IMG/VR virus record: IMGVR_UViG_3300021964_009400
Length of the DNA stretch: 64,000 nucleotides
Source: a virus
Lineage: Duplodnaviria > Caudoviricetes
Direction: 5' to 3' (one strand)
Part shown: piece by piece, positions 1-64,000 of the stretch
Position numbering within the stretch: position 1 is the first letter of the stretch
Layout: the number at the start of each line of letters is the position of its first letter
Translations under genes and position numbers: made by a program
The notes under the pieces: generated by a model
Told to the model about the DNA's origin: nothing
The model's database searches: none
The model's input: only the letters and a program-made list of their open reading frames with translations

Positions 1-222
1 TTAGAAAAATCATGGACAGATGTTCAAAATAATTTAGGTAAATTCCAAAACTTATTTGGTGGAAACTTCAGAATAGTAGATAATACAGTTTATAGACCTA
101 TATCGAAAGAAGTTCAAAAAGCAGTTAATTCATTTGTAAGAAAACCAGTTTATAATCAAATTGGTAAAAAATGGATTGAAACTGCAAGAGCCTTAAAGAA
201 ATCAAAACTTATTAATAAATAA
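1..222 (+). CDS. C-terminal end of a protein cut by the window edge; possibly a phage P-loop kinase-like protein
   Basis: Frame 1 open from base 1 to TAA 220-222 (LEKSWTDVQNNLGKFQNLFGGNFRIVDN...); family guess from recall only. Confidence 0.5.
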   Translation, partial: LEKSWTDVQNNLGKFQNLFGGNFRIVDNTVYRPISKEVQKAVNSFVRKPVYNQIGKKWIETARALKKSKLINK

Positions 223-225
223 TCA

Positions 226-366
226 ATGGCAAAAGCATTTGGTATTGGTTCGATTTACAAATCACAAAGAAAAAAGAGACCAGGAGTTCACTCTAAAACA
301 AAGAGTTCTAACTCAAAAGGTGCTAAAAACTATGTGAAAAAGTATCGAGGCCAAGGTAGAAATTAA
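226..366 (+). CDS. small Lys/Arg-rich protein (46 aa)
   Basis: MAKAFGIGSIYKSQRKKRPGVHSKTKSSNSKGAKNYVKKYRGQGRN; fills the gap between two genes; below ORF-track cutoff. Confidence 0.7.
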   Translation: MAKAFGIGSIYKSQRKKRPGVHSKTKSSNSKGAKNYVKKYRGQGRN

Positions 367-378
367 ATACATTTAAAT

Positions 379-1389
379 ATGAATCATGCAATTATTTTTG
401 CAGGTTGTTCTTTTACTTATGGTGAAGGTCTTGAATTGTATATGGATACACCAAAGTGGATTAATCAAAGAAAATTAGTAACTCACGATGCTGAATTAAA
501 AAAGTTAGTTGACTATGAAAGTACTAAGTTTAGATTAAATAATAATTTTCCTGGATTAGTAGGAAATTATTTTAATATTAAACCATTACAACATCATAAA
601 AATGGTGGATGTTTTGCTTCAAGTACACGATTTATAAAAGAAGTAGAAGCGGTTATTAAAAAAAGAAAGAATTATAATCGTGGGTATGTTGATGATACTT
701 TAGTAGAATATTTTAACACTTCTGAAAACAAAAATATAAAGTGTATAATCATACAACTAAGTTCTTTAGATAGAGAACCATTACATTTTGATTATGATTG
801 TAAATGTGAAATGTGTGCAGGAACATTATGGGCATATTTTGGAGATTTTTATATTCATTTAAACTATCTTCACAACTTAATTACATTAAAAAAGAAAGTA
901 AAAAAACCACAATTTATTAAAATAAAATATTTTTCATTTATAATGTCAAAAATGTATAATAATTTTAATTATAATGAGTTTATTGAAAAATCAAAGGAAG
1001 ATAAAAAGTATTTTTCAGATATAATGGAAAATATAACAAATAATATTGATTTAGTAATTAACAAACTTAAAAAAGAAAGTTTGGTTTTAAATCAAAAATT
1101 AATAGAAAAATTTGAAAAAGAAATTGCACCTGTTTATTTTATAGATTCGTGGTGTACCCAAAGTTCAAATATATTCTGTGATAGTGAATTTTATTTTAAC
1201 AAAATGATACCTTTAAAGGGTGGTGATGATAGACATTATAAAAAATGGAATAGTTGGGAAAAAACATTGACTAACCCAACAATTCAATCAGATTTTGAAG
1301 AGACCGGAAATATGCACCCAAGTAAAGATTCTCATAAACTTATTTCAGAATCAATAATAAAATTCTTAAGTAAAAAAGTGTTTTTTTAA
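379..1389 (+). CDS. SGNH/GDSL hydrolase-like protein
   Basis: N-terminal FAGCSFTYGEG (catalytic Ser block) and C-terminal GNMHPSKDSH. Confidence 0.7.
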   Translation: MNHAIIFAGCSFTYGEGLELYMDTPKWINQRKLVTHDAELKKLVDYESTKFRLNNNFPGLVGNYFNIKPLQHHKNGGCFASSTRFIKEVEAVIKKRKNYNRGYVDDTLVEYFNTSENKNIKCIIIQLSSLDREPLHFDYDCKCEMCAGTLWAYFGDFYIHLNYLHNLITLKKKVKKPQFIKIKYFSFIMSKMYNNFNYNEFIEKSKEDKKYFSDIMENITNNIDLVINKLKKESLVLNQKLIEKFEKEIAPVYFIDSWCTQSSNIFCDSEFYFNKMIPLKGGDDRHYKKWNSWEKTLTNPTIQSDFEETGNMHPSKDSHKLISESIIKFLSKKVFF

Positions 1390-1440
1390 AAATTAGTATA
1401 TTTAATCTGGTATAATGGTTTTTATATTAGATTATAGATT

Positions 1441-1602
1441 ATGATAAACTTATCAGAACAAATAGGAAGAATTTGTAATATTTTAGAAGATGCAATTGAA
1501 GAACAAGATTGGAATCTTGTAAAAAAAATGACAGAAGAACTCGATGATATCTATGAAAAATTAGATAGACAAGAAAGTGGATTAGATTACGATTACGAAT
1601 AA
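1441..1602 (+). CDS. small acidic hypothetical protein (53 aa)
   Basis: Open frame MINLSEQIGRICNILEDAIEEQDW...DYDYE filling an intergenic gap. Confidence 0.6.
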   Translation: MINLSEQIGRICNILEDAIEEQDWNLVKKMTEELDDIYEKLDRQESGLDYDYE

Positions 1603-1611
1603 AATAAAAAT

Positions 1612-1998
1612 ATGATTATACCAATAGATATAAAACCCCCAAAAAGAGTAGAAAAACTATGGGGTCATGAACTTTGGATACATAATGATGAGGATTATTG
1701 TGGAAAATTATTGGTGTTTCCAAAAGAAGGCTCACACTTTTCTATGCACTATCATTTAAAGAAAAAGGAAACTTGGTATGTACAATCAGGTTCATTCCAA
1801 TTTAATTGGATTGATGTAGAAGATGGACAACATGATAGTAGAATCATTAAGGTAGGAGATTCAGTATTAATTAATAGAGGATTACCTCATCAACTCATAG
1901 CATTAGAAGATAATTCAACAATATTTGAAGTATCAACTGAACATTTTGATGAAGATTCATATAGAATATACAGAAACACACCAAATGATTTATTATGA
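1612..1998 (+). CDS. cupin-domain protein (sugar isomerase/mannose-6-phosphate isomerase-like)
   Basis: KLWGHELW, SMHYHLKKKETWYV and GLPHQL cupin metal motifs. Confidence 0.8.
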   Translation: MIIPIDIKPPKRVEKLWGHELWIHNDEDYCGKLLVFPKEGSHFSMHYHLKKKETWYVQSGSFQFNWIDVEDGQHDSRIIKVGDSVLINRGLPHQLIALEDNSTIFEVSTEHFDEDSYRIYRNTPNDLL

Positions 1999-2134
1999 CA
2001 AAAGTTAAAAGAAAATTTCCAACACACTACAATAACAAGGTAATGATTCAATCAATGGAAGAGCAAGGATGGAAGCTCAAATCTGTTGAAAAAGGACAAC
2101 CTATAATGGAAATGATTATTCAAAAATAATTCAA

Positions 2135-2180
2135 AAAAGCCATTGTAGTCTCAATTTTTTTTCGTAGCTTTACTATGTAA
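2135..2180 (+). promoter_or_regulatory. repeated early promoter cassette, copy 1
   Basis: CCATTGTAGTCTC at 2140-2152; TTG-N19-TAGCTTTA matches Bacteroidota -33/-7 geometry. Confidence 0.75.
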
Positions 2181-2193
2181 AAGATTGATAATT

Positions 2194-2418
2194 ATGATAG
2201 TAAAAAAACCAAAAACAACCCAAATAACAATTGATTTAACAGGACCTCAAGGTAATGCATATTATCTTTTAGGTTTAGCTAGTAGATGGTCTAAAGAATT
2301 ACAATTTAGTGATTCTTATAGAGATGAAATGTTAGAAAAAATGAAAAGTTCAGATTATGAAAACCTTATTCAAATTCTTGATGATGAGTTTGGTTCAGTA
2401 GTGACTTTTTATAGATAA
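2194..2418 (+). CDS. conserved phage hypothetical protein
   Basis: ITIDLTGPQGNAYYLLG motif; ATG 2194 downstream of promoter preferred over TTG 2185. Confidence 0.7.
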   Translation: MIVKKPKTTQITIDLTGPQGNAYYLLGLASRWSKELQFSDSYRDEMLEKMKSSDYENLIQILDDEFGSVVTFYR

Positions 2419-2476
2419 AAAATAATTGAAAAAAGCCATTGTAGTCTCGGCTTTTTTTCGTATATTGTATATGTAA
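2418..2476 (+). promoter_or_regulatory. repeated early promoter cassette, copy 2 (with AAAAAAGCC/GGCTTTTTT stem)
   Basis: 49 bp (2418-2466) identical to 48339-48387; TTG-N19-TATATTG. Confidence 0.8.
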
Positions 2477-2498
2477 AATTGATAAAACACCTTAAAAC

Positions 2499-4580
2499 AT
2501 GAGTAAATTTAATTCTTCATTTTGGTACGATGACTTCGATACAGATGATATCATTGTTGACCAACTATCCTCACAAGAAAAAAAATCTTTAGATTTATAT
2601 AAATTAGCATCATCCAAGAGAGCAATATCTAACTTTGTTAATATCGTAACTAACGAATCAATACCTGTTAGGTTCAGAGAAAGAGGAGATTCTTATACTG
2701 ATGGTAAATCAGTTGTTATTGGTAGTAAAATTACAGAACCAAAAGATTTTGATGTTGCAGTTGGTTTGGCTCTTCACGAAGGTTCACATATTAAACTTTC
2801 CGATTTTAACTTACTTCAAAATTTATACAATTTAATTCCTAATCATGTTAAAGATGGTTCTATTAAGAAAGGTATTAATCATCCTATGGATATTATTAAG
2901 AACCTTTGGAACTATGTAGAAGATAGAAGAATTGATAACTATGTATTCAAATCAGCACCTGGTTATAGAGGTTATTATAGAAAGATGTACGATAAGTACT
3001 TCAATGATAAATTGATTGATAAAGGTTTACAATCAGATGAGTTTACTTCTGAAACTGTCGAAAGTTATATGTTCAGAATTATAAATCTTCACAATAAAAA
3101 TACTAACCTTTCAGCTTTGAAAGGATTAAGAGAAATATATAAAATTATTAACTTAAGAAATATTGGAAGATTAAAGAGTTCACAAGATACATTTGATGTA
3201 GCCCTTAATATTTTTCAAGTTATCCTAAAATATCTTTCAGTATCTCAACCAGATAATGGTACAAATCCTCAACCACAAAAAGGTGGTGAAGGTCAAGGTA
3301 CAGATGGAAGTTCTGATGATTCTACAATGAGTGATGAGGAATTTGAAGAGTTTTCTAACTCAATTCTAAATGGTGATGTTCCAAGTGGTGGTTCGGATGA
3401 TACTCCAACTGGCGGTGGTGGACTTGATGTTGGTAATTTACCTGATAATATGGATGGTAAATCTTCGAGTGATAACTCACCATCAAAATCTTCAGTTCAA
3501 CTTTCAGATAGACAAAAAGATTTACTTAAAAAGAAGATTGAAAAACAAAAGAAATTCTTGGATGGTGATATCCAAAAAACTTCCATCTCTAAATCAGATT
3601 CAAAGAATCTAAACGCTATTGAAGAATCTGGTTCAGAATTAAAAGAGGTTGGTAAAGATATAAACAATTGGAGATATGGTAATGAAAGTGTTCAATGTAT
3701 CGTAGTTAAAAAACTTACAAAAAGTTTATGGGAATCACAATTATTTCCAATGACAAATAAAAATTATTGGAATACTGAAACGGAAGGGTTGGTTAAAATG
3801 TACTACCAAGAACAAGTTGATGCTGGTATTAAACTTGGTACTATGTTAGGTAAAAAACTACAAGTTAGAGGTGAGGATAGAACTACTGTTTTCAACAGAC
3901 AAAAAGTTGGTAGAATTGATAAGAGAATGATTTCATCTCTTGGATTTGGTAACGAAAATGTTTTCCAATTTACTGAAATTGATTCTTACAAAAAAGCCAA
4001 CTTACACATATCAGTAGATGCAAGTTCATCTATGGGTGGTGATAAATGGAAAAAAACAATGATTAATACAGTTGCTATTTGTAAAGCAGTTGATATGATT
4101 CCTAACTTGAATGTTCAAGTTACTTTCAGATGTACTCAAGATAACAAACCTTATATTGTAATGGCTTACGATAGTAGAGTAGATAAGTTCTCTAAAGTAA
4201 AACAAATGTTTCCTGGTCTTGGACCAAATGGTACAACTCCTGAAGGATTATGTTTTGAGGCAATCCAAAAACAATTTGTTCCAGTCAATAACGATTTGGA
4301 TTCTTATTTCCTAAATATTTCAGATGGACAACCTTACTTCCCTGGTCGTGGGTTCTACTATGGTGGTGTAAGTGCTGAAAATCATACTAATAAAATGATT
4401 AGAATGATTGAAGGTATGGGAATACAAACTCTAGCTTATTTTATTGGTGATTATGGATTTGATAATAGTTCTGATGAAAGAAGTTTCAAAAGAATGTATG
4501 GTAAAGGAGCTAAAATGATTGATGTTACAAATGTTAATCAAATTACAAAAACTATGAACCAATTATTCTTAACAAAATAA
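2499..4580 (+). CDS. VWA-domain protein with N-terminal HExxH region (CobT-like MoxR partner)
   Basis: ALHEGSH; low-complexity acidic/Gly linker; MIDAS-like VDASSSMG, later NGTTPE and NISDGQP. Confidence 0.8.
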   Translation: MSKFNSSFWYDDFDTDDIIVDQLSSQEKKSLDLYKLASSKRAISNFVNIVTNESIPVRFRERGDSYTDGKSVVIGSKITEPKDFDVAVGLALHEGSHIKLSDFNLLQNLYNLIPNHVKDGSIKKGINHPMDIIKNLWNYVEDRRIDNYVFKSAPGYRGYYRKMYDKYFNDKLIDKGLQSDEFTSETVESYMFRIINLHNKNTNLSALKGLREIYKIINLRNIGRLKSSQDTFDVALNIFQVILKYLSVSQPDNGTNPQPQKGGEGQGTDGSSDDSTMSDEEFEEFSNSILNGDVPSGGSDDTPTGGGGLDVGNLPDNMDGKSSSDNSPSKSSVQLSDRQKDLLKKKIEKQKKFLDGDIQKTSISKSDSKNLNAIEESGSELKEVGKDINNWRYGNESVQCIVVKKLTKSLWESQLFPMTNKNYWNTETEGLVKMYYQEQVDAGIKLGTMLGKKLQVRGEDRTTVFNRQKVGRIDKRMISSLGFGNENVFQFTEIDSYKKANLHISVDASSSMGGDKWKKTMINTVAICKAVDMIPNLNVQVTFRCTQDNKPYIVMAYDSRVDKFSKVKQMFPGLGPNGTTPEGLCFEAIQKQFVPVNNDLDSYFLNISDGQPYFPGRGFYYGGVSAENHTNKMIRMIEGMGIQTLAYFIGDYGFDNSSDERSFKRMYGKGAKMIDVTNVNQITKTMNQLFLTK

Positions 4581-4587
4581 ATGAAAA

Positions 4588-4642
4588 AAATATACGAAAA
4601 GCCATTGTAGTCTCAGTTTTTTTTCGTATATTTACTATGTAA
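4588..4642 (+). promoter_or_regulatory. repeated early promoter cassette, copy 3, flanked by a 13-bp inverted repeat
   Basis: CCATTGTAGTCTC 4602-4614; TATATTTA 4627-4634; AAATATACGAAAA 4588-4600 is the reverse complement of 4621-4633. Confidence 0.8.
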
Positions 4643-4680
4643 ATAAAAATAATATTAATAACTCTTAAAACTTAAAAATT

Positions 4681-5898
4681 ATGAATGAAATTAAAAAAGG
4701 TTATGTTCCAAATGAGGTTTACAAAGTTGAACAATTTGGTAACACTTTTAAATTAATTGACACAGCTGGTGTAAAAGTTGGTACTTTGGGTGCTACAACT
4801 GGTGTTAGGAAAAAGGCTTTCCAACAAGGAAAAGCTGTTCAAGCTTACATTACAAAAAATGGTAAGAAAATGTACAAAAAAGTGGATATGGATGTTTACA
4901 ACGCATTGGTTATTCCTATGAATACAGACCAAGGTGGTGTTCAGTTCGAAGATAAGAATGACCACACTGCTATTAAAGATTTTATCCACAAAGGTTCTGT
5001 TCAACTTAAACCACAAGAGTTGGTTATGGAAGAACTTAAGTGGAAGTATCTAATCAGGTCAGCAGTTAGGGCTAAAAATATAATGATGACTGGTCCAAGT
5101 GGTTGTGGAAAAACTATGGCCTCTAAGGCATTAGTGAAAGCTTTAGATAGACCAGATTTCTACTTTAACCTTGGTGCTACTCAAGACCCGAGAGCTACTT
5201 TAATTGGCAATACTCACTTCGATAAACAAAAAGGTACATTCTTTTCAGAATCAGCTTTTGTTACGGCAATCAAAACTCCAAATGCTGTAATTCTTTTAGA
5301 TGAGTTATCGAGAGCTCATCCAGACGCTTGGAATATCTTAATGACTGTTCTTGACCAAGGACAAAGATACTTGAGATTAGATGAGGCTGAAGGTTCACCA
5401 ATTGTGAATGTGGCTGAAGGTGTTACTTTCATCGCTACTGCTAACATTGGTAATGAATATACTTCAACAAGAGTTATGGATAGAGCAATCTTAGATAGAT
5501 TTGTTACTATCGAAATGGATGTTCTTGATGATGTTAAAGAATTAGGATTACTTAAGTTTATGTTTCCAGAAGTTAACGAAGATGATTTGAAAGCAATCGC
5601 TGAGATATCTCACCACACTAGAACTCAATCAATGAGTGAAAATGGTAAACTAACTTCAATGGTTTCCACTAGAGCATCAGTTGAGATGGCTGGTTTAATC
5701 TACGATGGTTTCGAACTTAACGAGGCTGCTGAGATTTCAATCTACCCATTCTTCTCACAAGATGGTGGTGTTGATTCTGAAAGAACTTACATTAAACAAT
5801 TGGTACAGAAGTATCAAAAAGATGAAAATGGTGAACCTCTATTCAATGATGTAGAGGAAAACCAAAAAGAGAATGAGGATGATATTCCTCAGTTTTAA
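4681..5898 (+). CDS. MoxR-family AAA+ ATPase (CbbQ/NirQ/CobS-like)
   Basis: Walker A GPSGCGKT, Walker B ILLDELSRA, sensor IATANIG, DRAILDRF. Confidence 0.9.
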   Translation: MNEIKKGYVPNEVYKVEQFGNTFKLIDTAGVKVGTLGATTGVRKKAFQQGKAVQAYITKNGKKMYKKVDMDVYNALVIPMNTDQGGVQFEDKNDHTAIKDFIHKGSVQLKPQELVMEELKWKYLIRSAVRAKNIMMTGPSGCGKTMASKALVKALDRPDFYFNLGATQDPRATLIGNTHFDKQKGTFFSESAFVTAIKTPNAVILLDELSRAHPDAWNILMTVLDQGQRYLRLDEAEGSPIVNVAEGVTFIATANIGNEYTSTRVMDRAILDRFVTIEMDVLDDVKELGLLKFMFPEVNEDDLKAIAEISHHTRTQSMSENGKLTSMVSTRASVEMAGLIYDGFELNEAAEISIYPFFSQDGGVDSERTYIKQLVQKYQKDENGEPLFNDVEENQKENEDDIPQF

Positions 5899-5925
5899 GG
5901 TTATCAATTATTTACAATGAAAGAC

Positions 5926-5953
5926 GAGAGGTGGTACTCACCTCTCTGATTTC
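5926..5953 (+). terminator. intrinsic terminator-like hairpin after the AAA gene
   Basis: GAGAGGTG-gtact-CACCTCTC 8-bp stem followed by TGATTTCT. Confidence 0.55.
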
Positions 5954-5981
5954 TAACCTTGAAACAATTAAATATTATAAT

Positions 5982-6191
5982 ATGATAGCATTACTTAAAG
6001 AAGATTGGTTAAAAGACCCAAATTTAAAAAAATGGAATTCAGTAAGATGTACTGAAAAACAGAATTGTACTTGTAATACAGATGACCACCATGTTGAGTT
6101 ATGGGAACAAGATTTTTGTGTTCGTGGAAGAATCGATACCGTAGTTTGTACTAAATGTGATTCAATTAAAACTTTTAGTATAATAAGATGA
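5982..6191 (+). CDS. small Cys-rich hypothetical protein
   Basis: CTEKQNCTC and CTKC; ATG 5982 chosen over GTG 5931, which lies inside the terminator. Confidence 0.55.
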   Translation: MIALLKEDWLKDPNLKKWNSVRCTEKQNCTCNTDDHHVELWEQDFCVRGRIDTVVCTKCDSIKTFSIIR

Positions 6192-6549
6192 AAGATGTTT
6201 TATTATTAATTTTAGAAGCAGCAATGGTTCATTTTAAAAAAAGTAGTGAACTAAATTCTGATAAAAAATCTAAAGATATTTATGAAAAGTGGTATAACCA
6301 AATTAACATTATGATTAATACAATTAAAAATGGTGGTATAAAATAAAATTATGAAAAAATTTGAATTAATTGATTACTTTATGGTATTTGCAATCATATT
6401 TTTTATGTTTGTAGGTACAATGAGTGTATTCAGTCAAACCTTTCACAGATTTTACAACTATTAGAAGAAGATGCTCCAATGATTGCATCTGAAAGAATCA
6501 AATTCTTAATAACAGATATTGAGAATGGTAAAATGGATGCAGGTAACCT

Positions 6550-6681
6550 ATGAATTATAAACCAGGATACTTAGTTGATAATGCATGGTGGTGTACTGAG
6601 TGTGGTTCATTAAATGCAGCATATCGAGAAACCTGTGGTGGATGTGATAAACCAAATCCAAAACTAAAAAAAGATGAATAA
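6550..6681 (+). CDS. RanBP2-type zinc-finger microprotein (43 aa)
   Basis: WWCTECGSLNAAYRETCGGC fits W-x-C-x2-C-x3-N-x6-C-x2-C exactly. Confidence 0.7.
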   Translation: MNYKPGYLVDNAWWCTECGSLNAAYRETCGGCDKPNPKLKKDE

Positions 6682-6976
6682 AATAGATGAGCACCAAAGA
6701 GAACTAATTACTGATTTTATCAGATTCTCTCATATGTGGATGAACCAACGAAAAAAACCAAAAATTACTGAAATTCAATTGGATACATGGAAATTTGAAG
6801 GTAGAAAGGGAATCCAAAACTTCAGACGGGTATTGGGTAATATACGAGAAGAAGGTGAGTATGATGATAGAGAACAAAAACAATTTTTGTTGGAAGCAAG
6901 AAATTGGTTTTTAAAAGAGTTTAAAAATCAATGGGGTGATTCTTATACAAACGTTTTTCCAAAAAGATATGAATAA
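6674..6976 (+). CDS. hypothetical protein
   Basis: 100-aa ORF overlapping neighbours, phage-like codon use. Confidence 0.65.
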   Translation: MNKIDEHQRELITDFIRFSHMWMNQRKKPKITEIQLDTWKFEGRKGIQNFRRVLGNIREEGEYDDREQKQFLLEARNWFLKEFKNQWGDSYTNVFPKRYE

Positions 6977-7130
6977 AAGATTATTAGAAATTTTAGAAAC
7001 TCTCAGAGAAGATTTTGAGATGTTACGAGATGGTTCTTGGGATTTAACTTATTCCGATGGAACTGAAATAGAATCATCATTAGATAATATAGAAGAAGCA
7101 ATAGAAATAGTTACGAATGAGCAAAAATAA
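6969..7130 (+). CDS. small acidic hypothetical protein
   Basis: ATG 6969 overlaps the previous stop region (MNKRLLEILETLRED...). Confidence 0.55.
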   Translation: MNKRLLEILETLREDFEMLRDGSWDLTYSDGTEIESSLDNIEEAIEIVTNEQK

Positions 7131-7234
7131 AGAAGATTGGTTAGAAGAGTTGGTAAAAAAGTATTCCATACCAACTGATGATAAAACCGAAAAAAGAGGA
7201 ATACTTTCAGAAACACAGATGAAAAATTTAAAAG

Positions 7235-7552
7235 ATGGGAAGAACTAAAGATTTATTTGATGTAGATTTTCAATTTGATTTTGAAATAAATCAAGAAGAT
7301 ATTGATAATGAATTAATGATGCGAAATGATTATGATTATCAATTCAAACAATGGAAAGAATCTGAAGATTATGTTCAATTTGTAAATGCAGAAATAGATA
7401 AAGCTAAACCTTTATACTCTGAATCAGATATTATTGATGCAATTCAATACGCATCATCCCATATTACTATTGAACCAAGTGAAGTTGGTAAAAAGGTGTA
7501 TGATATTTTATTTTCAGAAAAAATTCAAGAATATCTTAGTTTGAAAAAATAA
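7235..7552 (+). CDS. hypothetical protein
   Basis: 105-aa ORF abutting apt. Confidence 0.65.
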   Translation: MGRTKDLFDVDFQFDFEINQEDIDNELMMRNDYDYQFKQWKESEDYVQFVNAEIDKAKPLYSESDIIDAIQYASSHITIEPSEVGKKVYDILFSEKIQEYLSLKK

Positions 7553-7554
7553 AT

Positions 7555-8058
7555 ATGAATTATAAAGATTACATAAATGATATACCAAATTTTCCCATTG
7601 ATGGTATATTATACAGAGATATACAACCACTACTCGCTGATTCAACTGTATTTATGGATGTAGTAAAAGATATGGGTAGATTGGTTGATTACAGAAATGT
7701 AAAATATTGGGTTGGTGTAGAATCACGAGGATTCTTATTTGCATCAGCACTTGCACTTGTATATGGTGGTGGGGTTAGAATCGTAAGAAAAAAAGGAAAA
7801 TTACCAAACAGACAACTGGTATCAGTAAAGTATGGTTTAGAATATGGAAAGGACGAATTAGAAATGGCAAGTATTCCACAACACGATTTAGGAAGTTGCG
7901 TAATTGTAGATGATGTACTTGCAACTGGTGGTACTATTAAAGCAGCAGAAGATTTGTGTAAAATGGTAGGATTAGATGTAATTGATAAAATTTGTTTTAT
8001 GGATATTGGATTGTACGATGGATATGATGTAAAAAGTATAGTACAATATGTGGACTGA
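7555..8058 (+). CDS. apt: adenine phosphoribosyltransferase
   Basis: IPNFPIDGILYRDIQPLL, VESRGFLF, VRKKGKLP, PRPP motif VIVDDVLATGGT. Confidence 0.9.
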   Translation: MNYKDYINDIPNFPIDGILYRDIQPLLADSTVFMDVVKDMGRLVDYRNVKYWVGVESRGFLFASALALVYGGGVRIVRKKGKLPNRQLVSVKYGLEYGKDELEMASIPQHDLGSCVIVDDVLATGGTIKAAEDLCKMVGLDVIDKICFMDIGLYDGYDVKSIVQYVD

Positions 8059-8644
8059 TGATAGTTTATTAAGAACGAGTGATGATAAGATAATTTTAGT
8101 ATCAGCAACCCCACTAGAACATGGTGGTTTAGATAAACTAAATAATTATCAAATATTTCAGACAGGTATTGGAAAAATAAATTCTGCAATGAATTTAACA
8201 AAATTAATTCAAGAAAAAAAACCAAAAATAGTTATTAACTTTGGTTCTTGTGGAAATCTAAAAGATTACAAAGTTGGTGAGGTAATAGAAGTTGGAACAG
8301 TTTACAATAATATAGATGTAAGACCATTTGCAGAATATGGATGTACACCTGAGAGTGATAGTTGTGAAATAAAATTATCTGAAAGTGGAATAAAATGTTT
8401 TACAACAGACCAAATTTATGATAATACACGAAGTGATTATGCAGAAAAATATTTAGAAATGATTAACAAATGTGATATCGTAGATATGGAATGTTATTCA
8501 CTTGCATATGTTTGTAAAGAATTTGGAGTGGATTACAAATCTTTTAAATGGGTTAGTGATGATGGTAACATAGATACATGGGAAGAAAATGCAGCAATAG
8601 GATTTGAAAACTTCAAAAAAATATTAAAAGAATTACAATTTTAA
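8048..8644 (+). CDS. mtnN: 5'-methylthioadenosine/S-adenosylhomocysteine nucleosidase (PNP_UDP_1 fold)
   Basis: TGIGKINSA, INFGSCG, VDMECYSLAYVC, KWVSD. Confidence 0.8.
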   Translation: MWTDDSLLRTSDDKIILVSATPLEHGGLDKLNNYQIFQTGIGKINSAMNLTKLIQEKKPKIVINFGSCGNLKDYKVGEVIEVGTVYNNIDVRPFAEYGCTPESDSCEIKLSESGIKCFTTDQIYDNTRSDYAEKYLEMINKCDIVDMECYSLAYVCKEFGVDYKSFKWVSDDGNIDTWEENAAIGFENFKKILKELQF

Positions 8645-8645
8645 A

Positions 8646-9374
8646 ATGGATATAGCAGTTTTAGTAGATATAATAAAAGAAACAAAATCAAATTGGAGAT
8701 TTATATTTGAATCGCCTCTTTATGATAATATAAATTTTATACCAGGTCAACTTGTACAATTAGTAGCTAAACCATATGCTCCAAGTGAAGGTGGAAATGC
8801 AATACAAAGAAATTATTCAGTTGCAAGTTATCCTGATAATTCAAATAAGTTTGAATTAATTGTAACTTATTTATCAGGTGGTCAAATGAGTGAATACCTT
8901 TTTAAGGAATGTAAAATAGGAGATGAATTTGGATACAAAGGACCAATGGGAGTATTTACTTTACCAGATAATCTAATAGATAGAGATATCTATTTTGTAT
9001 CAACTGGTTCTGGTATCTCACCATTTCGTTCAATGATAAATTATCTTCATCAAAAGAAAATTCCATTTAAAAATATAAAATTATTCTTTGGTACTCGAAC
9101 CGAAGGTGATTTACTTTATAGAAAAGAATTAGAAAAGATACAAAAGGAATTACCAAACTTTGAATATGTACCTGTATTATCAAGAGAAGATAAGCCAGGA
9201 TTTAAAAATGGATATGTACATGAACATTATCTAAATTTGATTGATTGGAGTGTTGATACAAAGCCTTGGGTATATTATTGTGGTTGGGATAGAATGATAA
9301 CAGAAGGTAGACAGCATCTTGATGAGAGAGGATTTGAAATGTTTAAAGATATTCGTGTAGAAATATTTGGATAA
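8646..9374 (+). CDS. ferredoxin-NADP reductase-family FAD-binding oxidoreductase
   Basis: RNYSVAS, GGQMSEYL, STGSGISPFRSM, YYCG. Confidence 0.9.
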   Translation: MDIAVLVDIIKETKSNWRFIFESPLYDNINFIPGQLVQLVAKPYAPSEGGNAIQRNYSVASYPDNSNKFELIVTYLSGGQMSEYLFKECKIGDEFGYKGPMGVFTLPDNLIDRDIYFVSTGSGISPFRSMINYLHQKKIPFKNIKLFFGTRTEGDLLYRKELEKIQKELPNFEYVPVLSREDKPGFKNGYVHEHYLNLIDWSVDTKPWVYYCGWDRMITEGRQHLDERGFEMFKDIRVEIFG

Positions 9375-9397
9375 TTCAAATATTTTTCGTATATTTG
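9366..9397 (+). promoter_or_regulatory. Bacteroidota sigma-A type promoter
   Basis: TTTG (9366-9369)-N20-TATATTTG (9390-9397), exact consensus. Confidence 0.8.
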
Positions 9398-9419
9398 TAA
9401 AACACTTAAAACTTAAACT

Positions 9420-9908
9420 ATGGCACGATATAACCCATTTCGGTGGTACACAGAAGGAAAGTACCGAAAAAGACCACTTAAAAAATCAGCACCACTTTTG
9501 TTGAAAATACAAAATGGTGATTTTGAATATTCACCTTTCTTTTTAGAATCAAAAGATAATCAGAAATTGTATGATAAAATGTTTAATGAATATATTACAA
9601 ATTCTCATTCAAAAAATAAAAATGATTTAGAAATAGAAGCTCATCAATATGCAAAAATGAAAAAAATTAAAGCTGAAAAGCTAATGGAAAAGGGAATTGA
9701 AGAGGAGCAAAGTAGATTACATGAATTAAAAACTGAATTAGAATTAGAATTTGGTATAGATTTATGGGAAAAGTGTTTAGAAAAAATGAAAGGAAAGGGA
9801 AGTACTGAAGATATGTACTGGTGGTATAAAAAACAATGTAAAATAGGACTAACCCCATCAGAAATGGCTATACAGTTGGGTAGAAAAACTACAAAAGGGT
9901 TAAGATAA
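9420..9908 (+). CDS. hypothetical protein
   Basis: 162-aa ORF directly downstream of a consensus promoter. Confidence 0.7.
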   Translation: MARYNPFRWYTEGKYRKRPLKKSAPLLLKIQNGDFEYSPFFLESKDNQKLYDKMFNEYITNSHSKNKNDLEIEAHQYAKMKKIKAEKLMEKGIEEEQSRLHELKTELELEFGIDLWEKCLEKMKGKGSTEDMYWWYKKQCKIGLTPSEMAIQLGRKTTKGLR

Positions 9909-10086
9909 ATATTTATTATTATGGAAGATACTTTATTAAAAAAAACAATTAAAGTTATAGATTCTTGTAAAAATGATATACATTTTGATGGAGCAATTAG
10001 ATATGTAAATAATTTTAAAAAATTTGGTAGTAAAAAACAATATGAGTTTATATTAAATCATTTACATAAAACATTAAACAATTATT

Positions 10087-10362
10087 ATGGAAATTAAAAG
10101 TAACAGATATGGCCACGAGCGTGTCTATGAAAAAATAAGTTCAGATAAAATTAGAATAACAGGCGAAACCATTTTTTCAAGAACGAATGAAGATGATTTT
10201 GGTAATATTAAAATGTTTGATTTTGAAGGTGGACCTTGTGTAACAGTAGGAGGAACTCTTAACTGCTTAAAGGGAAAATGGATTGTTAAAAAAATAAGTA
10301 TTGATACAAGTTCAAAAATAGAAAATCTTGCTGCAATTGTATGTGAAGTTAGTATAAAATAA
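10087..10362 (+). CDS. hypothetical phage protein
   Basis: SNRYG start, MFDFEGGP motif. Confidence 0.65.
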   Translation: MEIKSNRYGHERVYEKISSDKIRITGETIFSRTNEDDFGNIKMFDFEGGPCVTVGGTLNCLKGKWIVKKISIDTSSKIENLAAIVCEVSIK

Positions 10363-10697
10363 TGTGGAAAAAACCAAAATATAAAGTTAAACATATTTAC
10401 ATAGGAGAGGCTGATGTTCAAGAATGGACACAAGGTGTTGGAAAATTAACTTTAATGCCGTTAATGTTTAAAGGAATAAAAACATTAATTGAAAACGATT
10501 TAAAAAAGTATCAATTTGCAAGAGTTGAATGTGTTATACGAGAAAAACAGAAAGCATTTGATTTTTGGATACATAAAAAGAATATAGAAGATTCTCTTCA
10601 GAAATGTTTAGAATGGGCAATCGAAGAAGAGAAATATGAAATATGTTCTGAAATAAAAAAATTAGAAGAACAATTAGATAAAAAAAACGAGTTTTGA
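10362..10697 (+). CDS. hypothetical protein with C-terminal UVR-like motif
   Basis: LEWAIEEEKYEICSEIKKL. Confidence 0.6.
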   Translation: MWKKPKYKVKHIYIGEADVQEWTQGVGKLTLMPLMFKGIKTLIENDLKKYQFARVECVIREKQKAFDFWIHKKNIEDSLQKCLEWAIEEEKYEICSEIKKLEEQLDKKNEF

Positions 10698-11437
10698 AAA
10701 TATTAGTTATAGGAGATAGTTGTACTGATGTATTTGTTTATGGTAATTGTAAAAGATTATGTCCTGAAGCACCCATACCAGTATTTAATCCATCAAAAAC
10801 CATTACCAACCAAGGTATGGCAGGAAATGTTGTTGATAACCTCATAGCATTAGGAGTTAGAAAAACTGAACTAATCACCAACAACGAACAAATCATAAAA
10901 ACAAGATATGTAGAAACCAAATCAAACCAAATGTTACTCAGAGTAGATGGTAATGATAAGGTATCTAATTCATTTGATTATCGTAAAGTTGATTTTGATT
11001 CATATGATGCAGTAATTGTTGCAGATTATGATAAAGGATATTTAACATACGAAGATATTAAGAAGATTGGACAGAAATCTAAACTATCTTTTATTGATAC
11101 AAAAAAGACAATAGGTAGTGGAGATTATTTCAAAGATTATACATTTGTAAAAATGAATGAAGTTGAGTGGGAAAATTGTGTTGAAAAAGGTGCAGTTTAT
11201 TCCGATTGGAAAGATTCATTGATTGTAACTATGTCTGAAAGAGGATGTATGTACAATGAAAAAAGATATCCAGTCGATACTTCGATTGAGGTTAGAGATT
11301 TGAGTGGAGCAGGTGATACTTGGATGGCATCATTCGTAATGAAATATGTAGAAACTAAAAATATTGATGAATCAATTGAACTAGCTAATAAAAATGCAAC
11401 AATAGTAGTACAAAAACGAGGAGTTACAACAATATGA
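10694..11437 (+). CDS. PfkB-family sugar kinase, HldE/RfaE kinase-domain-like
   Basis: ILVIGDSCTD, RLCPEAPIPV, GMAGNV, DYDKG, DLSGAGDT. Confidence 0.85.
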   Translation: MKILVIGDSCTDVFVYGNCKRLCPEAPIPVFNPSKTITNQGMAGNVVDNLIALGVRKTELITNNEQIIKTRYVETKSNQMLLRVDGNDKVSNSFDYRKVDFDSYDAVIVADYDKGYLTYEDIKKIGQKSKLSFIDTKKTIGSGDYFKDYTFVKMNEVEWENCVEKGAVYSDWKDSLIVTMSERGCMYNEKRYPVDTSIEVRDLSGAGDTWMASFVMKYVETKNIDESIELANKNATIVVQKRGVTTI

Positions 11438-11844
11438 GAAAATACTTACCAACATTAGGAGAACTAATAGATAGGTTAACTATCGTTCAGTTAAAAGAAG
11501 TTAAAATTCCACAACACAAAGAGGAATACCAACAAGAAATAAAAGATATTGTACACGATATAAATGAAATATTGTTAGATGAAAAACTTTCGAACAATAT
11601 AGTTGATGGTGATATGATTAGAGCAATAATAGTATTGGCTCAAATGAATACTCATATTTGGGTAAATGAAGATAATGCCAGAAATGGTGATGAGAGAGGT
11701 AATAAATTACTTCTGACACATGGATTAAATGGAATCAGAAACACAGCTAAAAATAAAATTCAAGAAAAAGTTGGTGGAAGAAAAGATTACAAAATAGATT
11801 GTATAGCATCAGAATTTAAAGATTGGGAAATATCATGGGAATAA
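11434..11844 (+). CDS. conserved phage hypothetical protein
   Basis: YLPTLGELIDRLTIVQLKE helical N-terminus. Confidence 0.65.
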   Translation: MRKYLPTLGELIDRLTIVQLKEVKIPQHKEEYQQEIKDIVHDINEILLDEKLSNNIVDGDMIRAIIVLAQMNTHIWVNEDNARNGDERGNKLLLTHGLNGIRNTAKNKIQEKVGGRKDYKIDCIASEFKDWEISWE

Positions 11845-12128
11845 AAGAATATTATAAGATGTATCTTTCATTACATCAAAATAAAAATTGTATTAGATTA
11901 CATTTCATTGGACAGTGGGTAACTTTAATCAGTACCTTCTTAATTTTTTATCATTGGTTATGGTATCTTATACCAATTATACCATTTATCATTTATCCAT
12001 TTGCTTGGAGTGGTCATTATCTTTTTGAAAAGAATGAACCAGCTGCATTTAAAGACCCCATCAAAGCTAAGATATCAGATTGGATAATGTTTTGGGATAT
12101 AATGAGGGGTAAAATAAAAATATTTTAA
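11835..12128 (+). CDS. DUF962/Mpo1-like membrane protein
   Basis: YLSLHQN...LHFIG, YPFAWSGHYLFEKNEPAAF; ATG 11835. Confidence 0.8.
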   Translation: MGIKEYYKMYLSLHQNKNCIRLHFIGQWVTLISTFLIFYHWLWYLIPIIPFIIYPFAWSGHYLFEKNEPAAFKDPIKAKISDWIMFWDIMRGKIKIF

Positions 12129-13067
12129 ATGAAAAAACCTAAATGCCTTGTAGTAGTAGGATGTAGTTTAACTTTTGGACAAGGAGTTGAATATCATGAA
12201 ACTTGGGGTAGTTTATTAGCAGAAGAACTTGGGTTGGATTTCATAAATCTTGGTTGTGGTGGAACTGGTTGGTATTATGTTGAAGAAGTAGTAAAAACCT
12301 TTGTTTTAGAAAACCAAGAAAATATAAATGATTATTTATTCGTTATACAAAAATCAGAGTTTAATAGGAGACCAAGTTACGAGGAGATTGCGTTTATACC
12401 AGTTGAAAATGAAAACCTTAAAAAATATAATATAAATCTAATACCTCATGCTGCATATAATTTTATAGGATTGAGAGAAGGTCTTAGAAGTTGTGAACCT
12501 ATTAGAAATATTGACCAATATAGTTGGGCTGATGTATTTAATTTACCTAATCATAGGGTAAATCCTCATCATAGAAATCCATGGTGGGTTGATATAGATA
12601 ATAAAGGAGAATCAGCACCACATCCAAATACAGATGTTCAAGTGGAATCGTTACTTACACATTGGGGTTATTCTATATTTGGATTACATAAATTTTTAAA
12701 AGAATTCAATGTCAATCATATTCTTGTAGATGGATATTTTCCTCTTTTATCATGTAAATTAAATTTTAAAAAATATAATTGTTTTAGTGAAGATGAGTTT
12801 CAATTAACAAAAGATTTTTGGAGTTGTAAACCAATGAAAAATGATGAAGATGAAATATTACTTATTAAACATGATAATCCAAAATTGATAAGTATAATAG
12901 ATAAAATTGATAAAAAAAATAAAATAGATGATGTAGTTCTTTGGAGTACATTCTTTTGGAAAGATAATAAAAGTTGGAATATAGATGGTGGACATCCAGG
13001 TCCGAAAGGACATAAATTAATAAAAGAAATTATTTTAGAAAATATCAAACAAAAAGAATTGATATGA
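12129..13067 (+). CDS. SGNH hydrolase-like protein
   Basis: VVGCSLTFGQG, NLGCGGTG, DGGHPGPKGH. Confidence 0.75.
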   Translation: MKKPKCLVVVGCSLTFGQGVEYHETWGSLLAEELGLDFINLGCGGTGWYYVEEVVKTFVLENQENINDYLFVIQKSEFNRRPSYEEIAFIPVENENLKKYNINLIPHAAYNFIGLREGLRSCEPIRNIDQYSWADVFNLPNHRVNPHHRNPWWVDIDNKGESAPHPNTDVQVESLLTHWGYSIFGLHKFLKEFNVNHILVDGYFPLLSCKLNFKKYNCFSEDEFQLTKDFWSCKPMKNDEDEILLIKHDNPKLISIIDKIDKKNKIDDVVLWSTFFWKDNKSWNIDGGHPGPKGHKLIKEIILENIKQKELI

Positions 13068-13978
13068 AATACATTATAAACACAGGTTGTAGTTACGGTG
13101 TTATGTTTCGTTCAATGAAAAAATTTACAAAAGGAAACGATTCAGAATTTGAGGTTATTGATTTACATTGTGATTCATTTGGTGCAGAATATCAAAAAAG
13201 AAGTGTTATTTATACTGTTTCTAAATTACTAAAAAAAGGGATAACTCCAAATAATATTTTTACTATTATAGAATGGTCTCAACCAAATAGATTATTTACA
13301 GAAATACCAAATGAGTTGTGTAAAGATATTTTAAATGACCATACCGAAGGTACATTTATTTTAGATAATCATTTTAATTTAAAAGAAGAAAGTGATGAGT
13401 TTATCAGAAAATGGAAATCTCTAAATGTAATTTTTGGAAATAAAGTTTACACAAATTCAGATGTTGATGATTTTACTTATTATGAAAACAAAGATATTGA
13501 ATGGTATTTAAGTGAATATAAAAAGAATTGTCATATTTCACACAAACCAATTGATAGATACGAACATTATTTACAAACAATAGTAGATACTCAGAGTTTT
13601 TTATCAACAAGAAATATTGAACATATTTCATTTTTAATGAACGATACATTTACAAATTTAAAAAATATTTCAGATTATTTAAATTCACTTTGGAACGAAG
13701 TTGATTTTTCAAAGTTTGTATTCTATAATGGATTTGGCGGTATTGATGAATATGCAATGGAAAAATATGGTAATATTGCGTATTTAAGTGGAGCAAATGA
13801 ATGGGATATACCAGAAGATGGAATGGTTATGTCTTTTGGGGCTCATCCACACGATTCTGTATATATAGATTTCTTTGAAGAGTATATTTATCCTAAAGGG
13901 CAAAAGTATTTTGGAAAACTATCCTTTGATTACAAAAATAGATGGTTAAAATCAAAACATAATGCAATTAGATTATGA
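13064..13978 (+). CDS. SGNH hydrolase-like protein
   Basis: NTGCSYG, IEWSQPNR, GAHP. Confidence 0.65.
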   Translation: MKYIINTGCSYGVMFRSMKKFTKGNDSEFEVIDLHCDSFGAEYQKRSVIYTVSKLLKKGITPNNIFTIIEWSQPNRLFTEIPNELCKDILNDHTEGTFILDNHFNLKEESDEFIRKWKSLNVIFGNKVYTNSDVDDFTYYENKDIEWYLSEYKKNCHISHKPIDRYEHYLQTIVDTQSFLSTRNIEHISFLMNDTFTNLKNISDYLNSLWNEVDFSKFVFYNGFGGIDEYAMEKYGNIAYLSGANEWDIPEDGMVMSFGAHPHDSVYIDFFEEYIYPKGQKYFGKLSFDYKNRWLKSKHNAIRL

Positions 13979-14754
13979 TAAATAAAAAACACGAATGGTT
14001 AGATAGTAAAAATGAGTGGGGTTTTGGAAGAGTTAAGATTGATAATTTTCTTGATGATAAAACAGTTCACCAATTATATGAAGAATGTAAAAACGCTCCA
14101 AAAGGTGGTTGGACAGTATTTACTCGTGCTGGTTCAAGAATGGAGGAATTCAACGATTTAATTTCACTACCAACTGCACATAGGGTAACTTATGATATAA
14201 TGCATAGTGGTGAGTTTCTGTATGAATTAGAACAAATGACAGGTATTATAGGATTATTACCAGACCCACATTTAGTTGGAGCAGGCTACTCGATAATTAG
14301 AAATGGAAAAGATTTAGGTTGTCATTACGATTTCAATTGGAATGATAGAATCAGATTACATAGAAAACTAACTACACTACTTTATATTACACCAGATTGG
14401 AAAGATGAATGGGGAGGACATATTCAGTATTACGATGATAATATTGATATTAATCCTAATTCAAATCTTATAGAATCTGTTTCACCAAAATTTAATAGAT
14501 TAGTAATTAATGAAAATGTAAAACAAGGACCACATCATAGAGTGAGTGAAGTAAATTCACCTGAAGATAAACCAAGATGTGCAATCAGATTCTTTTATTA
14601 TATTTCTACATCAGAATATGATAAAGATAATCCACCACATAGAAGTACTTACAAATCAAATGAATATTCACACCACAAATTACATGAAGAGGAAAATTGG
14701 AATGGACATTTTGTAGGACAAGGCGGAGAAGATTATGGATATAAATCTAAGTAA
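13975..14754 (+). CDS. 2OG-Fe(II) oxygenase
   Basis: H-x-D (CHYD), WGGH, PHHRV, terminal PRCAIRF. Confidence 0.85.
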   Translation: MINKKHEWLDSKNEWGFGRVKIDNFLDDKTVHQLYEECKNAPKGGWTVFTRAGSRMEEFNDLISLPTAHRVTYDIMHSGEFLYELEQMTGIIGLLPDPHLVGAGYSIIRNGKDLGCHYDFNWNDRIRLHRKLTTLLYITPDWKDEWGGHIQYYDDNIDINPNSNLIESVSPKFNRLVINENVKQGPHHRVSEVNSPEDKPRCAIRFFYYISTSEYDKDNPPHRSTYKSNEYSHHKLHEEENWNGHFVGQGGEDYGYKSK

Positions 14755-15514
14755 TAAAAAATATTTGATTACATCTGGTTGTTCATTTACCGATGGTTAT
14801 CAAATGGGAAATGAAGGAAGTTGGTCTTATTATTTATCTAAAATGTTAAATTTTAAATTGATAAATAAAGCAAGGGGTGGTTCTGGTAATGAGTATATAG
14901 CAGATTCAATTATAATTGAATTAATGAATAATGAAGAAATTAGAAACGAATCTGTTGTAATAGTTGCATGGTCATCGAACACACGATTAATGACTTCGGT
15001 TTTTGATGGAGAATATAATGTTTTAGATACCGTACAACCTCAAGATTTTATTGAATGGGAAAAGGGAGGTTCTGGTAAATACACTAATTTAAATTGTGGA
15101 AAAACTTTGTTTTCAGATGTTCCATTTTGTGCGTATAAAACTTATTTATCTATTTTAAAACTAAGTTCCTTTTTAGACTCTCTTAACATTCCATATGTTT
15201 ATTTAGATGCAATATCTCAAAATAAAGTTGAATTAGAAGATGTTGGGGGAAAACAAAAAATTATTTTAAAAAGTTACGCAGGTATAGAAAGTGTAGATTT
15301 TGATTTAAGTGATTATCCTCATCAGTATAAAGATGTATTTAATGAAAAATTTAATAATAATATTTTTAAAAATTTTATTAAAGTTAAAGAACATAGTAGT
15401 ATTTTAGATTTTATGTGGACGGATTATGATAATTACACAAAAGGTAATCCAGGACATCCTAACGATATTGCTTCTAAACAAATTGCAGAAAGTATATACA
15501 AACAAATTATATGA
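14735..15514 (+). CDS. SGNH hydrolase-like protein
   Basis: TSGCSFTDG, ARGGSGNEYI, AWSSNTR, PGHPN. Confidence 0.75.
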   Translation: MDINLSNKKYLITSGCSFTDGYQMGNEGSWSYYLSKMLNFKLINKARGGSGNEYIADSIIIELMNNEEIRNESVVIVAWSSNTRLMTSVFDGEYNVLDTVQPQDFIEWEKGGSGKYTNLNCGKTLFSDVPFCAYKTYLSILKLSSFLDSLNIPYVYLDAISQNKVELEDVGGKQKIILKSYAGIESVDFDLSDYPHQYKDVFNEKFNNNIFKNFIKVKEHSSILDFMWTDYDNYTKGNPGHPNDIASKQIAESIYKQII

Positions 15515-16440
15515 AATATGTACTAACATCAGGTTGCTCTTTTACTAATAATGTAAGATTAAATCCAAATAATTTAGAAGAATTAGATACTGAAAGATTA
15601 TCTTGGCCATATTATCTACAAAAAGAATTAGGTAAACAATATAAGGTTCTAAACTATGGTGGTGCAACAAATGATAATGTTAGTTTATGTAGAATCTTTT
15701 TTTATCATATCAAAAGATTAATGAGTGAAGGAATATCTTCAAAAGATATTATAGTAATTGGACAATGGTCAGACCCTAATAGAGAATCGGTTTGGATTAA
15801 ATCTAAATTTACAGAACAAGATAGAGAAAAATATGGTCATACTTTGGTTTATACACCAAATTGGGAAGTTGAAAATGGATTCTTTTATTTAACAGGTGGA
15901 TTTTCTCCACCAGATGATGAAGATTCAGCACTTAAAAAATATGGTATTGAAAACGCAATTAAATATTGGGAAGCAGATATCAATTGGAACAACATTTTAA
16001 ATCAAGTTTTACATTGGTTAGAATCTTGGTCACATTTAGAAAGATTTTGTAAAGAAAATCAAATCAGTACATATTGGATGAGTATGAGAAATCCATACTC
16101 AATAGAAGCATATGAACAATGGTTTGGTGCACCAGAAAATAATTCTGATATTCCAAGTAAAGATTTGTGGTTTGAAAAATATGAAATACTTAAACCTTAT
16201 ATTGATGAGGTTCCTATTGATAAACCAAATCATTGGCATTATAAAAACTATAATGGATTATTAGAATGGACAATTGATAATATTGAAAAAGGAGTTCCTT
16301 ATTTTCAAGAATCAAATGGAAAATATTTAAGTTGGGAGGATTATAAAAAAGAAATACACGAATATGGTTGGGGACATCCTTCACCACAAATGATGGAAAA
16401 GTTTGTAAAAGAAGAGTTAATAAAATTATTAGATAAATGA
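15511..16440 (+). CDS. SGNH hydrolase-like protein
   Basis: TSGCSFTN, GGATND, GQWSDPNR, WGHPS. Confidence 0.75.
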   Translation: MKYVLTSGCSFTNNVRLNPNNLEELDTERLSWPYYLQKELGKQYKVLNYGGATNDNVSLCRIFFYHIKRLMSEGISSKDIIVIGQWSDPNRESVWIKSKFTEQDREKYGHTLVYTPNWEVENGFFYLTGGFSPPDDEDSALKKYGIENAIKYWEADINWNNILNQVLHWLESWSHLERFCKENQISTYWMSMRNPYSIEAYEQWFGAPENNSDIPSKDLWFEKYEILKPYIDEVPIDKPNHWHYKNYNGLLEWTIDNIEKGVPYFQESNGKYLSWEDYKKEIHEYGWGHPSPQMMEKFVKEELIKLLDK

Positions 16441-17039
16441 AAAAATGTTTAATTATTTTTGGTGAATATCGTGGTAGAAGAAAAGCCATAGAATGGGACT
16501 CAGAAAATCTACCTGATGATTGGGATAGTATTCTTTCTACATGGAGTATTACCCATAGTTATTCATACAAAGATGGTTTTTCAGATACAAAACACAGAAC
16601 TATTATCGAACCATGTAAAATAGATGATAATTTATTTTTGTATCCATCTTACGCAATGAGTAATAGAATAATAAAAGCATTAGAATCAATAAACGAAGAA
16701 TATGAATACATAGTAGTTAAAAGATTAGATTTATTATGGAAAGACGTATTTACTCATATTTCAGATATACAAAACAAAATATGGGTAGAAGAAAAAGAAG
16801 AAAAAAAAACCTTAAACGATTATATATTTGCTGGTAAAAAAGATGAATTATTGTACTTTTTTAAATCTGTTTACAATTACATAGAAACTAACAACCCACC
16901 TCGAATGAAAAATGGGTTACCTTATGTTCACTATTTTTGGTATAAAATGGTTAAAAAATATATTTCATACGAACCAAATGAGTTATTTATTGAAAGAACA
17001 AGACCAAAATATAATTTGTTAAGAAAAAAGAAATTTTAA
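16437..17039 (+). CDS. putative glycosyltransferase-like protein
   Basis: IIFGEYRG, LSTW, KRLDL, NDYIFAG; paralog of 17061 and 32008. Confidence 0.5.
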   Translation: MKKCLIIFGEYRGRRKAIEWDSENLPDDWDSILSTWSITHSYSYKDGFSDTKHRTIIEPCKIDDNLFLYPSYAMSNRIIKALESINEEYEYIVVKRLDLLWKDVFTHISDIQNKIWVEEKEEKKTLNDYIFAGKKDELLYFFKSVYNYIETNNPPRMKNGLPYVHYFWYKMVKKYISYEPNELFIERTRPKYNLLRKKKF

Positions 17040-17060
17040 ATTTAAAAAATTATTAGATAA

Positions 17061-17726
17061 GTGAAAAAAGATTTATTAGTATTTTTTGGACAATACAGAA
17101 CATTTGATATAGTACTACCATATTTAAAAAATTTGGATAAAGTAGATGTCATAGTTTCAACATGGTCAAACGAGCTAACAAAAGAAAAAATAGATTTAAT
17201 TTACAAATACATTCCTCATGTTAATCTTTTAATAAATAATTTTGATGAATTAGAACCAAGATTTAAAAAAGACCATGGACCAATGTATTTTCATTGGAAA
17301 AATATAATTAATTATTTAGATGAAACAAAATATGAAAAAGTTTTATTACATAGAACCGATATAATTAGTAATTGGAACAATATATTAGATATTAAACTTG
17401 AAGAAAAAACTTTATATCTAAATAATTCAAATAATCAACCCAAAATATCAAAAGATATAGTTCCAAAAAAAGGAGTTATTGATAGATATTGGATAGATGA
17501 CCAACTTATAATTGGTGATGTAAATATAATAAAAAAATTAATTGAAACTATTATAGATAGTAATAATTTTGAACCTCATTTTCCAATTGGAAATGTAATT
17601 ATAAATGAAAAAATATTAGTGAAATCATGGAATGATTTTATTAAAATTTCATCAAAAATATTAAGAAGTGATGAAAATAAAGAAATAGATAAAATGCATG
17701 AAATTAAAATAGATGAAAGAGTATAA
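17061..17726 (+). CDS. putative glycosyltransferase-like protein
   Basis: FFGQYRTF, VSTWS, HRTDI, DDQLIIG. Confidence 0.5.
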   Translation: MKKDLLVFFGQYRTFDIVLPYLKNLDKVDVIVSTWSNELTKEKIDLIYKYIPHVNLLINNFDELEPRFKKDHGPMYFHWKNIINYLDETKYEKVLLHRTDIISNWNNILDIKLEEKTLYLNNSNNQPKISKDIVPKKGVIDRYWIDDQLIIGDVNIIKKLIETIIDSNNFEPHFPIGNVIINEKILVKSWNDFIKISSKILRSDENKEIDKMHEIKIDERV

Positions 17727-18351
17727 AGTAAATGACCCATGGGATTGGGTTACTCATTTTGAAAATGAAGTAGCAGAATATACTGGTTACAGATATGGTA
17801 TCGCATGTGATTCAAATTCTAACGCTATACGATTGTGTTTACATTATTTAGGAATTAAACACACAGAAATAGAGATACCTGCAAAAACTTATGTTTCAGT
17901 TCCAAATCAAATTATTTTGAGTGGTAATAAACCAAAATTTAAAGATATAAAGTGGGAAGGAATGTATGAAATTGGTAAAACTTCAATTATAGATGCAGCA
18001 ACTGCATTTCATAAAGGAATGGGAATGGGTTTACAAAATAAATTTATGATAATATCTTTTCATTTTAAAAAAATACTGAATATCGGACAGGGTGGAATGA
18101 TTTTAACTAATAATAAAGATTTTGAAAAATGGGCAAGACCTATGATTTATGATGGTAGAAATAAAAATAAACTTTATAAAAATGACGAGTTTGAATGTAT
18201 TGGTTGGCATATGTATATGGGACCCGAGCAGGCAAAGAAAGGATTAGAGATTTTTAATTCAAATAAAATAAAGGATTTTAATACACCGTGTGGAAGTAGT
18301 GAAACTTATAGTGATTTAAGAGAACAAAAAATTTATGAAGAATATGTCTAA
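17713..18351 (+). CDS. DegT/DnrJ/EryC1/StrS-family PLP aminotransferase, short form
   Basis: FENEVAEY, CDSNSNA, IDAA, SFHFKKIL (PLP Lys), GQGGMILT. Confidence 0.8.
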   Translation: MKEYKVNDPWDWVTHFENEVAEYTGYRYGIACDSNSNAIRLCLHYLGIKHTEIEIPAKTYVSVPNQIILSGNKPKFKDIKWEGMYEIGKTSIIDAATAFHKGMGMGLQNKFMIISFHFKKILNIGQGGMILTNNKDFEKWARPMIYDGRNKNKLYKNDEFECIGWHMYMGPEQAKKGLEIFNSNKIKDFNTPCGSSETYSDLREQKIYEEYV

Positions 18352-18392
18352 TAAAACATATAGTTATTTAAAATTTAAAAATTTATTATAAT

Positions 18393-19433
18393 ATGAAAAA
18401 AGAAATAAATAGAATTTTTTTACTTGGTGATTCATGGATTGAAGGACAGGGTTGTTATTCAGAAATTCAAGATGGAATCGCACAAGAACCTAACTTACCT
18501 TTCGGTCATCATATATATGATGGAATTAATCATTGGAGAAAAAATAATTCTTGGAATAAATTTTTCAAAGATACTTTTGGAAGTGATATTGAAATTAATA
18601 ATCTAGGTTTACAAGGTTCAAATAATTACCAACAATTTAGTTTTTTACAATATATTCTTGCGCGAGATTATAGAGATACCGATTTAATATTATTTGGATT
18701 TACATCAAAATATAGAGATAATGGAGCCATTAATCCAGCATTTACATCTCCTTCACACGATGATTGGTTTCATTATGTTAAAAATCAAAAGAGACCGAGT
18801 TTAAATCCAGAACTTTTAAATAGAATAAATCCAATAAATAATACTCAACTTTCATTTGAAAAAATACAAATTCAATTAGAAATTTTGAGTGCAAACAACA
18901 ATGAAAATATTTTTTTAGGAAAAGAAGAATTTTTTGAAGATACAAAGATTTCAGAATCAGAAAAGGAATTTTCTAAAAAATGGATACAAGATTTTTTTAT
19001 TGAATTGTTTGATGAAAGGACCTATGAAAATATAGCACAAATAAATTATATGTTTTATCAAAAATATTGTAAATGGAAAGGAATTAACATTTTATTTTTT
19101 GATTTGTTTGAACCATATATAGATAAGAATTTTATAAATGAGTTTTATAATGTTGATAGTGAAATGTACATAAACTATAATAAAAAAACATTTAGAGATA
19201 TGTTAGTAGATTATGAAATGGAAAATTTTACTACTGCAGATAATATAACTGTTTGGGAATCTAATAACACATTTCCTTGTTTAAACATCTCTGAGCAAAT
19301 TAAAGGAAACAAAGCTGATAGGTATTCTGGTCCAATATATCATCCAAACCAACATGGTTACAAATATTTATATGATTATTTACTTGAAAATTACATAAAT
19401 CCAAAATATAACATAATACCAAAACAGTTATGA
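18393..19433 (+). CDS. SGNH hydrolase-like protein
   Basis: LLGDSWIEG, GLQGSNN, YHPNQHGY. Confidence 0.7.
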   Translation: MKKEINRIFLLGDSWIEGQGCYSEIQDGIAQEPNLPFGHHIYDGINHWRKNNSWNKFFKDTFGSDIEINNLGLQGSNNYQQFSFLQYILARDYRDTDLILFGFTSKYRDNGAINPAFTSPSHDDWFHYVKNQKRPSLNPELLNRINPINNTQLSFEKIQIQLEILSANNNENIFLGKEEFFEDTKISESEKEFSKKWIQDFFIELFDERTYENIAQINYMFYQKYCKWKGINILFFDLFEPYIDKNFINEFYNVDSEMYINYNKKTFRDMLVDYEMENFTTADNITVWESNNTFPCLNISEQIKGNKADRYSGPIYHPNQHGYKYLYDYLLENYINPKYNIIPKQL

Positions 19434-20152
19434 AAATATTTTATTCAAATGGTGATTCAGTAGTTTGGGGTGCAGAACTTGAAAATAAAACCTCTGAGAG
19501 ATACTCTTCAATTTTAAGTGATATGTTTGGGTGGGTTGATTGTAATAATGCATCAGCGGGAGTATCAAATGATTACATATTTAGACAGACAATGAGAGAC
19601 GTTTCTTATTGGTTAGATACAAAAAAATGTTGGAGTGAAGAAAGTGGTTGGATAAAAAGTGATGAAATATTTGTTTGTATTGGTTGGACATCACCAACGA
19701 GATTTGAATGGTGGACAGGTAGCGAATACCAACAAGAAAGATTGTGGAAAGGATATGATAAGTGGGGTGATAATGATAAGGATAAAACAACTGAAGATGA
19801 ATTTGTTTTAAATCAAACAGAGGATATACCTTCATATATTAAAACCTTAAATCAAATAATTTCATTAGGAAGTTTTTTACAAATCAATGGAATACCGTAT
19901 TGTTTTTACAATGTATTTTATGATTTTAAAGAAGTTAGAGAACCTAAAAAACAAATTGATAAGTTTGGTAGAAAAACAAAACAAATCTCATTAAAATCAT
20001 TATGGAAACAACTTCCTAATTTTAAAAACGAGTCAATGTACCAATATTTAGAAAAAAATGGTGGAACTTTTTTAAAAAGAAAACACCCATCTAAAAAATC
20101 TCATAAGTTATGGGCAGAATATTTATATAAAAAGATTAGACATGAGTTGTAA
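19430..20152 (+). CDS. SGNH hydrolase-like protein
   Basis: SNGDSVVWG, ASAGVSND, GWTSPTR, KHPSKKSH. Confidence 0.75.
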   Translation: MKIFYSNGDSVVWGAELENKTSERYSSILSDMFGWVDCNNASAGVSNDYIFRQTMRDVSYWLDTKKCWSEESGWIKSDEIFVCIGWTSPTRFEWWTGSEYQQERLWKGYDKWGDNDKDKTTEDEFVLNQTEDIPSYIKTLNQIISLGSFLQINGIPYCFYNVFYDFKEVREPKKQIDKFGRKTKQISLKSLWKQLPNFKNESMYQYLEKNGGTFLKRKHPSKKSHKLWAEYLYKKIRHEL

Positions 20153-20272
20153 AAACAAATCAAAAACAATATTAGAAAAAAGGTTAGAAAAAAATCTAAC
20201 TAAAGAACAAAGAGAAAAGTTTTGGAAAAAAGCTGCTAATAATAACCATTTTAACGATATTTTCAACAGATA

Positions 20273-20536
20273 ATGACACCAGAAGAGTATTACTACAAAT
20301 ATATTAAAAAAGATAATGAAATACTCTATGAAATGAGAATAAAATCTCTTGGTTGGATGTTAGGTTGTTTTGAAAAAGGAACAATACGAAAAAAAACTAT
20401 CATAAATCTTATACCACTTTCAGAATTATATACACTTTTAGATTGGTTAGTAGAAAATGAAAGATACGAGGAGTGTGTTGTTGTAAAAAAAGTAATAGAT
20501 AAAATATACGAACCAAGTAAAAAACAAAAATTATGA
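20273..20536 (+). CDS. hypothetical protein with UVR-like motif
   Basis: LVENERYEECVVVKK. Confidence 0.55.
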   Translation: MTPEEYYYKYIKKDNEILYEMRIKSLGWMLGCFEKGTIRKKTIINLIPLSELYTLLDWLVENERYEECVVVKKVIDKIYEPSKKQKL

Positions 20537-21213
20537 TTGATTATAATGGAGGATTAGTTTTTTTAGGAGATTCATTTACTTGGGGACAGGGGTTACATTA
20601 TTACTATATGATAGAAAATCATGGATGGACTCAATTAGATTGTAAAAAGTTTTTTGATAGTCAAGATAGATTTGAATGGTTGGGATTTCAAGCAGATGAA
20701 TATAGAAGAAAATATTCATTCCCTTATTTAGTATCAAATAAATTAAATAAACTAATGATAACACCCTCATTTGAAAATGGAGGTGATAATAAATCGATAC
20801 TTGATAATTTAAAACGCATAAAATATTTTACTACAATTAACAATGTAGAAAATATAATAATACAATTTTCCACCCCAACAAGAAATTTGAATGAAAATGA
20901 ATACAAAACATTAGAACATCTTATATATACTCAAATTAAAAAAGTAGATGATGAATGTAAAAAAATGAACATAAAATGGATTGGATTTTCATGGGTACCT
21001 GAGTTTAGTATAATTCTTAAAAAATATTTTCCAAATAACTTCACACCAATTCAATATAAAAATAAAGAATATCATACTATTACTGAAAATGATGAAAATT
21101 TAAAAAAATTATTTTTTCCTTACGATTTAAAAATTAATGACGCACATCCAAATAAATTAGGACATGAAATCATATCAAAATCTATTATAAATAAACTAAA
21201 ACAAATCAAATGA
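20533..21213 (+). CDS. SGNH hydrolase-like protein
   Basis: FLGDSFTWGQG, NGGDN, QFSTPTR, DAHPNKLGH. Confidence 0.75.
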   Translation: MIDYNGGLVFLGDSFTWGQGLHYYYMIENHGWTQLDCKKFFDSQDRFEWLGFQADEYRRKYSFPYLVSNKLNKLMITPSFENGGDNKSILDNLKRIKYFTTINNVENIIIQFSTPTRNLNENEYKTLEHLIYTQIKKVDDECKKMNIKWIGFSWVPEFSIILKKYFPNNFTPIQYKNKEYHTITENDENLKKLFFPYDLKINDAHPNKLGHEIISKSIINKLKQIK

Positions 21214-21349
21214 AATCAAAAACAAAAAGAAAACAAGAGGTGATTAAAAACCTAACAAACACTATTCTAAAAGAATCTCAAAAGATTGGTGGGGGAAATA
21301 AAGAATTAATGAGTAAATTACAAATTAAATTAGATAATTTAATCCAACA

Positions 21350-22099
21350 ATGAAAAAACCTCTAGTAAAATTATTTGGGTGTTCATTTTCAGAACAATAT
21401 AACTCAACCTTTGAGGGTGGACCACTTAGAAATGGTTTATATGAATTTGATTTTGAAGGATATACCTTTCATAATTTTGGATATTCGAGTGCGAGTAATT
21501 ATAAGATATTCAATTTATTTGAAACAAATATAAAACCAAATGATACTTGTATTATACAATGGAGTTCACTTACCCGTCCACAAGAAGAGGACCATAATTT
21601 TATAGTAAAATCAGAAGAAAATCCTCTTTACTATTTTTTGGATAAATGGTATAAAATTTTGGAAAAGGTTCAAGAAATATCAAAAGAAAAAAATATTACA
21701 CTTATTCAACATATAGGATGGGCTCATTGGAAAGATAATGAATTAAACGAGTACCATAGAAACAAACTTAATTCATATAACATAATTTGGTATAGTTCAA
21801 AAGAGACGTGGGATAGAATAGATTCAAATTGTTATCAATTCGAACCCCCAAATGTATGGAGTTCGAGTGCGAAGAAATCTATACATGGAGGAGGAGAACC
21901 ATCTTATTTTTGGAGTGATTTAAAGTGGGGTGGAATGAGTGAGTGGATACGAGATAATATTGAAATAGAAAATAGATACCTTGGATATCATCATAAAGAA
22001 GCTCCTAATCATTTTGATTCTCATCCAAGTTTATATGCATCCAAAGTATTTTTCAAAAATCAAATGATAAAAAAACTTAACCAATTAAAGTTGATATAA
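21350..22099 (+). CDS. SGNH hydrolase-like protein
   Basis: LFGCSFSE, SSASN, QWSSLTR, DSHPS. Confidence 0.7.
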   Translation: MKKPLVKLFGCSFSEQYNSTFEGGPLRNGLYEFDFEGYTFHNFGYSSASNYKIFNLFETNIKPNDTCIIQWSSLTRPQEEDHNFIVKSEENPLYYFLDKWYKILEKVQEISKEKNITLIQHIGWAHWKDNELNEYHRNKLNSYNIIWYSSKETWDRIDSNCYQFEPPNVWSSSAKKSIHGGGEPSYFWSDLKWGGMSEWIRDNIEIENRYLGYHHKEAPNHFDSHPSLYASKVFFKNQMIKKLNQLKLI

Positions 22100-22301
22100 C
22101 GAATGAGACCCCCTTTGAACGATTTGAACCACAAGGTACTTATTTAAACCCCATTTAAACTACTTTATATAACTTTACTACTTAATACTTAATGAGTACC
22201 CCTATTGCCCTTATTGTTCGTTTGTTCGTTTGTCGTGGGGGGTCGAATGAGTCGTAGAAAAAATTTTTCACCCTTAATTTTTATTGATAGTATTTATTAA
22301 T

Positions 22302-22436
22302 ATGATTTGTAATAAGTGTAATATAGAAATGAAAAAGCCATTATATCAAGGTGAACATTACTATATTTGTGGAAAGTGTGGTAATGTTGATTATCCATAT
22401 GATATAGATAAGATAGTAGAGAGAGGAAGAGATTAA
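22302..22436 (+). CDS. zinc-ribbon microprotein (44 aa)
   Basis: MICNKC...YICGKCG, two CxxC pairs; TATTTAT just upstream. Confidence 0.65.
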   Translation: MICNKCNIEMKKPLYQGEHYYICGKCGNVDYPYDIDKIVERGRD

Positions 22437-22544
22437 CCTTATATACAATACTACTCAGTATAATACCTATATACACTAACCCCCTTACAGTACTAACCCT
22501 ATTAGCCCACACTTCCAATTCTTAATTTAGACTGCTTCTTTACT

Positions 22545-22597
22545 CCCCTTCCCCGTCTTTTCCCCAAGAGAAATCCCCTCGTACTCCCCACTCCCCC
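22545..22597 (-). repeat. six G4-5 tracts (G-quadruplex-forming on - strand, i-motif on +)
   Basis: C runs at 22545-48, 22551-54, 22562-65, 22575-78, 22586-89, 22593-97. Confidence 0.7.
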
Positions 22598-22972
22598 TAT
22601 ATAAGAGAGCAGAGAAATGAACTAAAGGGATGAGTGATTCCATTCCTCATTACATCCCCTTTCCCCTATGTTCAAACACTCCTAATTTAACCCCAAAAAA
22701 CCCTACTCAAAAGCATCCATTTTAACCACGTCTGAGAATGTATCCGTACCCCAATATTACACCTATTGAGAATAAACCTCTATAACACCTTAAAATCCTT
22801 ATACGAGGGTGTCTCACTTCATCTAACCTCTTAAAAGGTTGAAAAACACACCCTATATCATAATTCCTTATGTGATACTTCCCACTTTATGACACTTTAT
22901 ACTATTATATCAATATAGAGGGGCAGCTCTAGTCTCTCTTTATACGTCTCTATTTTTTTTCCAAGAGAAATG

Positions 22973-23122
22973 TGACACATTGTCATACCCCCCCTAATTA
23001 TCATATTCGCAATCCACCTCTTTTTGTACTATGACACATTGTCACCCGATACCTTTTTTTTCTAACAAAATGGGGATTTTCTTGCATTATTCGTAATTCC
23101 ACTTCCTTATGACATATTGTCA
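22973..23122. repeat. three TGAC-N5-GTCA palindromes (candidate protein-binding sites)
   Basis: TGACACATTGTCA 22973-22985 and 23032-23044; TGACATATTGTCA 23110-23122. Confidence 0.75.
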
Positions 23123-23131
23123 CTCTTTTTA

Positions 23132-23163
23132 TTTGGTGATGTGGAAAAAAAATCGTAACTTTA
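23132..23163 (+). promoter_or_regulatory. Bacteroidota-type promoter
   Basis: TTTG-N20-TAACTTTA, 10 bp downstream of the third palindrome. Confidence 0.6.
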
Positions 23164-23222
23164 GGGTGGTTGTGGGTGGGAGTGTACACACAGGAGTAAA
23201 CGAGTGGAGAGAAAAAAAAGTG

Positions 23223-23270
23223 AAAAAGACCATTGTAGTCTCAAATATTTTTCGTATATTAGTAGTGTAA
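23223..23270 (+). promoter_or_regulatory. repeated early promoter cassette, copy 4
   Basis: CCATTGTAGTCTC 23230-23242; TATATTAG 23255-23262. Confidence 0.75.
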
Positions 23271-23281
23271 TAATAAGTGAG

Positions 23282-23446
23282 ATGGCAAAAAAGATAAAAA
23301 AAGTAATCAGTAGAGGGGAGTTAGAGAGGATATTATTGAATCCTAACTTTATAGGGGATATGGAGAGTATCTCTAGTATGATGAACCCGAGAGTTTTATA
23401 TACTGTACTGAATAAGATTGAGAGATTTAACGGAATTAAATTATAA
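23282..23446 (+). CDS. small hypothetical early protein
   Basis: ATG 23282 downstream of promoter copy 4; the GTG 23204 extension runs through the promoter. Confidence 0.55.
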   Translation: MAKKIKKVISRGELERILLNPNFIGDMESISSMMNPRVLYTVLNKIERFNGIKL

Positions 23447-23451
23447 AAAGT

Positions 23452-23640
23452 ATGAGAGACAAAATCAAAATGGGTGGAATTGGAGTGGTATCTGCATTAA
23501 TTATATTATCAGTACCGCTATTTATTAAGTTTTTCTTTCGAGGTATTCTTATGATAATGAATAATCCTTTGGAAAGCGTGGGGTTTTTCGGACTCCTGTT
23601 TGGAGTAACACTTATCTATATTCTACTTACCGAAAAATAA
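23452..23640 (+). CDS. small membrane protein
   Basis: Two hydrophobic segments. Confidence 0.6.
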   Translation: MRDKIKMGGIGVVSALIILSVPLFIKFFFRGILMIMNNPLESVGFFGLLFGVTLIYILLTEK

Positions 23641-23656
23641 ATGCAAAAAAATGAAG

Positions 23657-23702
23657 AAAAGCCATTGTAGTCTCAGTTTTTTTTCGTATATTAGTCATGT
23701 AA
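23657..23702 (+). promoter_or_regulatory. repeated early promoter cassette, copy 5
   Basis: CCATTGTAGTCTC 23662-23674; TATATTAG 23687-23694. Confidence 0.75.
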
Positions 23703-24009
23703 TATGATTGATGATTGAGAAAATAGGGTTTGATTCCCTCTCTAGTTAATCGAAAAGACCTCTCCCTTGTAGATATAGGGGGCCGTCAGTAGTGGTTGGG
23801 AGATACACCTACTATAAAAACTGAATCTCTTTTAAAAATAACGGTGTAAGTCTTTATAGGAAATGAAAGATACTCGAGCTACCGTAAATCAGCCATCGGT
23901 TAGGGGTTTCCGATGGTATCAATAGGGTGATTACTCACTCTCTCCTATCCTAAAGTGTTCGTCCGAACCACCCACTAAGTTGTATCACCCTTCTTAGTGG
24001 GTTTTTTTT
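23702..24009 (+). ncRNA. candidate structured non-coding RNA (~300 nt)
   Basis: Between promoter copy 5 and a terminator; no ORF; GC-richer with several stems (CCATCGG/CCGATGG, ACGGT/ACCGT, TCTTT/AAAGA, ATAGG/CCTAT with GTGA/TCAC). Confidence 0.65.
23971..24009 (+). terminator. intrinsic terminator
   Basis: CCCACTAAG/CTTAGTGGG 9-bp stem followed by T8. Confidence 0.8.
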
Positions 24010-24046
24010 ATCCAATTGTTAATAACTTTTGACGAAAATAATTCAA

Positions 24047-24092
24047 AAAAGCCATTGTAGTCTCAAAAAAAAATCGTATATTGGTGGTGTAA
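24047..24092 (+). promoter_or_regulatory. repeated early promoter cassette, copy 6
   Basis: CCATTGTAGTCTC 24052-24064; TATATTGG from 24077. Confidence 0.7.
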
Positions 24093-24094
24093 TA

Positions 24095-24442
24095 ATGAGT
24101 AAGAGTTTAAACATTAAAATAAATAAAAATATGAGTAAAATAATAGGTTCAGCGTTAAAAGAGTTAAAATCAGTAGGTTCGTGTATTGATATAGATTTAG
24201 GGATTGTATATCCATTAAATGAAGATAGTACTCCTGATTGGGATTCACCAATAGAATTATTAGATGATGAGGTATCCTCAGAATGGATTGCGGCCTTATC
24301 TTCTGAAGATTACCAAATATGTAAACCCTTTATAGAATCAATAGATGTAAAACAACTAGCAAATGATGTTATCAAATATGGAATATTAGAAACAAAAGAA
24401 TCAAAAGAATTAACCAATTGGATAATGAATAGAAATATGTAA
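24095..24442 (+). CDS. hypothetical early protein
   Basis: ATG 24095 after promoter; TTG 24029 extension overlaps the promoter. Confidence 0.65.
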   Translation: MSKSLNIKINKNMSKIIGSALKELKSVGSCIDIDLGIVYPLNEDSTPDWDSPIELLDDEVSSEWIAALSSEDYQICKPFIESIDVKQLANDVIKYGILETKESKELTNWIMNRNM

Positions 24443-24462
24443 ACCCTTTATAGAATCGTAAT

Positions 24463-24651
24463 ATGTACACAAACGAAAGATTAGAACAACATTATCATAA
24501 TGAAGCCCGTACCTTTATGGAACTTCTTGATATGAAGTATAAAATGCGGAATAGAATTTCACTTGATGAGTACCTTATAGAGTATAAGGATATACTAAGT
24601 AATAAAGAAAAAGAAAGAGGAGAAGTTCTGATAAACTTAATTACCAACTAA
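24463..24651 (+). CDS. hypothetical protein
   Basis: 62-aa ORF in tandem array. Confidence 0.55.
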   Translation: MYTNERLEQHYHNEARTFMELLDMKYKMRNRISLDEYLIEYKDILSNKEKERGEVLINLITN

Positions 24652-24728
24652 AAAAGATTGCGGGTAGATGTAGTAATACCTATATAGACCCATACACTAT
24701 AAACACTAATACTAATAACAAACACTAT

Positions 24729-24971
24729 ATGGAAGGAACAATATTTAAACACAGAAATTGTATAATAGAAAAAACACCTACTAACACTATACCAGATATG
24801 GTGACGATAACCAAGACACCTAAACTAAGAGAAGATTTCTTAGGTAAAAGATACATCAACTTAGAAGCGGCCTTTAAACAAATAGAGTTGTTCGAAGATA
24901 TGAGGTTGATAAGAAGTAAGGAGAAATATGTAAAAGCACAACTAATTGATGTTGTGGTAGTGGAAGAGTAG
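24729..24971 (+). CDS. hypothetical protein
   Basis: 80-aa ORF. Confidence 0.6.
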   Translation: MEGTIFKHRNCIIEKTPTNTIPDMVTITKTPKLREDFLGKRYINLEAAFKQIELFEDMRLIRSKEKYVKAQLIDVVVVEE

Positions 24972-25553
24972 TGGAGGTTTCTTGTAACTGAGCAGGTCGC
25001 AGGTCATGTAGTTGAGCTCGGAGTGGTTTTTTTATCGAGGTTGACTTTTTACCCTATGGAAAAAACACCCTATACTAACCCTATGGTTAGGTTGCTCTAT
25101 CACATTGTAGACCTGCACACTTAAGGTAGGGAGTACGAGGTTTAAAATTTAAAATAAAAATTATATGTTAATAATAAAAAGAAAAAAGGGCGAAGATATG
25201 GATAAGATGTTAAAGAGATATAAATCTAAAGTTAAAAGGACAAAACTTATTGAGGAAGTTAGGGGTAGAACGAATTATACTAAGAAGAGTGTTAAGAAAA
25301 GAAAATTACTGAATAAGGGGAAGTGGATTCAGTCTATCGTTAGTAGTATGGAGTAGTTTTATATAGGTATTACTATATACACTATATGGGTCTATATTAT
25401 TATTGTTACCGATAATGTGTTTTAATCGAGGTTATGAATTTTATGAGAAACTTGATTTTATGGATAAAAGTTATCCTTATCAGATTACCTAAAGAAATAT
25501 GGTATCAGATAGAACAACTATATTATGATGAAAAACTTAAAAAAAATTAAATT

Positions 25554-25748
25554 ATGACTGTATTAATATTTCTATTGGGTAGTATTGTATTTATCTTATT
25601 CATAACTTCATTTACATCAGAAGTTAAAAAACTTGAAGATATCGATTATGAGAACTACTATGAAAGACATTCTATACAAAGAAAGAAGAATCCTAAAACA
25701 AAGAAAGGTTCACAAAGTAGAATGAAAAATTACAATTGGAAAAAATAA
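25554..25748 (+). CDS. small membrane-anchored protein
   Basis: N-terminal hydrophobic helix, basic tail. Confidence 0.55.
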   Translation: MTVLIFLLGSIVFILFITSFTSEVKKLEDIDYENYYERHSIQRKKNPKTKKGSQSRMKNYNWKK

Positions 25749-26470
25749 AATTTTTGGAAAAAAATAAAATATATAACGAAGATTGTTTGGTTACACTATC
25801 AAAGATGGAAGATAATTCTATTGATTTAATTGTAACATCACCTCCTTATAATAAAGGTCATTGGTTGAGAAACAAATCAAAAACCAATGGTTGGATTAGA
25901 ACTATTGAATACGAAAGTTTCAATGATGATTTATCACATGAAGAATATGTTGATTGGCAGAAAAAAGTGATTAGTGAGTGTTTAAGAGTTTTAAAACCAA
26001 CCGGTTCTTTATTCTACAATCACATAGATATAATGAATAATCATATAACCATACATCCAACTTGGGTATATGAGTTTCCACTTAAACAAGTAATCATTTG
26101 GGATAAGTGTGGAACTCCAAAGATTGACAAGTCTTATTTCATGCCATTTACAGAGTGGATATTTTGGATTAAGAAAGAAAAAGATTCTATACCTTACTTT
26201 GATAGAAGTAATGCACTTTTTAAAAAGAACATTTGGTCAATACCAAGAAGTCAAGAATCAAACCACCCAGCTCCATTTGCAGAAAAGATGGTAGAAAATG
26301 TAGTTTTATCTTGTAGTAAAGAAGGTGATGTAGTTTATGACCCATTCATGGGTAGTGGAACAACTTACAAAGTGAGTAGAAAACACAACCGAAATGTAAT
26401 CGGTAGTGAGATTAGTGAAGAATATACTAAACTTGGTGAAAGTAAAGTAAATAAACACAAGTTTTTTTAA
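25736..26470 (+). CDS. DNA methyltransferase (N4-C/N6-A, beta class)
   Basis: Motif IV VTSPPYN; HPAPF; motif I YDPFMGSGTT. Confidence 0.9.
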   Translation: MEKIKFLEKNKIYNEDCLVTLSKMEDNSIDLIVTSPPYNKGHWLRNKSKTNGWIRTIEYESFNDDLSHEEYVDWQKKVISECLRVLKPTGSLFYNHIDIMNNHITIHPTWVYEFPLKQVIIWDKCGTPKIDKSYFMPFTEWIFWIKKEKDSIPYFDRSNALFKKNIWSIPRSQESNHPAPFAEKMVENVVLSCSKEGDVVYDPFMGSGTTYKVSRKHNRNVIGSEISEEYTKLGESKVNKHKFF

Positions 26471-27238
26471 TGGAAATAAATAAAATTATGAATAAAATAT
26501 ATAACGAAGATTGTTTAGAAACTATGAAGAAAATGGAGGACAACTCTATTGACTTGGTAGTTACATCCCCTCCATATTATAATGCTCGTGAATATGTTGA
26601 ATATAAAGATGTTGATGACTATATGAATAAAATGAAAACCATATTTTCATCATTATACAATAAGGTAAAGGAAAGTAGAATGGTGGTGGTAAATATATCA
26701 CCTGTATTAGTTCCAAGAGAAAATAGAAACTCACAAAGTTATAGAATACCACTTCCTTTTTATTTTGTTCCTATGATGGAAGAAATCGGATATGAGTTTT
26801 TAGAAGATATAATATGGGAAAAACCAAGTGGGGGCAGTTCCAAATAGAAATGGTGGATTTTTTCAACATAGAAAACCATTGGCATATAAACCAAATATAG
26901 TAACTGAATATGTATTGGTATTTAAGAAAAAATCAGATAAACTAATAGACCACTTCTTAAAAGACGAACCAATAGAAGGTGAGTATGAGAAAACTAATAT
27001 TTGGAGAATACAACCAGAAACAAAAGTAAAACATCTTGCACCTTATCCACAAAAGTTGGTAGAAAATATAATAAAATACTATTCCTATAAAAATGAGTTA
27101 GTGTATGACCCTTTTATGGGTAGTGGGACAACAGCTATTGTTTGTGAAAAACTTAATAGAAACTTTGTTGGTAGTGAAATACATAAAGAATATGTAGAAC
27201 TATCATATAGTAGATTGGTAAAAACTGGAAATAAATAA
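26470..27238 (+). pseudogene. second beta-class DNA methyltransferase split by a +1 frameshift in a G5 run
   Basis: ORF 26470-26847 has VTSPPYY, ORF 26828-27238 has HLAPYP and YDPFMGSGTT; removing one G from 26830-26834 gives a 255-aa frame (KPSGAVPNRNGGF). Confidence 0.85.
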
Positions 27239-27576
27239 AATTATAAATTATGTTTAAACATTGGTTATCAGAAGAAGATAAAAAAATAGATAAAGAAAAT
27301 GGAATTAATAGGAGACCTGATTTAGGGTGTTTTATTATTATACTCGGCACTATACTATTTTGGTGTGGGGTATTCTGGACTATTACAATAATAGAAATTT
27401 AAATTAAATACTATGATAGAAATTAGAGAAGATGATTACTACTCATTTTGTGCTGATGTAGATACATTACTTTACAATATGGGAATTGGTTCAAGAATAA
27501 ATCCTTTATTTGCATGGGATATGTTATGTGAAACTGCTAAAAAAGATATGAAAGAATAATTAATAAATAAGAAAAT

Positions 27577-27927
27577 ATGGAATTAAGTGATGAAACAATT
27601 ATAAACCTATTAGCAATAGGTACATTAATATTTGCGGTATTATTAAGTATAGTAATTAGAAATACAAAAATACACAAGGTACTAACTTTTATCTTCTACC
27701 CTTTAATAAAACTCAAAGATTTTTTAGATGGAAACTATTGGGCAGATAAGATAGGTGAAAAGAGTGGAGCATATGAAAAGGCAAGAAACTCTAAATTTAG
27801 AAAATGGGTGGATAGTTTAGAAGGTTGGAAATGGTGGACATGGCAAATAGTTGGTGGTATTGTATTTATTATTGTTTTGGAAACTATTCTAAATTTAATA
27901 GGTTTAACTATGTTACCTTGGAAATAA
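27577..27927 (+). CDS. membrane protein
   Basis: Two hydrophobic helices, Trp-rich. Confidence 0.65.
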   Translation: MELSDETIINLLAIGTLIFAVLLSIVIRNTKIHKVLTFIFYPLIKLKDFLDGNYWADKIGEKSGAYEKARNSKFRKWVDSLEGWKWWTWQIVGGIVFIIVLETILNLIGLTMLPWK

Positions 27928-28073
27928 AAAAACAATTAAAAAAAAAGATATGAAAAATTACTTAAAGGTTATTTACCTTATTTCAACAATTGCCATTATT
28001 ATTAGTATTGGTATAAGATTAACAACAGATAAAGATATTGTTTGGCCAGTAATAGCATTACTTTGGTGTGTAA

Positions 28074-28352
28074 ATGCAGCTCAAAGTGATTATAAACTTA
28101 CAAATAAAAAAGATTGTAAATGTAACTAATATGTACAACAACGCAACTTTTGTAGATAAAGAACAATTAAAACATCTTAAAAAATTAGATTCGTGGTTAG
28201 CAGATAATATGTACGAATTTGGAGAAGATGTTGTCAGTAAAGTTAGAGAGTTAATTACAAAGATTGAACAAAAGGGATATTACTATGAATCAGAAGCAGA
28301 ACTTTTAAATATGTTTGCTAATGAATATAATATTCAAAAAAGAAAAAAATGA
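28074..28352 (+). CDS. small helical phage protein (paralog family)
   Basis: KVRELITKIEQKGYYYESEAELLN resembles 31200 ORF; true start probably downstream. Confidence 0.55.
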   Translation: MQLKVIINLQIKKIVNVTNMYNNATFVDKEQLKHLKKLDSWLADNMYEFGEDVVSKVRELITKIEQKGYYYESEAELLNMFANEYNIQKRKK

Positions 28353-28477
28353 AAACTCCTTCACAAATAGAAGATGAAAAAATAACACTAGGTATTGTAG
28401 GTTGTATGATTCCCTTGTTGCTATTAGGATGTTTATTCGCATATTTATTTGTCAAGATTATAACTGAATGGTAACAG

Positions 28478-28705
28478 ATGGTATTAAACAAATATAAATT
28501 TGAAGATGAACATTATCTTCTGTTAAGTAAACTACAAAAGTGGACTGCAGAAAAAATGACTGCATTCGATGATATATACTATCAATCAGAATGTATGAAT
28601 ACTATAAACAAATTAACTAAACTTAAACAAAAACAATTTTATACATTCGAAGAAAAAATTTGGTTAAACCAAATAAGAAGTCAGTATATTGTTGATAAGT
28701 GTTAA
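28478..28705 (+). CDS. small helical phage protein (paralog family)
   Basis: FYTFEEKIWLNQIR. Confidence 0.55.
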   Translation: MVLNKYKFEDEHYLLLSKLQKWTAEKMTAFDDIYYQSECMNTINKLTKLKQKQFYTFEEKIWLNQIRSQYIVDKC

Positions 28706-28709
28706 AGAG

Positions 28710-29594
28710 ATGAAAAAAAAATATTTAGTTGCCTGTGGTGATTCCTTTACTAAAGGACATATACAAGGAGAAGTTGCAAGTTGGGCAACTTATGTTGGAC
28801 CAAAACTTGGATTAGAAACCATAAACATAGCCTGTGGTGGTATGTCAAACGATTGGATTTGTAATACAACACTTACTTGGTTAATGAAAAACAAAGAAAA
28901 AGCCAAAGAATGTGTAGTTATGATAGGCTGGTCTGAATTTGGTAGACAGTATAATATATATCAACCAATTATAGAAGGTGATTTTCCAAACACAAGATGG
29001 ACTGTAACCATATCTCCATGGGATTTTGCACCTAATTTTGTTGATATTAATGACCCACAAATCCCACAAGCCCTTAAAGAAATAGAAATAAATAAAAAAG
29101 CACTACAACCTTGGTTCGGTTCAATATCAGATGCCTTACATAAAACTTACAGGTCTATACTTTTTGTAAAAGAATATTGTGAATCTAATAATATTCCTTA
29201 TTTATTTTTCGATATGATTGATAATCAGAAGGGAATTTTTACTCCAATACCTACAGGTGATAATCAAGATGGTCAAAACTATACTATACAAGTTAGAAAT
29301 AGAACTAAGAACAATGATGATGAATGGGAATATTTAAATTGTGGTGAAGTAAGACACGACCAACTTGATTTACTTACACCTGAATTAACCGAATATTTGT
29401 GGGATAACCACTATTGTTCTATACGAGATGAAAACTCTGTATTAGGATTTTTAGAAAATTATCCAGATGAAACTCTTGGTGGACAAGAGGGTGGGTATAT
29501 GAAAGGAAATCCTGGTCACTTAAACATTGAAGGAGCAAAATGGTTATCCGAATATGTTGTAAATTGGTATAAATCGATTTATAATATTAATTAG
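28710..29594 (+). CDS. SGNH hydrolase-like protein
   Basis: ACGDSFTKG, ACGGMSND, GWSEFGR, PGHLNIEG; ATG 28710. Confidence 0.75.
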   Translation: MKKKYLVACGDSFTKGHIQGEVASWATYVGPKLGLETINIACGGMSNDWICNTTLTWLMKNKEKAKECVVMIGWSEFGRQYNIYQPIIEGDFPNTRWTVTISPWDFAPNFVDINDPQIPQALKEIEINKKALQPWFGSISDALHKTYRSILFVKEYCESNNIPYLFFDMIDNQKGIFTPIPTGDNQDGQNYTIQVRNRTKNNDDEWEYLNCGEVRHDQLDLLTPELTEYLWDNHYCSIRDENSVLGFLENYPDETLGGQEGGYMKGNPGHLNIEGAKWLSEYVVNWYKSIYNIN

Positions 29595-29626
29595 ATGATA
29601 TTTATAGGTAAATAATTTACCTAACA

Positions 29627-29917
29627 ATGAGTGAAGAAAATAAAAAATTGGCTCACGAATTGTGGGCTGAAGGTTGTAACAATAGTTATGATATATTAAT
29701 GGGTGTTCATACTGAAAAATCATTATATCAAAAACTGAAAAGAGAACCTTTCATTCTCCACGATTTAACTAAACCTCTAATTGATACTGAAGTTTTGAGG
29801 GAAATGGCTAATTACTTTCAATCTCAAAAGAATCTTACCAAAACAAAAATTTTACTAAACTACATTCAACACATATTCTTGGTTGATAAACTTTTTATAT
29901 CCAATGAGAGAAATTAA
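29627..29917 (+). CDS. hypothetical protein
   Basis: 96-aa ORF after ATATTTATA motif. Confidence 0.65.
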   Translation: MSEENKKLAHELWAEGCNNSYDILMGVHTEKSLYQKLKREPFILHDLTKPLIDTEVLREMANYFQSQKNLTKTKILLNYIQHIFLVDKLFISNERN

Positions 29918-31115
29918 AAAATTTAAAATGGAAGAACGAGCTAATACTCACTTCCAAATATACATTACAGATAAGTTTTATTATTGTTGTAACCCTAAAG
30001 TTGCATCTTCTTGGGCATATAAAATGTTTGGTAAAGGTGAATATAAAGGTCTTGAGCATAGAGATTCGTTTGATATAGCTACTATGCAACTCAATCGACG
30101 CAATGATATTGATTATATAAAAGATGAGTTGGTACAAGAACTATATAGAGATTGGGAATCTCTATTAAATGGTAAATCTTGTAGAAAAGATTGGGTATTT
30201 GTAATCAGAAACCCAATAGAAAAAATGATTACTGGTTATATACAAGATGTTTTCTTAAAACAAACCAATAGGGAAGCTTTAGATAATCCAATATTTTTAA
30301 AACATATAAAATCAATAGGATATAATAAAGCAGAGATAGATGCATTTATACATTATTACGAAGTAACTGCGGATAATAGATTTCCAAATGTACAATCATT
30401 TGGAACGAATAATGAATTTATGCCAATGTACTATGATATAGTTAAATCAATGGTAGATATGTGGGCAGAAGATACAACAAGAGTTATTAACGAAATTAAT
30501 TACGACCATAAAGAAAGTAATCTAATGTTTATTTTAAAACTATTAACATTTCCACCAAATGGATTTGATTCATCTAAAATTCGTGTTATCGATATTGATA
30601 GACAGAACTTGGGAGCTACATTAAAAAATTTATATGGATTACAAAACATTGATACATCTAAACAACATGCAAGAGAACTTGGTTTTAAGTTTCTTGTATT
30701 CAAGTCTTTTAAAGAACATTTTCCATTAATTTATTCAATGTTAGCACACGAGGCGTTAATTTATGTAGAAATAATAAATAAGTTATATCCACACGAAATG
30801 TATAAATTAAATATTAATGAACACAAAACAATTCCACCTTATGTTTATACTGCAGAAGAATTTTTAGAATTTAATTCAATTAGTTCTGATTTGTTATATA
30901 CTATAAAGAAGGAACCTTTTTCTCTAAAAAGATTCCAAGATTATATATTATCTAGAATTGATAATTTTAAAGACCTCCAAAACGGTCAAAGATACATTCA
31001 AGAAAATGGTGGTAGGTTGAGAAATGTGTTATTGAATGCTAAACGAAAAAATAAAAATGCTAGTAGTAAAGCTTCTAAGTATATGGTTGGTAATTTTAAA
31101 GGAAAGTTTTTATAA
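29904..31115 (+). CDS. sulfotransferase family 2-like protein
   Basis: 5'-PSB-like CCNPKVASS and 3'-PB-like IRNPIEKMITGY; ATG 29904. Confidence 0.6.
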   Translation: MREIKKFKMEERANTHFQIYITDKFYYCCNPKVASSWAYKMFGKGEYKGLEHRDSFDIATMQLNRRNDIDYIKDELVQELYRDWESLLNGKSCRKDWVFVIRNPIEKMITGYIQDVFLKQTNREALDNPIFLKHIKSIGYNKAEIDAFIHYYEVTADNRFPNVQSFGTNNEFMPMYYDIVKSMVDMWAEDTTRVINEINYDHKESNLMFILKLLTFPPNGFDSSKIRVIDIDRQNLGATLKNLYGLQNIDTSKQHARELGFKFLVFKSFKEHFPLIYSMLAHEALIYVEIINKLYPHEMYKLNINEHKTIPPYVYTAEEFLEFNSISSDLLYTIKKEPFSLKRFQDYILSRIDNFKDLQNGQRYIQENGGRLRNVLLNAKRKNKNASSKASKYMVGNFKGKFL

Positions 31116-31199
31116 TTTTTAACCCCCAACCCCCTATTACTAGCTATATATACTAAGGAAAAAAGAAAACGAAAAAAAAGTTTTAAAAAGTTATTAACA

Positions 31200-31469
31200 A
31201 TGGCAGGAACAAAAGGTTTCGAGATTTACAAACATGAGTTAACAGATGAAACTAAAGGTGGTTTGATTGTTTTAGATAAGTATCTTTCAAATTATAAACT
31301 TAATGATAAACTTGATGATGAAGTTATACATAAAGTTAGAGATTTAATTTCTGATATAATAGATAGAGGTTATTATACTACTAAGGAACAATTAATCTTA
31401 AACGCTATGAGAAGTACTTATTATGATGATAAACTTTCAGATAATGTAAAAAAACAATTATCCAAATGA
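31200..31469 (+). CDS. small helical phage protein (paralog family)
   Basis: KVRDLISDIIDRGYYTTKEQLILNAMR. Confidence 0.6.
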   Translation: MAGTKGFEIYKHELTDETKGGLIVLDKYLSNYKLNDKLDDEVIHKVRDLISDIIDRGYYTTKEQLILNAMRSTYYDDKLSDNVKKQLSK

Positions 31470-31726
31470 GTCAAATAAGAGAAATTATAGAAGGATGGGC
31501 AAATGTAATCAAAGACCAATTTGATGCAGTTGACCCTGTCACTAAAGCAGTATCAAAAAAAAGATTACAGTTATGTAATGAATGTGCATTAAGACAAGGT
31601 AATACCTGCTCACCTCAAATTTACGGTTATCATGTTATAACAAATGAAAGGAAAGTTGGATGTGGGTGTAATATATCAGCTAAAACATTATCCCCATCTT
31701 CACAATGTCCATTAGGAAAATGGTAA
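31466..31726 (+). CDS. Cys-rich phage protein (DUF6171-like)
   Basis: CNEC...C...GCGC.ISAKT....QCPLGKW pattern. Confidence 0.6.
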   Translation: MSQIREIIEGWANVIKDQFDAVDPVTKAVSKKRLQLCNECALRQGNTCSPQIYGYHVITNERKVGCGCNISAKTLSPSSQCPLGKW

Positions 31727-31738
31727 AAAATTAATATT

Positions 31739-31900
31739 ATGGATAGAGAAAAAAGAATGTACAAGTCATACTTGGCAAGAAAAAAAAGAAAACAAACAAA
31801 AGAAGTTTTGGAAACTATTGAAAAAAGACAAAGAGCAGATAATAAAAATTTAAGAAAGAAAGTAGATAAAATAAAAAGGAGACATCACGATGGGAAGTAA
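31739..31900 (+). CDS. small basic protein (53 aa)
   Basis: MDREKRMYKSYLARKKRKQ...RRHHDGK; below ORF-track cutoff. Confidence 0.55.
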   Translation: MDREKRMYKSYLARKKRKQTKEVLETIEKRQRADNKNLRKKVDKIKRRHHDGK

Positions 31901-32018
31901 ATTTTTCGGAAACAAAAAAAATAATATAAGTAAAAAAGGAAAAAATCAAAACTTTTCTGCAAGAACTAATAATAAAAGAATGAATAGTGGAATAAGAAAA
32001 ACTGGTCGTGGGAACTAA
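31890..32018 (+). CDS. small basic protein (42 aa)
   Basis: MGSKFFGNKK...GIRKTGRGN. Confidence 0.6.
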   Translation: MGSKFFGNKKNNISKKGKNQNFSARTNNKRMNSGIRKTGRGN

Positions 32019-32679
32019 CTTATTAATATTATTTGGTCAGTTAAGAACATTTGAATATGTAATACCTCATCTAAAAAGAATAGATGATGTTGATGTTGTT
32101 ATTTCTACTTGGTCAGAAAATGTTATTAATGGTGAAAAAACATTAGTAGATGAAAATTTAATTCTAAACACTATACCAAATATAAAAAAAATTCATATAT
32201 CAAATCAAAATAGTATTGAAATAAATACTATGTTATCTAAACATGGATTTACTTTCCACTTAATGGTTCATCATTGGAAAACTTCAATAAACAATATTGA
32301 AAACATAAATCAGTATGATAAGATAATATTACATAGATGCGATTTATATTCGGATTGGGATAAAATTTTAGATTTAGATATTCAAGAAGATACAATTTAT
32401 TTACATCACAACAATCTTCCTTATCGTACAACAGATGAATATCCTAATGCAATATGGTGTAATGATTATTTCTTTTTTGGAAAACCTAGTATAATAAAAA
32501 AATATATTAATTCTTTTGATAGATATGATTATGATGACCCACATTTAGATATTTATAAAACCTTATACGATAATAATATCAAGTATGAAAGATATGTTTT
32601 ATGTGGAAAACTTATAAAAGATATGAACGATACTTTTTCATCATGTGAAATTACTGGTCCTAATGAAATAGCATCATAA
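32008..32679 (+). CDS. putative glycosyltransferase-like protein
   Basis: LFGQLRTF, ISTWS, HRCDL, NDYFFFG; paralog of 17061. Confidence 0.5.
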   Translation: MGTNLLILFGQLRTFEYVIPHLKRIDDVDVVISTWSENVINGEKTLVDENLILNTIPNIKKIHISNQNSIEINTMLSKHGFTFHLMVHHWKTSINNIENINQYDKIILHRCDLYSDWDKILDLDIQEDTIYLHHNNLPYRTTDEYPNAIWCNDYFFFGKPSIIKKYINSFDRYDYDDPHLDIYKTLYDNNIKYERYVLCGKLIKDMNDTFSSCEITGPNEIAS

Positions 32680-32692
32680 AAATAAAAACTTT

Positions 32693-32737
32693 AAAAGACC
32701 ATTGTAGTCTCAGATATTTTTCGTATATTTACATAAT
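32693..32737 (+). promoter_or_regulatory. repeated early promoter cassette, copy 7
   Basis: CCATTGTAGTCTC 32699-32711; TATATTTA 32724-32731. Confidence 0.75.
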
Positions 32738-32953
32738 ATGGATTTGATACAATTTTTAAGTAGTTATTTTATCATAGGGTTGATATGGACTGCAATAGTA
32801 GAATACTTAACCACAAAGTTTGGAGTTGGACCACCATGGGTAAATGGAGAAAGAGTTCTACAAATAACTCTATGGCCTTGGTATGTATTTTTATTTCTCG
32901 TAAACTTTATTGGAAGTTTTGCGGATAAGTTTGATGACACTAATGATGATTAA
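32738..32953 (+). CDS. small membrane protein
   Basis: Hydrophobic helices, LWPW motif. Confidence 0.6.
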   Translation: MDLIQFLSSYFIIGLIWTAIVEYLTTKFGVGPPWVNGERVLQITLWPWYVFLFLVNFIGSFADKFDDTNDD

Positions 32954-32961
32954 GACCCACA

Positions 32962-33315
32962 ATGAGAAGATGTAATGTATGTAATAAGAAAAGACCAGAT
33001 GTATGGTATAAGAACAAAAGAAAAAAAACTTGTCGTTCTTGTGAGAATACATGGAAAGGTACACTATTACGATTACTAGTTAAACAAAGAGAACTAACAC
33101 CAGAAGAAAGGTTAGGTAATCGATTAGGTTATATGGGAAGTGGGTTTATTATGATTTCCCCTTATTTACTACCCTATGATAACATAGGTGCATATACTTA
33201 CTTAATTGGAGCGGTATTATCAATTCCTCAAGTATTTCTTGCTAAGCAATGGAATTTAGTAATAATTAATTTAAATTTATTAATTGGGTACGGTCTTTAC
33301 CTATACAATGTGTAA
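32962..33315 (+). CDS. Zn-finger plus membrane-domain protein
   Basis: CNVC...CRSC then three hydrophobic segments. Confidence 0.55.
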   Translation: MRRCNVCNKKRPDVWYKNKRKKTCRSCENTWKGTLLRLLVKQRELTPEERLGNRLGYMGSGFIMISPYLLPYDNIGAYTYLIGAVLSIPQVFLAKQWNLVIINLNLLIGYGLYLYNV

Positions 33316-33536
33316 TCTATGATATTTATATACAAGGAGTGTAGCACAAAAGTTTACAACCTCGATTATGAATATAGGAAACACATTTAGTATAGATAAA
33401 GAATTTGATGATATGATGGAAAGAAAAAAAAATTCTCTCCAAAAAAATTTCGGTAAATCTAATATATCAAAGAATAACCCTATAACAATTAAGAACGGTA
33501 CCACATTAAAGTAAACTCAGTATATAACTAACAACT

Positions 33537-33953
33537 ATGAAAGATTGGAATGATTTCTTACCTAACGATGATGAAGAACAAGATGATGATATGTTCGGAA
33601 CCAATAGGACTCCTAATCAAGATTGGATAGAAAGACAAGTTGAAATAGAAAAAACTATGTTATTTGCTGATATACAGAAAGGTAACCCTATACCCTTATC
33701 TCCCAAGGACTGGTCAGAGTTATGGGAAATCACACAAGGAGATAAAGAGGAACTCACTCAACTATGGGTAAGACACTATATGAGGATAGGAGATACTACA
33801 AAAGGAAAGTGGGAACTTCTTGATATGTTTCCTCGTAAGTGGTTGACCCTACTCTTGATACATAACGAAGAAAGGGAAGAATACGAACTTTGTTCTCTTA
33901 TTAACGAACTTATCTTATGGGAAAGAAAAAAGGGAAAAGAACTTGTAAGTTAA
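33537..33953 (+). CDS. hypothetical protein with UVR-like motif
   Basis: HNEEREEYELCSLINEL. Confidence 0.55.
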   Translation: MKDWNDFLPNDDEEQDDDMFGTNRTPNQDWIERQVEIEKTMLFADIQKGNPIPLSPKDWSELWEITQGDKEELTQLWVRHYMRIGDTTKGKWELLDMFPRKWLTLLLIHNEEREEYELCSLINELILWERKKGKELVS

Positions 33954-34066
33954 TAAAAAGCGAGGGGACATTATATTTATAATACTATCAATAAAAAGAA
34001 AGGGAAAAATTCTCCGACTGGGTTAGTAAAAAATTTTTAAAAAACCGACACGATTTTAGTTTTCAC

Positions 34067-35875
34067 ATGAACGAGGTTGAAAAAAGAATAAAACATCAAA
34101 TAGATAATAACATTGCTCAAACTGATTTAAAGATTGATTTGGTTCAATATATGTCTCAATCAAAAAGAGCAAAAGATTATTACCTCAAACAAAAGGCAAA
34201 GGGTGAGGAGTTTAAACATCAATTCCGATATGAAGTTATTGGAGAACAAGATGCTCTTTTGATGCAAGTACCAAATATAAACGAATCGGGTTATTACGCG
34301 GGGGTTGTTGCCTTAAAATCATATGTGGATAAGTTCCACTCGGATTTGAATGTTGAGATTATAGACCCGGTCATAGATTACTTTTATTTAAATCCACCCG
34401 ATAAAGAATCCGATTTCTTTCAAATGTTTAACACCTACGCAAGACAAGGTGAATGGGAAGAACTTCTTAAGTTCCAAGAAATACACGATATATGTGAAGG
34501 GTTTATTTTTAAATACATTGATAAATGTAATCCTGCATTTTTTGGTTTAAGTATTATTGATGGTAACATAGACGCATCTCTTGCAATAGCAAGTTTAATA
34601 AAAAAGAAATACCCTCATATTAAAATTCTTATGGGTGGTAATGGAATCGAGGTTTTAGATTTCGGTATGTTACCTAACTCAAAATACACTACAATAGATT
34701 ATAATTTTGTAGATGTATTCTCAAGAGGTGATGGTGAAGCAACATTCGTAGAGATTCTTAAATGTGATATGAGTGATGAATCTCTTTCAAAGATAAAAGG
34801 GATTGTTTGGAGAAAATCAACTGGTGAACATATAGATACTCCAATGGAATTAACTCATAATCCATCGAGAGAAAATATAGATATGAACTCACTTCCAATG
34901 CCTGATTATTCATCTTTGGAAGAAAACTATTATTACCACTCTACATACCAATATTCAGTTCCACTTGTATTAAGTAGAGGATGTCCTTATCGTTGTACCT
35001 TTTGTTCGGTACCTGAATTTATACCTGTATTCCGATATAGAACTCACGAAAGTGTTATGGAAGAAATGGAGTATTGGGTAAATAAGGGAAGAAAAAGTTT
35101 CTTTATGCACGATAGTATTATAAATGGAAACCCAAAATGGTTAATGCAATTTTGTGAAATGATAATCGATAAATGGGGTGAGTACCAAATTGATTTTGGT
35201 GGAAATATGAGATTGCAGAATGTAATGAGAGATTTGGATACTATGTGGTTATTCCGAAGAGCGGGGTTATCTAAAATGATTACTGGTTTTGAATCGGCAT
35301 CTGAACCTGTTTTAAAACATATGAAGAAATATACAAACATGGAAGGTGTACGAGAAATCTTTGATAATGTACGAAGTATAAATAAAGTATTACAAAAAGA
35401 AAGACCTCACGCACCAAAGATGCAATTTGCAATGCAACTTATTATTGGTTATTTAAATGAAACGCGAGAAGATTTTCAACGAACAGTTGATTTCGTAAAA
35501 GAATATAATGATTGTATGTCAGAGATACTCACTTGTTCTGCATTTTTATTACACACTACACTACAAAATAAATGGATAGCAGAGGGAGAACCTCTTATCC
35601 AACATAGGAACTCTGTTATATTTGATACCATGTACAACACTACACAAGATAGATTAAATTGGTTAAATGAAATAGAACAGGTTTTTAAAGATTATAATCT
35701 ACCATACTCTATTTACAATCGAGGAATATTCCACGAACTTATGAAAGAGAATGAAACAGCACAAGAACATTACACATGGATAAATGGAGAATTGTTTTTT
35801 GGCGCAAATGGAGAGAAACCAACACTAGATATGATACACGAAGAGTTGGGAATTAAAAAGAAAAAATTAATGTAA
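34067..35875 (+). CDS. cobalamin-binding radical SAM protein
   Basis: B12-binding-like ALKSY...FGLS...ILMGG; SRGCPYRCTFC (CxxxCxxC); GFESAS. Confidence 0.85.
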   Translation: MNEVEKRIKHQIDNNIAQTDLKIDLVQYMSQSKRAKDYYLKQKAKGEEFKHQFRYEVIGEQDALLMQVPNINESGYYAGVVALKSYVDKFHSDLNVEIIDPVIDYFYLNPPDKESDFFQMFNTYARQGEWEELLKFQEIHDICEGFIFKYIDKCNPAFFGLSIIDGNIDASLAIASLIKKKYPHIKILMGGNGIEVLDFGMLPNSKYTTIDYNFVDVFSRGDGEATFVEILKCDMSDESLSKIKGIVWRKSTGEHIDTPMELTHNPSRENIDMNSLPMPDYSSLEENYYYHSTYQYSVPLVLSRGCPYRCTFCSVPEFIPVFRYRTHESVMEEMEYWVNKGRKSFFMHDSIINGNPKWLMQFCEMIIDKWGEYQIDFGGNMRLQNVMRDLDTMWLFRRAGLSKMITGFESASEPVLKHMKKYTNMEGVREIFDNVRSINKVLQKERPHAPKMQFAMQLIIGYLNETREDFQRTVDFVKEYNDCMSEILTCSAFLLHTTLQNKWIAEGEPLIQHRNSVIFDTMYNTTQDRLNWLNEIEQVFKDYNLPYSIYNRGIFHELMKENETAQEHYTWINGELFFGANGEKPTLDMIHEELGIKKKKLM

Positions 35876-36241
35876 ATGGAAGAAAAATTCAATTGGTTAT
35901 TTTTATTATACGCAGTAATCCTAATAACACTCGGTCAGACCGGGGCTTACCTACAACATAACTACCAATTTTTAGATAAACGATTTCCACCAGAATGGTG
36001 GGGTTGGTATCTAATGGCAATACCAATCACTTGGTTCTTTTTAAAAGGAACATACTATGGAGTAACTGCTTTTGAAGGAGATTTGTGGCCTAATAGATTT
36101 ATTGGTTTTGTAATAGGTATAATATCATATACCATTCTAACATCTTGGTTATTTAAACAACATATAACACCAAAAATATCTGTCCAAATTGTTTTATGTG
36201 TTGCAATATTGATGGTTCAATTTTTATGGAAAGGCAAATAA
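35876..36241 (+). CDS. small multi-pass membrane protein
   Basis: Four hydrophobic helices. Confidence 0.65.
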   Translation: MEEKFNWLFLLYAVILITLGQTGAYLQHNYQFLDKRFPPEWWGWYLMAIPITWFFLKGTYYGVTAFEGDLWPNRFIGFVIGIISYTILTSWLFKQHITPKISVQIVLCVAILMVQFLWKGK

Positions 36242-37530
36242 GCATAGAAAATTTATTTAAAACAAAAATTCACAATAAGAGAATTTTACTACTAGAACCT
36301 AATTGCGATTTACAGAATTCTACTTTCTGTGGATTAAACTTTAGTCTAACAACAGAATATGATACTCTCTATAATTTAGATGATATTGAAAGATTTGCAA
36401 ATACACATTGGGATTATATAATAGGTCATGTTTTTCATATTAGAAAGTTTACAAAAACCGAAATTAGTTTATTTTCAACCCACAATATTACTTGTGATAC
36501 TCTTGTATGCGATGAGTTGGGTGAGGGCTTTTCACTTAATGCAGATTGTAAACGAATATTATTTGATTTAGAGTTTGATAAGATATTAAAATTAAAAACA
36601 GTAAAATGGCTAACACCCTTTTATGATTATTCTTCAATTCAACACCAATATCCTAATGTTGAATTTTTTAGTGAGAAACATTCTGGTCTACTATTATTCT
36701 GTGGAAAAAGTAATCGTATGATTCATGGAGATACTACCGAGGCACTTCGATATTCAAACAAATTAACCTATGGGTTATCTTGGAAACCTGAATTAAAAGA
36801 AAGATTATTTTTATCATTAAATAATGAAACTCGTACACATCGAAGTTTACTGATACATTATTTAACCGAAGAAAACTTATTAGATAAAGGATATGTATCA
36901 TATTTAAACCCACCACAAGATTTAAAGCTCCAACTAAATTTTAAAACTTATTTAGAAAAATTAAATGTAAAAAGATTAATACTGCCGTGGGAATCTGAAA
37001 TAGATGAAATAAATAGGTTTGGTATTCAAATAAACGCAGCAGAAAAAACTTATATAGATGTTGTTACAGAATCAAGTACAGGTCTATGGCCATTCAAAAC
37101 AGAAAAATGTTTAAAACCATTTTATAACTTACAGTTCCCAATGATATTTGGTCACGAAGGAATTATACAAGATTTAAGAGATGTTGGTTTTGATTTGTTT
37201 GATGATATAATAAATCACGATTATGATGATGGAAGTAATCAGCCAGGATATATTAATAGAATATCGAATGATATGGATTTAACAATAGATGGATATAATG
37301 ATAATAAACGAATACCTTTTTTAGTTAAAGAATTAAAACGATTATCAACACTTGATATAAAAAAAATATATGAAAATAACAAAGATAGATTTCTTAAAAA
37401 TCAACAACTTGTATGGGATTTAACCATAAAAGAAAATAAAATATTATATAAAGTTGGTAAGTTTGTATTTGGAGATGATATAGAATTTTTTGATACACCA
37501 ATAGAAGATTTAAAAAAAGTTTATTTATGA
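36226..37530 (+). CDS. putative glycosyltransferase-like protein
   Basis: C-terminal IDVVTES...FKTEKCLKPF...PMIFG...GFDLF pattern; ATG 36226. Confidence 0.5.
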   Translation: MERQISIENLFKTKIHNKRILLLEPNCDLQNSTFCGLNFSLTTEYDTLYNLDDIERFANTHWDYIIGHVFHIRKFTKTEISLFSTHNITCDTLVCDELGEGFSLNADCKRILFDLEFDKILKLKTVKWLTPFYDYSSIQHQYPNVEFFSEKHSGLLLFCGKSNRMIHGDTTEALRYSNKLTYGLSWKPELKERLFLSLNNETRTHRSLLIHYLTEENLLDKGYVSYLNPPQDLKLQLNFKTYLEKLNVKRLILPWESEIDEINRFGIQINAAEKTYIDVVTESSTGLWPFKTEKCLKPFYNLQFPMIFGHEGIIQDLRDVGFDLFDDIINHDYDDGSNQPGYINRISNDMDLTIDGYNDNKRIPFLVKELKRLSTLDIKKIYENNKDRFLKNQQLVWDLTIKENKILYKVGKFVFGDDIEFFDTPIEDLKKVYL

Positions 37531-37748
37531 ATGAAATAGATTTACATGGATTTACCCATGATGAAGCAGTATTTGCAGCAGAGGATTTTGTTTTGTTACA
37601 ATCACAAGATGAGGTGTTTCAATGTACAATAATTACTGGCAATTCTCACAAACTACAAAAAAGAATTCAAGATGAGATTCTTGATAAACATGGATTTAAT
37701 TACTATATACCATCTTGGAATACAGGTGAAATAATAGTTACCCATTAA
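37527..37748 (+). CDS. stand-alone Smr-domain protein
   Basis: EIDLHGFTHDEA, IITGNS, NTGEIIV. Confidence 0.75.
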   Translation: MNEIDLHGFTHDEAVFAAEDFVLLQSQDEVFQCTIITGNSHKLQKRIQDEILDKHGFNYYIPSWNTGEIIVTH

Positions 37749-37764
37749 AAAAAGTGTAAAATAA

Positions 37765-37796
37765 TTTGGAGCTTTAAAATATTTTTCGTATATTTG
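37765..37796 (+). promoter_or_regulatory. Bacteroidota sigma-A type promoter
   Basis: TTTG-N20-TATATTTG exact consensus. Confidence 0.8.
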
Positions 37797-37824
37797 TAGT
37801 AATATAAATTTTAAATATAAAACA

Positions 37825-37944
37825 ATGAGTAAAAAGCTATCACAAAAAAGAAAAATGCATTTAGAAAGCACGGCTACTAAAAGTGTAAACAAAAAAATCA
37901 AAAGAAAAAACTACGCAGTTCTTAGAAAAAGAGAAACTGTATAA
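37825..37944 (+). CDS. small basic protein (39 aa)
   Basis: MSKKLSQKRKMHLES...LRKRETV, first ORF after promoter. Confidence 0.6.
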   Translation: MSKKLSQKRKMHLESTATKSVNKKIKRKNYAVLRKRETV

Positions 37945-37964
37945 TAAATTTAAATTAATAAATC

Positions 37965-38345
37965 ATGAGTGAAAAATTTTATGTAAGAAGGTGTGAGAAA
38001 TACACCTTATGGGAAGCAACAGAAGAACCAATTGAGGTTGATGTTGACAAACTAAGAAAATGCGAACCTCCATATGAGGGAAATACATCAGAAGAACTTT
38101 GGGATTATCTACAAGCGAATCTTTACGATTGGGATTTCCAAGAGGAGTTCGTTGAAACTAATAAAGAAGTTTATGGTGAAGATGAGTTACAAGACCTTTT
38201 ATTAGAAGATGGATATCACGACAGAAAGATATATTCTGATACAAGAGAAAAATATGGAGATGATTGGGTAGAACTTGGACATAAAAACGAAGAGTATAGA
38301 AAGACAGGTGGATTCCAATCTCTACACGATAATGGTAATTGGTAA
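37965..38345 (+). CDS. acidic hypothetical protein
   Basis: 126-aa ORF in operon. Confidence 0.65.
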   Translation: MSEKFYVRRCEKYTLWEATEEPIEVDVDKLRKCEPPYEGNTSEELWDYLQANLYDWDFQEEFVETNKEVYGEDELQDLLLEDGYHDRKIYSDTREKYGDDWVELGHKNEEYRKTGGFQSLHDNGNW

Positions 38346-38348
38346 GTT

Positions 38349-38615
38349 ATGGCAATAGAAAAAGATAAAGCAAAAGAGTTAGTTAACGATGCGAGATACA
38401 TTCACGATTCGTTAAAAACATATCTCAAAGATGATAGTATAGAAGATTCATTATTATTCTTCTATGGGTACAAATGTATTCAGTTAGCATCTGAACTTTT
38501 TCAAGAGGTAAATTTGAGAGATATAACTAAGAAACAAAAAGGTTATACTTATGATTTACTAAACGCATTTAAGGAAAAGTATCCTGATTTCGAAGATGAA
38601 TTTAATAAACAATAG
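38349..38615 (+). CDS. hypothetical protein
   Basis: 88-aa ORF. Confidence 0.6.
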   Translation: MAIEKDKAKELVNDARYIHDSLKTYLKDDSIEDSLLFFYGYKCIQLASELFQEVNLRDITKKQKGYTYDLLNAFKEKYPDFEDEFNKQ

Positions 38616-38617
38616 GT

Positions 38618-39178
38618 ATGGCAAATCACATGAGTACTCACATCATTGTTAGAAACGGTGATAACAAAGTATTAGAAAAACTCAGAGAAATCTTTACACC
38701 CAACGAAGGTGAGTATCAAGTTGATACCGAAGATTTAGGAAAACGAATCTTTGATGAAGATGTACCAGAAGAATATGATAGAGATTGGTATATTGATAAT
38801 GTAGGAGCAAAGTGGGTATATTCTGAATACGATGATAGTGATGATATAGATTACATTCATCTTATGTTAACATCAGCATGGTCAGTACCTCAAGGATTAC
38901 TTGAAAAATTAGCAGAAATTTTATCTAATGTGAAAGAGGATTGTTATATTTGTGGTACATATGAAGATGAATCATATGACCCAATAGGTGTTTTTTTATA
39001 TGCAAAAGATTATGATGATATCGAAGATTATGATGATGAAATTGACAATGATAAAATGTGGGATGATGATGAATATAGAGAATCTATATGGGAAAAGGTA
39101 TCATCGTGTAGAGATGATTTTGAAAAATCATATATTGAATATTTAAAAGATTTAGAAGATGAGAAAATTAATATATAA
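38618..39178 (+). CDS. DUF1281/YubB ferredoxin-like-fold phage protein
   Basis: MANH start, DWYIDNVGAKW, TSAWSVP. Confidence 0.65.
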   Translation: MANHMSTHIIVRNGDNKVLEKLREIFTPNEGEYQVDTEDLGKRIFDEDVPEEYDRDWYIDNVGAKWVYSEYDDSDDIDYIHLMLTSAWSVPQGLLEKLAEILSNVKEDCYICGTYEDESYDPIGVFLYAKDYDDIEDYDDEIDNDKMWDDDEYRESIWEKVSSCRDDFEKSYIEYLKDLEDEKINI

Positions 39179-39359
39179 AATAACAGAAGAAAAAACACAA
39201 TCTCAATCTATTTATCATATTGAGTTTATTACTGATAGAACACCAGAATGGACAGAAGAACAATACTTGAGAAATAGAAGTAACACAATAATGGAATTGG
39301 TAAGTAATGAAGAAACAAAAGAACAAGAAAGTTTATCAAGAGAAGTTAAGTTGGGATGA
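39159..39359 (+). CDS. hypothetical protein
   Basis: 66-aa ORF overlapping previous stop. Confidence 0.6.
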   Translation: MRKLIYKITEEKTQSQSIYHIEFITDRTPEWTEEQYLRNRSNTIMELVSNEETKEQESLSREVKLG

Positions 39360-39360
39360 T

Positions 39361-39486
39361 ATGACCTATGGTGAGGCATCTCATCATATAGGTAAAAAAA
39401 CTACTGAGAAAGTTCATAAATCAAAAAAGGATTATTCTCGTAAAGGTAAATCAAAAAGAGATTGGATAAGTTATGAAGATGAATAA
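39361..39486 (+). CDS. small basic protein (41 aa)
   Basis: MTYGEASHHIGKKTTEKVHKSKKDYSRK. Confidence 0.6.
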   Translation: MTYGEASHHIGKKTTEKVHKSKKDYSRKGKSKRDWISYEDE

Positions 39487-39973
39487 AAGAGAATTACTAC
39501 TTGTAGGATTTGTTATTATGGCGGTGTTGGTAAGATTATTACCACATCCACCAAACTTTACACCAATAACAGCACTTGCTTTATTCGGTGGAACAACATT
39601 TAAAAACAAGTGGTTGGGTATCTCTTTACCTTTAATAGCAATGGGGATATCTGATATGTATTTAGGTTTCTATGGTATCTCTTATTGGGTATATGGTTCG
39701 TTCTTTCTTATTAGTATATTAGGAACCTATTGGAAAAAGATAAGGGTTAAGAATGTATTTATTTCATCACTTATCTTTTTTATTATTACCAACTTTGGAG
39801 TTTGGTTAATGGGTGGTTATCCAAAAACAATAGAAGGAATTCTATTATGTTATACAATGGCATTACCATTCTTTCTTAACTCTATTGCTGGAGATTTCTT
39901 TTTCAGTTATCTATTGAAATTTTCATTTAGATATTCTGAAAAGAAAATATTGCTCGGTTCGTCTAACGGTTAG
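39473..39973 (+). CDS. DUF6580-like putative transport membrane protein
   Basis: RLLPHPPNFTPITALALFGG, FFIITNFGVW, CYTMALPFF; last codons overlap tRNA-Glu. Confidence 0.7.
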   Translation: MKMNKRELLLVGFVIMAVLVRLLPHPPNFTPITALALFGGTTFKNKWLGISLPLIAMGISDMYLGFYGISYWVYGSFFLISILGTYWKKIRVKNVFISSLIFFIITNFGVWLMGGYPKTIEGILLCYTMALPFFLNSIAGDFFFSYLLKFSFRYSEKKILLGSSNG

Positions 39974-40023
39974 GACCTCAGGTTTTCATCCTGGTAATAG
40001 GGGTTCGATTCCCCTACCGAGTA
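39952..40023 (+). tRNA. trnE: tRNA-Glu(UUC)
   Basis: Acceptor GCTCGGT/ACCGAGT, anticodon arm TCAGG-TTTTCAT-CCTGG, T-loop GTTCGATT. Confidence 0.9.
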
Positions 40024-40069
40024 CAACTATTGTTCATTGAAATATTGTTTAATTAAAAAAAAGAAAATT

Positions 40070-40432
40070 ATGGAAACACTTTATATTGTAATAGGTGCAT
40101 TCTCATCCATCTTTATATTCCTTTTGGGGTATGCGGTGAGTGGTGTATTTAATGGAAAAAAGCGATTAAATTATTTAGAATCCTATATAGAGGATGCTGA
40201 AATACAAATAGCAAATCTCAATAGAGATATTAACGAAAGAGTTAATATTGATGTTGAGATGTTATCTGGTAATATTACTGAATTAGATAGAGATGTTCAT
40301 TCTCTAATTGATTCAAGGTTAGATAAATTAGAAAGTAAATTGAAGGAAATGATTCCACCTACCAACGAAGAGTTGATAAAACGAATCAAAAAAATAGAAG
40401 AAGAATCTTACAGATTAAGAATGAATATGTAA
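40070..40432 (+). CDS. membrane-anchored coiled-coil protein
   Basis: N-terminal TM helix, heptad-like tail; ATG 40070. Confidence 0.65.
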   Translation: METLYIVIGAFSSIFIFLLGYAVSGVFNGKKRLNYLESYIEDAEIQIANLNRDINERVNIDVEMLSGNITELDRDVHSLIDSRLDKLESKLKEMIPPTNEELIKRIKKIEEESYRLRMNM

Positions 40433-40455
40433 GATATTAAATTGAACGATAGTTA

Positions 40456-40543
<88 letters not shown>

Positions 40544-40544
40544 T

Positions 40545-40618
40545 GGGGGATTAGCTCAGCTGGCTAGAGCACTTGATTTGCATTCAAGAGGTCATCGGTT
40601 CGACTCCGATATCCTCCA
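40545..40618 (+). tRNA. trnA: tRNA-Ala(UGC)
   Basis: GGGGGAT/ATCCTCC with G3:U70; CTTGA-TTTGCAT-TCAAG. Confidence 0.9.
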
Positions 40619-40638
40619 CTAATTTAAATTAATTAATT

Positions 40639-40857
40639 ATGAAAAATCTATTAGTATTATTTTTTATAACATCAATCTTTGTTAGTTGTACTGACAAAAA
40701 GAAAGATAAAAAAGTATGTGATGTTTGTAAAAAACAAATGACAGAAGAAGTTGTAACAGATTCAAATTCGGTAAAGTTAGAAGGTTTGATAAATGCAGAT
40801 ACTACCGAATTGGAAACACCAACTCCTGAAGTTGTAGAAGAAGTTATTAATCAATAA
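40639..40857 (+). CDS. small lipoprotein
   Basis: Signal peptide ending FVSC (lipobox). Confidence 0.6.
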   Translation: MKNLLVLFFITSIFVSCTDKKKDKKVCDVCKKQMTEEVVTDSNSVKLEGLINADTTELETPTPEVVEEVINQ

Positions 40858-40866
40858 TAAATTCAA

Positions 40867-40940
40867 GCCTTTGTAGCTCAGCTGGCTAGAGCAGCTGATT
40901 TGTAATCAGCAGGTCGTGGGTTCGAGTCCCTCCGAAGGCT
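40867..40940 (+). tRNA. trnT: tRNA-Thr(UGU)
   Basis: GCCTTTG/CGAAGGC, GCTGA-TTTGTAA-TCAGC, GTTCGAGT. Confidence 0.95.
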
Positions 40941-40953
40941 CTTAATAAATAAA

Positions 40954-41157
40954 ATGAGATTTCCAATTAATAAAAGACCAATCGAATATATTAATGGTAA
41001 CCCCTATCTTATATGTGCTATTATACCAATTGAAAACTGTAAAAATGTGAGTTTGATTAAAGAATGGTTGGGAGCAGATACTGCATTCAAAGTACAAAGG
41101 GAAGGTAAGTATTGGTTCTGTGAAACAATTCAAGAAATAAATTACGAACCAATATAG
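40954..41157 (+). CDS. hypothetical protein
   Basis: 67-aa ORF in operon. Confidence 0.6.
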   Translation: MRFPINKRPIEYINGNPYLICAIIPIENCKNVSLIKEWLGADTAFKVQREGKYWFCETIQEINYEPI

Positions 41158-41165
41158 TTATAGTT

Positions 41166-41624
41166 ATGAGATGGGTAGAATACTTTAGAAACTTGGCACA
41201 TCAAGTAAAACTTAAATCTAAAGATGAGAACACACAAATAGGTGCAATCATTGTTGGTAAGGATAAGGAAATCGTATCTACTGGTTACAACTCATTTCCA
41301 CGAGGATTAAAAGATAATAAAAAAGAAAGACAAGAACGACCTGAAAAGTATTATTGGTTCGAACATGGAGAAAGAAATGCTATCTACAATGCTGCAAGAA
41401 TAGGAGTATCAACTAAAGGTTGTACTATGTATCTATCTTGTGGAATTCCATGTGTAGATTGTGCACGAGGAATCATAAACGCTGGTATCACACGAATCTT
41501 TTGTGAACGAGGTGTTACTACTAAAGGAGACCATTGGGAAGAAAACTACCACAGAAGTTTCTCAATGTTAGAAGAAGCTGGAATAAATATTCAATTTTAT
41601 GATGATGAATATGGTGGATTGTAA
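41166..41624 (+). CDS. dCMP deaminase-family protein
   Basis: STGYNSFPRG, EHGERNAI, PCVDCARGII. Confidence 0.9.
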   Translation: MRWVEYFRNLAHQVKLKSKDENTQIGAIIVGKDKEIVSTGYNSFPRGLKDNKKERQERPEKYYWFEHGERNAIYNAARIGVSTKGCTMYLSCGIPCVDCARGIINAGITRIFCERGVTTKGDHWEENYHRSFSMLEEAGINIQFYDDEYGGL

Positions 41625-41817
41625 TACTTATGTATGCAAGGAGGTTGTATTAATGGGATTCACAAATTCAGAATATTCAGAAGAACTATTACATAAATCA
41701 CATTCATTAGGAATTAAGGATGAATTGTGGGAAACTGTTTCTCAAATAAGAAAAGATGACCCCTTTCTTACCATACACGAAGCAATAGAAAAAGCATACT
41801 ATACATTAACAAATTAG
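41599..41817 (+). CDS. hypothetical protein
   Basis: 72-aa ORF; real start probably an internal ATG. Confidence 0.5.
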   Translation: MMMNMVDCNTYVCKEVVLMGFTNSEYSEELLHKSHSLGIKDELWETVSQIRKDDPFLTIHEAIEKAYYTLTN

Positions 41818-41852
41818 ATATAAATATATTTATACTAAACGAGTAATGTACA

Positions 41853-42962
41853 ATGGCATATAAATTACCTAATATTGATAGTGGATTAATTACTGATATA
41901 AGTGGACAACTTTTATCAGATAATAGTGAAATGATAATTGAAAAAGGTGGTGGTAGTAGTATTTCTAAACCAACCCTATCAAACATATTAAGACCAATTC
42001 AAGATGTTTCGCTTCCAAGTCCAAACACAAAGCCAGAAAATAAAAAACCACAACCATCTTTAGCAAGACCAGAAATAGAACAAGATATCGTTAGTGATGA
42101 AAATGTAGATACGGTATCTGAGGTGTTAGGTGTTAGTAGTTTACCATACATTCAAAACCCATATCCAACAGAAGTAGGAACTGACCCATCTCCAAACTAC
42201 ACAGTAAAGGACGAAGCAATAACATTTACAGGCAAATATTCAGAAAACTTTTTAGAGTTTAAAACAAAAAATATTGATGATATACTTTCATTAAACATTA
42301 ATGAATATCCAACAAGTTTTAATTTTATAGTAGAATTTGTAAATGGTAATGAAAGAGATTATTATGCATCACCTATTTTATTAGGAGAATTAAAGGCAGA
42401 GTTAAACGCCGGTAATCCCTATAAAAACCGAACTACTATTCCTGTTATTAAATTTGATTTTTCATTTATAGAAAACTATTCAAAGGAAGCTCAATTTAAA
42501 ATACCTGAAGATTATGCAGAAGTTACAGTTACAAAAACTTTAACAACTAAAGAAGATATTTTAAGACATATTGATTGGATGGTAAGTAGTGATGAAACAT
42601 TAAGAAGAGCAAGTGATATTGGTGCATGGAAAATTGAATTAACAAAAGAACTTGGAATGGACCATTCTAAAGAGTTAGATAATTTAAACAAAAGAATATT
42701 GAATGAAGAATCAAATATATCAGATAATTTAAATCAAAGTGGTGAAAATTTAGATGGAGATAGTGATGGTACCTCACTAGGTAATCAAAATAATGTTGGA
42801 GATTTTGATGATAATGATAATCAAAAACCAGATAATAGTTCTGGCTTACTATATCCACCATTTGGTGTGCCAGGTAGAAGGACAGGAGAACGAAGAAAAA
42901 AGGGTGGAACAACTTACAGGTGGAGTAAAGTTAGAAATACTTGGATAGTATTAAGGTCTTAA
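41853..42962 (+). CDS. hypothetical (possibly virion-associated) protein
   Basis: Pro/Ser-rich N-terminus, C-terminal YPPFGVPG...YRW; ATATTTATA upstream. Confidence 0.65.
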   Translation: MAYKLPNIDSGLITDISGQLLSDNSEMIIEKGGGSSISKPTLSNILRPIQDVSLPSPNTKPENKKPQPSLARPEIEQDIVSDENVDTVSEVLGVSSLPYIQNPYPTEVGTDPSPNYTVKDEAITFTGKYSENFLEFKTKNIDDILSLNINEYPTSFNFIVEFVNGNERDYYASPILLGELKAELNAGNPYKNRTTIPVIKFDFSFIENYSKEAQFKIPEDYAEVTVTKTLTTKEDILRHIDWMVSSDETLRRASDIGAWKIELTKELGMDHSKELDNLNKRILNEESNISDNLNQSGENLDGDSDGTSLGNQNNVGDFDDNDNQKPDNSSGLLYPPFGVPGRRTGERRKKGGTTYRWSKVRNTWIVLRS

Positions 42963-42963
42963 T

Positions 42964-43329
42964 ATGATAAACAATAATTTGTTAGCAACAACATCTTGGA
43001 GAAATTATTTACTTCCAAGAAATAAAAGAGTGAAAAACTTTTTAAAACAACGAGGTGCAGATGTTCTTTGGCAAGTATGTCAAAACATACACGAAGCGTA
43101 TCGTGATAAAAGAAGTGAGGTAGTAATACTGATACATCCAAATTTATCTCATGCTATACTAATTCCACAAAAAGATTATATTGAAGTATTAGAGGTTGGT
43201 TTAAAATATTTTACAAAACAAGAAAATTACGAAAAGTGTATTAAAATTAATGCAATCAAAATTGATATTAAAGAAAAAAGAGAACTAGGAAAGCCAATAT
43301 ATGATAAAATAAAACGAGATATATTATAA
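42964..43329 (+). CDS. hypothetical protein with UVR-like motif
   Basis: LKYFTKQENYEKCIKI. Confidence 0.6.
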   Translation: MINNNLLATTSWRNYLLPRNKRVKNFLKQRGADVLWQVCQNIHEAYRDKRSEVVILIHPNLSHAILIPQKDYIEVLEVGLKYFTKQENYEKCIKINAIKIDIKEKRELGKPIYDKIKRDIL

Positions 43330-43392
43330 TAAATTTGATAAAAGATATACTTATATAAGAGGAATACTATTTAAAAAAAGTACATATATACC

Positions 43393-45183
43393 ATGAAAGG
43401 AACATTAATATCAGCCGATTTCATTAAAGATGAAAACGAAGATTTAAGACTTTTAGAAATAAATACAGATACTGGTTTTATATCAGCATCTTTTAGTAGT
43501 TTAGATTTTACAGAATTATTCGATGTATTTACAAGTGAATCAATTGATACTGTTCATGTAATATATAAAGATTTTCATTTAGAGTTTGTTGATTATTTTT
43601 CAAGTTCATTAAACGCAGCATTAAGTTCATCTGTTACTACATTTGAAAGAGATTTGATTGAAATATGTACAATATATCCTGAATCAGTTACAGATGCAGA
43701 AAACAAATTTATCTTAAGATTAGCTTATGATGAATCAGCAATATTAGATAGTGAATACGCAAAAGATAATATAAATTTATATAAATTATATGCTGATAAT
43801 TCTGATAGTGGTTCTATCGTACCGTTTGCATATTCTTCATCTGCATTTGAACACGATAACTTAGGAGTTGATACAATTAACTCATCTTCAAACCTACCTG
43901 ATATAGCAGTTAGAAATAGTAGAATTGGACCAAAAGCAGCAATGAGTTTTTTCAAAATAGGAAACTCAACAAGTTCATCTCTTGATAGATTAAATCATAC
44001 AAAAGAAGTTTTACAAAATGATGATACTCTAATCCAAAAATATTATACAGGCGATGTTACTGCAAATAAAGTATCATCAATTAGGTCTTATAAAGTAATA
44101 TATGGAAGTGATTTAGATATTGCTACTATTGGAGAGTATGAAGTTGAAGCAATATTAGAAAAACCAACATCAATCCCAGTCGATGATAATTTAATAGTAA
44201 ATTGGCTGCCAACACACCATTACTTTGAATTTACAACTAATGAAATAAGAGTAAACTCAGAGGGTATAATTGGAGAACAAGAAGTAGTTGCAAGTGATGG
44301 GACTCATGTACCGATTTCTGGTAGTTCGATTGGTGATAGTTTAAAAGCATATTATATACATGGTGCACCTGATACTGATGAGCAGGAAATATTTAGAGAG
44401 TGGTCTCACGCAGGTTCAACTTTACCAAGTGGTTCTTATGCAACATCTTCTCAAGTTACTTTTGTTTACGAAGAACAATCTAAATATAATGCAGTTGCAA
44501 ACATAACACTTTCAAGTGGCTCATTTAGAGTATCACCATTTGTTTATTTACTTGTCTATGATAGTGTGAATAATCAAATAGTATATAGGTTCCCATATGA
44601 AATGAACACATCAGATTTTCAGTTGTTTGATGAAAGTGGTTCATTAGAAAGTATTAGTTCAATTAATATAGAAATTCTTTCAGGCTCTTATACAATGTAT
44701 AGTTTAAACTTAGAAGAAGTGGATAACTTTATATTAGCAGATGGTGGTTTATCAAGTAATGTTGTTACTCACAACTGCTTCGTTGCAGGTACTGAAATTA
44801 GTTTATCGAATGGAGATGTAAAGAATATTGAAGATATTAATATTGGAGAGGAAGTACTTACCTATAATGAAGAAAGTGAAAGTAATGAAAAAGGAACTGT
44901 TGGTAAATTAAAACAACATGAAGTTAATTCTGTAATTAGAATTACCCTTGATAACGAAAATATAATTATTACTACATCAGAACACCCATTCTATATAAAT
45001 GGAAAAGGGTGGGTTAAGGCTAGTGAGATAGAAGTTCTTGATACTTGTAAAAAAGTAAATGGAGAAGAATCCTTAGTTTCAACAGTAGATGTATTGGATG
45101 AAACACATACAGTTTATAACCTATTAAGTGTATCTGAAAATCACAACTTTTATGCAAACGGCATTTTAGTACATAACAAATAA
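43393..45183 (+). CDS. circularly permuted ATP-grasp-like protein with two tandem C-terminal Hint domains
   Basis: N-terminal SADFIKD...LLEINTDTG; later PDIAVR, LIQKYY, IRSYKV; Hint1 GIIGEQEVVASDG...VVTHN; Hint2 CFVAGTEISLSNG...TSEHPF...LVHNK-stop. Confidence 0.75.
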   Translation: MKGTLISADFIKDENEDLRLLEINTDTGFISASFSSLDFTELFDVFTSESIDTVHVIYKDFHLEFVDYFSSSLNAALSSSVTTFERDLIEICTIYPESVTDAENKFILRLAYDESAILDSEYAKDNINLYKLYADNSDSGSIVPFAYSSSAFEHDNLGVDTINSSSNLPDIAVRNSRIGPKAAMSFFKIGNSTSSSLDRLNHTKEVLQNDDTLIQKYYTGDVTANKVSSIRSYKVIYGSDLDIATIGEYEVEAILEKPTSIPVDDNLIVNWLPTHHYFEFTTNEIRVNSEGIIGEQEVVASDGTHVPISGSSIGDSLKAYYIHGAPDTDEQEIFREWSHAGSTLPSGSYATSSQVTFVYEEQSKYNAVANITLSSGSFRVSPFVYLLVYDSVNNQIVYRFPYEMNTSDFQLFDESGSLESISSINIEILSGSYTMYSLNLEEVDNFILADGGLSSNVVTHNCFVAGTEISLSNGDVKNIEDINIGEEVLTYNEESESNEKGTVGKLKQHEVNSVIRITLDNENIIITTSEHPFYINGKGWVKASEIEVLDTCKKVNGEESLVSTVDVLDETHTVYNLLSVSENHNFYANGILVHNK

Positions 45184-45194
45184 AAGAAAGAATT

Positions 45195-45332
45195 ATGGCA
45201 CAAGTTTATAAAACATTATCACCAGAGGCGGTAAAAACAAGAACAACTACACCATTAACTACTAGTGAAAAAAATCAAGTAAATTCAATACTTGGTAATT
45301 TTATAACATATTTTAAAGCAGCACATGCATAA
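45195..45332 (+). CDS. 45-aa Thr-rich peptide
   Basis: MAQVYKTLSPEAVKTRTTTPLTTSEKNQVNSILGNFITYFKAAHA; fills gap after the Hint protein. Confidence 0.7.
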   Translation: MAQVYKTLSPEAVKTRTTTPLTTSEKNQVNSILGNFITYFKAAHA

Positions 45333-45340
45333 CACTCGTT

Positions 45341-45994
45341 ATGATTTACGCTACAATGTGTGTTGGTAGTGATTGGATTAATAGATTTAAAGAAGATATA
45401 AATAAATTTTCTACCACCAATAGTTTACATATATTAACTGATGATTCAACTCAGTTTAGTAATACTGCTTCATGTTATGAATACACTAGAGATATATTTA
45501 GTTATTACGAAAAAATAAAATTCATTTTAGATTTATCGAAAACATACGAGGAAAGAATCACATACATTGATTCTGATTGGATTTCTCAATATAATACAAA
45601 CCTTAAATATGATAATTCAAGTTTATACACCTATATGATTTTTGATTTATCATCTGAAATAGATAGACCTATGTGGTTTAGTGATTTTGAAATTGAAATG
45701 AGAAATGGGAAATTATTAAATATAATAAATGAAACAGGTATTATTTCACAATATATACTAGAAGCATTAATTTCATTTCCATATCAAGAAAACATTGATG
45801 AGCTTATTGATGATTCAAAAAAACTTCAAACCTTTTTGGAAAGTACATATAAGACTGATACTAAGACAAGTAAAAGATTAAATAGATATAAAAAAGGAAT
45901 AGGATATGCAGAAGGTTGGGGAATGAGTGCACTTTGTGTGAAGTATAATATTGATATCAAAGATATTGATTGGAGAAAAAAAAGTTTAGTATAA
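45341..45994 (+). CDS. GT-A-fold nucleotide-sugar transferase-like protein
   Basis: HILTDD, YEKIK, DxD motif YIDSD. Confidence 0.5.
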   Translation: MIYATMCVGSDWINRFKEDINKFSTTNSLHILTDDSTQFSNTASCYEYTRDIFSYYEKIKFILDLSKTYEERITYIDSDWISQYNTNLKYDNSSLYTYMIFDLSSEIDRPMWFSDFEIEMRNGKLLNIINETGIISQYILEALISFPYQENIDELIDDSKKLQTFLESTYKTDTKTSKRLNRYKKGIGYAEGWGMSALCVKYNIDIKDIDWRKKSLV

Positions 45995-46488
45995 TGACAA
46001 AAAAATTAAGTAATAGCGATTTTAGTAAAATTAACGAACTACTTGATGGTGCTAAAATAATATCAAAAAAAGAATTTGATAAAAGAGTTAGTATCTTTCC
46101 AACATGGAAATTAGTAGATGAAGGTAAAGATTTTACAGATATGAAATTACAACATTACGATAATTCAAATACAGAGTTGATTGAAATACTTAATAGAATA
46201 AGTGGTTGTGCTAGTAAAGATATAACATCGTTACATACTGTAACATATACTGAAGGACACTTTTTAAGACCACATTTGGATAGAAGTTCAAAAGTAACTT
46301 TAAATATTTTATTAGAAGCTGATTGTGATGGTGGTGAATTATACATAGATGGAAAAGATAGTGGTTTAAACTTTCCTGGTGATTATGTTATATACAATGG
46401 TGGTAAGCAGGAACACGAAGTAAAACTAATAAAAAAAGGAAAAAGAAAAACTTTAATTATTTGGTACGATAAGAAAATTCTAATGTAA
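45994..46488 (+). CDS. 2OG-Fe(II) oxygenase (prolyl-hydroxylase-like)
   Basis: PHLD (HxD), GGEL, HEV, KRKTL; ATG 45994. Confidence 0.8.
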   Translation: MTKKLSNSDFSKINELLDGAKIISKKEFDKRVSIFPTWKLVDEGKDFTDMKLQHYDNSNTELIEILNRISGCASKDITSLHTVTYTEGHFLRPHLDRSSKVTLNILLEADCDGGELYIDGKDSGLNFPGDYVIYNGGKQEHEVKLIKKGKRKTLIIWYDKKILM

Positions 46489-46512
46489 TAATATATTTAT
46501 AATAAAGGTATT

Positions 46513-47031
46513 ATGGTTAACAAAAAAGATGTTGTACAAATGAGAATTTGGGCACCCGAATTCAAACTTCCTTGTGAACTCGATTCACGATATACCTATG
46601 TGGAGGTAACTGATTTATCTTATAAATCTGATTTAAAAAAAATCATTGACAGTATTAATGAAGAATTATCCGATTGGAAAGATAGACCTGATTTGGAAAA
46701 TCTACAAAAAAGATTTGATGTAGGTTGTTCGTGTTTTATTCAATATTTTAAAGGAGAAGTATGTGGTTGGTTTTGGACATGTAATTTCTTAACTTATGAT
46801 TGGATTGAAAAAGTAAAAGATTTACCAACTCCAAACTCTAACTATTCTGGTGGAACTTATGTAATTAAAAAAGTTGCACCAAGAAATGGTGGATATCAAT
46901 TATATGCATATTGTGTTAGAGAGGTTATGAGCAGAACTGATTATGGTTATGCATATGTAGATAAATGGAATAAGGCACCAATTAGATTAAACTTTAATTG
47001 TGGTGCAACATTTATTGATAATTTATTATAA
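46513..47031 (+). CDS. GNAT-family acetyltransferase-like protein
   Basis: EVCGWFW, GGTYV, VDKWNKAPIRLNFNCG (motif B-like). Confidence 0.55.
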   Translation: MVNKKDVVQMRIWAPEFKLPCELDSRYTYVEVTDLSYKSDLKKIIDSINEELSDWKDRPDLENLQKRFDVGCSCFIQYFKGEVCGWFWTCNFLTYDWIEKVKDLPTPNSNYSGGTYVIKKVAPRNGGYQLYAYCVREVMSRTDYGYAYVDKWNKAPIRLNFNCGATFIDNLL

Positions 47032-47035
47032 AACT

Positions 47036-47698
47036 ATGACACAAAATATTAAGAAACAAGCCCCAAAGGGTAAAGTAAAATTTTCAATAACTCTATCTGA
47101 AGAACAAAAGATGGCAAAGACAAATATCTTATACCATCCTTATAATTTTGTAATGGGTAAAGCAGGTTCTGGTAAAACACTTCTTGCAGTACAAATTGCA
47201 TTAGATATGTTCTTCACAAGACAGATAAACAAAATCATTATAACAAGACCAACAGTATCAAACGAAGATAATGGATATCTACCTGGTTCGCTTGATGAAA
47301 AGATGGAACCTTGGTTAGTACCGATTCGTTCTAATATGAGAAAAGTTTACAACAAGCCAGCTATTCTACAAAAGATGGAATCAGAAGAAAGTATAGAATT
47401 AGTATCACTATCTCACTTTAGAGGAAGAACATTTGAAAATTCTTGTGTAATTGTAGATGAGTTTCAAAACTTAACTAAATCACAATTAGGAATGGTGTTG
47501 GGTAGATTAGGAAAAAAATCAACTATGATTCTTACTGGTGACCCACAACAAATTGATTTAAAGTTCCCAAATGATTCAGCAATACACGAAGTACCAAAAG
47601 TTAAAGAATCTAAATATGTTTATGCAATAACTCTTGTTGATAATCATAGACACGAGGCGTTAGATGAACTACTAAGATTGTTACAAACTTACTCATGA
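47036..47698 (+). CDS. phoH: PhoH-family ATPase
   Basis: GKAGSGKT, RPTV, GYLPG, FRGRTF, VDEFQN, GDPQQID; ATG 47036. Confidence 0.9.
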   Translation: MTQNIKKQAPKGKVKFSITLSEEQKMAKTNILYHPYNFVMGKAGSGKTLLAVQIALDMFFTRQINKIIITRPTVSNEDNGYLPGSLDEKMEPWLVPIRSNMRKVYNKPAILQKMESEESIELVSLSHFRGRTFENSCVIVDEFQNLTKSQLGMVLGRLGKKSTMILTGDPQQIDLKFPNDSAIHEVPKVKESKYVYAITLVDNHRHEALDELLRLLQTYS

Positions 47699-48324
47699 AA
47701 ATTTTAATTATAGGCATACCAAGAACAGGTAGTACATCGCTCTGGTCTAATATAATTAACTTAGGATATAGTGGTTTGAATGAACCATATAGAAGATACA
47801 ATCATAATTATTTAAAACACCCATATCCATTAGATATTTTAAAAAACGAAAAGATAGTAGTGAAGCATTTAATACACGATATACCACGAAAAAAGTATAT
47901 CGGTAATATGAGTGATATTGAAGTATGTAAGGAGATGTCAGAACAATTTGATAAAACTATTATACTTGATAGAAGAAACTCTCAAGAAATTTTGGAAAGT
48001 TATATTGGTTTATACTATAATTTAGATAACAATATGGATATTCATTCTAGTTGGGAATTTTCTAATATTCCTAAAGAATATGTAAATCAATTTATATTAG
48101 ATAATAAGCACAAATTGATTTATGATTTTAAAACAAAAATACAGACATTATCAACACTACTATCTATACCAATTACTTATTATGAAGATTTATACGGAGA
48201 AGATAGAGAACTATCTTTAAACATAATTAAATCTTGGAAACTTGATATAGATGAAGAACGATTAAACGATACATTAAATCCATTAAATCGATATAGATTA
48301 TTCCAAAAAAAATCTATAATTTAG
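47695..48324 (+). CDS. sulfotransferase-like P-loop protein
   Basis: IGIPRTGSTSL, LNEPY, RRNSQEILES, ITYYEDL. Confidence 0.65.
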   Translation: MKILIIGIPRTGSTSLWSNIINLGYSGLNEPYRRYNHNYLKHPYPLDILKNEKIVVKHLIHDIPRKKYIGNMSDIEVCKEMSEQFDKTIILDRRNSQEILESYIGLYYNLDNNMDIHSSWEFSNIPKEYVNQFILDNKHKLIYDFKTKIQTLSTLLSIPITYYEDLYGEDRELSLNIIKSWKLDIDEERLNDTLNPLNRYRLFQKKSII

Positions 48325-48338
48325 AAACTTTTTATTGC

Positions 48339-48397
48339 AAAAATAATTGAAAAAAGCCATTGTAGTCTCGGCTTTTTTTCGTATATTTACTATGTAA
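48339..48397 (+). promoter_or_regulatory. repeated early promoter cassette, copy 8
   Basis: 49 bp identical to copy 2; TATATTTA 48382-48389. Confidence 0.8.
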
Positions 48398-48431
48398 ATG
48401 AGTGATAATTAAACCCTTTAAAACCTTAAAA

Positions 48432-48731
48432 ATGATAAAAGAAACACACATCGGATTAGTAAGAATGAACGAGAGTAAAACTAAGTTATATGGCGTTCAG
48501 TATATGTTATCTAAGTGGGAAAGAAACTTAGGTGATACTTTAAATATTGATGGAACTAAATGGTTAGTTGGTATGATTGGTGATACTAAGAACGATGTAA
48601 TCTCTGCTCTTAATGTTATTATTAAGAAACAAAATTCTATAATCAATAAGAAAAAATACCAACAGAGAAAAGAAGAAAAGTTCATTATGAATAATATTCT
48701 TAACAATGTAATGAAAGAATTAAACCTTTAA
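48432..48731 (+). CDS. hypothetical early protein
   Basis: ATG 48432 after CTTAAAA leader. Confidence 0.65.
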   Translation: MIKETHIGLVRMNESKTKLYGVQYMLSKWERNLGDTLNIDGTKWLVGMIGDTKNDVISALNVIIKKQNSIINKKKYQQRKEEKFIMNNILNNVMKELNL

Positions 48732-48734
48732 AAT

Positions 48735-48941
48735 ATGATAAAAGTAAACGATAAAATAAAATTTGAAAATAAGTATGGACAAATCCAAGAGGGAATTGTT
48801 ACCGATAATAACTACCAATGTGAATTTGATGCAGACCTTAATGGTTGTGTTAGAGTATCGGTAGATTATGGTAGTAGTATTATTGGAACTGTAAATACAT
48901 TAATCGATAAATCACAAATCTTAAAAAACGTAAAATTATGA
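48735..48941 (+). CDS. small beta-rich (SH3/Tudor-like) hypothetical protein
   Basis: KVNDKIKF...GIVT...VRV pattern. Confidence 0.5.
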   Translation: MIKVNDKIKFENKYGQIQEGIVTDNNYQCEFDADLNGCVRVSVDYGSSIIGTVNTLIDKSQILKNVKL

Positions 48942-49177
48942 GTAAATCAAATGAAAGATATCCTAATGGGTACATGGGTAAAATTGAGTATTGGACTAGT
49001 AAGTTGAATGCTGAGGTTATGAATACGAAAGTTCCGAACTTGGAGGAGATAGATAGGATTCACCGAAAGTTAGATTACTTTATCCAAAGACAATTCGATA
49101 CACAAGTAATTCTGAAAGAACCAGAACAACCTCTAGTGGGAGATACGTTCTTAAGAAGTATCGGAATTTTAAAATAA
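48938..49177 (+). CDS. hypothetical protein
   Basis: 79-aa ORF, ATGA overlap. Confidence 0.6.
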   Translation: MSKSNERYPNGYMGKIEYWTSKLNAEVMNTKVPNLEEIDRIHRKLDYFIQRQFDTQVILKEPEQPLVGDTFLRSIGILK

Positions 49178-49390
49178 AATTTAGTACGAACCAGTAAAAT
49201 TAATTAAAATGATAAAAGCAATTAAAAGTAAAATGTTAACTTACCTATTCAAAGATTGGGTAATGAATGAAAAAGACCTAGATAGTTTAAAAATTACAAA
49301 AAACTTTATTAGAAAAAGAGAAATTGAAATTATAGGACATGTGCCTGTTGTTGGATTTAGGTCTTACTCAAAAAAATAATATTTTAACAA

Positions 49391-49819
49391 GTGGGTAAAT
49401 ATAAATTTGTAAATAGAAAATTCCCAAAGGAATTTCAGAGACTTGTAGATTATATCAAACTAAAAAAAGGGGTTGATGTAAAATTATCTCACATTACAAA
49501 ATATTTAGGTCCATGGAATAGAACAATATTTATACATCATAACTATGATTTAAAAAAGAATGGATTAATTGCATTGTTACATGAAATTGGTCATGTCTTA
49601 CAACCACCTACAAATGTTGGTGTTAATTCATATAAAAACATAGATATAGATAGATACCCAAGTGAATATGAAATGGGTAGGTTTCTAAACGAATTAGACG
49701 CATGGGAGCGTGGTTATAAAATACTAAAAGAATTAAATATAAAAATAAATAAAAATGATTGGAATACTCAAAAACAAGAAGCCCTTATTACTTATTGGCC
49801 TACTAATACTATTAGGTAG
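49391..49819 (+). CDS. HExxH zincin-like metallopeptidase-domain protein
   Basis: LLHEIGHV and NELDAWERG. Confidence 0.65.
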   Translation: MGKYKFVNRKFPKEFQRLVDYIKLKKGVDVKLSHITKYLGPWNRTIFIHHNYDLKKNGLIALLHEIGHVLQPPTNVGVNSYKNIDIDRYPSEYEMGRFLNELDAWERGYKILKELNIKINKNDWNTQKQEALITYWPTNTIR

Positions 49820-50990
49820 TTGTGAATACGAACCATACGAAAGTTCAGATATAGGTAAAAATCCACAAAAAGAAATTGTAAAATCAGAATCTTACTATAA
49901 CCAAAAAAGTGGAATAGTATTTAGATGGGGAGATTATCAAGGAGACCCTAATAATTCTCATTCATCAATAATGAATAACCTATCGGGTAAACAAGGCTGG
50001 TATGGTCATCAAGCATATGGTGATGTAAACAAAGATGGGTTTCAAGATATACTTACAACTCATTGGAATTCTGAATACGATAGTGATACTAATTGGTATA
50101 TTAATAGTGGAGATAATAAAACATTTACCGAAGACGCACAATATATTAACTCATCACTTAAGGGATTGGGTAATTATAAAATATTAAAAACAGATGTTAA
50201 TAATGATAGTTTAGCAGATTATGTTTTACTTGGGGTAGATGAAAGAATACCAGGTGATTATGGTGGAAACTTTACAGTATTAATTCAAAATAAACAAGGT
50301 AAGTTTGATGTTAACTCAATAGATGAAGGTAAGGGGTTGTGGTATCACACCGGAGCTAGTGGAGATTTAGATGGAGATGGGTTTGTTGATATAGTAACTG
50401 CAACTTATATTTGGTTGGGAGATGGTACAGGTAATTTTATTAATACTAATATTAGTGTTGATGATTTTGGAATTAAACCTGCATTGAGTTATGAAATACT
50501 TGATATAAACAAAGACGGGTATAATGATATTATTGTAGGAACAATGAAACCAGGACCTGATATGTATGGTAGTAATTCAAGTATAATGTTGGGTAAACCT
50601 ACTTTTGGAGAATATGATATTATTTCATTACCCACTACTGAAACAAATGCTACACTTGATTTTGAATTTTTAGATTATGATAATGATGGAGATTTAGATA
50701 TATTAGAATTAAGAAACATAAATGCTGGTATAGATACCTGGTCAGATTACTCTTACATACATTTATATGAAAATGATAATTTAACCTTTACATTGAATAA
50801 TGAATTATTTAAAGAGGCAAAAGATGGTGGGTATATGCATGGTTCTCAAGATAAACATGGTTGGTCAAGATTTAAGATTGATGATATAGATAACGATGGA
50901 GTTATGGATATTGTTGCAGAAAATTATCAAGATGGATATTACAATGGACTAAAAAAGATTGCAGGTGAGTGGAAAAAACATCGATTTTAA
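49755..50990 (+). CDS. FG-GAP/VCBS-repeat beta-propeller lipoprotein
   Basis: Lipobox LLGSC; repeated DxNxDGxxD motifs (GDVNKDGFQD, GDLDGDGFVD, DINKDGYND, DYDNDGDLD, DIDNDGVMD). Confidence 0.8.
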   Translation: MIGILKNKKPLLLIGLLILLGSCEYEPYESSDIGKNPQKEIVKSESYYNQKSGIVFRWGDYQGDPNNSHSSIMNNLSGKQGWYGHQAYGDVNKDGFQDILTTHWNSEYDSDTNWYINSGDNKTFTEDAQYINSSLKGLGNYKILKTDVNNDSLADYVLLGVDERIPGDYGGNFTVLIQNKQGKFDVNSIDEGKGLWYHTGASGDLDGDGFVDIVTATYIWLGDGTGNFINTNISVDDFGIKPALSYEILDINKDGYNDIIVGTMKPGPDMYGSNSSIMLGKPTFGEYDIISLPTTETNATLDFEFLDYDNDGDLDILELRNINAGIDTWSDYSYIHLYENDNLTFTLNNELFKEAKDGGYMHGSQDKHGWSRFKIDDIDNDGVMDIVAENYQDGYYNGLKKIAGEWKKHRF

Positions 50991-51022
50991 TTTGCTAGTC
51001 TCAATTATTTTTCGTATATTTA
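50991..51022 (+). promoter_or_regulatory. variant promoter cassette
   Basis: TTTGCTAGTCTC...N20 spacer...TATATTTA. Confidence 0.7.
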
Positions 51023-51030
51023 CATAGTAA

Positions 51031-51546
51031 ATGAGTGATAATAATAACATTAAAACAAACAATTTGAAGAAAAAAATAGTTTACATTGATATGGATGGGG
51101 TCTTAGTTGATTTCGGTAAAGCAATCGAAGATTGGTTTAAACAACATCCACATTTAGAAGAAAGATACAAATCATTTCCTGACCACATACAAGGATTGTT
51201 CAGAATCGCTCCACCATATAAGGGGGCTATCGAGGCAGTTAAGAAACTACACGAAAGTGGTAAGTATGAATTATTTATTGCCACTTCTGCTCCTTGGGGT
51301 AATCCACAATCACTTACCGATAAAAGATTTTGGTTAGAAGATTACTTCGGTGATATCTTCCACAAAAGATTATTTACTACTCACAGAAAAGATTTATTAA
51401 TGGGAGATTATCTTATTGATGATAGGTTGAAGAATGGTGCTGGTGAGTTTAGTGGAGAGTTATTGAGATTTGGATATGATTGGGAAAACGATAACAAACC
51501 AAACGAATATCCTGATTGGGATTCTATTTTAGATTACTTATTATAA
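51031..51546 (+). CDS. 5'(3')-deoxyribonucleotidase (HAD superfamily)
   Basis: YIDMDGVLVDF, ATSAPW, DKRFWL, DYLIDDR. Confidence 0.85.
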   Translation: MSDNNNIKTNNLKKKIVYIDMDGVLVDFGKAIEDWFKQHPHLEERYKSFPDHIQGLFRIAPPYKGAIEAVKKLHESGKYELFIATSAPWGNPQSLTDKRFWLEDYFGDIFHKRLFTTHRKDLLMGDYLIDDRLKNGAGEFSGELLRFGYDWENDNKPNEYPDWDSILDYLL

Positions 51547-52001
51547 TGAAAGATTTTTTAGATAGTTTAGGAAATTACTTTATAGTTGTATTAATAGTAG
51601 TATTGATGATAATTGCATCTTCGTGTACAACTGAAGATGATGATGTTTTATTAACTCTACCTGCACCAAGTTTAAAACTAAATGGAAACTTAGAACTAGA
51701 TAGTAATGGTTACTATCGTTTAGATTTAAACGAAAATACAAACCAAACAATCCACAGAATAAGTGGCATTGTTCACAATCACCAATACTATGAATCACTT
51801 AAAGTATCTTGGGATAGTAATCTTACTTGGGAATATCAAGGAGAGGTTGTAAGTACATCTAATCAAGCATCTTATGTGGTTGATGGTAAAGTTTATAATG
51901 TAATAGCACCAATCAATACAATGATAGGAGATACTCTTATACTAACAGGTACTATCAGAGAACATTTAGTTACTGATAGTATAAAAATAATACTTGAATG
52001 A
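51546..52001 (+). CDS. putative lipoprotein
   Basis: Hydrophobic signal ending IASSC; ATG 51546. Confidence 0.6.
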   Translation: MKDFLDSLGNYFIVVLIVVLMIIASSCTTEDDDVLLTLPAPSLKLNGNLELDSNGYYRLDLNENTNQTIHRISGIVHNHQYYESLKVSWDSNLTWEYQGEVVSTSNQASYVVDGKVYNVIAPINTMIGDTLILTGTIREHLVTDSIKIILE

Positions 52002-52327
52002 GTACTGATATCGAATGGCCATTAACTCCAATTACCGAAGAAACTTTTGAAAGACAAGATTGGGAAAGATATGATGAAGTTGAAATAACAAAAGATGGTA
52101 AAAAAGATAAATACTATTATTTTATGTTACCACTACCAAAAGATAATCCTGATGATAAAGCAGCGTGTTTAGTATCATCAACAAATGATGAGTATGAAGA
52201 TTTTGAGTTTTTAAAAAAAGGAGAATACTTGATTCAACTAGAAGGTACTATGGGGTTGGGAGTTTGTAGGCATGAAGAAGAATTAGCAATATTATATAAA
52301 TCATTAACAAAACAAGATATAGAATGA
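51998..52327 (+). CDS. hypothetical protein
   Basis: 109-aa ORF, ATGA overlaps. Confidence 0.65.
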   Translation: MSTDIEWPLTPITEETFERQDWERYDEVEITKDGKKDKYYYFMLPLPKDNPDDKAACLVSSTNDEYEDFEFLKKGEYLIQLEGTMGLGVCRHEEELAILYKSLTKQDIE

Positions 52328-52983
52328 GAAAATACACCGCAGAACAATTACAAGAAAACTATAATAAGTTTATAGAGGCACTAAAGAAAGTATTTAGTGG
52401 AGAAAGATTAGAAAAACTTCTTCATATGTACTCTGAAGAAGAATTAGGACAAGAACTTGCAGTAGCACCAGCAAGTGGAAGATTGGCATTTCACTCTGCA
52501 TATGTAGGTGGTTATATTGACCATGTTATGAATGTAGCAAAAAATGCGTATAAGATGAAAAAACTATATGAAGAAGGTGGAGTAAAAATTGATTTTACCG
52601 ATGAAGAATTATTCTTTGCAGCGTTTCATCACGATTTAGGAAAATTAGGAAACGATGAGGGTCCATTATATTTACCTGAAACATCGGATTGGCACAGAAA
52701 AAATCAAGGTAAAGTATTTAAACAAAATACAGATTTAAATTTTATGGATGTTACACATAGGGCATTACATCTACTCGCTAAATATCAAATTCCTTATACT
52801 GAAAAGGAAATGTTAGGAATAATGTTAGCAGATGGGTTATACAATGAAGCAACTAAACCTTACTTTATTTCTTTTAATCCAGATTATGGATTAAAAACTG
52901 ATTTACCATATATCTTACATTGGGCAGACCACATGAGTTGTAGACAAGAAAGAAAAGAATTTGAAGATTCAAAACCTTTCTAA
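52324..52983 (+). CDS. HD-domain phosphohydrolase
   Basis: APAS...FHSAYVGGYIDHV, FHHDLGK, LHWAD. Confidence 0.8.
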   Translation: MRKYTAEQLQENYNKFIEALKKVFSGERLEKLLHMYSEEELGQELAVAPASGRLAFHSAYVGGYIDHVMNVAKNAYKMKKLYEEGGVKIDFTDEELFFAAFHHDLGKLGNDEGPLYLPETSDWHRKNQGKVFKQNTDLNFMDVTHRALHLLAKYQIPYTEKEMLGIMLADGLYNEATKPYFISFNPDYGLKTDLPYILHWADHMSCRQERKEFEDSKPF

Positions 52984-52984
52984 C

Positions 52985-53055
52985 TGACAAATAGTCATAA
53001 CCAAAAGTGATTATACTGACAAATTGTCATACTTTTGAGATTGGTATAGATTTGG
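52985..53055 (+). promoter_or_regulatory. two TGAC-N5-GTCA palindromes plus sigma54-like -24/-12 element upstream of hsp20
   Basis: TGACAAATAGTCA 52985-52997, TGACAAATTGTCA 53017-53029, TTGGTATAGATTTGG 53041-53055. Confidence 0.6.
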
Positions 53056-53095
53056 TAATATAATATGTAAATGTTTAATTAAAAAAAGGAATATT

Positions 53096-53467
53096 ATGTT
53101 TTACACAATTAATGAAAATTTCGTAGATAACTTTTTTAGAGACATCTACACAACAAAAACAACAAACAAGTTAAACTCATCTTTCGAAGCAGAAGTATTA
53201 GAAGATGGTAAACAACAAGTTATTGTAAACACTATCGGACATAATCCGAAAGATATTACAGTAGATGTTACTGAAGAAGAAATCAAAATCAAATCTAAAA
53301 AAGGAGAAGGAAGTTCTCGTTTTGTAAAAGATATTGATTTGACTCTTACAGTTGGTACTGATTACGATGGTACAAAAACAACTGCAAGTTTTGATAATGG
53401 GTTACTCACTCTCCAAATTGATAAGAAAATAAATAAAAAAGCTAAGTCTTTGAAGATTTCTTATTAA
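53096..53467 (+). CDS. small heat-shock protein (Hsp20/alpha-crystallin)
   Basis: GHNPKDITVDV...ASFDNGLLTLQI. Confidence 0.85.
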   Translation: MFYTINENFVDNFFRDIYTTKTTNKLNSSFEAEVLEDGKQQVIVNTIGHNPKDITVDVTEEEIKIKSKKGEGSSRFVKDIDLTLTVGTDYDGTKTTASFDNGLLTLQIDKKINKKAKSLKISY

Positions 53468-53489
53468 TATCCATAATCAGAAAAAAAAG

Positions 53490-53519
53490 AAAGGGGGGTT
53501 GTAAAATCTCCCTTTTTTT
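53490..53519 (+). terminator. intrinsic terminator (likely bidirectional)
   Basis: AAAGGGGGGTT-GTAA-AATCTCCCTTT stem with GNRA loop, A-run before and T-run after. Confidence 0.75.
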
Positions 53520-53560
53520 ATATCTTAATATTTATAAGTACACAATAAAATATATCATAT

Positions 53561-53740
53561 ATGAAACCAATATATAAAGATAGAGTTACAAACAACTTAG
53601 AATCTTCTATTACTAAACTAAAAGTAGTAAAGGAGATGGTAACAGGAAAAAGACCTGCTGATTCTAAAATGGCAGATTCGAATCTACAACAAGTAATCAA
53701 AGTACTTGGTGAAATCCAAGAGGTTGTAGAACGAGGATAA
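53561..53740 (+). CDS. hypothetical protein (59 aa)
   Basis: MKPIYKDRVTNNLES...VVERG after ATATTTATA; below ORF-track cutoff. Confidence 0.7.
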   Translation: MKPIYKDRVTNNLESSITKLKVVKEMVTGKRPADSKMADSNLQQVIKVLGEIQEVVERG

Positions 53741-53744
53741 TACA

Positions 53745-54971
53745 ATGAAATTTAGAACTTTACTATTAGGGCTATCGGCACTTTTTGTGGCATTCAATGC
53801 GGCGTTCTTCTCAGTAAGTGGTTTATCGAAACTATTTGCTGGTGCTTCTATATCTGTAATCTTAATGGCAAGTTCATTAGAATTAGCAAAATTAATTACT
53901 GCTGGTTATCTTTACAACTATTGGGAAAAGATAAACAAAGTATTTAGATGGTACCTAGTCACAGGTGTTGTTATACTTGTACTAATTACCTCACTTGGTA
54001 TTTATGGATTCCTTACATCTGCGTTCCAAGATACATTTAATCAATTCTCAGTAAATGAAAAAGAAAAAACATTCTTACAACAAAAAGAAAAGTTCTACTC
54101 TGATGATGTTGCGAGATATGATGAAGAACTTGAAAGAATATCTAATAACATTAGTACTCTTTCCAATGCTAAATCTCAATCAATCCAAGTACGAGACACC
54201 TCGGTGGTTGGAGGCGTTAGAACCACAATATCCACGGCTGAGTTACGCTTGGCACAAAGTAGAATTAATGTGGAAGAAGAAAATAGGAAAGGTGTTCAGG
54301 CGAAAAGAGAAGTAGCAGCTGATTCATTACAATCTATTCAGTTAAAGATTTTAGATTTAGATACAAACTTAGAAGGAGCATCTGAATTAGGACCACTACA
54401 ATACCTAAGTGGATTGACTGGGTATGGAATGGATAAGATTATCAACTGGTTAATTCTAATCATTATCTTTGTGTTTGACCCACTTGCAGTTGCACTTGTA
54501 GTTGCGTTTAACAATGCTATTAAAGTGGATAGGGGTATTGTAGATAAACAGAAAGTAATTCGTAAGAGAGAGTTATATGATGAAGTACCAGATGAAGAAG
54601 AAATTTATGAAGAGGAAGATGAACTCGAAGAAGAAGGTGAATTAGAAGATGAGAAAGTAATTGAAGAAGAAATTAATAAAAATGCAATTCATAAAGCATT
54701 AAAAAAAGAATCTGAAAAAGAAACTATAAATGATGGTTATGATTTAACAGAGGAACAGGTTAACGAATACTATGAAAAAGAAGGTTGGAAACTTCCTTTT
54801 AATGGTAAACCTTACTATACACATCCAAGGTTTGATTGGGAAAGAACAGAAAGATGGGTAAATGATAGAAATGCTATTAACTATTGGATGAAACGAAAAG
54901 GTGGTAGTTCACAAGAGTTAAGACAGTTAAAAGAACAATACCCAACAGATTTTTCAAAAAAAACTTACTAA
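53745..54971 (+). CDS. membrane-anchored coiled-coil protein
   Basis: Three N-terminal TM helices, coiled coil, ELGPLQYL, FVFDPLAV, acidic tail. Confidence 0.75.
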   Translation: MKFRTLLLGLSALFVAFNAAFFSVSGLSKLFAGASISVILMASSLELAKLITAGYLYNYWEKINKVFRWYLVTGVVILVLITSLGIYGFLTSAFQDTFNQFSVNEKEKTFLQQKEKFYSDDVARYDEELERISNNISTLSNAKSQSIQVRDTSVVGGVRTTISTAELRLAQSRINVEEENRKGVQAKREVAADSLQSIQLKILDLDTNLEGASELGPLQYLSGLTGYGMDKIINWLILIIIFVFDPLAVALVVAFNNAIKVDRGIVDKQKVIRKRELYDEVPDEEEIYEEEDELEEEGELEDEKVIEEEINKNAIHKALKKESEKETINDGYDLTEEQVNEYYEKEGWKLPFNGKPYYTHPRFDWERTERWVNDRNAINYWMKRKGGSSQELRQLKEQYPTDFSKKTY

Positions 54972-55015
54972 AAGCCATTGTAGTCTCAAATATTTTTCGT
55001 ATATTTACTTTGTAA
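54970..55015 (+). promoter_or_regulatory. repeated early promoter cassette, copy 9
   Basis: CCATTGTAGTCTC 54975-54987; TATATTTA 55000-55007. Confidence 0.75.
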
Positions 55016-55036
55016 ATAAACTATAAAAGATATAAT

Positions 55037-55984
55037 ATGAATTTAGGTTATGCATGTATTAATATGACTTTAGGTAAACAAAAACCTAAAGTAACCACTA
55101 ATCGTTCAATGATTAAAAGAACCTTCTTAGAGAAGGGTGTAGATTATGCTGGTGAGCTATCTCTCCAAAATGTAAGAGATTTATTTACTATATTAGAATG
55201 GAACAATGAAAATAATATAAAATGTTTCAGAGTATCCTCTGATATATTTCCTTGGGCTTCTGAATATGGTATTGAAAATTCTCCTTACTATTTGAGAATA
55301 AAAACTATACTAAATGCATGTGGTCATTATGCAAAACAACATGGTATTCGTATTACTTCACATCCTGGTCCTTTCAATGTTTTAGTATCTCCTAATCCAA
55401 AAGTTGTTGATAATACAATTACTGATTTAGAGATACATGGTAAAGTATTTGATATGATGGGGTTATCTAAAACTCCATACAACAAACTAAACATTCATTG
55501 TAACGGTGTGTATGGTGATAAGATTTCTGCTATGGATAGATTCTGTAAGAACTTTGAAAAGTTATCAGAATCAGTACAAGGTAGATTGACTGTTGAGAAT
55601 GATGATAAAGCATCTATGTACTCAGTAAAAGATTTGATGTACATACATGAGAGAATTGGTATTCCTATTGTATTCGATTATCATCACCACAAATTCAACA
55701 CAGGTGGTTTAACTGAACAAGAGGCACTTGAATTGGCAATCTCTACATGGCCAAAAGATATCAAACCAATTGTTCATTATTCAGAATCAAAAGCATTACA
55801 CGAAGGTAATGAAAAACTAAAACCACAGGCTCATTCAGATTACATCAATGATTTACCTGATTTGTATGGTAACGATGTAGATGTTATGGTAGAAGCTAAA
55901 GCAAAAGAGTTATCTATACTACCTTTCATTAAATCAAACAGATGTGAATATAGTGGTTTACTAAACACATCAAGTTACGAATGA
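55037..55984 (+). CDS. uvsE: UV DNA damage endonuclease
   Basis: LGYACIN, FRVSSDIFPW, SHPGPF, LTVENDD, VFDYHHH, HYSES, AHSDYI, EAKAKE. Confidence 0.9.
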   Translation: MNLGYACINMTLGKQKPKVTTNRSMIKRTFLEKGVDYAGELSLQNVRDLFTILEWNNENNIKCFRVSSDIFPWASEYGIENSPYYLRIKTILNACGHYAKQHGIRITSHPGPFNVLVSPNPKVVDNTITDLEIHGKVFDMMGLSKTPYNKLNIHCNGVYGDKISAMDRFCKNFEKLSESVQGRLTVENDDKASMYSVKDLMYIHERIGIPIVFDYHHHKFNTGGLTEQEALELAISTWPKDIKPIVHYSESKALHEGNEKLKPQAHSDYINDLPDLYGNDVDVMVEAKAKELSILPFIKSNRCEYSGLLNTSSYE

Positions 55985-56053
55985 GTGCAAAGAATTGGTT
56001 AGAAAAATTAAAACAAATAAAAAATAAAATAAAAATTAATAAATTTATATAAT

Positions 56054-56296
56054 ATGAATAAATCAGAAATTACAAAAAATTTAAAACAGATTAAAAAGTT
56101 ATTGGAAGAAGAATCTCCAATAATAGCAAAAGAAAGAATTGGTTTTTTAATCAATGATATTGAAAAAGAAAGATTATATAGAAGTAATCAAGGAAGAAGT
56201 GATAGACAAGTTGAAAACAATTACAAAATATTAGTTTGGTCTGTAATCGGTTTGGTTACTGCATTTCTTGTTTCACTACTATTTCCTTGGGTTTAA
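56054..56296 (+). CDS. small protein with C-terminal TM helix
   Basis: N-terminus resembles the orphan frame at 6434-6553. Confidence 0.6.
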   Translation: MNKSEITKNLKQIKKLLEEESPIIAKERIGFLINDIEKERLYRSNQGRSDRQVENNYKILVWSVIGLVTAFLVSLLFPWV

Positions 56297-56305
56297 AAAA
56301 AAGTT

Positions 56306-56536
56306 ATGAAAGATTCAAAAATTATTAAATGGAATATTAAGTGGTTAGTAATATCTACTATCTTAGTATTGGGTGTGGTATTACTTACAAGTTTTAGTAC
56401 AACACAAAAAGAAATTTCGTGGGAACAAAAGTATCATGAAATAAAAAAAGAAAGAGATTATTATAAAAAAGCATCCGAAAAACTCTTAAAAAATTGGAAA
56501 GAGTGTGAAGTAAAAATTATAAAAATCATTGAGTAA
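56306..56536 (+). CDS. small membrane-anchored protein
   Basis: Hydrophobic helix then coiled segment. Confidence 0.55.
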   Translation: MKDSKIIKWNIKWLVISTILVLGVVLLTSFSTTQKEISWEQKYHEIKKERDYYKKASEKLLKNWKECEVKIIKIIE

Positions 56537-56744
56537 TATTAACGCAATGCCACAAGTAGTGGTAGTACATAAAAATCCACGAAAGAACGGTAAAGTATTT
56601 TTAGAGGTATTTGAAAATACAAGAGTTGATGATATTATATCAACTGCAAAAAGAAAACCATTAATACCAAAAGAAAACGAAATATTAGATATTGGCGTGG
56701 GAATATCATTTAAAGAAAAATATAAAAAGAAACACAAATTATGA
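56529..56744 (+). CDS. hypothetical protein
   Basis: 71-aa ORF in operon. Confidence 0.6.
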   Translation: MSNINAMPQVVVVHKNPRKNGKVFLEVFENTRVDDIISTAKRKPLIPKENEILDIGVGISFKEKYKKKHKL

Positions 56745-56974
56745 AAAAATTAAAATTATTTTGGGAATTATATTATCCAGTAATACTGGCATTTTTATCA
56801 TTCTTATTCTCAGTATCCTTATGGTTTAGCGGGAATGAATTAGAAGGAATATTTGTTGGAATATGGGTTCCATCAATATTGGCTTTTTCAATTGCAATCA
56901 GACAAAGAAGAAATGATTACTTTAGAAAAGAAGCAGCAAAAAAAAGATATTATAATAGAAAAAGAAAGAAATGA
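56741..56974 (+). CDS. small membrane protein
   Basis: GIFVGIWVPSIL motif, two TM segments. Confidence 0.65.
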   Translation: MKKLKLFWELYYPVILAFLSFLFSVSLWFSGNELEGIFVGIWVPSILAFSIAIRQRRNDYFRKEAAKKRYYNRKRKK

Positions 56975-57183
56975 CACTAGGTATTTTTCTATTTGGGTTT
57001 TTCGTATTTTCATTGTATCTAGTTGGATTGCTTACAATGTTAAATAAAGCACACCAACAACAAACAAAAGAATTGCAAAATGATCCTGAATTGAAAGAAT
57101 TTGATTGGAAGGAATATGATAAAAAGATGTTAGAAACACCTAATAAAAAAAGAAAAAGTTATAAAAGAAAACAAAAGACTTGA
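56971..57183 (+). CDS. small membrane protein
   Basis: N-terminal TM helix, basic tail. Confidence 0.6.
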   Translation: MTLGIFLFGFFVFSLYLVGLLTMLNKAHQQQTKELQNDPELKEFDWKEYDKKMLETPNKKRKSYKRKQKT

Positions 57184-57764
57184 AACAAAAAAAGATTTTA
57201 ATTGTAGTAGGACATCCAAATAAGAAATCATTCTGTTGGAATGGTATCTATAAAACTGCTACAAGACAAATGAGGAAACATAAACAATCATATCGAGTGA
57301 TTGATTTGTACAGAGATTCCTTTTCAAGACCAAGAACAGAGTTGATTAAGAAGTACCAAGATTTGGTAACTTGGTCAACTCACATTTACTTTATATCTCC
57401 TGTATGGTGGTTTAGATTAACACCAAGAATGGAAGTATTCTTTGATGAAGTATTCACACCAGGTTTCGCATACAAGTTTGTAAATATAACTAAACTATAT
57501 GCGTATCCTAAACCATTCCTCAAAGATAAAAAAGTGAGAACTTATATTACACATGGAGCACCCATGTTACCTGTCATAACTCTATATCTTAACTCAGTCA
57601 AACTAAGATTAGTGTTGGGTGTGTTTACCTTTGTATTTGGTTGGAAACCAAGCAGGTGGTTTAAAACAAAACAATTCTGGTCAGTACCATTTGTATCAGA
57701 TAAAAAAAGAAGAACGTATCTTACAACAGTAAAAAATGATATTAGAAAAGATTTAGGACTTTGA
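57180..57764 (+). CDS. flavodoxin-fold NAD(P)H-dependent (quinone) oxidoreductase
   Basis: VVGHPNKKSF, IDLY, SPVWWF, FDEVFTPGFAY, THGAP. Confidence 0.85.
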   Translation: MKQKKILIVVGHPNKKSFCWNGIYKTATRQMRKHKQSYRVIDLYRDSFSRPRTELIKKYQDLVTWSTHIYFISPVWWFRLTPRMEVFFDEVFTPGFAYKFVNITKLYAYPKPFLKDKKVRTYITHGAPMLPVITLYLNSVKLRLVLGVFTFVFGWKPSRWFKTKQFWSVPFVSDKKRRTYLTTVKNDIRKDLGL

Positions 57765-59140
57765 AATTAAGAGAGAATCAAATAGAACCAGTAGCAATTG
57801 GAGTTGAGTTTTTACGAACTCCAAAAATGAAACCATCTATTATTGTGGCACCAACTGCCTTCGGTAAATCGATTGTTATTGCTGCAATTGCAAAAGAACT
57901 TGGTGAAAAAATTCTCGTACTGCAACCATCAAAAGAACTTTTAGAACAAAACTATAATAAGTTTATAACTCTCGGTGGAGAGGCATCTATTTATTCTGCT
58001 TCAATGGGAAGTAAAGAATTGGGTGATGTAACTTATGCAACGATTGGTTCGATAATCAATATTGCGTATAAGTTTAAAGAGATGGGGGTCACTAAGATTA
58101 TAATCGATGAGTGCGACAGATATCCAAGAAACAAATCAGGACAGTTAAGAAGATTTGTAGATGGTATGAAAGCAACTCATGTACTTGGTCTTACTGCAAC
58201 CCCCTTAAAATTACAAACCAACATGGGAGAAACTGGTCCATATTCAAAGTTGGTGATGTTAACAAATCGTTCTAAACATGGAGTATTCTTTAAGTACATA
58301 CTTCATGTTTCTCAGATTCAAGACATTGTTAAGTTGAAATATTGGAGTCCATTAGAATATCAATCTTATGATTTTGATACTGGTGCTTTAGTTTACAATT
58401 CAAGTGGTGCTGAATATACACAAGAATCTATTGCTCGTTCTTATGAGAACCAAAACATTGGTGATAAGATTGTAAAGAAAATTGCAGAAGTACAAGATAG
58501 AAAATCTATACTTGTTGCAGTGCCAACAATAGAACAAGCAACTAATCTTGCAAAACGAATTCCACAAGCAGCGGTTGTACATGGTGGTACACCAACACAA
58601 GAAAGAAAGAGAATCATAGAAGAGTTTAGAAACCAACAGATACGAGTTATCGTACAAGTAAACGTACTAACAGTTGGATTTGATTATCCTGAATTAGATT
58701 GTTTGATTACAGGTAGACCAACCGCATCTATATCTTGGTGGTATCAATTTGTTGGTAGAGGAACTCGTATTCATCCACAAAAAGAAAATTGTTTAGTGGT
58801 TGATTTTGTAGGTTCAGTAGAAAAGTTTGGTAAAGTAGAAGAACTATACTATAAAGATACTGGTGGTGAAGAATGGGAATTGTTCGGAGAAGGTAAGAAA
58901 CAAATCACAGGTATCCCAATGCATGAAATCGGAGTACACTTAGAAGGTGGTATTAACCTTGCAGAGAAAACAAATGAAGATGGTGATATAGAAAAGGTTT
59001 ATATGACCTTTGGAAAATACAAAGGTAAACCAGTTGCATCGGTTCCACCATATTATAGAAAGTGGATGATAGATAATATTACTTGGGGTCCTTGGAATAT
59101 GAAAATAAAAAACGAAATAGAAAGATTATCTAATTTATAA
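57761..59140 (+). CDS. DEAD/DEAH-box (SF2) helicase
   Basis: APTAFGKS, IIDECD, GLTATP, LTVGFDYP, QFVGRGTR; C-terminal MTFGKYKG domain. Confidence 0.9.
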   Translation: MKLRENQIEPVAIGVEFLRTPKMKPSIIVAPTAFGKSIVIAAIAKELGEKILVLQPSKELLEQNYNKFITLGGEASIYSASMGSKELGDVTYATIGSIINIAYKFKEMGVTKIIIDECDRYPRNKSGQLRRFVDGMKATHVLGLTATPLKLQTNMGETGPYSKLVMLTNRSKHGVFFKYILHVSQIQDIVKLKYWSPLEYQSYDFDTGALVYNSSGAEYTQESIARSYENQNIGDKIVKKIAEVQDRKSILVAVPTIEQATNLAKRIPQAAVVHGGTPTQERKRIIEEFRNQQIRVIVQVNVLTVGFDYPELDCLITGRPTASISWWYQFVGRGTRIHPQKENCLVVDFVGSVEKFGKVEELYYKDTGGEEWELFGEGKKQITGIPMHEIGVHLEGGINLAEKTNEDGDIEKVYMTFGKYKGKPVASVPPYYRKWMIDNITWGPWNMKIKNEIERLSNL

Positions 59141-59718
59141 TGTATAAGAAGTTTTTGTTTAATGATGATTGTGTTTTAGACCTTAAACTAAATAAGGTAA
59201 TATATAATTTTAATAGTGAGTATGAAGATTATTTAGAATGGAAAAAACAAAATCCAAATCTTGATTATATAATAACCAAAGAAAGAGATGGTAAATTAAA
59301 ATGGAATCAAGGAGTACCTATAAAAAAAGAAAATGAAGAATTGTATTACCAATTAAATGGTAAACTTTTTAGAAAAAAAATATTTGACGAAGGAAAGTTA
59401 GTAAAAGAATTAGAATATTTTACAGAGGACGAGTTAAATTTTGACGCAGAAGTAATCTATAAAGAAACTAAATACGCCAATGAAATAAAAACAGATGAGA
59501 TACGATATTACTATTTTCCAAGAAATGTACAAACTCATATAATTTTTTATCCACCTAGTGATGAATACGAATTATCATATTATAAAAAAGAATTAGATAT
59601 TCAAGGAAAATTAAATAACGAAGTGGAGTGTATAATAAAAAATAATGTTAAGTATTTTAAAGAAACTATTTTTGATGCAATTGGTAATATAAAAAATACA
59701 AAAGAGTGGGAAGAATAA
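59140..59718 (+). CDS. hypothetical protein
   Basis: 192-aa ORF. Confidence 0.6.
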   Translation: MYKKFLFNDDCVLDLKLNKVIYNFNSEYEDYLEWKKQNPNLDYIITKERDGKLKWNQGVPIKKENEELYYQLNGKLFRKKIFDEGKLVKELEYFTEDELNFDAEVIYKETKYANEIKTDEIRYYYFPRNVQTHIIFYPPSDEYELSYYKKELDIQGKLNNEVECIIKNNVKYFKETIFDAIGNIKNTKEWEE

Positions 59719-60206
59719 GAAAAACTTTTATTGATAAAATTATAAAAGAAAAAAATATTAAGTTTAATAGACCGAAAAATTTTTATGTTTATGTATATAT
59801 AAATGTGGAAAATGGTGAAGGTGTATTTAATATAAACAATAATCTAGAGCGTAATGTGGTAGAAGAATTGGTAGATTATATAAATGAAGTAGAGTATAAA
59901 AATGTTGTACTTATTTGCAGAAGTGAAAAAGAACAATTTTCAGAACCATTTCCAAGTATATCGGAAGTTAAATTTTTAAAAGAAGAAACAAATAAAAATG
60001 TAAAAATTTTTTATCAAGAACCATGGCCTGCAAAAGTTCCTAACTTTATTGAAAGCGATGAAACTTTATTTATAAGGTTTGGATTTGATGAGGGTTGTGA
60101 CTTTGATAAATTATGTGTTTCCTCTCCAACATTTAAAACAAAAAAAGAAGATGGTGAATACTTTTTTTTAATAAACGAAACTAATAGTAAATTATTATAT
60201 GAATAA
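59706..60206 (+). CDS. hypothetical protein
   Basis: 166-aa ORF. Confidence 0.55.
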   Translation: MGRIRKTFIDKIIKEKNIKFNRPKNFYVYVYINVENGEGVFNINNNLERNVVEELVDYINEVEYKNVVLICRSEKEQFSEPFPSISEVKFLKEETNKNVKIFYQEPWPAKVPNFIESDETLFIRFGFDEGCDFDKLCVSSPTFKTKKEDGEYFFLINETNSKLLYE

Positions 60207-61107
60207 CTTAGATTTACAATACCAAGATTTACTTCAAGATATTTTACTTGAAGGTAAAGAAAAAACTGATAGGACTGGAACAGGTACAAAATCTGTTTTC
60301 GGTAAACAAATCAGACACAAAATGAATGAAGGGTTTCCACTTCTTACAACAAAGAAGATGGCAATCAAATCAATCATGACAGAACTTAAATGGTTCTTAA
60401 AAGGAAAAACCAATATAAAATATTTGGTAGAGAATGGATGTAACATTTGGAATGGTGATGCTTATAAAACATATGAAAGAACATATAACTATGAGTTAGA
60501 AGATGCACCACTTACTCAAAAAGAATTTGTAGAAAAAATTAAAACAGATGATGATTTCGCTAGGGTTTGGGGAGAACTTGGACCTGTTTATGGAAAACAA
60601 TGGAGAAGAATTGAAAAAAGACATGGTTCATCACCAACATATAAAATAGACCAAATTAAAAACCTTATAGAACTTATTAAAGAAAATCCTGATAGTAGAA
60701 GATTGGTGGTTAATTCTTGGAACCCATCAGAGTTAGATGAAATGGTTTTACCACCTTGTCATTATGGATTTCAATGTTATGTAAACGATGGTAAACTATC
60801 TTTAATGTGGAATCAAAGAAGTGTTGATACTTTCTTAGGATTACCATTTAACATTGCATCTTATGGAATGTTATTACTTCTATTATGTGAGGAAACAAAT
60901 TTAGAACCAGATGAACTAATTGGGAACTTGGGTGATACTCATTTATATAAAAATCATATAGAACAGGCAGAAGAACAAAGATTAAGAAAATCTTTTCAAT
61001 TACCAACTGTTAAATTATCAAATGTAGATATTTTAAATGGAGAATTTGATTATGAAATTATAGGATACCAATCACAACCAATAATTAAAGCACCTTTATC
61101 AAATTAA
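60199..61107 (+). CDS. thyA: thymidylate synthase
   Basis: DRTGTGT, FPLLTTKK, ELKWFL, LGPVYGKQWR, SRRL, LPPCH, QRSVDTFLGLPFNIASY. Confidence 0.95.
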   Translation: MNNLDLQYQDLLQDILLEGKEKTDRTGTGTKSVFGKQIRHKMNEGFPLLTTKKMAIKSIMTELKWFLKGKTNIKYLVENGCNIWNGDAYKTYERTYNYELEDAPLTQKEFVEKIKTDDDFARVWGELGPVYGKQWRRIEKRHGSSPTYKIDQIKNLIELIKENPDSRRLVVNSWNPSELDEMVLPPCHYGFQCYVNDGKLSLMWNQRSVDTFLGLPFNIASYGMLLLLLCEETNLEPDELIGNLGDTHLYKNHIEQAEEQRLRKSFQLPTVKLSNVDILNGEFDYEIIGYQSQPIIKAPLSN

Positions 61108-61217
61108 GATGGATTTAAAATTAAAAAAAAAGTTATTAGAAAATATTCTGAAATTAAAAATGCAAAAAGGAAATTCAGAAACTAAACTTCAAATTCAGAA
61201 ACTTCAACAAAAATTAA

Positions 61218-61970
61218 ATGATAAGTGAAATAATATGTATTGGAACTTCTTTTACAGAAGGTGATGGGTTGCATGTAAACGATTCTTATAATTCTTGGTT
61301 AAAGAAAAATAAAGGAATTTATGTTAAATCAATGAAAGATGTTGCTTGGCCAAAACAATTAGAAACTCTTTCTAATATCAAAACTAGAAATCTTGGAAAG
61401 TGTGGTTCAAGTATAGAATATCTAATGAGAAATGTTGAGGAAATACTTGAATTAGAAGATTGTTCAGATAAATTATTTATATTAGAATATTCAAACTGGG
61501 GTAGAAGTGAATTATGGTCAACTGAATTTAATAAGTGGCTAGTAACAAATTGGGGACCTCGTGATGGAGTAGACCCAACAAATGAAGGTTATGCCGTAAT
61601 GATGACAACCGATTACAAATATGGAAAACAATTGGACTATAATAAATTTCCAATCTATGAAAACTATTTAGATAACTTTTTTAATGAAAAAGAATATTTG
61701 ATTCAATTAGATAGAAATTTTTTAAATCTACTTTATAAGTTAAAATCAAAAAATATAGATTTTAAAATTATAACATTAGAAGAAGTTTTTTGGAAACCTT
61801 TGGAAAATGATAAATTATTTAAAGACTCTACTATACTTTATAATTTATATGAGTTTATAAATAAAAATAAATTATCAATAGAAAATATTACTAATAATGA
61901 AGTAAACGATGGTCATCCTTCCATAGAAGGACATATTAAAATAGCAAAAAAAATATATGAAAAAATTTAA
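61218..61970 (+). CDS. SGNH hydrolase-like protein
   Basis: CIGTSFTEGDG, LGKCGSSI, EYSNWGR, DGHPSIEGH. Confidence 0.7.
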   Translation: MISEIICIGTSFTEGDGLHVNDSYNSWLKKNKGIYVKSMKDVAWPKQLETLSNIKTRNLGKCGSSIEYLMRNVEEILELEDCSDKLFILEYSNWGRSELWSTEFNKWLVTNWGPRDGVDPTNEGYAVMMTTDYKYGKQLDYNKFPIYENYLDNFFNEKEYLIQLDRNFLNLLYKLKSKNIDFKIITLEEVFWKPLENDKLFKDSTILYNLYEFINKNKLSIENITNNEVNDGHPSIEGHIKIAKKIYEKI

Positions 61971-62139
61971 AAGAAATAAATTAAATAGAAAATTAGCAGG
62001 TATTTGTGGTGGATTAGGAAACTACTTTGATACAGACCCTCTCCTTTGGAGATTGTTATTTGTGTTACTGTTTTTCATTCCAGCAGTACCAATATTCATT
62101 TTATATATAATAACAACATTAATTACAAAATCCGAATAA
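61957..62139 (+). CDS. PspC-domain membrane protein
   Basis: RKLAGICGGLGNYFDTDPLLWRL...ILYI. Confidence 0.85.
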   Translation: MKKFKRNKLNRKLAGICGGLGNYFDTDPLLWRLLFVLLFFIPAVPIFILYIITTLITKSE

Positions 62140-63099
62140 ATGATTAGAACGGCAGAATGTGTATCACCGATGCACCCAGACAAAATGTGTGATAGAATAT
62201 CAGACACATTATTAGATTTATATTTACAAGGAGACCCTAATTCACGAGTAGCAATTGAAACTGCAGGTGGAAATGGAAAAGTATTTATAACTGGTGAAGT
62301 AACCTCAAATACTGAAGTAACAGAAACAGATATTAGAACAGTTGTAAATAATATATCAGGAGTAAAAGATGTAATCATACATCTTAACTCACAATCACCA
62401 GAGATTGCTCAAGGAGTTGATACTGGTGGGGCAGGTGACCAAGGAATTATGATTGGTTATGCTTGTAGAGATAACGAACAATTTTTACCACAAGAATATT
62501 ATTTATCAAGAGAACTTAATAAGTTTATATTTGATAAGTTTCCTTACGATGGTAAAACACAAGTTACGATGAATGGAAACTCACTTAGAGTTGTTTGTTC
62601 ATTTCAAAATGCACCAAAGGAAATGTTAGAAGGTTTGGTTGGAGGATTCTTTAGTAGATATCCACAATATCATATTGAATCATTACATTGTAATCCTGCA
62701 GGTGATTGGAACATTGGTGGGTTTACTGCCGATGCTGGGTTAACTGGTAGAAAGTTAGCAGTTGATAATTATGGCCCAAGAGTTCCACTTGGTGGTGGAG
62801 CATTTAGTGGTAAAGATTGTACTAAGGTTGATAGAAGTGCTGCATATATGGGAAGAAGAATTGCAGTAGATATCTTAGAAGAAAGACCAGAGGTAAATGA
62901 AGTGATAGTTCAACTTGCTTATGCAATCGGATATGACCAACCACTTCAAGCAACTGCAATCGTTGATGGAGAGCACGAATTTATCAAAGGATATGATTTA
63001 TCACCAAAAGGAATTATTGATTTCTTAGAACTAAGAAAACCGATATTTGGAGAATCAGCAGCGTTTGGACATATGGGAGCTGGATTTTCTTGGAAATAA
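62140..63099 (+). CDS. metK: S-adenosylmethionine synthetase (compact form)
   Basis: ECVSPMHPDKMCD, GAGDQG, DAGLTGRK, GGGAFSGKD, FGHMG. Confidence 0.95.
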   Translation: MIRTAECVSPMHPDKMCDRISDTLLDLYLQGDPNSRVAIETAGGNGKVFITGEVTSNTEVTETDIRTVVNNISGVKDVIIHLNSQSPEIAQGVDTGGAGDQGIMIGYACRDNEQFLPQEYYLSRELNKFIFDKFPYDGKTQVTMNGNSLRVVCSFQNAPKEMLEGLVGGFFSRYPQYHIESLHCNPAGDWNIGGFTADAGLTGRKLAVDNYGPRVPLGGGAFSGKDCTKVDRSAAYMGRRIAVDILEERPEVNEVIVQLAYAIGYDQPLQATAIVDGEHEFIKGYDLSPKGIIDFLELRKPIFGESAAFGHMGAGFSWK

Positions 63100-63131
63100 T
63101 TAGGAATTGTAAAATAATTTTCGTATATTTG
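63100..63131 (+). promoter_or_regulatory. Bacteroidota-type promoter
   Basis: TTAG-N20-TATATTTG. Confidence 0.6.
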
Positions 63132-63149
63132 TATAACAAATAGTTTATA

Positions 63150-63623
63150 ATGAGTAAAAAGTATAAAGTAATTTTAATAAGTGGTGGATTTGATCCTGTT
63201 CATAAAGGTCACATAGAATGTATCCAAAATGCTAAGAAGTTAGCAGATGAAGTTTGGATAGGATTAAACAACGATAGTTGGTTAAGGAGAAAAAAGGGTA
63301 AATCATTTATGAAAGAAGATGAAAGAGCTTTCATAATGGAATCATTAAGAGATGTGGATTATGTTTATGTAATGAATCCACTTATACATGGAGATGATAC
63401 AGCAATTGATTTCATAGACCATGCAAGAAGAAAGTATATAAGTGAAAATGGTGATTTACCAAAAGGTGTAATGGCATTTGGTAATGGTGGTGATAGAACA
63501 GAAACAACCACACCAGAAAACGATGTTTGTAATTCATATGGAATAGATTCAGTATGGGGATTGGGAGATAAGATTCAATCATCATCTTGGTTACTAGAAA
63601 AATATTTAAACATAGCAGAATAA
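63150..63623 (+). CDS. cytidylyltransferase-family nucleotidyltransferase
   Basis: SGGFDPVHKGH (HxGH), GLNNDSWLRRKKG, FGNGGDR, QSSSWL. Confidence 0.85.
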   Translation: MSKKYKVILISGGFDPVHKGHIECIQNAKKLADEVWIGLNNDSWLRRKKGKSFMKEDERAFIMESLRDVDYVYVMNPLIHGDDTAIDFIDHARRKYISENGDLPKGVMAFGNGGDRTETTTPENDVCNSYGIDSVWGLGDKIQSSSWLLEKYLNIAE

Positions 63624-63625
63624 AA

Positions 63626-64000
63626 ATGAAAAACAAATATTATCACGATTTATTTAATGATAGATTTATAAATGAAATTATATTTGGAGGAAAAGAGAAT
63701 GGATATTTTGTTGAAATAGGTGCATTGGATGGATTAGTTTGTTCTCAAACACATTTTTTAGAAAAAGAAAAAAATTGGAATGGGATTGTAGTTGAACCAA
63801 ATACATACTGGCACGAAAATTTACATAAATACAGAAAGTGTCACATTGAAAAAAAACCTATATTAGATGTAGAAAAAAAAGTAAAATTTTTAAGACATAT
63901 ACAAAAACCTGAATATTCAAAAATACAAGGTAATAGTAATCAAAAAACTGAGTTTCCTGTTGGAGATACTGACGAACTCATTTTAAAAAGTATAACCCTA
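63626..64000 (+). CDS. FkbM-family methyltransferase (partial, runs off window)
   Basis: FVEIGALDG...FLEKEKNWNGIVVEPN. Confidence 0.8.
   Translation, partial: MKNKYYHDLFNDRFINEIIFGGKENGYFVEIGALDGLVCSQTHFLEKEKNWNGIVVEPNTYWHENLHKYRKCHIEKKPILDVEKKVKFLRHIQKPEYSKIQGNSNQKTEFPVGDTDELILKSITL

Follow-up and report, generated by a model that had tools for sequence, protein, structure and literature searches.

GOLLD (RF02032) is a phage-encoded RNA of ~800 nt whose 3′ part is conserved; its 5′ part varies and may include tRNA-like elements, and tRNA genes lie near it. We know of no function established since 2009 for GOLLD or for the other large orphan phage RNAs. Smaller stable phage RNAs are the species 1 and 2 RNAs of phage T4 and the pRNA of phi29, which have their own expression signals and are located among early or tRNA genes, with the pRNA belonging to phi29-like packaging motors and the T4 RNAs being processed from a tRNA cluster. 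A further point of comparison is provided by the lambdoid nut sites and the boxB-boxA-boxC signals of rrn leaders, in which a covarying stem with a fixed loop is placed next to boxA early in an untranslated transcript.

The window analyzed here is a stretch of 64,000 nucleotides of viral DNA, and the unit described below occupies ~310 nt of it (Table 1). On sequence grounds it appears to resemble the GOLLD-type orphan phage RNAs in kind and, in one module, the signals of nut sites or rrn leaders. The likeness to GOLLD lies in the phage origin, the conserved 3′ and variable 5′ parts, the tRNA-like elements found in some 5′ parts and the tRNA genes nearby. Substantial differences occur in the length (~310 nt compared with ~800), in the lack of an Rfam match, in the conserved core having no similarity to GOLLD loci beyond a single hairpin, termed H1, and in a pairing of the terminator loop with the RNA body that forms a predicted pseudoknot. 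With the nut and rrn signals H1 shares a covarying stem, a fixed loop and a position early in an untranslated transcript, at many loci with a boxA-like sequence nearby. It differs from them in its 21-nt loop, which does not resemble a GNRA pentaloop, and in having boxA at varying distances and on either side; for H1 we know of no N-like protein, and some copies follow tmRNA genes with no boxA, the comparison being one of sequence and structure only. The T4 species 1 and 2 RNAs and the phi29 pRNA are alike in being small phage RNAs with their own expression signals but have no sequence or structure relation to the unit.

An RNA unit with its own promoter and terminator

The window is AT-rich, with every long ORF on the + strand and four tRNA genes at 39952–40941 (ARAGORN). 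The unit has a GC content of 40% compared with 29% for the window, and no ORF of 25 amino acids or more is present between its promoter and its terminator. The promoter is one of nine copies in the window of a cassette, CCATTGTAGTCTCA-N9-CGTATATT, all of which are on the + strand and none of which is expected by chance. The first-pass annotation had the unit begin directly behind the fifth copy, and the count of cassettes bears this out. Copy 5, with its cassette at 23662–23692, has a −33/−7 layout (TTG-N19-TAnnTTnG) and from its sequence appears to be a promoter of the Bacteroidetes sigma-A type. The Maribacter rrn operon promoter has the same layout, and the relatives of the unit have the same arrangement upstream. 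Transcription probably starts at ~23699–23702. The terminator stem with its T8 run has a calculated energy of −15.2 kcal/mol and is retained in 10 relatives with compensatory changes. This end of the unit had already been assigned with a 9-bp stem, and the stem is now seen to have 10 bp. A simple terminator scan missed it because the 13-nt loop exceeds the scan's loop limit of 8 nt.

Table 1. Positions in the window of the RNA unit, its signals and its structural elements
Feature	Position	Strand	Description
Promoter cassette copy 5	23662–23694	+	TTG 23665–23667, 19-nt spacer, TATATTAG 23687–23694
ORF-poor RNA unit	23699–24009	+	between promoter cassette copy 5 and stem + T8
Variable 5′ domain	23699–23840	+	unrelated in L188; compensatory changes relative to L140
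Stem GATTGA/TTAATC	23713–23718 with 23746–23751	+	encloses T-arm-like hairpin 23725–23739
GAC/GTC + CTCCCT/AGGGGG	23757–23787	+	
AGTAGTG/CACCTACT stem	23788–23813	+	
Degenerate boxA-like element	23826–23838	+	TCTCTTTTAAAAA
Hairpin H1	23841–23885	+	P1, GTA bulge, P2, 21-nt loop
H1 P1	23841–23845 with 23881–23885	+	followed by GTA bulge
H1 P2	G23850, C23852, T23853, T23854 with 23876–23879	+	
H1 loop	23855–23875	+	21 nt; core invariant AGG-NN-ATGAAAGATACTC
20-codon ATG ORF (MKDTRATV...)	23863–23925	+	starts inside H1 loop; judged non-coding
Hairpin H2	23892–23917	+	8-bp stem, conserved loop TTAGGGGTTT
Segment X	23924–23931	+	AGGGTGAT; pairs with X′ in terminator loop
Single-stranded stretch	23940–23955	+	CTCTCCTATCCTAAAG; near-invariant, CU-rich, 16 nt
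Hairpin H4	23957–23968	+	4 bp, GTTC-GTCC-GAAC
Intrinsic terminator	23970–24009	+	10-bp stem 23970–23979/23993–24002, 13-nt loop, T8 24002–24009
Segment X′	23984–23991	+	ATCACCCT; inside 13-nt terminator loop

At gathering scores no family of Rfam 15 matches in the window, the families considered including 6S, GOLLD, ROOL, HEARO, pistol and hammerhead as well as Flavo-1, IMES and others. Lowering the threshold to E ≤ 10 on the stretch gives nothing real, the top match being snoU31b over the promoter (23 bits compared with a cut-off of 37), and the tmRNA model (RF00023) scores 5.9 bits compared with a cut-off of 47. ARAGORN finds no tRNA or tmRNA within 23699–24009, where a cloverleaf, or an acceptor and T-arm with a tag ORF, was looked for (ARAGORN, RF00005/RF00023), and the only tRNAs in the window are the four listed above. 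These results agree with the first-pass view that hallmarks of tRNA, tmRNA and 6S RNA are lacking. Rfam searches of the loci of 14 relatives at E ≤ 0.05 return nothing except tRNA and tmRNA, and the Rfam comparison that had been proposed as a check thus yields no known family for the unit or for its relatives. No account of the H1 hairpin or of the RNA family was found in the literature on GOLLD, tmRNA, boxA and Bacteroidetes. The RNA family is new, being absent from Rfam, from cultured phages and from the papers found.

The single-sequence fold of the unit is not better than chance (z = −1.63, with 8 of 100 shuffles folding equally well), and the case for an RNA therefore rests on the comparison with relatives. 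At least 12 related units occur in marine and estuarine metagenome contigs, and the unit is present with promoter and terminator in G001, L137, L140, L142, L152, L156, L171, L188 and others. L172 has two full paralogous copies ~940 nt apart with the loop variants GGUGAUG and GGAAAUG. G001, an IMG/VR sequence of 128 kb reached via L097, has a comparable unit that shares the promoter type and likewise ends in a terminator, and the 52-nt core of this unit is 89% identical to that of the window compared with only about 65–70% for the surrounding coding DNA. A first viral scan with a 14-mer of the promoter cassette had given mostly chance matches, with only L077 and L097 being relatives, and a DNA search of the whole unit against 50,697 GenBank phage records produced no genuine match. 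Relatives differ in where the unit lies among its neighboring genes.

The homologous units carry both promoter and terminator, and their helices covary among the related metagenome and viral sequences, so that the earlier proposal of a novel structured RNA with its own signals is upheld, as is the covariation anticipated for it. The unit is discrete, conserved, structured and non-coding, with a host-type promoter, an intrinsic terminator and a modular build, and 23699–24009 is very probably a real structured RNA gene. It belongs to a large uncultured phage, probably one infecting marine Bacteroidota. The closest cultured relatives by helicase are the Cellulophaga phages phi4:1 and phi17:2 and crAss-like/Bacteroides phages (~38% amino acid identity), and the DNA runs containing the stretch are estuary, marine and salt-marsh metagenomes.

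Contigs from RNA libraries (metatranscriptomes) of three studies cover 23667–23957, some without mismatches and some from L137-like relatives, and none fall in 23288–23639 or 23992–24500; the RNA run X19 contributed no contig. This distribution hints that the RNA is far more abundant than the mRNAs of its neighbors; strand, ends and abundance are unreadable in assembled RNA contigs, DNA carry-over is possible, and the parts of the stretch without cover in the RNA runs X20, X21 and X23 are no proof alone.

Hairpin H1 and its distribution

The long type of H1, to which the window copy belongs, is formed by a P1 stem of 5–6 bp, a 3-nt bulge (G/A-U-A), a short P2 stem with one bulged base and the loop. 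An ungapped alignment of 25 long-type copies has 84% of cells paired, compared with 24–47% for partners slid by 1–3 columns, with all six P1 pairs changed on both sides and one P2 pair seen as U-A, C-G and A-U. The observed score is attained by 0 of 500 shuffles, a control that overstates significance because the sampled sequences are mutually related, and RNAalifold predicts the same helices independently. For the short type (33 copies) 82% of cells are paired compared with 20–55% in the controls, and 11 of 12 pairs are changed on both sides. The invariant U-G pair of H1 and its other G-U pairs place the RNA on the + strand. The outer ACGGT/ACCGT stem of the first-pass annotation corresponds to P1 and is confirmed by the covariation; the inner TCTTT/AAAGA stem is unsupported, these bases pairing instead with GAGC 3′ of the loop.

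In true copies of H1 the conserved 21 nt always form the hairpin loop and the stems differ. The loop core reads A-N-AGG-NN-AUGAAAGAUACUC. Outside the N positions, variation is seen at the first three bases only, apart from a single copy that reads GAC in place of GAU. This invariance is partly by design because the scans used exact words; a second scan anchored on the promoter and the stem, not on the loop, gave loop variants. With its invariant loop core and covarying stems in ~80 distinct copies, H1 is boxB-like in this respect.

The exact 20-mer from 23856–23875 of the window is found at 14 IMG/VR and 64 metagenome loci, which represent 48 distinct contexts. The collected motif carriers comprise 81 distinct 68-nt sequences and place H1 in ~80 distinct phage contexts, the non-genuine members of the 81 being L192, a chance match with no stem, and L162, set aside as a chimera. 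In L162 (1579–1646) the 5′ flank is of the L127 type and the 3′ flank of the window type, the change falling at the H1 loop, and P1 is unpaired; the cause is either a recombination event at the 28-nt word common to both or a chimeric assembly. No second H1 is present in the window at up to 3 mismatches. The exact 20-mer has no match in 185,579 prokaryote species genomes, and a degenerate H1 scan of the same genomes gives 13 matches. Twelve of these were rejected as chance matches at protein starts reading MKDTR, and the one true copy is on a 2-kb contig that was binned with a Bacteroidetes MAG and also has a tmRNA. A search of the GenBank phage records with H1 alone at E ≤ 10 returned no true match, and no cultured phage with H1 was found.

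The surroundings of H1 vary. In four freshwater phage contigs (L117, L119, L122 and L126) it is located ~600 nt upstream of an Rfam GOLLD match, a further point shared with GOLLD loci, and in these contigs it has its own Bacteroidetes-type promoter (TTGACA ... TAAGTTTG) and precedes a second promoter, a small hairpin and boxA. The minus strand of L126 at ~6900–7200, upstream of GOLLD, shows three tandem promoter and hairpin units, with H1 in the first, another hairpin in the second and, in the third, a small AAUG-loop hairpin followed by boxA, a layout that recalls the tandem promoters of rrn operons. H1 follows a phage tmRNA by ~30 nt in L124, L144 and L148, with a T-run next, follows tmRNA and tRNA-Met in L314, and precedes tRNA-like sequences in L120, L147, L153 and L157. 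In about a dozen contigs it heads a different downstream RNA, directly after a small conserved protein gene termed ‘YW’. Many unrelated uncultured phages thus have H1 at the head or the tail of another non-coding RNA gene, usually with a boxA word of the rrn type no more than a few dozen bases away. One phage-confined hairpin links GOLLD loci, phage tmRNA genes, tRNA-like elements and the new 310-nt RNA family, and it provides a concrete bait for pull-downs.

Homologues of the ‘YW’ protein (..GY..KI.YW..KL....KL.YF..RQ..) end 30–90 nt before H1 in 13 contigs. The protein was dropped as an obligatory partner of H1 since the homologue in the window (48938–49177) has no H1 after it. The phages with H1 after tmRNA have a TTGACG-N16/17-TATAAT promoter directly following, as seen at 2233–2260 of L124, which is not of the Bacteroidetes type. 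The presence of a TATAAT-type promoter beside tmRNA-linked H1 implies that the hairpin may not be confined to phages of Bacteroidota.

The unit was previously described as having no ORF beyond 12 codons, which is incorrect, as an ATG with AGG 3–4 bases upstream opens the 20-codon ORF of Table 1. A small peptide (MKDTR...) would be one possible product of the unit. The start codon is located in a hairpin loop, and neither the length nor the frame of the ORF is conserved among copies, the ORF opened by the loop ATG having 5 to ~29 codons elsewhere and an indel in L137 breaking the frame. The third-position variation of a coding sequence is also missing, with a single third-position change in AAA GAT ACT among ~80 H1 copies. 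Third positions that are nearly fixed next to stems that diverge freely indicate selection on the nucleotides and not on a peptide. That the unit encodes this peptide, or that it is a functionless decaying remnant, is highly improbable, and covariation and conservation across distant phages speak against decay.

The conserved 3′ core and the variable 5′ domain

The conserved core is formed by the 3′ 180 nt of the unit and contains H1, H2, segment X, a CU-rich single strand, H4 and the terminator, the whole 3′ module being common to 11 sequences. A scan of IMG/VR with the 3′ core pattern gave no match, and the core is thus known only from metagenome contigs. H2 is seen with five different stems, each of them complementary, around a loop kept as UUA(A)GGGGUUU, and the CCATCGG/CCGATGG helix annotated earlier is confirmed by this covariation. 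H4 shows a compensatory change in L169 (GTGC-ATCC-GCAC).

Segment X is located just 5′ of the invariant CUCUCCUAUCCUAAAG. The X/X′ pair is AGGGUGAU/AUCACCCU in the window and L188, GAGGGACC/GGUCUCUC in L137 and L140, GGGGACU/AGUCUCC in L156 and GGAGACC/GGUCUCC in most other sequences. The pairing is replaced wholesale between these classes, cognate duplexes having energies of ~−14 kcal/mol compared with −4 to −9 kcal/mol for combinations across classes. An alternative partner of X is available locally at 23935–23941 (the CUCUCC region). The ATAGG-GTGA/TCAC-CCTAT stem of the first-pass annotation is at best an alternative to the better supported pairing of 23924–23931 with 23984–23991.

The strands follow in the order X, T5′, X′, T3′, which is that of the H-type pseudoknots at RNA 3′ ends, and both pairings are supported by covariation. 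A difference is that in the unit the intrinsic terminator itself makes up the second stem; the gap between X′ and the terminator 3′ strand is a single base, an unusual geometry, and the two pairings may alternate. X:X′ and the terminator stem would form either a coexisting pseudoknot that locks the 3′ end or an alternating switch. The design, with a terminator loop tied back to the RNA body and a swappable 5′ domain, is unusual and of interest for RNA structure work.

By eye, the CU-rich strand between X and H4 matches the complement of two loop sequences, AUAGGA of H1 and UUAGG of H2, a possible pairing in which no covariation is seen. An invariant unpaired stretch of 16 nt beside a terminator hairpin is also found in many bacterial small RNAs, and pairing of X with CUCUCC or with the terminator loop would hide or expose the strand. 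The unit may on this basis be a trans-acting RNA whose CU-rich strand pairs with purine-rich targets, or a sponge whose purine-rich loops (AGGA, AGGGG) take up a partner rich in pyrimidines, for example a free anti-Shine-Dalgarno tail, possibly in connection with ribosomal protein bS21, whose gene is confirmed at 25165–25356, ~1.2 kb downstream. Either form is unlikely. The search for a target gave none, the energies of duplexes with a flavobacterial rrn operon come near those of shuffled controls, three Bacteroidota genomes show no enrichment for the complement of the H1 loop, and bS21 is near the unit in only one relative, L188. An rRNA mimic or antisense RNA was rejected, the best identities to a Maribacter rrn contig being 13–14 of 22 and the H1 and H2 duplexes falling within the shuffled range.

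The 5′ domain of the window is common to L137, L140 and one of the L172 copies. Compared with L137 and L140, the window has the additional T-arm-like hairpin at 23725–23739 and is without a 50-nt hairpin just before H1. Two helices of this domain had been annotated previously. The CTCCCT/AGGGGG stem is present but invariant, with covariation confined to the flanking GAC/GUC, which changes to GGU/ACC, and the AGTAG/CTACT stem is supported by one compensatory change (AGUAG/CUACU to CGUAG/CUACG). In L188 the core is almost identical to that of the window and the neighboring proteins are 83–96% identical, whereas the 5′ domain is unrelated. The exchange of the 5′ domain between close relatives with the 3′ core fixed shows the family to be modular. 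The 5′ domains of L123 and L152 contain by eye a 7-bp acceptor-like stem and a GGUUC(A/G)A-type T-arm, an element not called by ARAGORN or Rfam.

The tRNA-like features raise a further alternative, in which H1 docks tRNA-like molecules or the RNA is a decoy diverting a host nuclease that attacks tRNA. The acceptor and T-arm element of L123 and L152 and the T-arm-like hairpin of the window are in line with this, as are the tmRNA genes, tRNA-like elements and tRNA arrays adjoining H1, and the loop pentads UAGGA and UGAAA fit the T-loop pattern. The T-loop reading is one of pattern matching, ARAGORN and Rfam call none of the elements a tRNA even at E ≤ 0.05, and many H1 copies have no tRNA within 2.5 kb. 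A tRNA-related role is very unlikely.

Candidate functions of H1 and of the RNA

Most short-type loci that extend far enough have the word GTTCTTT[GA]AA 37–325 nt downstream of H1, often only 17–23 nt past the H1 loop; it precedes H1 in several long-type loci. In the Maribacter rrn leader, AGTTCATTGAAAT comes after a hairpin and ~115 nt ahead of the 16S gene, which supports reading GTTCTTT[GA]AA as a boxA of the rrn type. The boxA-like element of the window has 2 mismatches to GTTCTTTGAAAA in its best register, and such matches are not enriched in the AT-rich window.

The best explanation of the locus, to which a probability of roughly 0.45 is given, is an independently transcribed RNA gene of an undescribed family with H1 as a factor site working with boxA and with a stable trans-acting RNA or RNP as the product. 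That H1 is a loading site together with boxA is proposed tentatively by analogy. The H1 loop would be recognized by a protein, either phage-encoded or a conserved host elongation or processing factor, and H1 and boxA would act as boxB and boxA do in nut sites and rrn leaders. Loaded on the polymerase or the nascent RNA, the complex would let an untranslated, highly structured RNA be completed and folded without Rho termination. Rrn-type antitermination in E. coli is not known to override intrinsic terminators, and T8 would therefore remain the stop point. Locked or stabilized at its 3′ end by X:X′, the product would be a stable RNA or RNP acting in trans. Against a loading site stand the degenerate boxA-like element of the window, the tmRNA-linked copies in L124, L144 and L148, which lie before a T-run and have no boxA near, and the 21-nt loop, which far exceeds any known boxB loop. 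A testable idea that follows is that Bacteroidota phages may use rrn-like loading signals to make untranslated RNAs.

The same signals could serve a cis-acting leader of the lambda pL-nutL-tL1 or PR′-tR′ kind, in which boxA and H1 make the polymerase terminator-resistant so that it reads past T8 into the downstream small genes and bS21, leaving the short RNA as a by-product. In many phages H1 adjoins boxA near the transcription start, and the order of promoter, leader and strong terminator ahead of genes on the same strand fits such a leader. The lambda PR′ promoter also makes abundant short terminated transcripts and is a precedent for them here. However, the next downstream gene is provided with a promoter cassette of its own, 43 bases past the T-run, the placement of the unit varies among relatives relative to their genes, and L172 carries two copies. 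Moreover H2, H4, the single strand and X:X′ are conserved or covarying and would be needless for a loading site. A cis-acting leader is rather unlikely.

An extension of the preferred reading, an RNA gene with H1 as its factor site, would make H1 a universal handle by which one factor engages GOLLD, phage tmRNA, tRNA-like RNAs and this family. The pseudoknot-locked RNA would be a scaffold presenting an exchangeable 5′ cargo, tRNA-like in some phages, to the translation or defense machinery of the host. This extension is unlikely; if true, these RNAs would form a new, modular class of RNA effectors of phages, and experiments on GOLLD-type RNAs could for the first time start from H1. The roles guessed at in the first-pass annotation (antitoxin or anti-defense decoy, ribozyme, replication primer) found no support. 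For the ribozyme, no ribozyme family is matched and the 21-nt H1 loop has no internal helices, and for the placement of the unit beside an origin, nothing links the two.

The nearby bS21 and tRNA genes hint at a link to translation, so that the translation biology of phage and host is also concerned. Within the tRNA cluster, GTTCATTGAAAT at 40032–40043 lies directly after tRNA-Glu and is a better boxA-like copy than the element at 23826–23838. It matches the boxA-like word of the Maribacter rrn leader, which from the sequence suggests that the tRNA genes of the phage have antitermination signals of the rrn type among them. Of the neighboring genes the best conserved (24729–24971, 60–96% identity) encodes an 80-amino acid protein (YKHRNCIIE...VTITKTPK...) and is located downstream of the RNA unit in nine relatives. 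The protein has no Pfam or PHROG match, and its AlphaFold model, a confident one (pLDDT 86; three strands and a long helix), has no fold match in the PDB at E ≤ 0.001.

Between this gene and bS21, the non-coding stretch 24975–25145 contains GAGGTTGACTTTTTACCCTATGGAAAAAAC. A similar sequence is found in L115 and, as GAGGTCGGGTTTTCTCCCTAGGGAAAACC, in the 3′ part of the RNAs that H1 heads in the L127 group. Judged by these similarities it may be a second conserved RNA element. Upstream of the unit, a promoter-like site at 23132–23215 is followed by a G-rich run, TTTAGGGTGGTTGTGGGTGGGAG. L137, L140 and L142 have the same element after the RNA terminator, so that the two units do not keep one order among relatives. 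The complement of GGGUGGUU is found in AACCACCC, which lies at the foot of this terminator.

What the first reader, a model, noticed from the sequence alone, without database searches (positions are those of the whole stretch)
43393..45183. Permuted ATP-grasp fused to two tandem Hint domains that share one Asn-Cys bond
Seen: the protein starts with what is normally the last ATP-grasp motif (DFI...LLEINTDTG) and has the earlier motifs (PDIAVR, LIQKYY, IRSYKV) later, i.e. circular permutation. Then Hint1 (~44263-44775) aligns residue-for-residue with Hint2 but has Gly at position 1 and Phe for the block-B His, while keeping terminal H-N. Hint2 (44776-45177) has Cys1, TxxH and H-N followed by Lys-stop. 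Established: Hint Cys1 forms a thioester at its N-terminal bond and terminal Asn cyclises to cut the C-terminal bond. So the single N|C bond at 44775/44776 is both Hint1's C-terminal and Hint2's N-terminal scissile bond. Inference: an auto-processing ligase that either releases Hint2 or uses the thioester to attach ATP-grasp-Hint1 covalently to a nucleophile (Hedgehog-like), an architecture I do not recognise as described.
Basis: partly seen in the sequence, partly recalled or inferred. Interest (0 to 1): 0.8.

Follow-up and report, generated by a model that had tools for sequence, protein, structure and literature searches.

The report
Phage ATP-grasp with stacked Hint domains
A large uncultured marine phage encodes a likely ATP-dependent ligase fused to a stripped-down self-cleaving (Hint) domain, and a second, mobile intein-like Hint has inserted itself exactly at the end of the first; a conserved 45-residue partner protein is encoded next door.

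Summary
The ORF at 43393-45183 (596 aa) has three domains.

- **Residues 1-265:** a confidently modelled ATP-grasp with the circularly permuted topology of eukaryotic glutathione synthetase and glutathionylspermidine synthetase. D9, E22, N24, R109 and R231 are invariant.
- **Residues 291-461:** a true Hint fold. It has Gly at position 1 and no TxxH, but E441, D444, H460 and N461 are near-invariant.
- **Residues 462-595:** a complete BIL/mini-intein-like Hint (Cys1, TxxH, HN) followed only by Lys.

More than 600 metagenomic relatives share ATP-grasp plus Hint1 ending in HN, followed by 0 to 3 canonical Hints, short basic tails or Cys-rich tails. The canonical Hints behave as mobile cassettes. 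Tandem copies are about 32% identical to each other. Yet 102 of 403 have a counterpart at 70% identity or more in a protein whose core is under 45% identical, and the flanks on both sides stay divergent. The shared N|C bond is direct in only about half of the family.

A 45-aa ORF (45195-45332) follows the gene in 86 of 86 loci and is predicted to clamp ATP-grasp to Hint1.

Best reading: a two-subunit phage ligase with a domesticated Hint, carrying a self-removing mobile Hint at its C-terminus. Substrate and processing are untested.

The parts
43393..45183 (+). Whole ORF, 596 aa (P0001): ATP-grasp + Hint1 + Hint2 + Lys + stop
   Evidence: More than 600 homologues and 261 representatives at 50% identity, all collinear from residue 1.
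43393..43476 (+). N-terminal beta-hairpin (residues 1-28) carrying D9, E22-x-N24-T25. This is the Mg/phosphate motif that closes a canonical ATP-grasp, here moved to the start.
   Evidence: Invariant D9, E22, N24 and T25 in 229-230 of 230 ungapped rows. The hairpin aligns with permuted GS/GspS/YgiC but is left out of alignments to canonical TTL and Ddl.
43393..44187 (+). Circularly permuted ATP-grasp domain (residues 1-265) of the eukaryotic-GS / GspS / YgiC topology
   Evidence: AF2 pLDDT 95.1. Foldseek PDB, VIA-align Z up to 10.3 and AFDB clusters naming GspS/GS. Conserved R109, Y112, D113, D119, Y122, K/R174, K188 and R231.
44212..44241 (+). Conserved linker motif T-H-H-Y-F-E-F-T-T-N (residues 274-283; family consensus KHYYEFxTN) just before Hint1
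   Evidence: H276, E279, T282 and N283 are conserved in 180-199 of 235. A large domain insertion in P0158 lies just upstream of this motif, which marks the domain boundary.
44263..44775 (+). Hint1 (residues 291-461): Hint fold without an N-terminal nucleophile (G291) or TxxH, with near-invariant E441, D444, H460 and N461
   Evidence: hhalign 98.4%, E 5.7e-15. AF2 pLDDT 93.2. The top 50 Foldseek PDB hits are all Hint/intein/BIL/Hedgehog. Conservation.
44359..44451 (+). Family-specific insertion in Hint1 (residues about 323-353, PDTD...W..G..LPSGS..TSS). It is more conserved than the Hint scaffold.
   Evidence: It is a gap against canonical Hints in hhalign. G341, P345, G347, S348 and S353 are conserved in 195-209 of 235.
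44773..44778 (+). N461|C462 junction: Hint1's terminal Asn directly followed by Hint2's Cys1
   Evidence: The junction is direct in 103 homologues and separated by a 1-14-residue linker in 89.
44776..45177 (+). Hint2 (residues 462-595): complete BIL/mini-intein-like Hint cassette (C462, T528-x-x-H531, H594-N595), with no homing endonuclease
   Evidence: Pfam PF14890 at 1.2e-14 and PF07591 at 1.3e-13. PDB 2lwy at 4.8e-11 and BIL2 6y75 at 4e-8. TIGR01445 and TIGR01443. Mobility statistics.
45178..45183 (+). Lys596 (the +1 residue after Hint2's Asn) and the stop codon
   Evidence: The residue after the last HN is Lys in about 165 of 171 homologues. Hint-less homologues end ...HNK or HN plus a short basic tail.
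45195..45332 (+). Conserved 45-aa partner ORF (consensus ..YK....nRt..l[ST]...K..v..i..nFi.yfKakH[SL]), 11 nt after the stop and preceded by AAGAAAGAA
   Evidence: Present 0-32 nt downstream (two cases about 90-100 nt) in 86 of 86 loci, with 57 distinct sequences. A small ORF also lies next to the Hint-less P0186 and the Cys-tail P0233: the P0186 copy keeps the IYKK motif, while the P0233 copy is divergent and was not tested for homology. Predicted complex.

Best explanation
P0001 is the large subunit of a conserved two-gene module of large uncultured marine and aquatic phages.

The constant part has three pieces.
(i) A minimal, circularly permuted ATP-grasp of the glutathione-synthetase / glutathionylspermidine-synthetase type. 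By analogy with that class it would activate a carboxylate as an acyl-phosphate and join it to an amine.
(ii) A domesticated Hint-fold domain. It has lost the N-terminal nucleophile and the TxxH motif but keeps an invariant E/D/H/N cluster ending in His-Asn.
(iii) A separately encoded 45-aa protein, predicted to clamp the two domains together.

The variable part sits exactly after Hint1's terminal Asn. Here it is one BIL/mini-intein-like Hint cassette; relatives carry 0 to 3. These cassettes are mobile between divergent host genes.

In this protein the cassette most likely removes itself after translation. Cys462 would form a thioester at N461-C462 that is resolved by hydrolysis, possibly helped or pre-empted by cyclisation of Asn461. 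Asn595 cyclisation would drop the terminal Lys. The mature enzyme would then end at Asn461.

Shown here: domain folds, conserved residues, family architecture, cassette mobility, and linkage with the small ORF together with a predicted complex. Inferred: ligase activity, self-cleavage, and the order of the cleavage steps. Substrate and biological role are unknown.
For: - **ATP-grasp fold and permutation:**
- **Enzyme-like conservation:** D9, E22, N24, T25, R109, D119 and R231 are essentially invariant across 235 homologues.
- **Hint1 is a Hint:** hhalign 98.4%, E 5.7e-15; AF2 plus Foldseek.
- **The core ends in HN whatever follows:** 226 of 235 cores, followed by 0-3 Hints, short Lys-rich tails or Cys-rich tails.
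- **Hint2 has every catalytic motif of an N- and C-cleaving Hint but +1 is Lys**.
- **Tandem Hints are old and distinct:** those within one protein are about 32% identical, 50% at most.
- **Cassettes cross between divergent cores:** 102 of 403 canonical Hints have a counterpart at 70% identity or more in a protein whose core is under 45% identical; the extreme case is 99% against 36%.
- **The window's own Hint2:** 84% identical to the second Hint of P0067, whose core is 42% identical.
- **Similarity stops at the cassette borders:** in 11 locus pairs the terminal Hint is 70-82% identical, while ATP-grasp is 39-48%, Hint1 28-48% and the downstream small ORF 27-49%.
- **Synonymous sites:** identical-codon use among identical residues is higher in the cassette (62-81%) than in the core (52-61%).
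- **Small ORF:** present in 86 of 86 loci.
- **Predicted complex:** score 0.80 against a best control of 0.01. That mark was reached by 58 of 80 solved complexes and 2 of 110 mismatched pairs, and the counts hold only roughly because my own alignments were used. The three runs agree in at least 96% of contacts and the partner's pLDDT is 89. The partner's residues 4-7 pair with Hint1 strand 424-431. Its C-terminal helix packs on the ATP-grasp sheet, on the face opposite R231.
Against: - No biochemical evidence exists for ATP binding, ligation or cleavage.
- No ATP-grasp Pfam or NCBIfam model matches, even at E 10. Structural scores are moderate (TM by query 0.41-0.49, Z about 8-10, rmsd 4-5 A) and both structures are predictions.
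- The phosphate-binding Lys174 of the family is Arg in this protein and in 10 relatives.
- Invariance of HN in Hint1, including in Hint-less members, suggests that Hint1 has chemistry of its own which this explanation does not define.
- High similarity of terminal Hints could partly reflect stronger constraint rather than transfer. The synonymous-site excess is modest in several pairs, for example 62% against 57%.
- No mechanism of mobility was identified: there is no homing endonuclease in the cassette.
- The near-universal +1 Lys is not explained by simple self-removal.
Confidence: 0.55

Rival explanations
1. Hint2 is an integral conjugation device. The Cys462 thioester is resolved not by water but by a specific nucleophile, such as a Lys epsilon-amine, a lipid or a sugar. 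ATP-grasp-Hint1 would then become covalently attached through Asn461, as in Hedgehog cholesteroylation or BIL2-mediated Ubl conjugation in Tetrahymena.
For: - Hint2's best solved relatives by sequence are BIL domains, including BIL2 of the BUBL1 locus.
- BIL2 is reported to make a Lys-epsilon isopeptide without ATP (PMC8616854).
- The +1 residue after the last Hint is Lys in about 165 of 171 homologues.
- The 45-aa partner has a near-invariant Tyr-Lys.
Against: - Family members with no canonical Hint keep the same core and the same small partner, so the constant function does not need a thioester.
- The cassettes are exchanged between divergent cores.
- There is no sterol-recognition-like or adaptor region after the Hint.
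- In the predicted complex the partner's Lys6 sits on strand 424-431. No contact with residues 455-462 was reported, although unnamed residues are uncertain.
Confidence: 0.12
2. Cargo-release model. The conserved chemistry of the family is cyclisation of Hint1's Asn461, assisted by H460, E441 and D444. It cuts off whatever lies C-terminal: basic tails, Cys-rich peptides, or Hint cassettes that exploit the site. Cleavage activates the enzyme or liberates a peptide. Hint2's own N-terminal reaction would be redundant here.
For: - H460 and N461 are present in 227-229 of 235, and E441 and D444 in 228-230 of 235, regardless of what follows.
- 24 distant members carry 30-170-residue tails right after HN, mostly Cys-rich, and 10 carry short tails.
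- In 89 members a linker separates HN from Cys1. Two separate cuts are therefore possible there.
Against: - No Hint is known to me that keeps only the C-terminal reaction as its natural role; this is from my own knowledge, not a test.
- Block-F His is replaced by Asp, so competence for Asn cyclisation is unproven.
- Cutting off a single Lys in Hint-less members (P0186 ends HNK) has no obvious purpose.
Confidence: 0.2
3. RiPP-like reading. The 45-aa ORF is a precursor peptide that the ATP-grasp modifies, by graspetide-type side-chain macrocyclisation or by C-terminal amidation. Neighbouring 2OG-Fe(II) oxygenases and other tailoring enzymes would finish the product.
For: - The ATP-grasp gene and the short ORF are strictly linked.
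- The middle of the peptide is rich in Ser/Thr with Glu and Lys.
- A 2OG-Fe(II) oxygenase lies at 45970-46488, and a homologue lies within 3 kb in 18 of 61 distinct loci.
- An earlier scan note, e1-5362808, proposed this reading.
Against: - The fold matches the GS/GspS class. RimK-type ligases, the class I recall for graspetide enzymes (my knowledge, not tested here), are not among the listed matches.
- In the predicted complex almost the whole peptide (residues 1-21 and 25-44) is buried as a clamp between the domains. Its helix lies on the sheet face opposite the catalytic Arg231, like a subunit rather than a substrate in the active site.
- The peptide is conserved along its whole length, with no leader versus hypervariable-core pattern.
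- No neighbour other than the small ORF is conserved in all 61 distinct loci.
Confidence: 0.12
4. The canonical Hint is a true class-1 intein that splices, restoring a core-HN-K product.
For: - It has Cys1, TxxH and terminal HN, and hits TIGR01445 and TIGR01443.
- Hint-less homologues end ...HNK, like an empty allele.
- The insertion lies in the most conserved site of the host protein.
- Upstream cassettes in 2- and 3-Hint proteins have a +1 Cys, which is the next Hint's Cys1.
Against: The +1 residue of the last, and here the only, cassette is Lys, not Cys, Ser or Thr. The defining transesterification step is therefore impossible. There is no homing endonuclease.
Confidence: 0.05

Closest known systems
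Eukaryotic glutathione synthetase and the glutathionylspermidine synthetase / YgiC-YjfC class of circularly permuted ATP-grasp ligases (PDB 1m0w, 2hgs, 2io7, 7uk8; also 3n6x and 3k1t)
   Same: The predicted fold is collinear from residue 1 of the phage domain (Z 7.5-10.3). An E-x-N motif on a hairpin precedes the Rossmann-like and lid parts. These enzymes join an amine to a peptide carboxylate through an acyl-phosphate (established knowledge).
   Different: There is no detectable sequence-profile match. The phage domain is much smaller, about 265 aa against 370-600, and lacks the 95-310 residues that precede the hairpin in those enzymes. It is fused to a Hint domain and is predicted to need a 45-aa partner. 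Its substrates are unknown.
Bacterial intein-like (BIL) domains, A-type (C. thermocellum BIL, PDB 2lwy), and BIL2 of the Tetrahymena BUBL1 locus (6tmm, 6y75)
   Same: These are the best solved relatives of Hint2 by sequence (4.8e-11 and 4e-8) and of Hint1 by fold. Hint2 shares Cys1, TxxH and terminal His-Asn, has no homing endonuclease, and has a non-nucleophilic +1 residue.
   Different: The cassette sits at the extreme C-terminus with only Lys after it. It is inserted directly behind another, degenerate Hint, and occurs in phage genes in 0-3 tandem copies that are exchanged between divergent hosts.
Mini-inteins (e.g. Ssp DnaB, Npu DnaE, gp41-1)
   Same: Same fold and the same catalytic blocks A, B, F and G. 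The insertion lies at the most conserved site of the host protein, empty alleles exist, and the distribution is patchy and mobile.
   Different: The +1 residue is Lys, so canonical splicing cannot occur. The C-extein is a single residue.
Hedgehog/Hog autoprocessing domains (1at0, 6tyy)
   Same: An effector-like N-terminal part is followed by a Hint whose Cys1 can form a thioester at the junction. The fold match for Hint1 is E 4e-6.
   Different: No sterol-recognition region follows the Hint. A terminal His-Asn is present, which Hog domains do not use. No secretion signal was noted.
Engineered dual-intein autoprocessing cassette (PMC4339811)
   Same: Two inteins are used together as a self-cleaving unit (from its title and abstract only).
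   Different: It is synthetic, and I did not read its design in detail. In nature the order here is a C-cleaving-type Hint followed by a complete Hint.

Membership tests
ATP-grasp superfamily, circularly permuted GS/GspS class | ATP-grasp fold | tested here: met
   AF2 pLDDT 95.1. All significant Foldseek PDB hits are ATP-grasp ligases. VIA-align Z up to 10.3 with 229 residues aligned at rmsd 5.0. AFDB clusters name GspS and GS. This is a predicted structure only.
ATP-grasp superfamily, circularly permuted GS/GspS class | Permuted order: the Mg-binding D...E-x-N hairpin precedes the N-domain, lid and remaining C-domain strands | tested here: met
   GS, GspS and YgiC align from model residue 1. 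Canonical TTL and Ddl align only from residue 44-52 to their own residue 1.
ATP-grasp superfamily, circularly permuted GS/GspS class | Conserved Mg/phosphate ligands (acidic residue plus E-x-N) and basic phosphate-binding residues | tested here: inconclusive
   D9, E22, N24, R109 and R231 are invariant. K174 is Arg in this protein. The equivalence to hGS E144/N146 is recalled from memory and was not superposed here.
ATP-grasp superfamily, circularly permuted GS/GspS class | Match to a curated sequence model (GSP_synth, GSH_synth_ATP, CP_ATPgrasp_1/2 or other ATP-grasp Pfam families) | tested here: not met
   No Pfam or NCBIfam family for residues 1-461 at E up to 10 or 1 respectively.
ATP-grasp superfamily, circularly permuted GS/GspS class | ATP-dependent carboxylate-amine ligation | not testable with these tools
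   Needs an enzyme assay.
Hint superfamily (Hint1, residues 291-461) | Hint fold | tested here: met
   hhalign 98.4%, E 5.7e-15. The Foldseek top 50 are all Hint. 2lwy gives TM 0.90 by target at rmsd 2.5.
Hint superfamily (Hint1, residues 291-461) | Nucleophile (Cys, Ser or Thr) at position 1 | tested here: not met
   G291 aligns to Cys1. Gly occupies this column in 208 of 235.
Hint superfamily (Hint1, residues 291-461) | Block B T-x-x-H | tested here: not met
   T528 and H531 of Hint2 align to S381 and V384. This column is not conserved in the family.
Hint superfamily (Hint1, residues 291-461) | Terminal His-Asn (block G) | tested here: met
   H460 in 227 of 235 and N461 in 229 of 235.
Class-1 intein (Hint2, residues 462-595) | Cys1, TxxH and terminal HN | tested here: met
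   C462, T528/H531 and H594-N595. TIGR01445 and TIGR01443 are above their cut-offs.
Class-1 intein (Hint2, residues 462-595) | +1 Cys, Ser or Thr on the C-extein for transesterification | tested here: not met
   K596. Lys in about 165 of 171 homologues.
BIL domain, A-type | Intein-like Hint with Cys1 and C-terminal HN, no endonuclease, a non-nucleophilic C-flank, and closest to BILs by sequence | tested here: met
   PDB 2lwy at 4.8e-11 is the top hit. The domain is 134 aa with no insert. PT-HINT scores 51.8 bits against a cut-off of 27.7. Membership in Pietrokovski's BIL A-type motif set itself was not tested.
PT-HINT of polymorphic toxins | A C-terminal toxin module released by the Hint | tested here: not met
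   Only Lys follows the Hint.
Hedgehog/Hog | A sterol/adduct-recognition region after the Hint, and no use of a terminal Asn | tested here: not met
   The protein ends one residue after HN.
Graspetide-type RiPP cluster | RimK-type ATP-grasp plus a precursor with a leader and a variable core bearing Thr/Ser and Asp/Glu ring positions | tested here: inconclusive
   The fold matches listed are of the GS/GspS class. The peptide is conserved throughout and predicted to be a clamp subunit. No chemistry was tested.

The most novel reading that the evidence does not exclude
The invariant His-Asn end of the domesticated Hint1, the GS-type ATP-grasp and the 45-aa partner together form a new phage protein-conjugation device. 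A reactive C-terminus is generated at Asn461, as a succinimide from Asn cyclisation or as a thioester supplied by the mobile Hint. Alternatively the ATP-grasp re-activates the freed Asn461 carboxylate as an acyl-phosphate. Either way the C-terminus is joined to a Lys amine: the conserved +1 Lys, the partner's invariant Tyr-Lys, or a host or virion target. This would be a Hint-plus-ATP-grasp analogue of ubiquitin, Pup or BUBL tagging.
Probability: 0.1. Interest if true: 0.9.

Novelty: new variant of a known kind. Interest (0 to 1): 0.64.

Why it matters
All three folds are known. The combination is not one I could find described: full-text searches for ATP-grasp together with Hint or amidoligase returned nothing relevant, and no PHROG or cultured-phage record carries the core.

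The family is large, with more than 600 proteins on viral contigs up to about 326 kb from many aquatic metagenomes. It therefore marks an unknown enzymatic activity that is common in uncultured large phages.

For intein biology it offers three things:
- a natural Hint that keeps only the C-terminal His-Asn;
- a case where mobile BIL/mini-intein cassettes stack, up to three deep, at the C-terminal junction of another Hint;
- cassettes whose +1 residue is almost always Lys.

For enzymology it offers a minimal permuted ATP-grasp that seems to borrow a helix from a 45-aa partner. It is small enough for structural and biochemical work.

Tried and rejected
- **Sequence-profile searches of residues 1-461.** Pfam, NCBIfam and PHROGs gave nothing.
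- **Single-sequence comparison of the two Hints.** BLASTP of 280-461 against 462-596 was not significant. Only the profile comparison showed the relationship.
- **Cultured phages.** tblastn against 50,697 phage records found only Hint-domain matches at under 60% identity and no core homologue. The window's helicase has no cultured relative above 39% identity, so I could not place the phage taxonomically myself.
- **A missing ATP-grasp N-terminal part encoded upstream (a split gene).** Rejected. All homologues start at the same Met, and the upstream ORFs 41853-42962 and 42964-43329 have no family hits and are poorly conserved next to the gene.
- **Cellular genomes.** The single-protein scan found no relative. 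That scan reaches only close relatives, so it does not show that the family is absent from cells.
- **The window's own whole genome.** It is not held. An HMM scan of the window found no second copy of any of the four parts.
- **Cluster-member names.** The only name found was 'intein/homing endonuclease' on one JGI entry.
- **Atlas feature search.** It gave only weak leads to ATP-grasp families, with scores of 0.85-0.92.
- **Literature.** I found no paper on this architecture. Subscription journals are not covered, so prior description cannot be excluded.
- **Recent tandem duplication as the origin of multi-Hint forms.** Rejected, because copies within one protein are only about 32% identical.
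Full report
**The gene.**
Window 43393-45183 (+) is a 596-codon ORF that starts at the first ATG of its reading frame. The window has about 29% G+C, and the ORFs scanned lie almost wholly on the + strand. It carries a tRNA cluster, dCMP deaminase, PhoH, a helicase, radical-SAM proteins and 2OG oxygenases. The identical protein occurs on a 278,535-bp metagenomic contig. The helicase has no cultured relative above 39% identity. This is therefore a large uncultured phage. An earlier scan note calls the genome a widespread marine T4-like phage; I did not test that.

**Hint2 is certain.**
Residues 462-595 hit Intein_splicing (1.2e-14), PT-HINT (1.3e-13), TIGR01445 and TIGR01443, and the C. thermocellum BIL domain 2lwy (4.8e-11). 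They contain Cys462, T528-x-x-H531 and H594-N595, followed by Lys596 and the stop codon.

**Hint1 is real but degenerate.**
A single-sequence comparison of 280-461 with 462-596 fails (E 0.2). A 75-sequence alignment of the region (A1) compared with a 71-sequence alignment of canonical Hints from the same family (A3) gives hhalign probability 98.4%, E 5.7e-15 over 135 columns. Gly291 falls on Cys1, and there is a ~23-residue insertion within residues ~323-353 (PDTD...LPSGS).

The AF2 model of 266-462 has pLDDT 93.2. All of its top 50 Foldseek PDB matches are Hint folds: BIL2 6tmm at 4.7e-9, 2lwy at TM 0.90 by target and rmsd 2.5, DnaB and DnaE mini-inteins, and Hedgehog 1at0.

Position 1 is Gly in 208 of 235 homologues. 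Block B TxxH is absent, with S381 and V384 in its place. E441, D444, H460 and N461 are conserved in 227-230 of 235.

**The N-terminal domain is a permuted ATP-grasp.**
No sequence model matches it. The AF2 model of 1-274 has pLDDT 95.1. Foldseek finds glutathionylspermidine synthetase, yeast, human and plant glutathione synthetases, YgiC/YjfC, 3n6x and 3k1t at E 3.5e-6 to 1e-3; D-Ala-D-Ala ligase is weaker.

VIA-align gives the decisive topology test.
- Permuted-class enzymes align from model residue 1. Examples are 1m0w at Z 10.3 (model 1-261 to chain 122-479), 2hgs at Z 9.5, YgiC at Z 9.4 (1-256 to 94-371) and GspS at Z 8.0 (1-255 to 310-602).
- Canonical ATP-grasps align only from model residue 44-52 to their own first residue. 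Examples are TTL at Z 5.5 (51-274 to 1-236) and Ddl at Z 5.3 (44-257 to 4-214).

The hairpin 1-24 carries D9, E22-x-N24-T25. It is thus a C-terminal element of canonical enzymes placed first, as in the eukaryotic-GS/GspS class.

D9, E22, N24, T25, R109, D119 and R231 are essentially invariant. K174 is Arg in this protein and in 10 relatives. AFDB clusters and Atlas features point the same way. The circular permutation of eukaryotic GS is established knowledge that I recall; I did not retrieve the primary paper.

**The family changes the picture.**
A word-index search found 604 homologues. An exhaustive search found 261 representatives at 50% identity. IMG/VR yielded 172 loci on contigs up to 326 kb. 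All start at the same Met.

The core ends in His-Asn in 226 of 235 aligned proteins, whatever follows:
- a canonical Hint directly after HN (103 proteins);
- a canonical Hint after a 1-14-residue linker such as AP or LIGGS (89);
- short Lys-rich tails such as K, AKSY or KPKQPKK (10);
- other tails, mostly Cys-rich, 30-170 residues long and usually ending in Lys (24).

An HMM of canonical Hints counts 1, 2 or 3 domains in 108, 161 and 8 of 310 distinct proteins, and none in 33. After the last Hint the next residue is Lys in about 165 of 171. Hint-less proteins such as P0186 end ...FHNK. The site looks like an occupied or empty insertion site, HN|K.

**The canonical Hints are mobile cassettes.**
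- Two Hints in one protein are only about 32% identical (50% at most), so they are not recent duplicates.
- 102 of 403 canonical Hints have a counterpart at 70% identity or more in a protein whose core is under 45% identical. The extreme case is 99% against 36%.
- The window's own Hint2 is 84% identical to the second Hint of P0067 (core 42%) and 80% identical to those of P0010 and P0077.
- In 11 locus pairs the terminal Hint is 70-82% identical. The ATP-grasp is 39-48%, Hint1 28-48% and the downstream small ORF 27-49%. The similarity stops at both cassette borders.
- Identical-codon use among identical residues is 62-81% in the cassette against 52-61% in the core. The clearest pair, L034/L078, shows 81% against 58%.

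This argues for more recent common ancestry of the cassettes, although the excess is modest in some pairs. No endonuclease lies within the cassette. The repeated ...(V/T)HN-coding ends on both sides of each cassette are a plausible recombination substrate; this is inference.

**A universal partner gene.**
A 43-53-codon ORF starts 0-32 nt after the stop in 84 of 86 loci and about 90-100 nt after it in the other two. These loci give 57 distinct sequences. The window copy is 45195-45332, 11 nt after the stop and preceded by AAGAAAGAA. Tyr-Lys near the N-terminus is at least 90% conserved, and the C-terminal half has the pattern nFi.yfKakH[SL].

A small ORF also follows the Hint-less P0186 and the Cys-tail P0233. 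The P0186 copy keeps the IYKK motif; the P0233 copy is divergent, and I did not test its homology. Other neighbours are only patchily conserved. A 2OG oxygenase homologue lies within 3 kb in 18 of 61 distinct loci.

The complex prediction of the full-length protein with the small protein scored 0.80 against a best control of 0.01. That mark was reached by 58 of 80 solved complexes and 2 of 110 mismatched pairs, and the counts hold only roughly because my own alignments were used. The runs agree in at least 96% of contacts and the partner's pLDDT is 89. The partner's residues 4-7 pair with Hint1 strand 424-431. Its helix (residues 25-44) packs on ATP-grasp residues 8, 10, 17-20, 23, 30-36, 117-141 and 226-255. 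On strand 226-236 only even-numbered residues make contact, which is the face opposite invariant R231. This supports, but does not show, a clamp-like subunit.

**Interpretation.**
The constant unit of the family is a GS/GspS-type ATP-grasp, a domesticated Hint ending in HN, and the 45-aa partner. The canonical Hint in this window is best read as a mobile BIL/mini-intein-like element occupying the HN|K site. It has every motif needed for thioester formation at N461-C462 and for cyclisation of Asn595. Its +1 residue is Lys, so canonical splicing is excluded, and cleavage that releases the core is the likely outcome.

It is not a conserved design, because 89 relatives have linkers at that junction.

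Three things remain unexplained: why Hint1's E/D/H/N cluster is invariant even without any cassette, why the +1 residue is nearly always Lys, and what the ATP-grasp ligates. BIL2 of Tetrahymena, a close solved relative, is reported to transfer its N-flank to a Lys epsilon-amine (PMC8616854). That keeps a conjugation reading alive at low probability.

**Verdict.**
This is a new variant built from known kinds of domains. It is abundant in uncultured phages and readily testable.

Noticed in passing
Proteins P0220, P0233, P0240, P0243, P0246, P0248, P0256 and P0261 (about 30-35 aa tails) and P0231-P0262 (up to about 170 aa); locus L086:1005-2519: Distant family members carry Cys-rich tails with 6-8 or more Cys directly after the core's His-Asn instead of a Hint. 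They usually end in Lys, for example ...HN-VCTGCSWSACGNYWCDSSCIGCGFGSGGQK. These could be self-released Cys-rich peptides.
   Followed up: partly
Protein P0158 (935 aa), about residues 270-440: A domain of roughly 170 residues is inserted between the ATP-grasp and the KHYFxxT motif before Hint1. This confirms the domain boundary. The inserted domain was not identified.
   Followed up: no
window 45970-46488 (+); L003:8366-9920; L001:8019-8567: 2OG-Fe(II) oxygenase genes (PF13640) often follow the small ORF, with three in a row in L003. A homologue of the window's copy lies within 3 kb in 18 of 61 distinct loci.
   Followed up: partly
window 45341-45994, 46513-47031 and 47695-48324 (+): Three tightly packed ORFs of 217, 172 and 209 aa around the oxygenase and PhoH have no Pfam or PHROG hit. 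An earlier scan note reads them as a GT-A-like transferase, a GNAT and a sulfotransferase. I did not test that.
   Followed up: no
window 39952-40941 (+): A cluster of four tRNA genes: Glu-TTC, Ser-TGA, Ala-TGC and Thr-TGT.
   Followed up: no
window 39473-39973 (+): A strong match to DUF6580 (E 6.2e-48), next to the tRNA cluster.
   Followed up: no
window 34067-35875 (+); L005:537-1592; L001:12065-13108: Radical-SAM proteins recur near the module in several relatives, one of them with a SPASM domain. The window's own copy is 602 aa with a weak B12-binding match, about 7.5 kb upstream.
   Followed up: no
window 4681-5898 and 49755-50990 (+): An AAA_5/CbbQ-like ATPase (phrog_249, 'porphyrin biosynthesis') and an FG-GAP repeat protein. 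An FG-GAP protein also lies just upstream of the homologous gene in L003 and L004.
   Followed up: no
P0001 compared with its near-identical cluster members (P0002, P0263-P0266, P0269): Among proteins whose cores are 96-98% identical, the Hint2 cassette is only 92-93% identical. The cassette evolves faster than the core at short range, although it is shared across distant cores.
   Followed up: no
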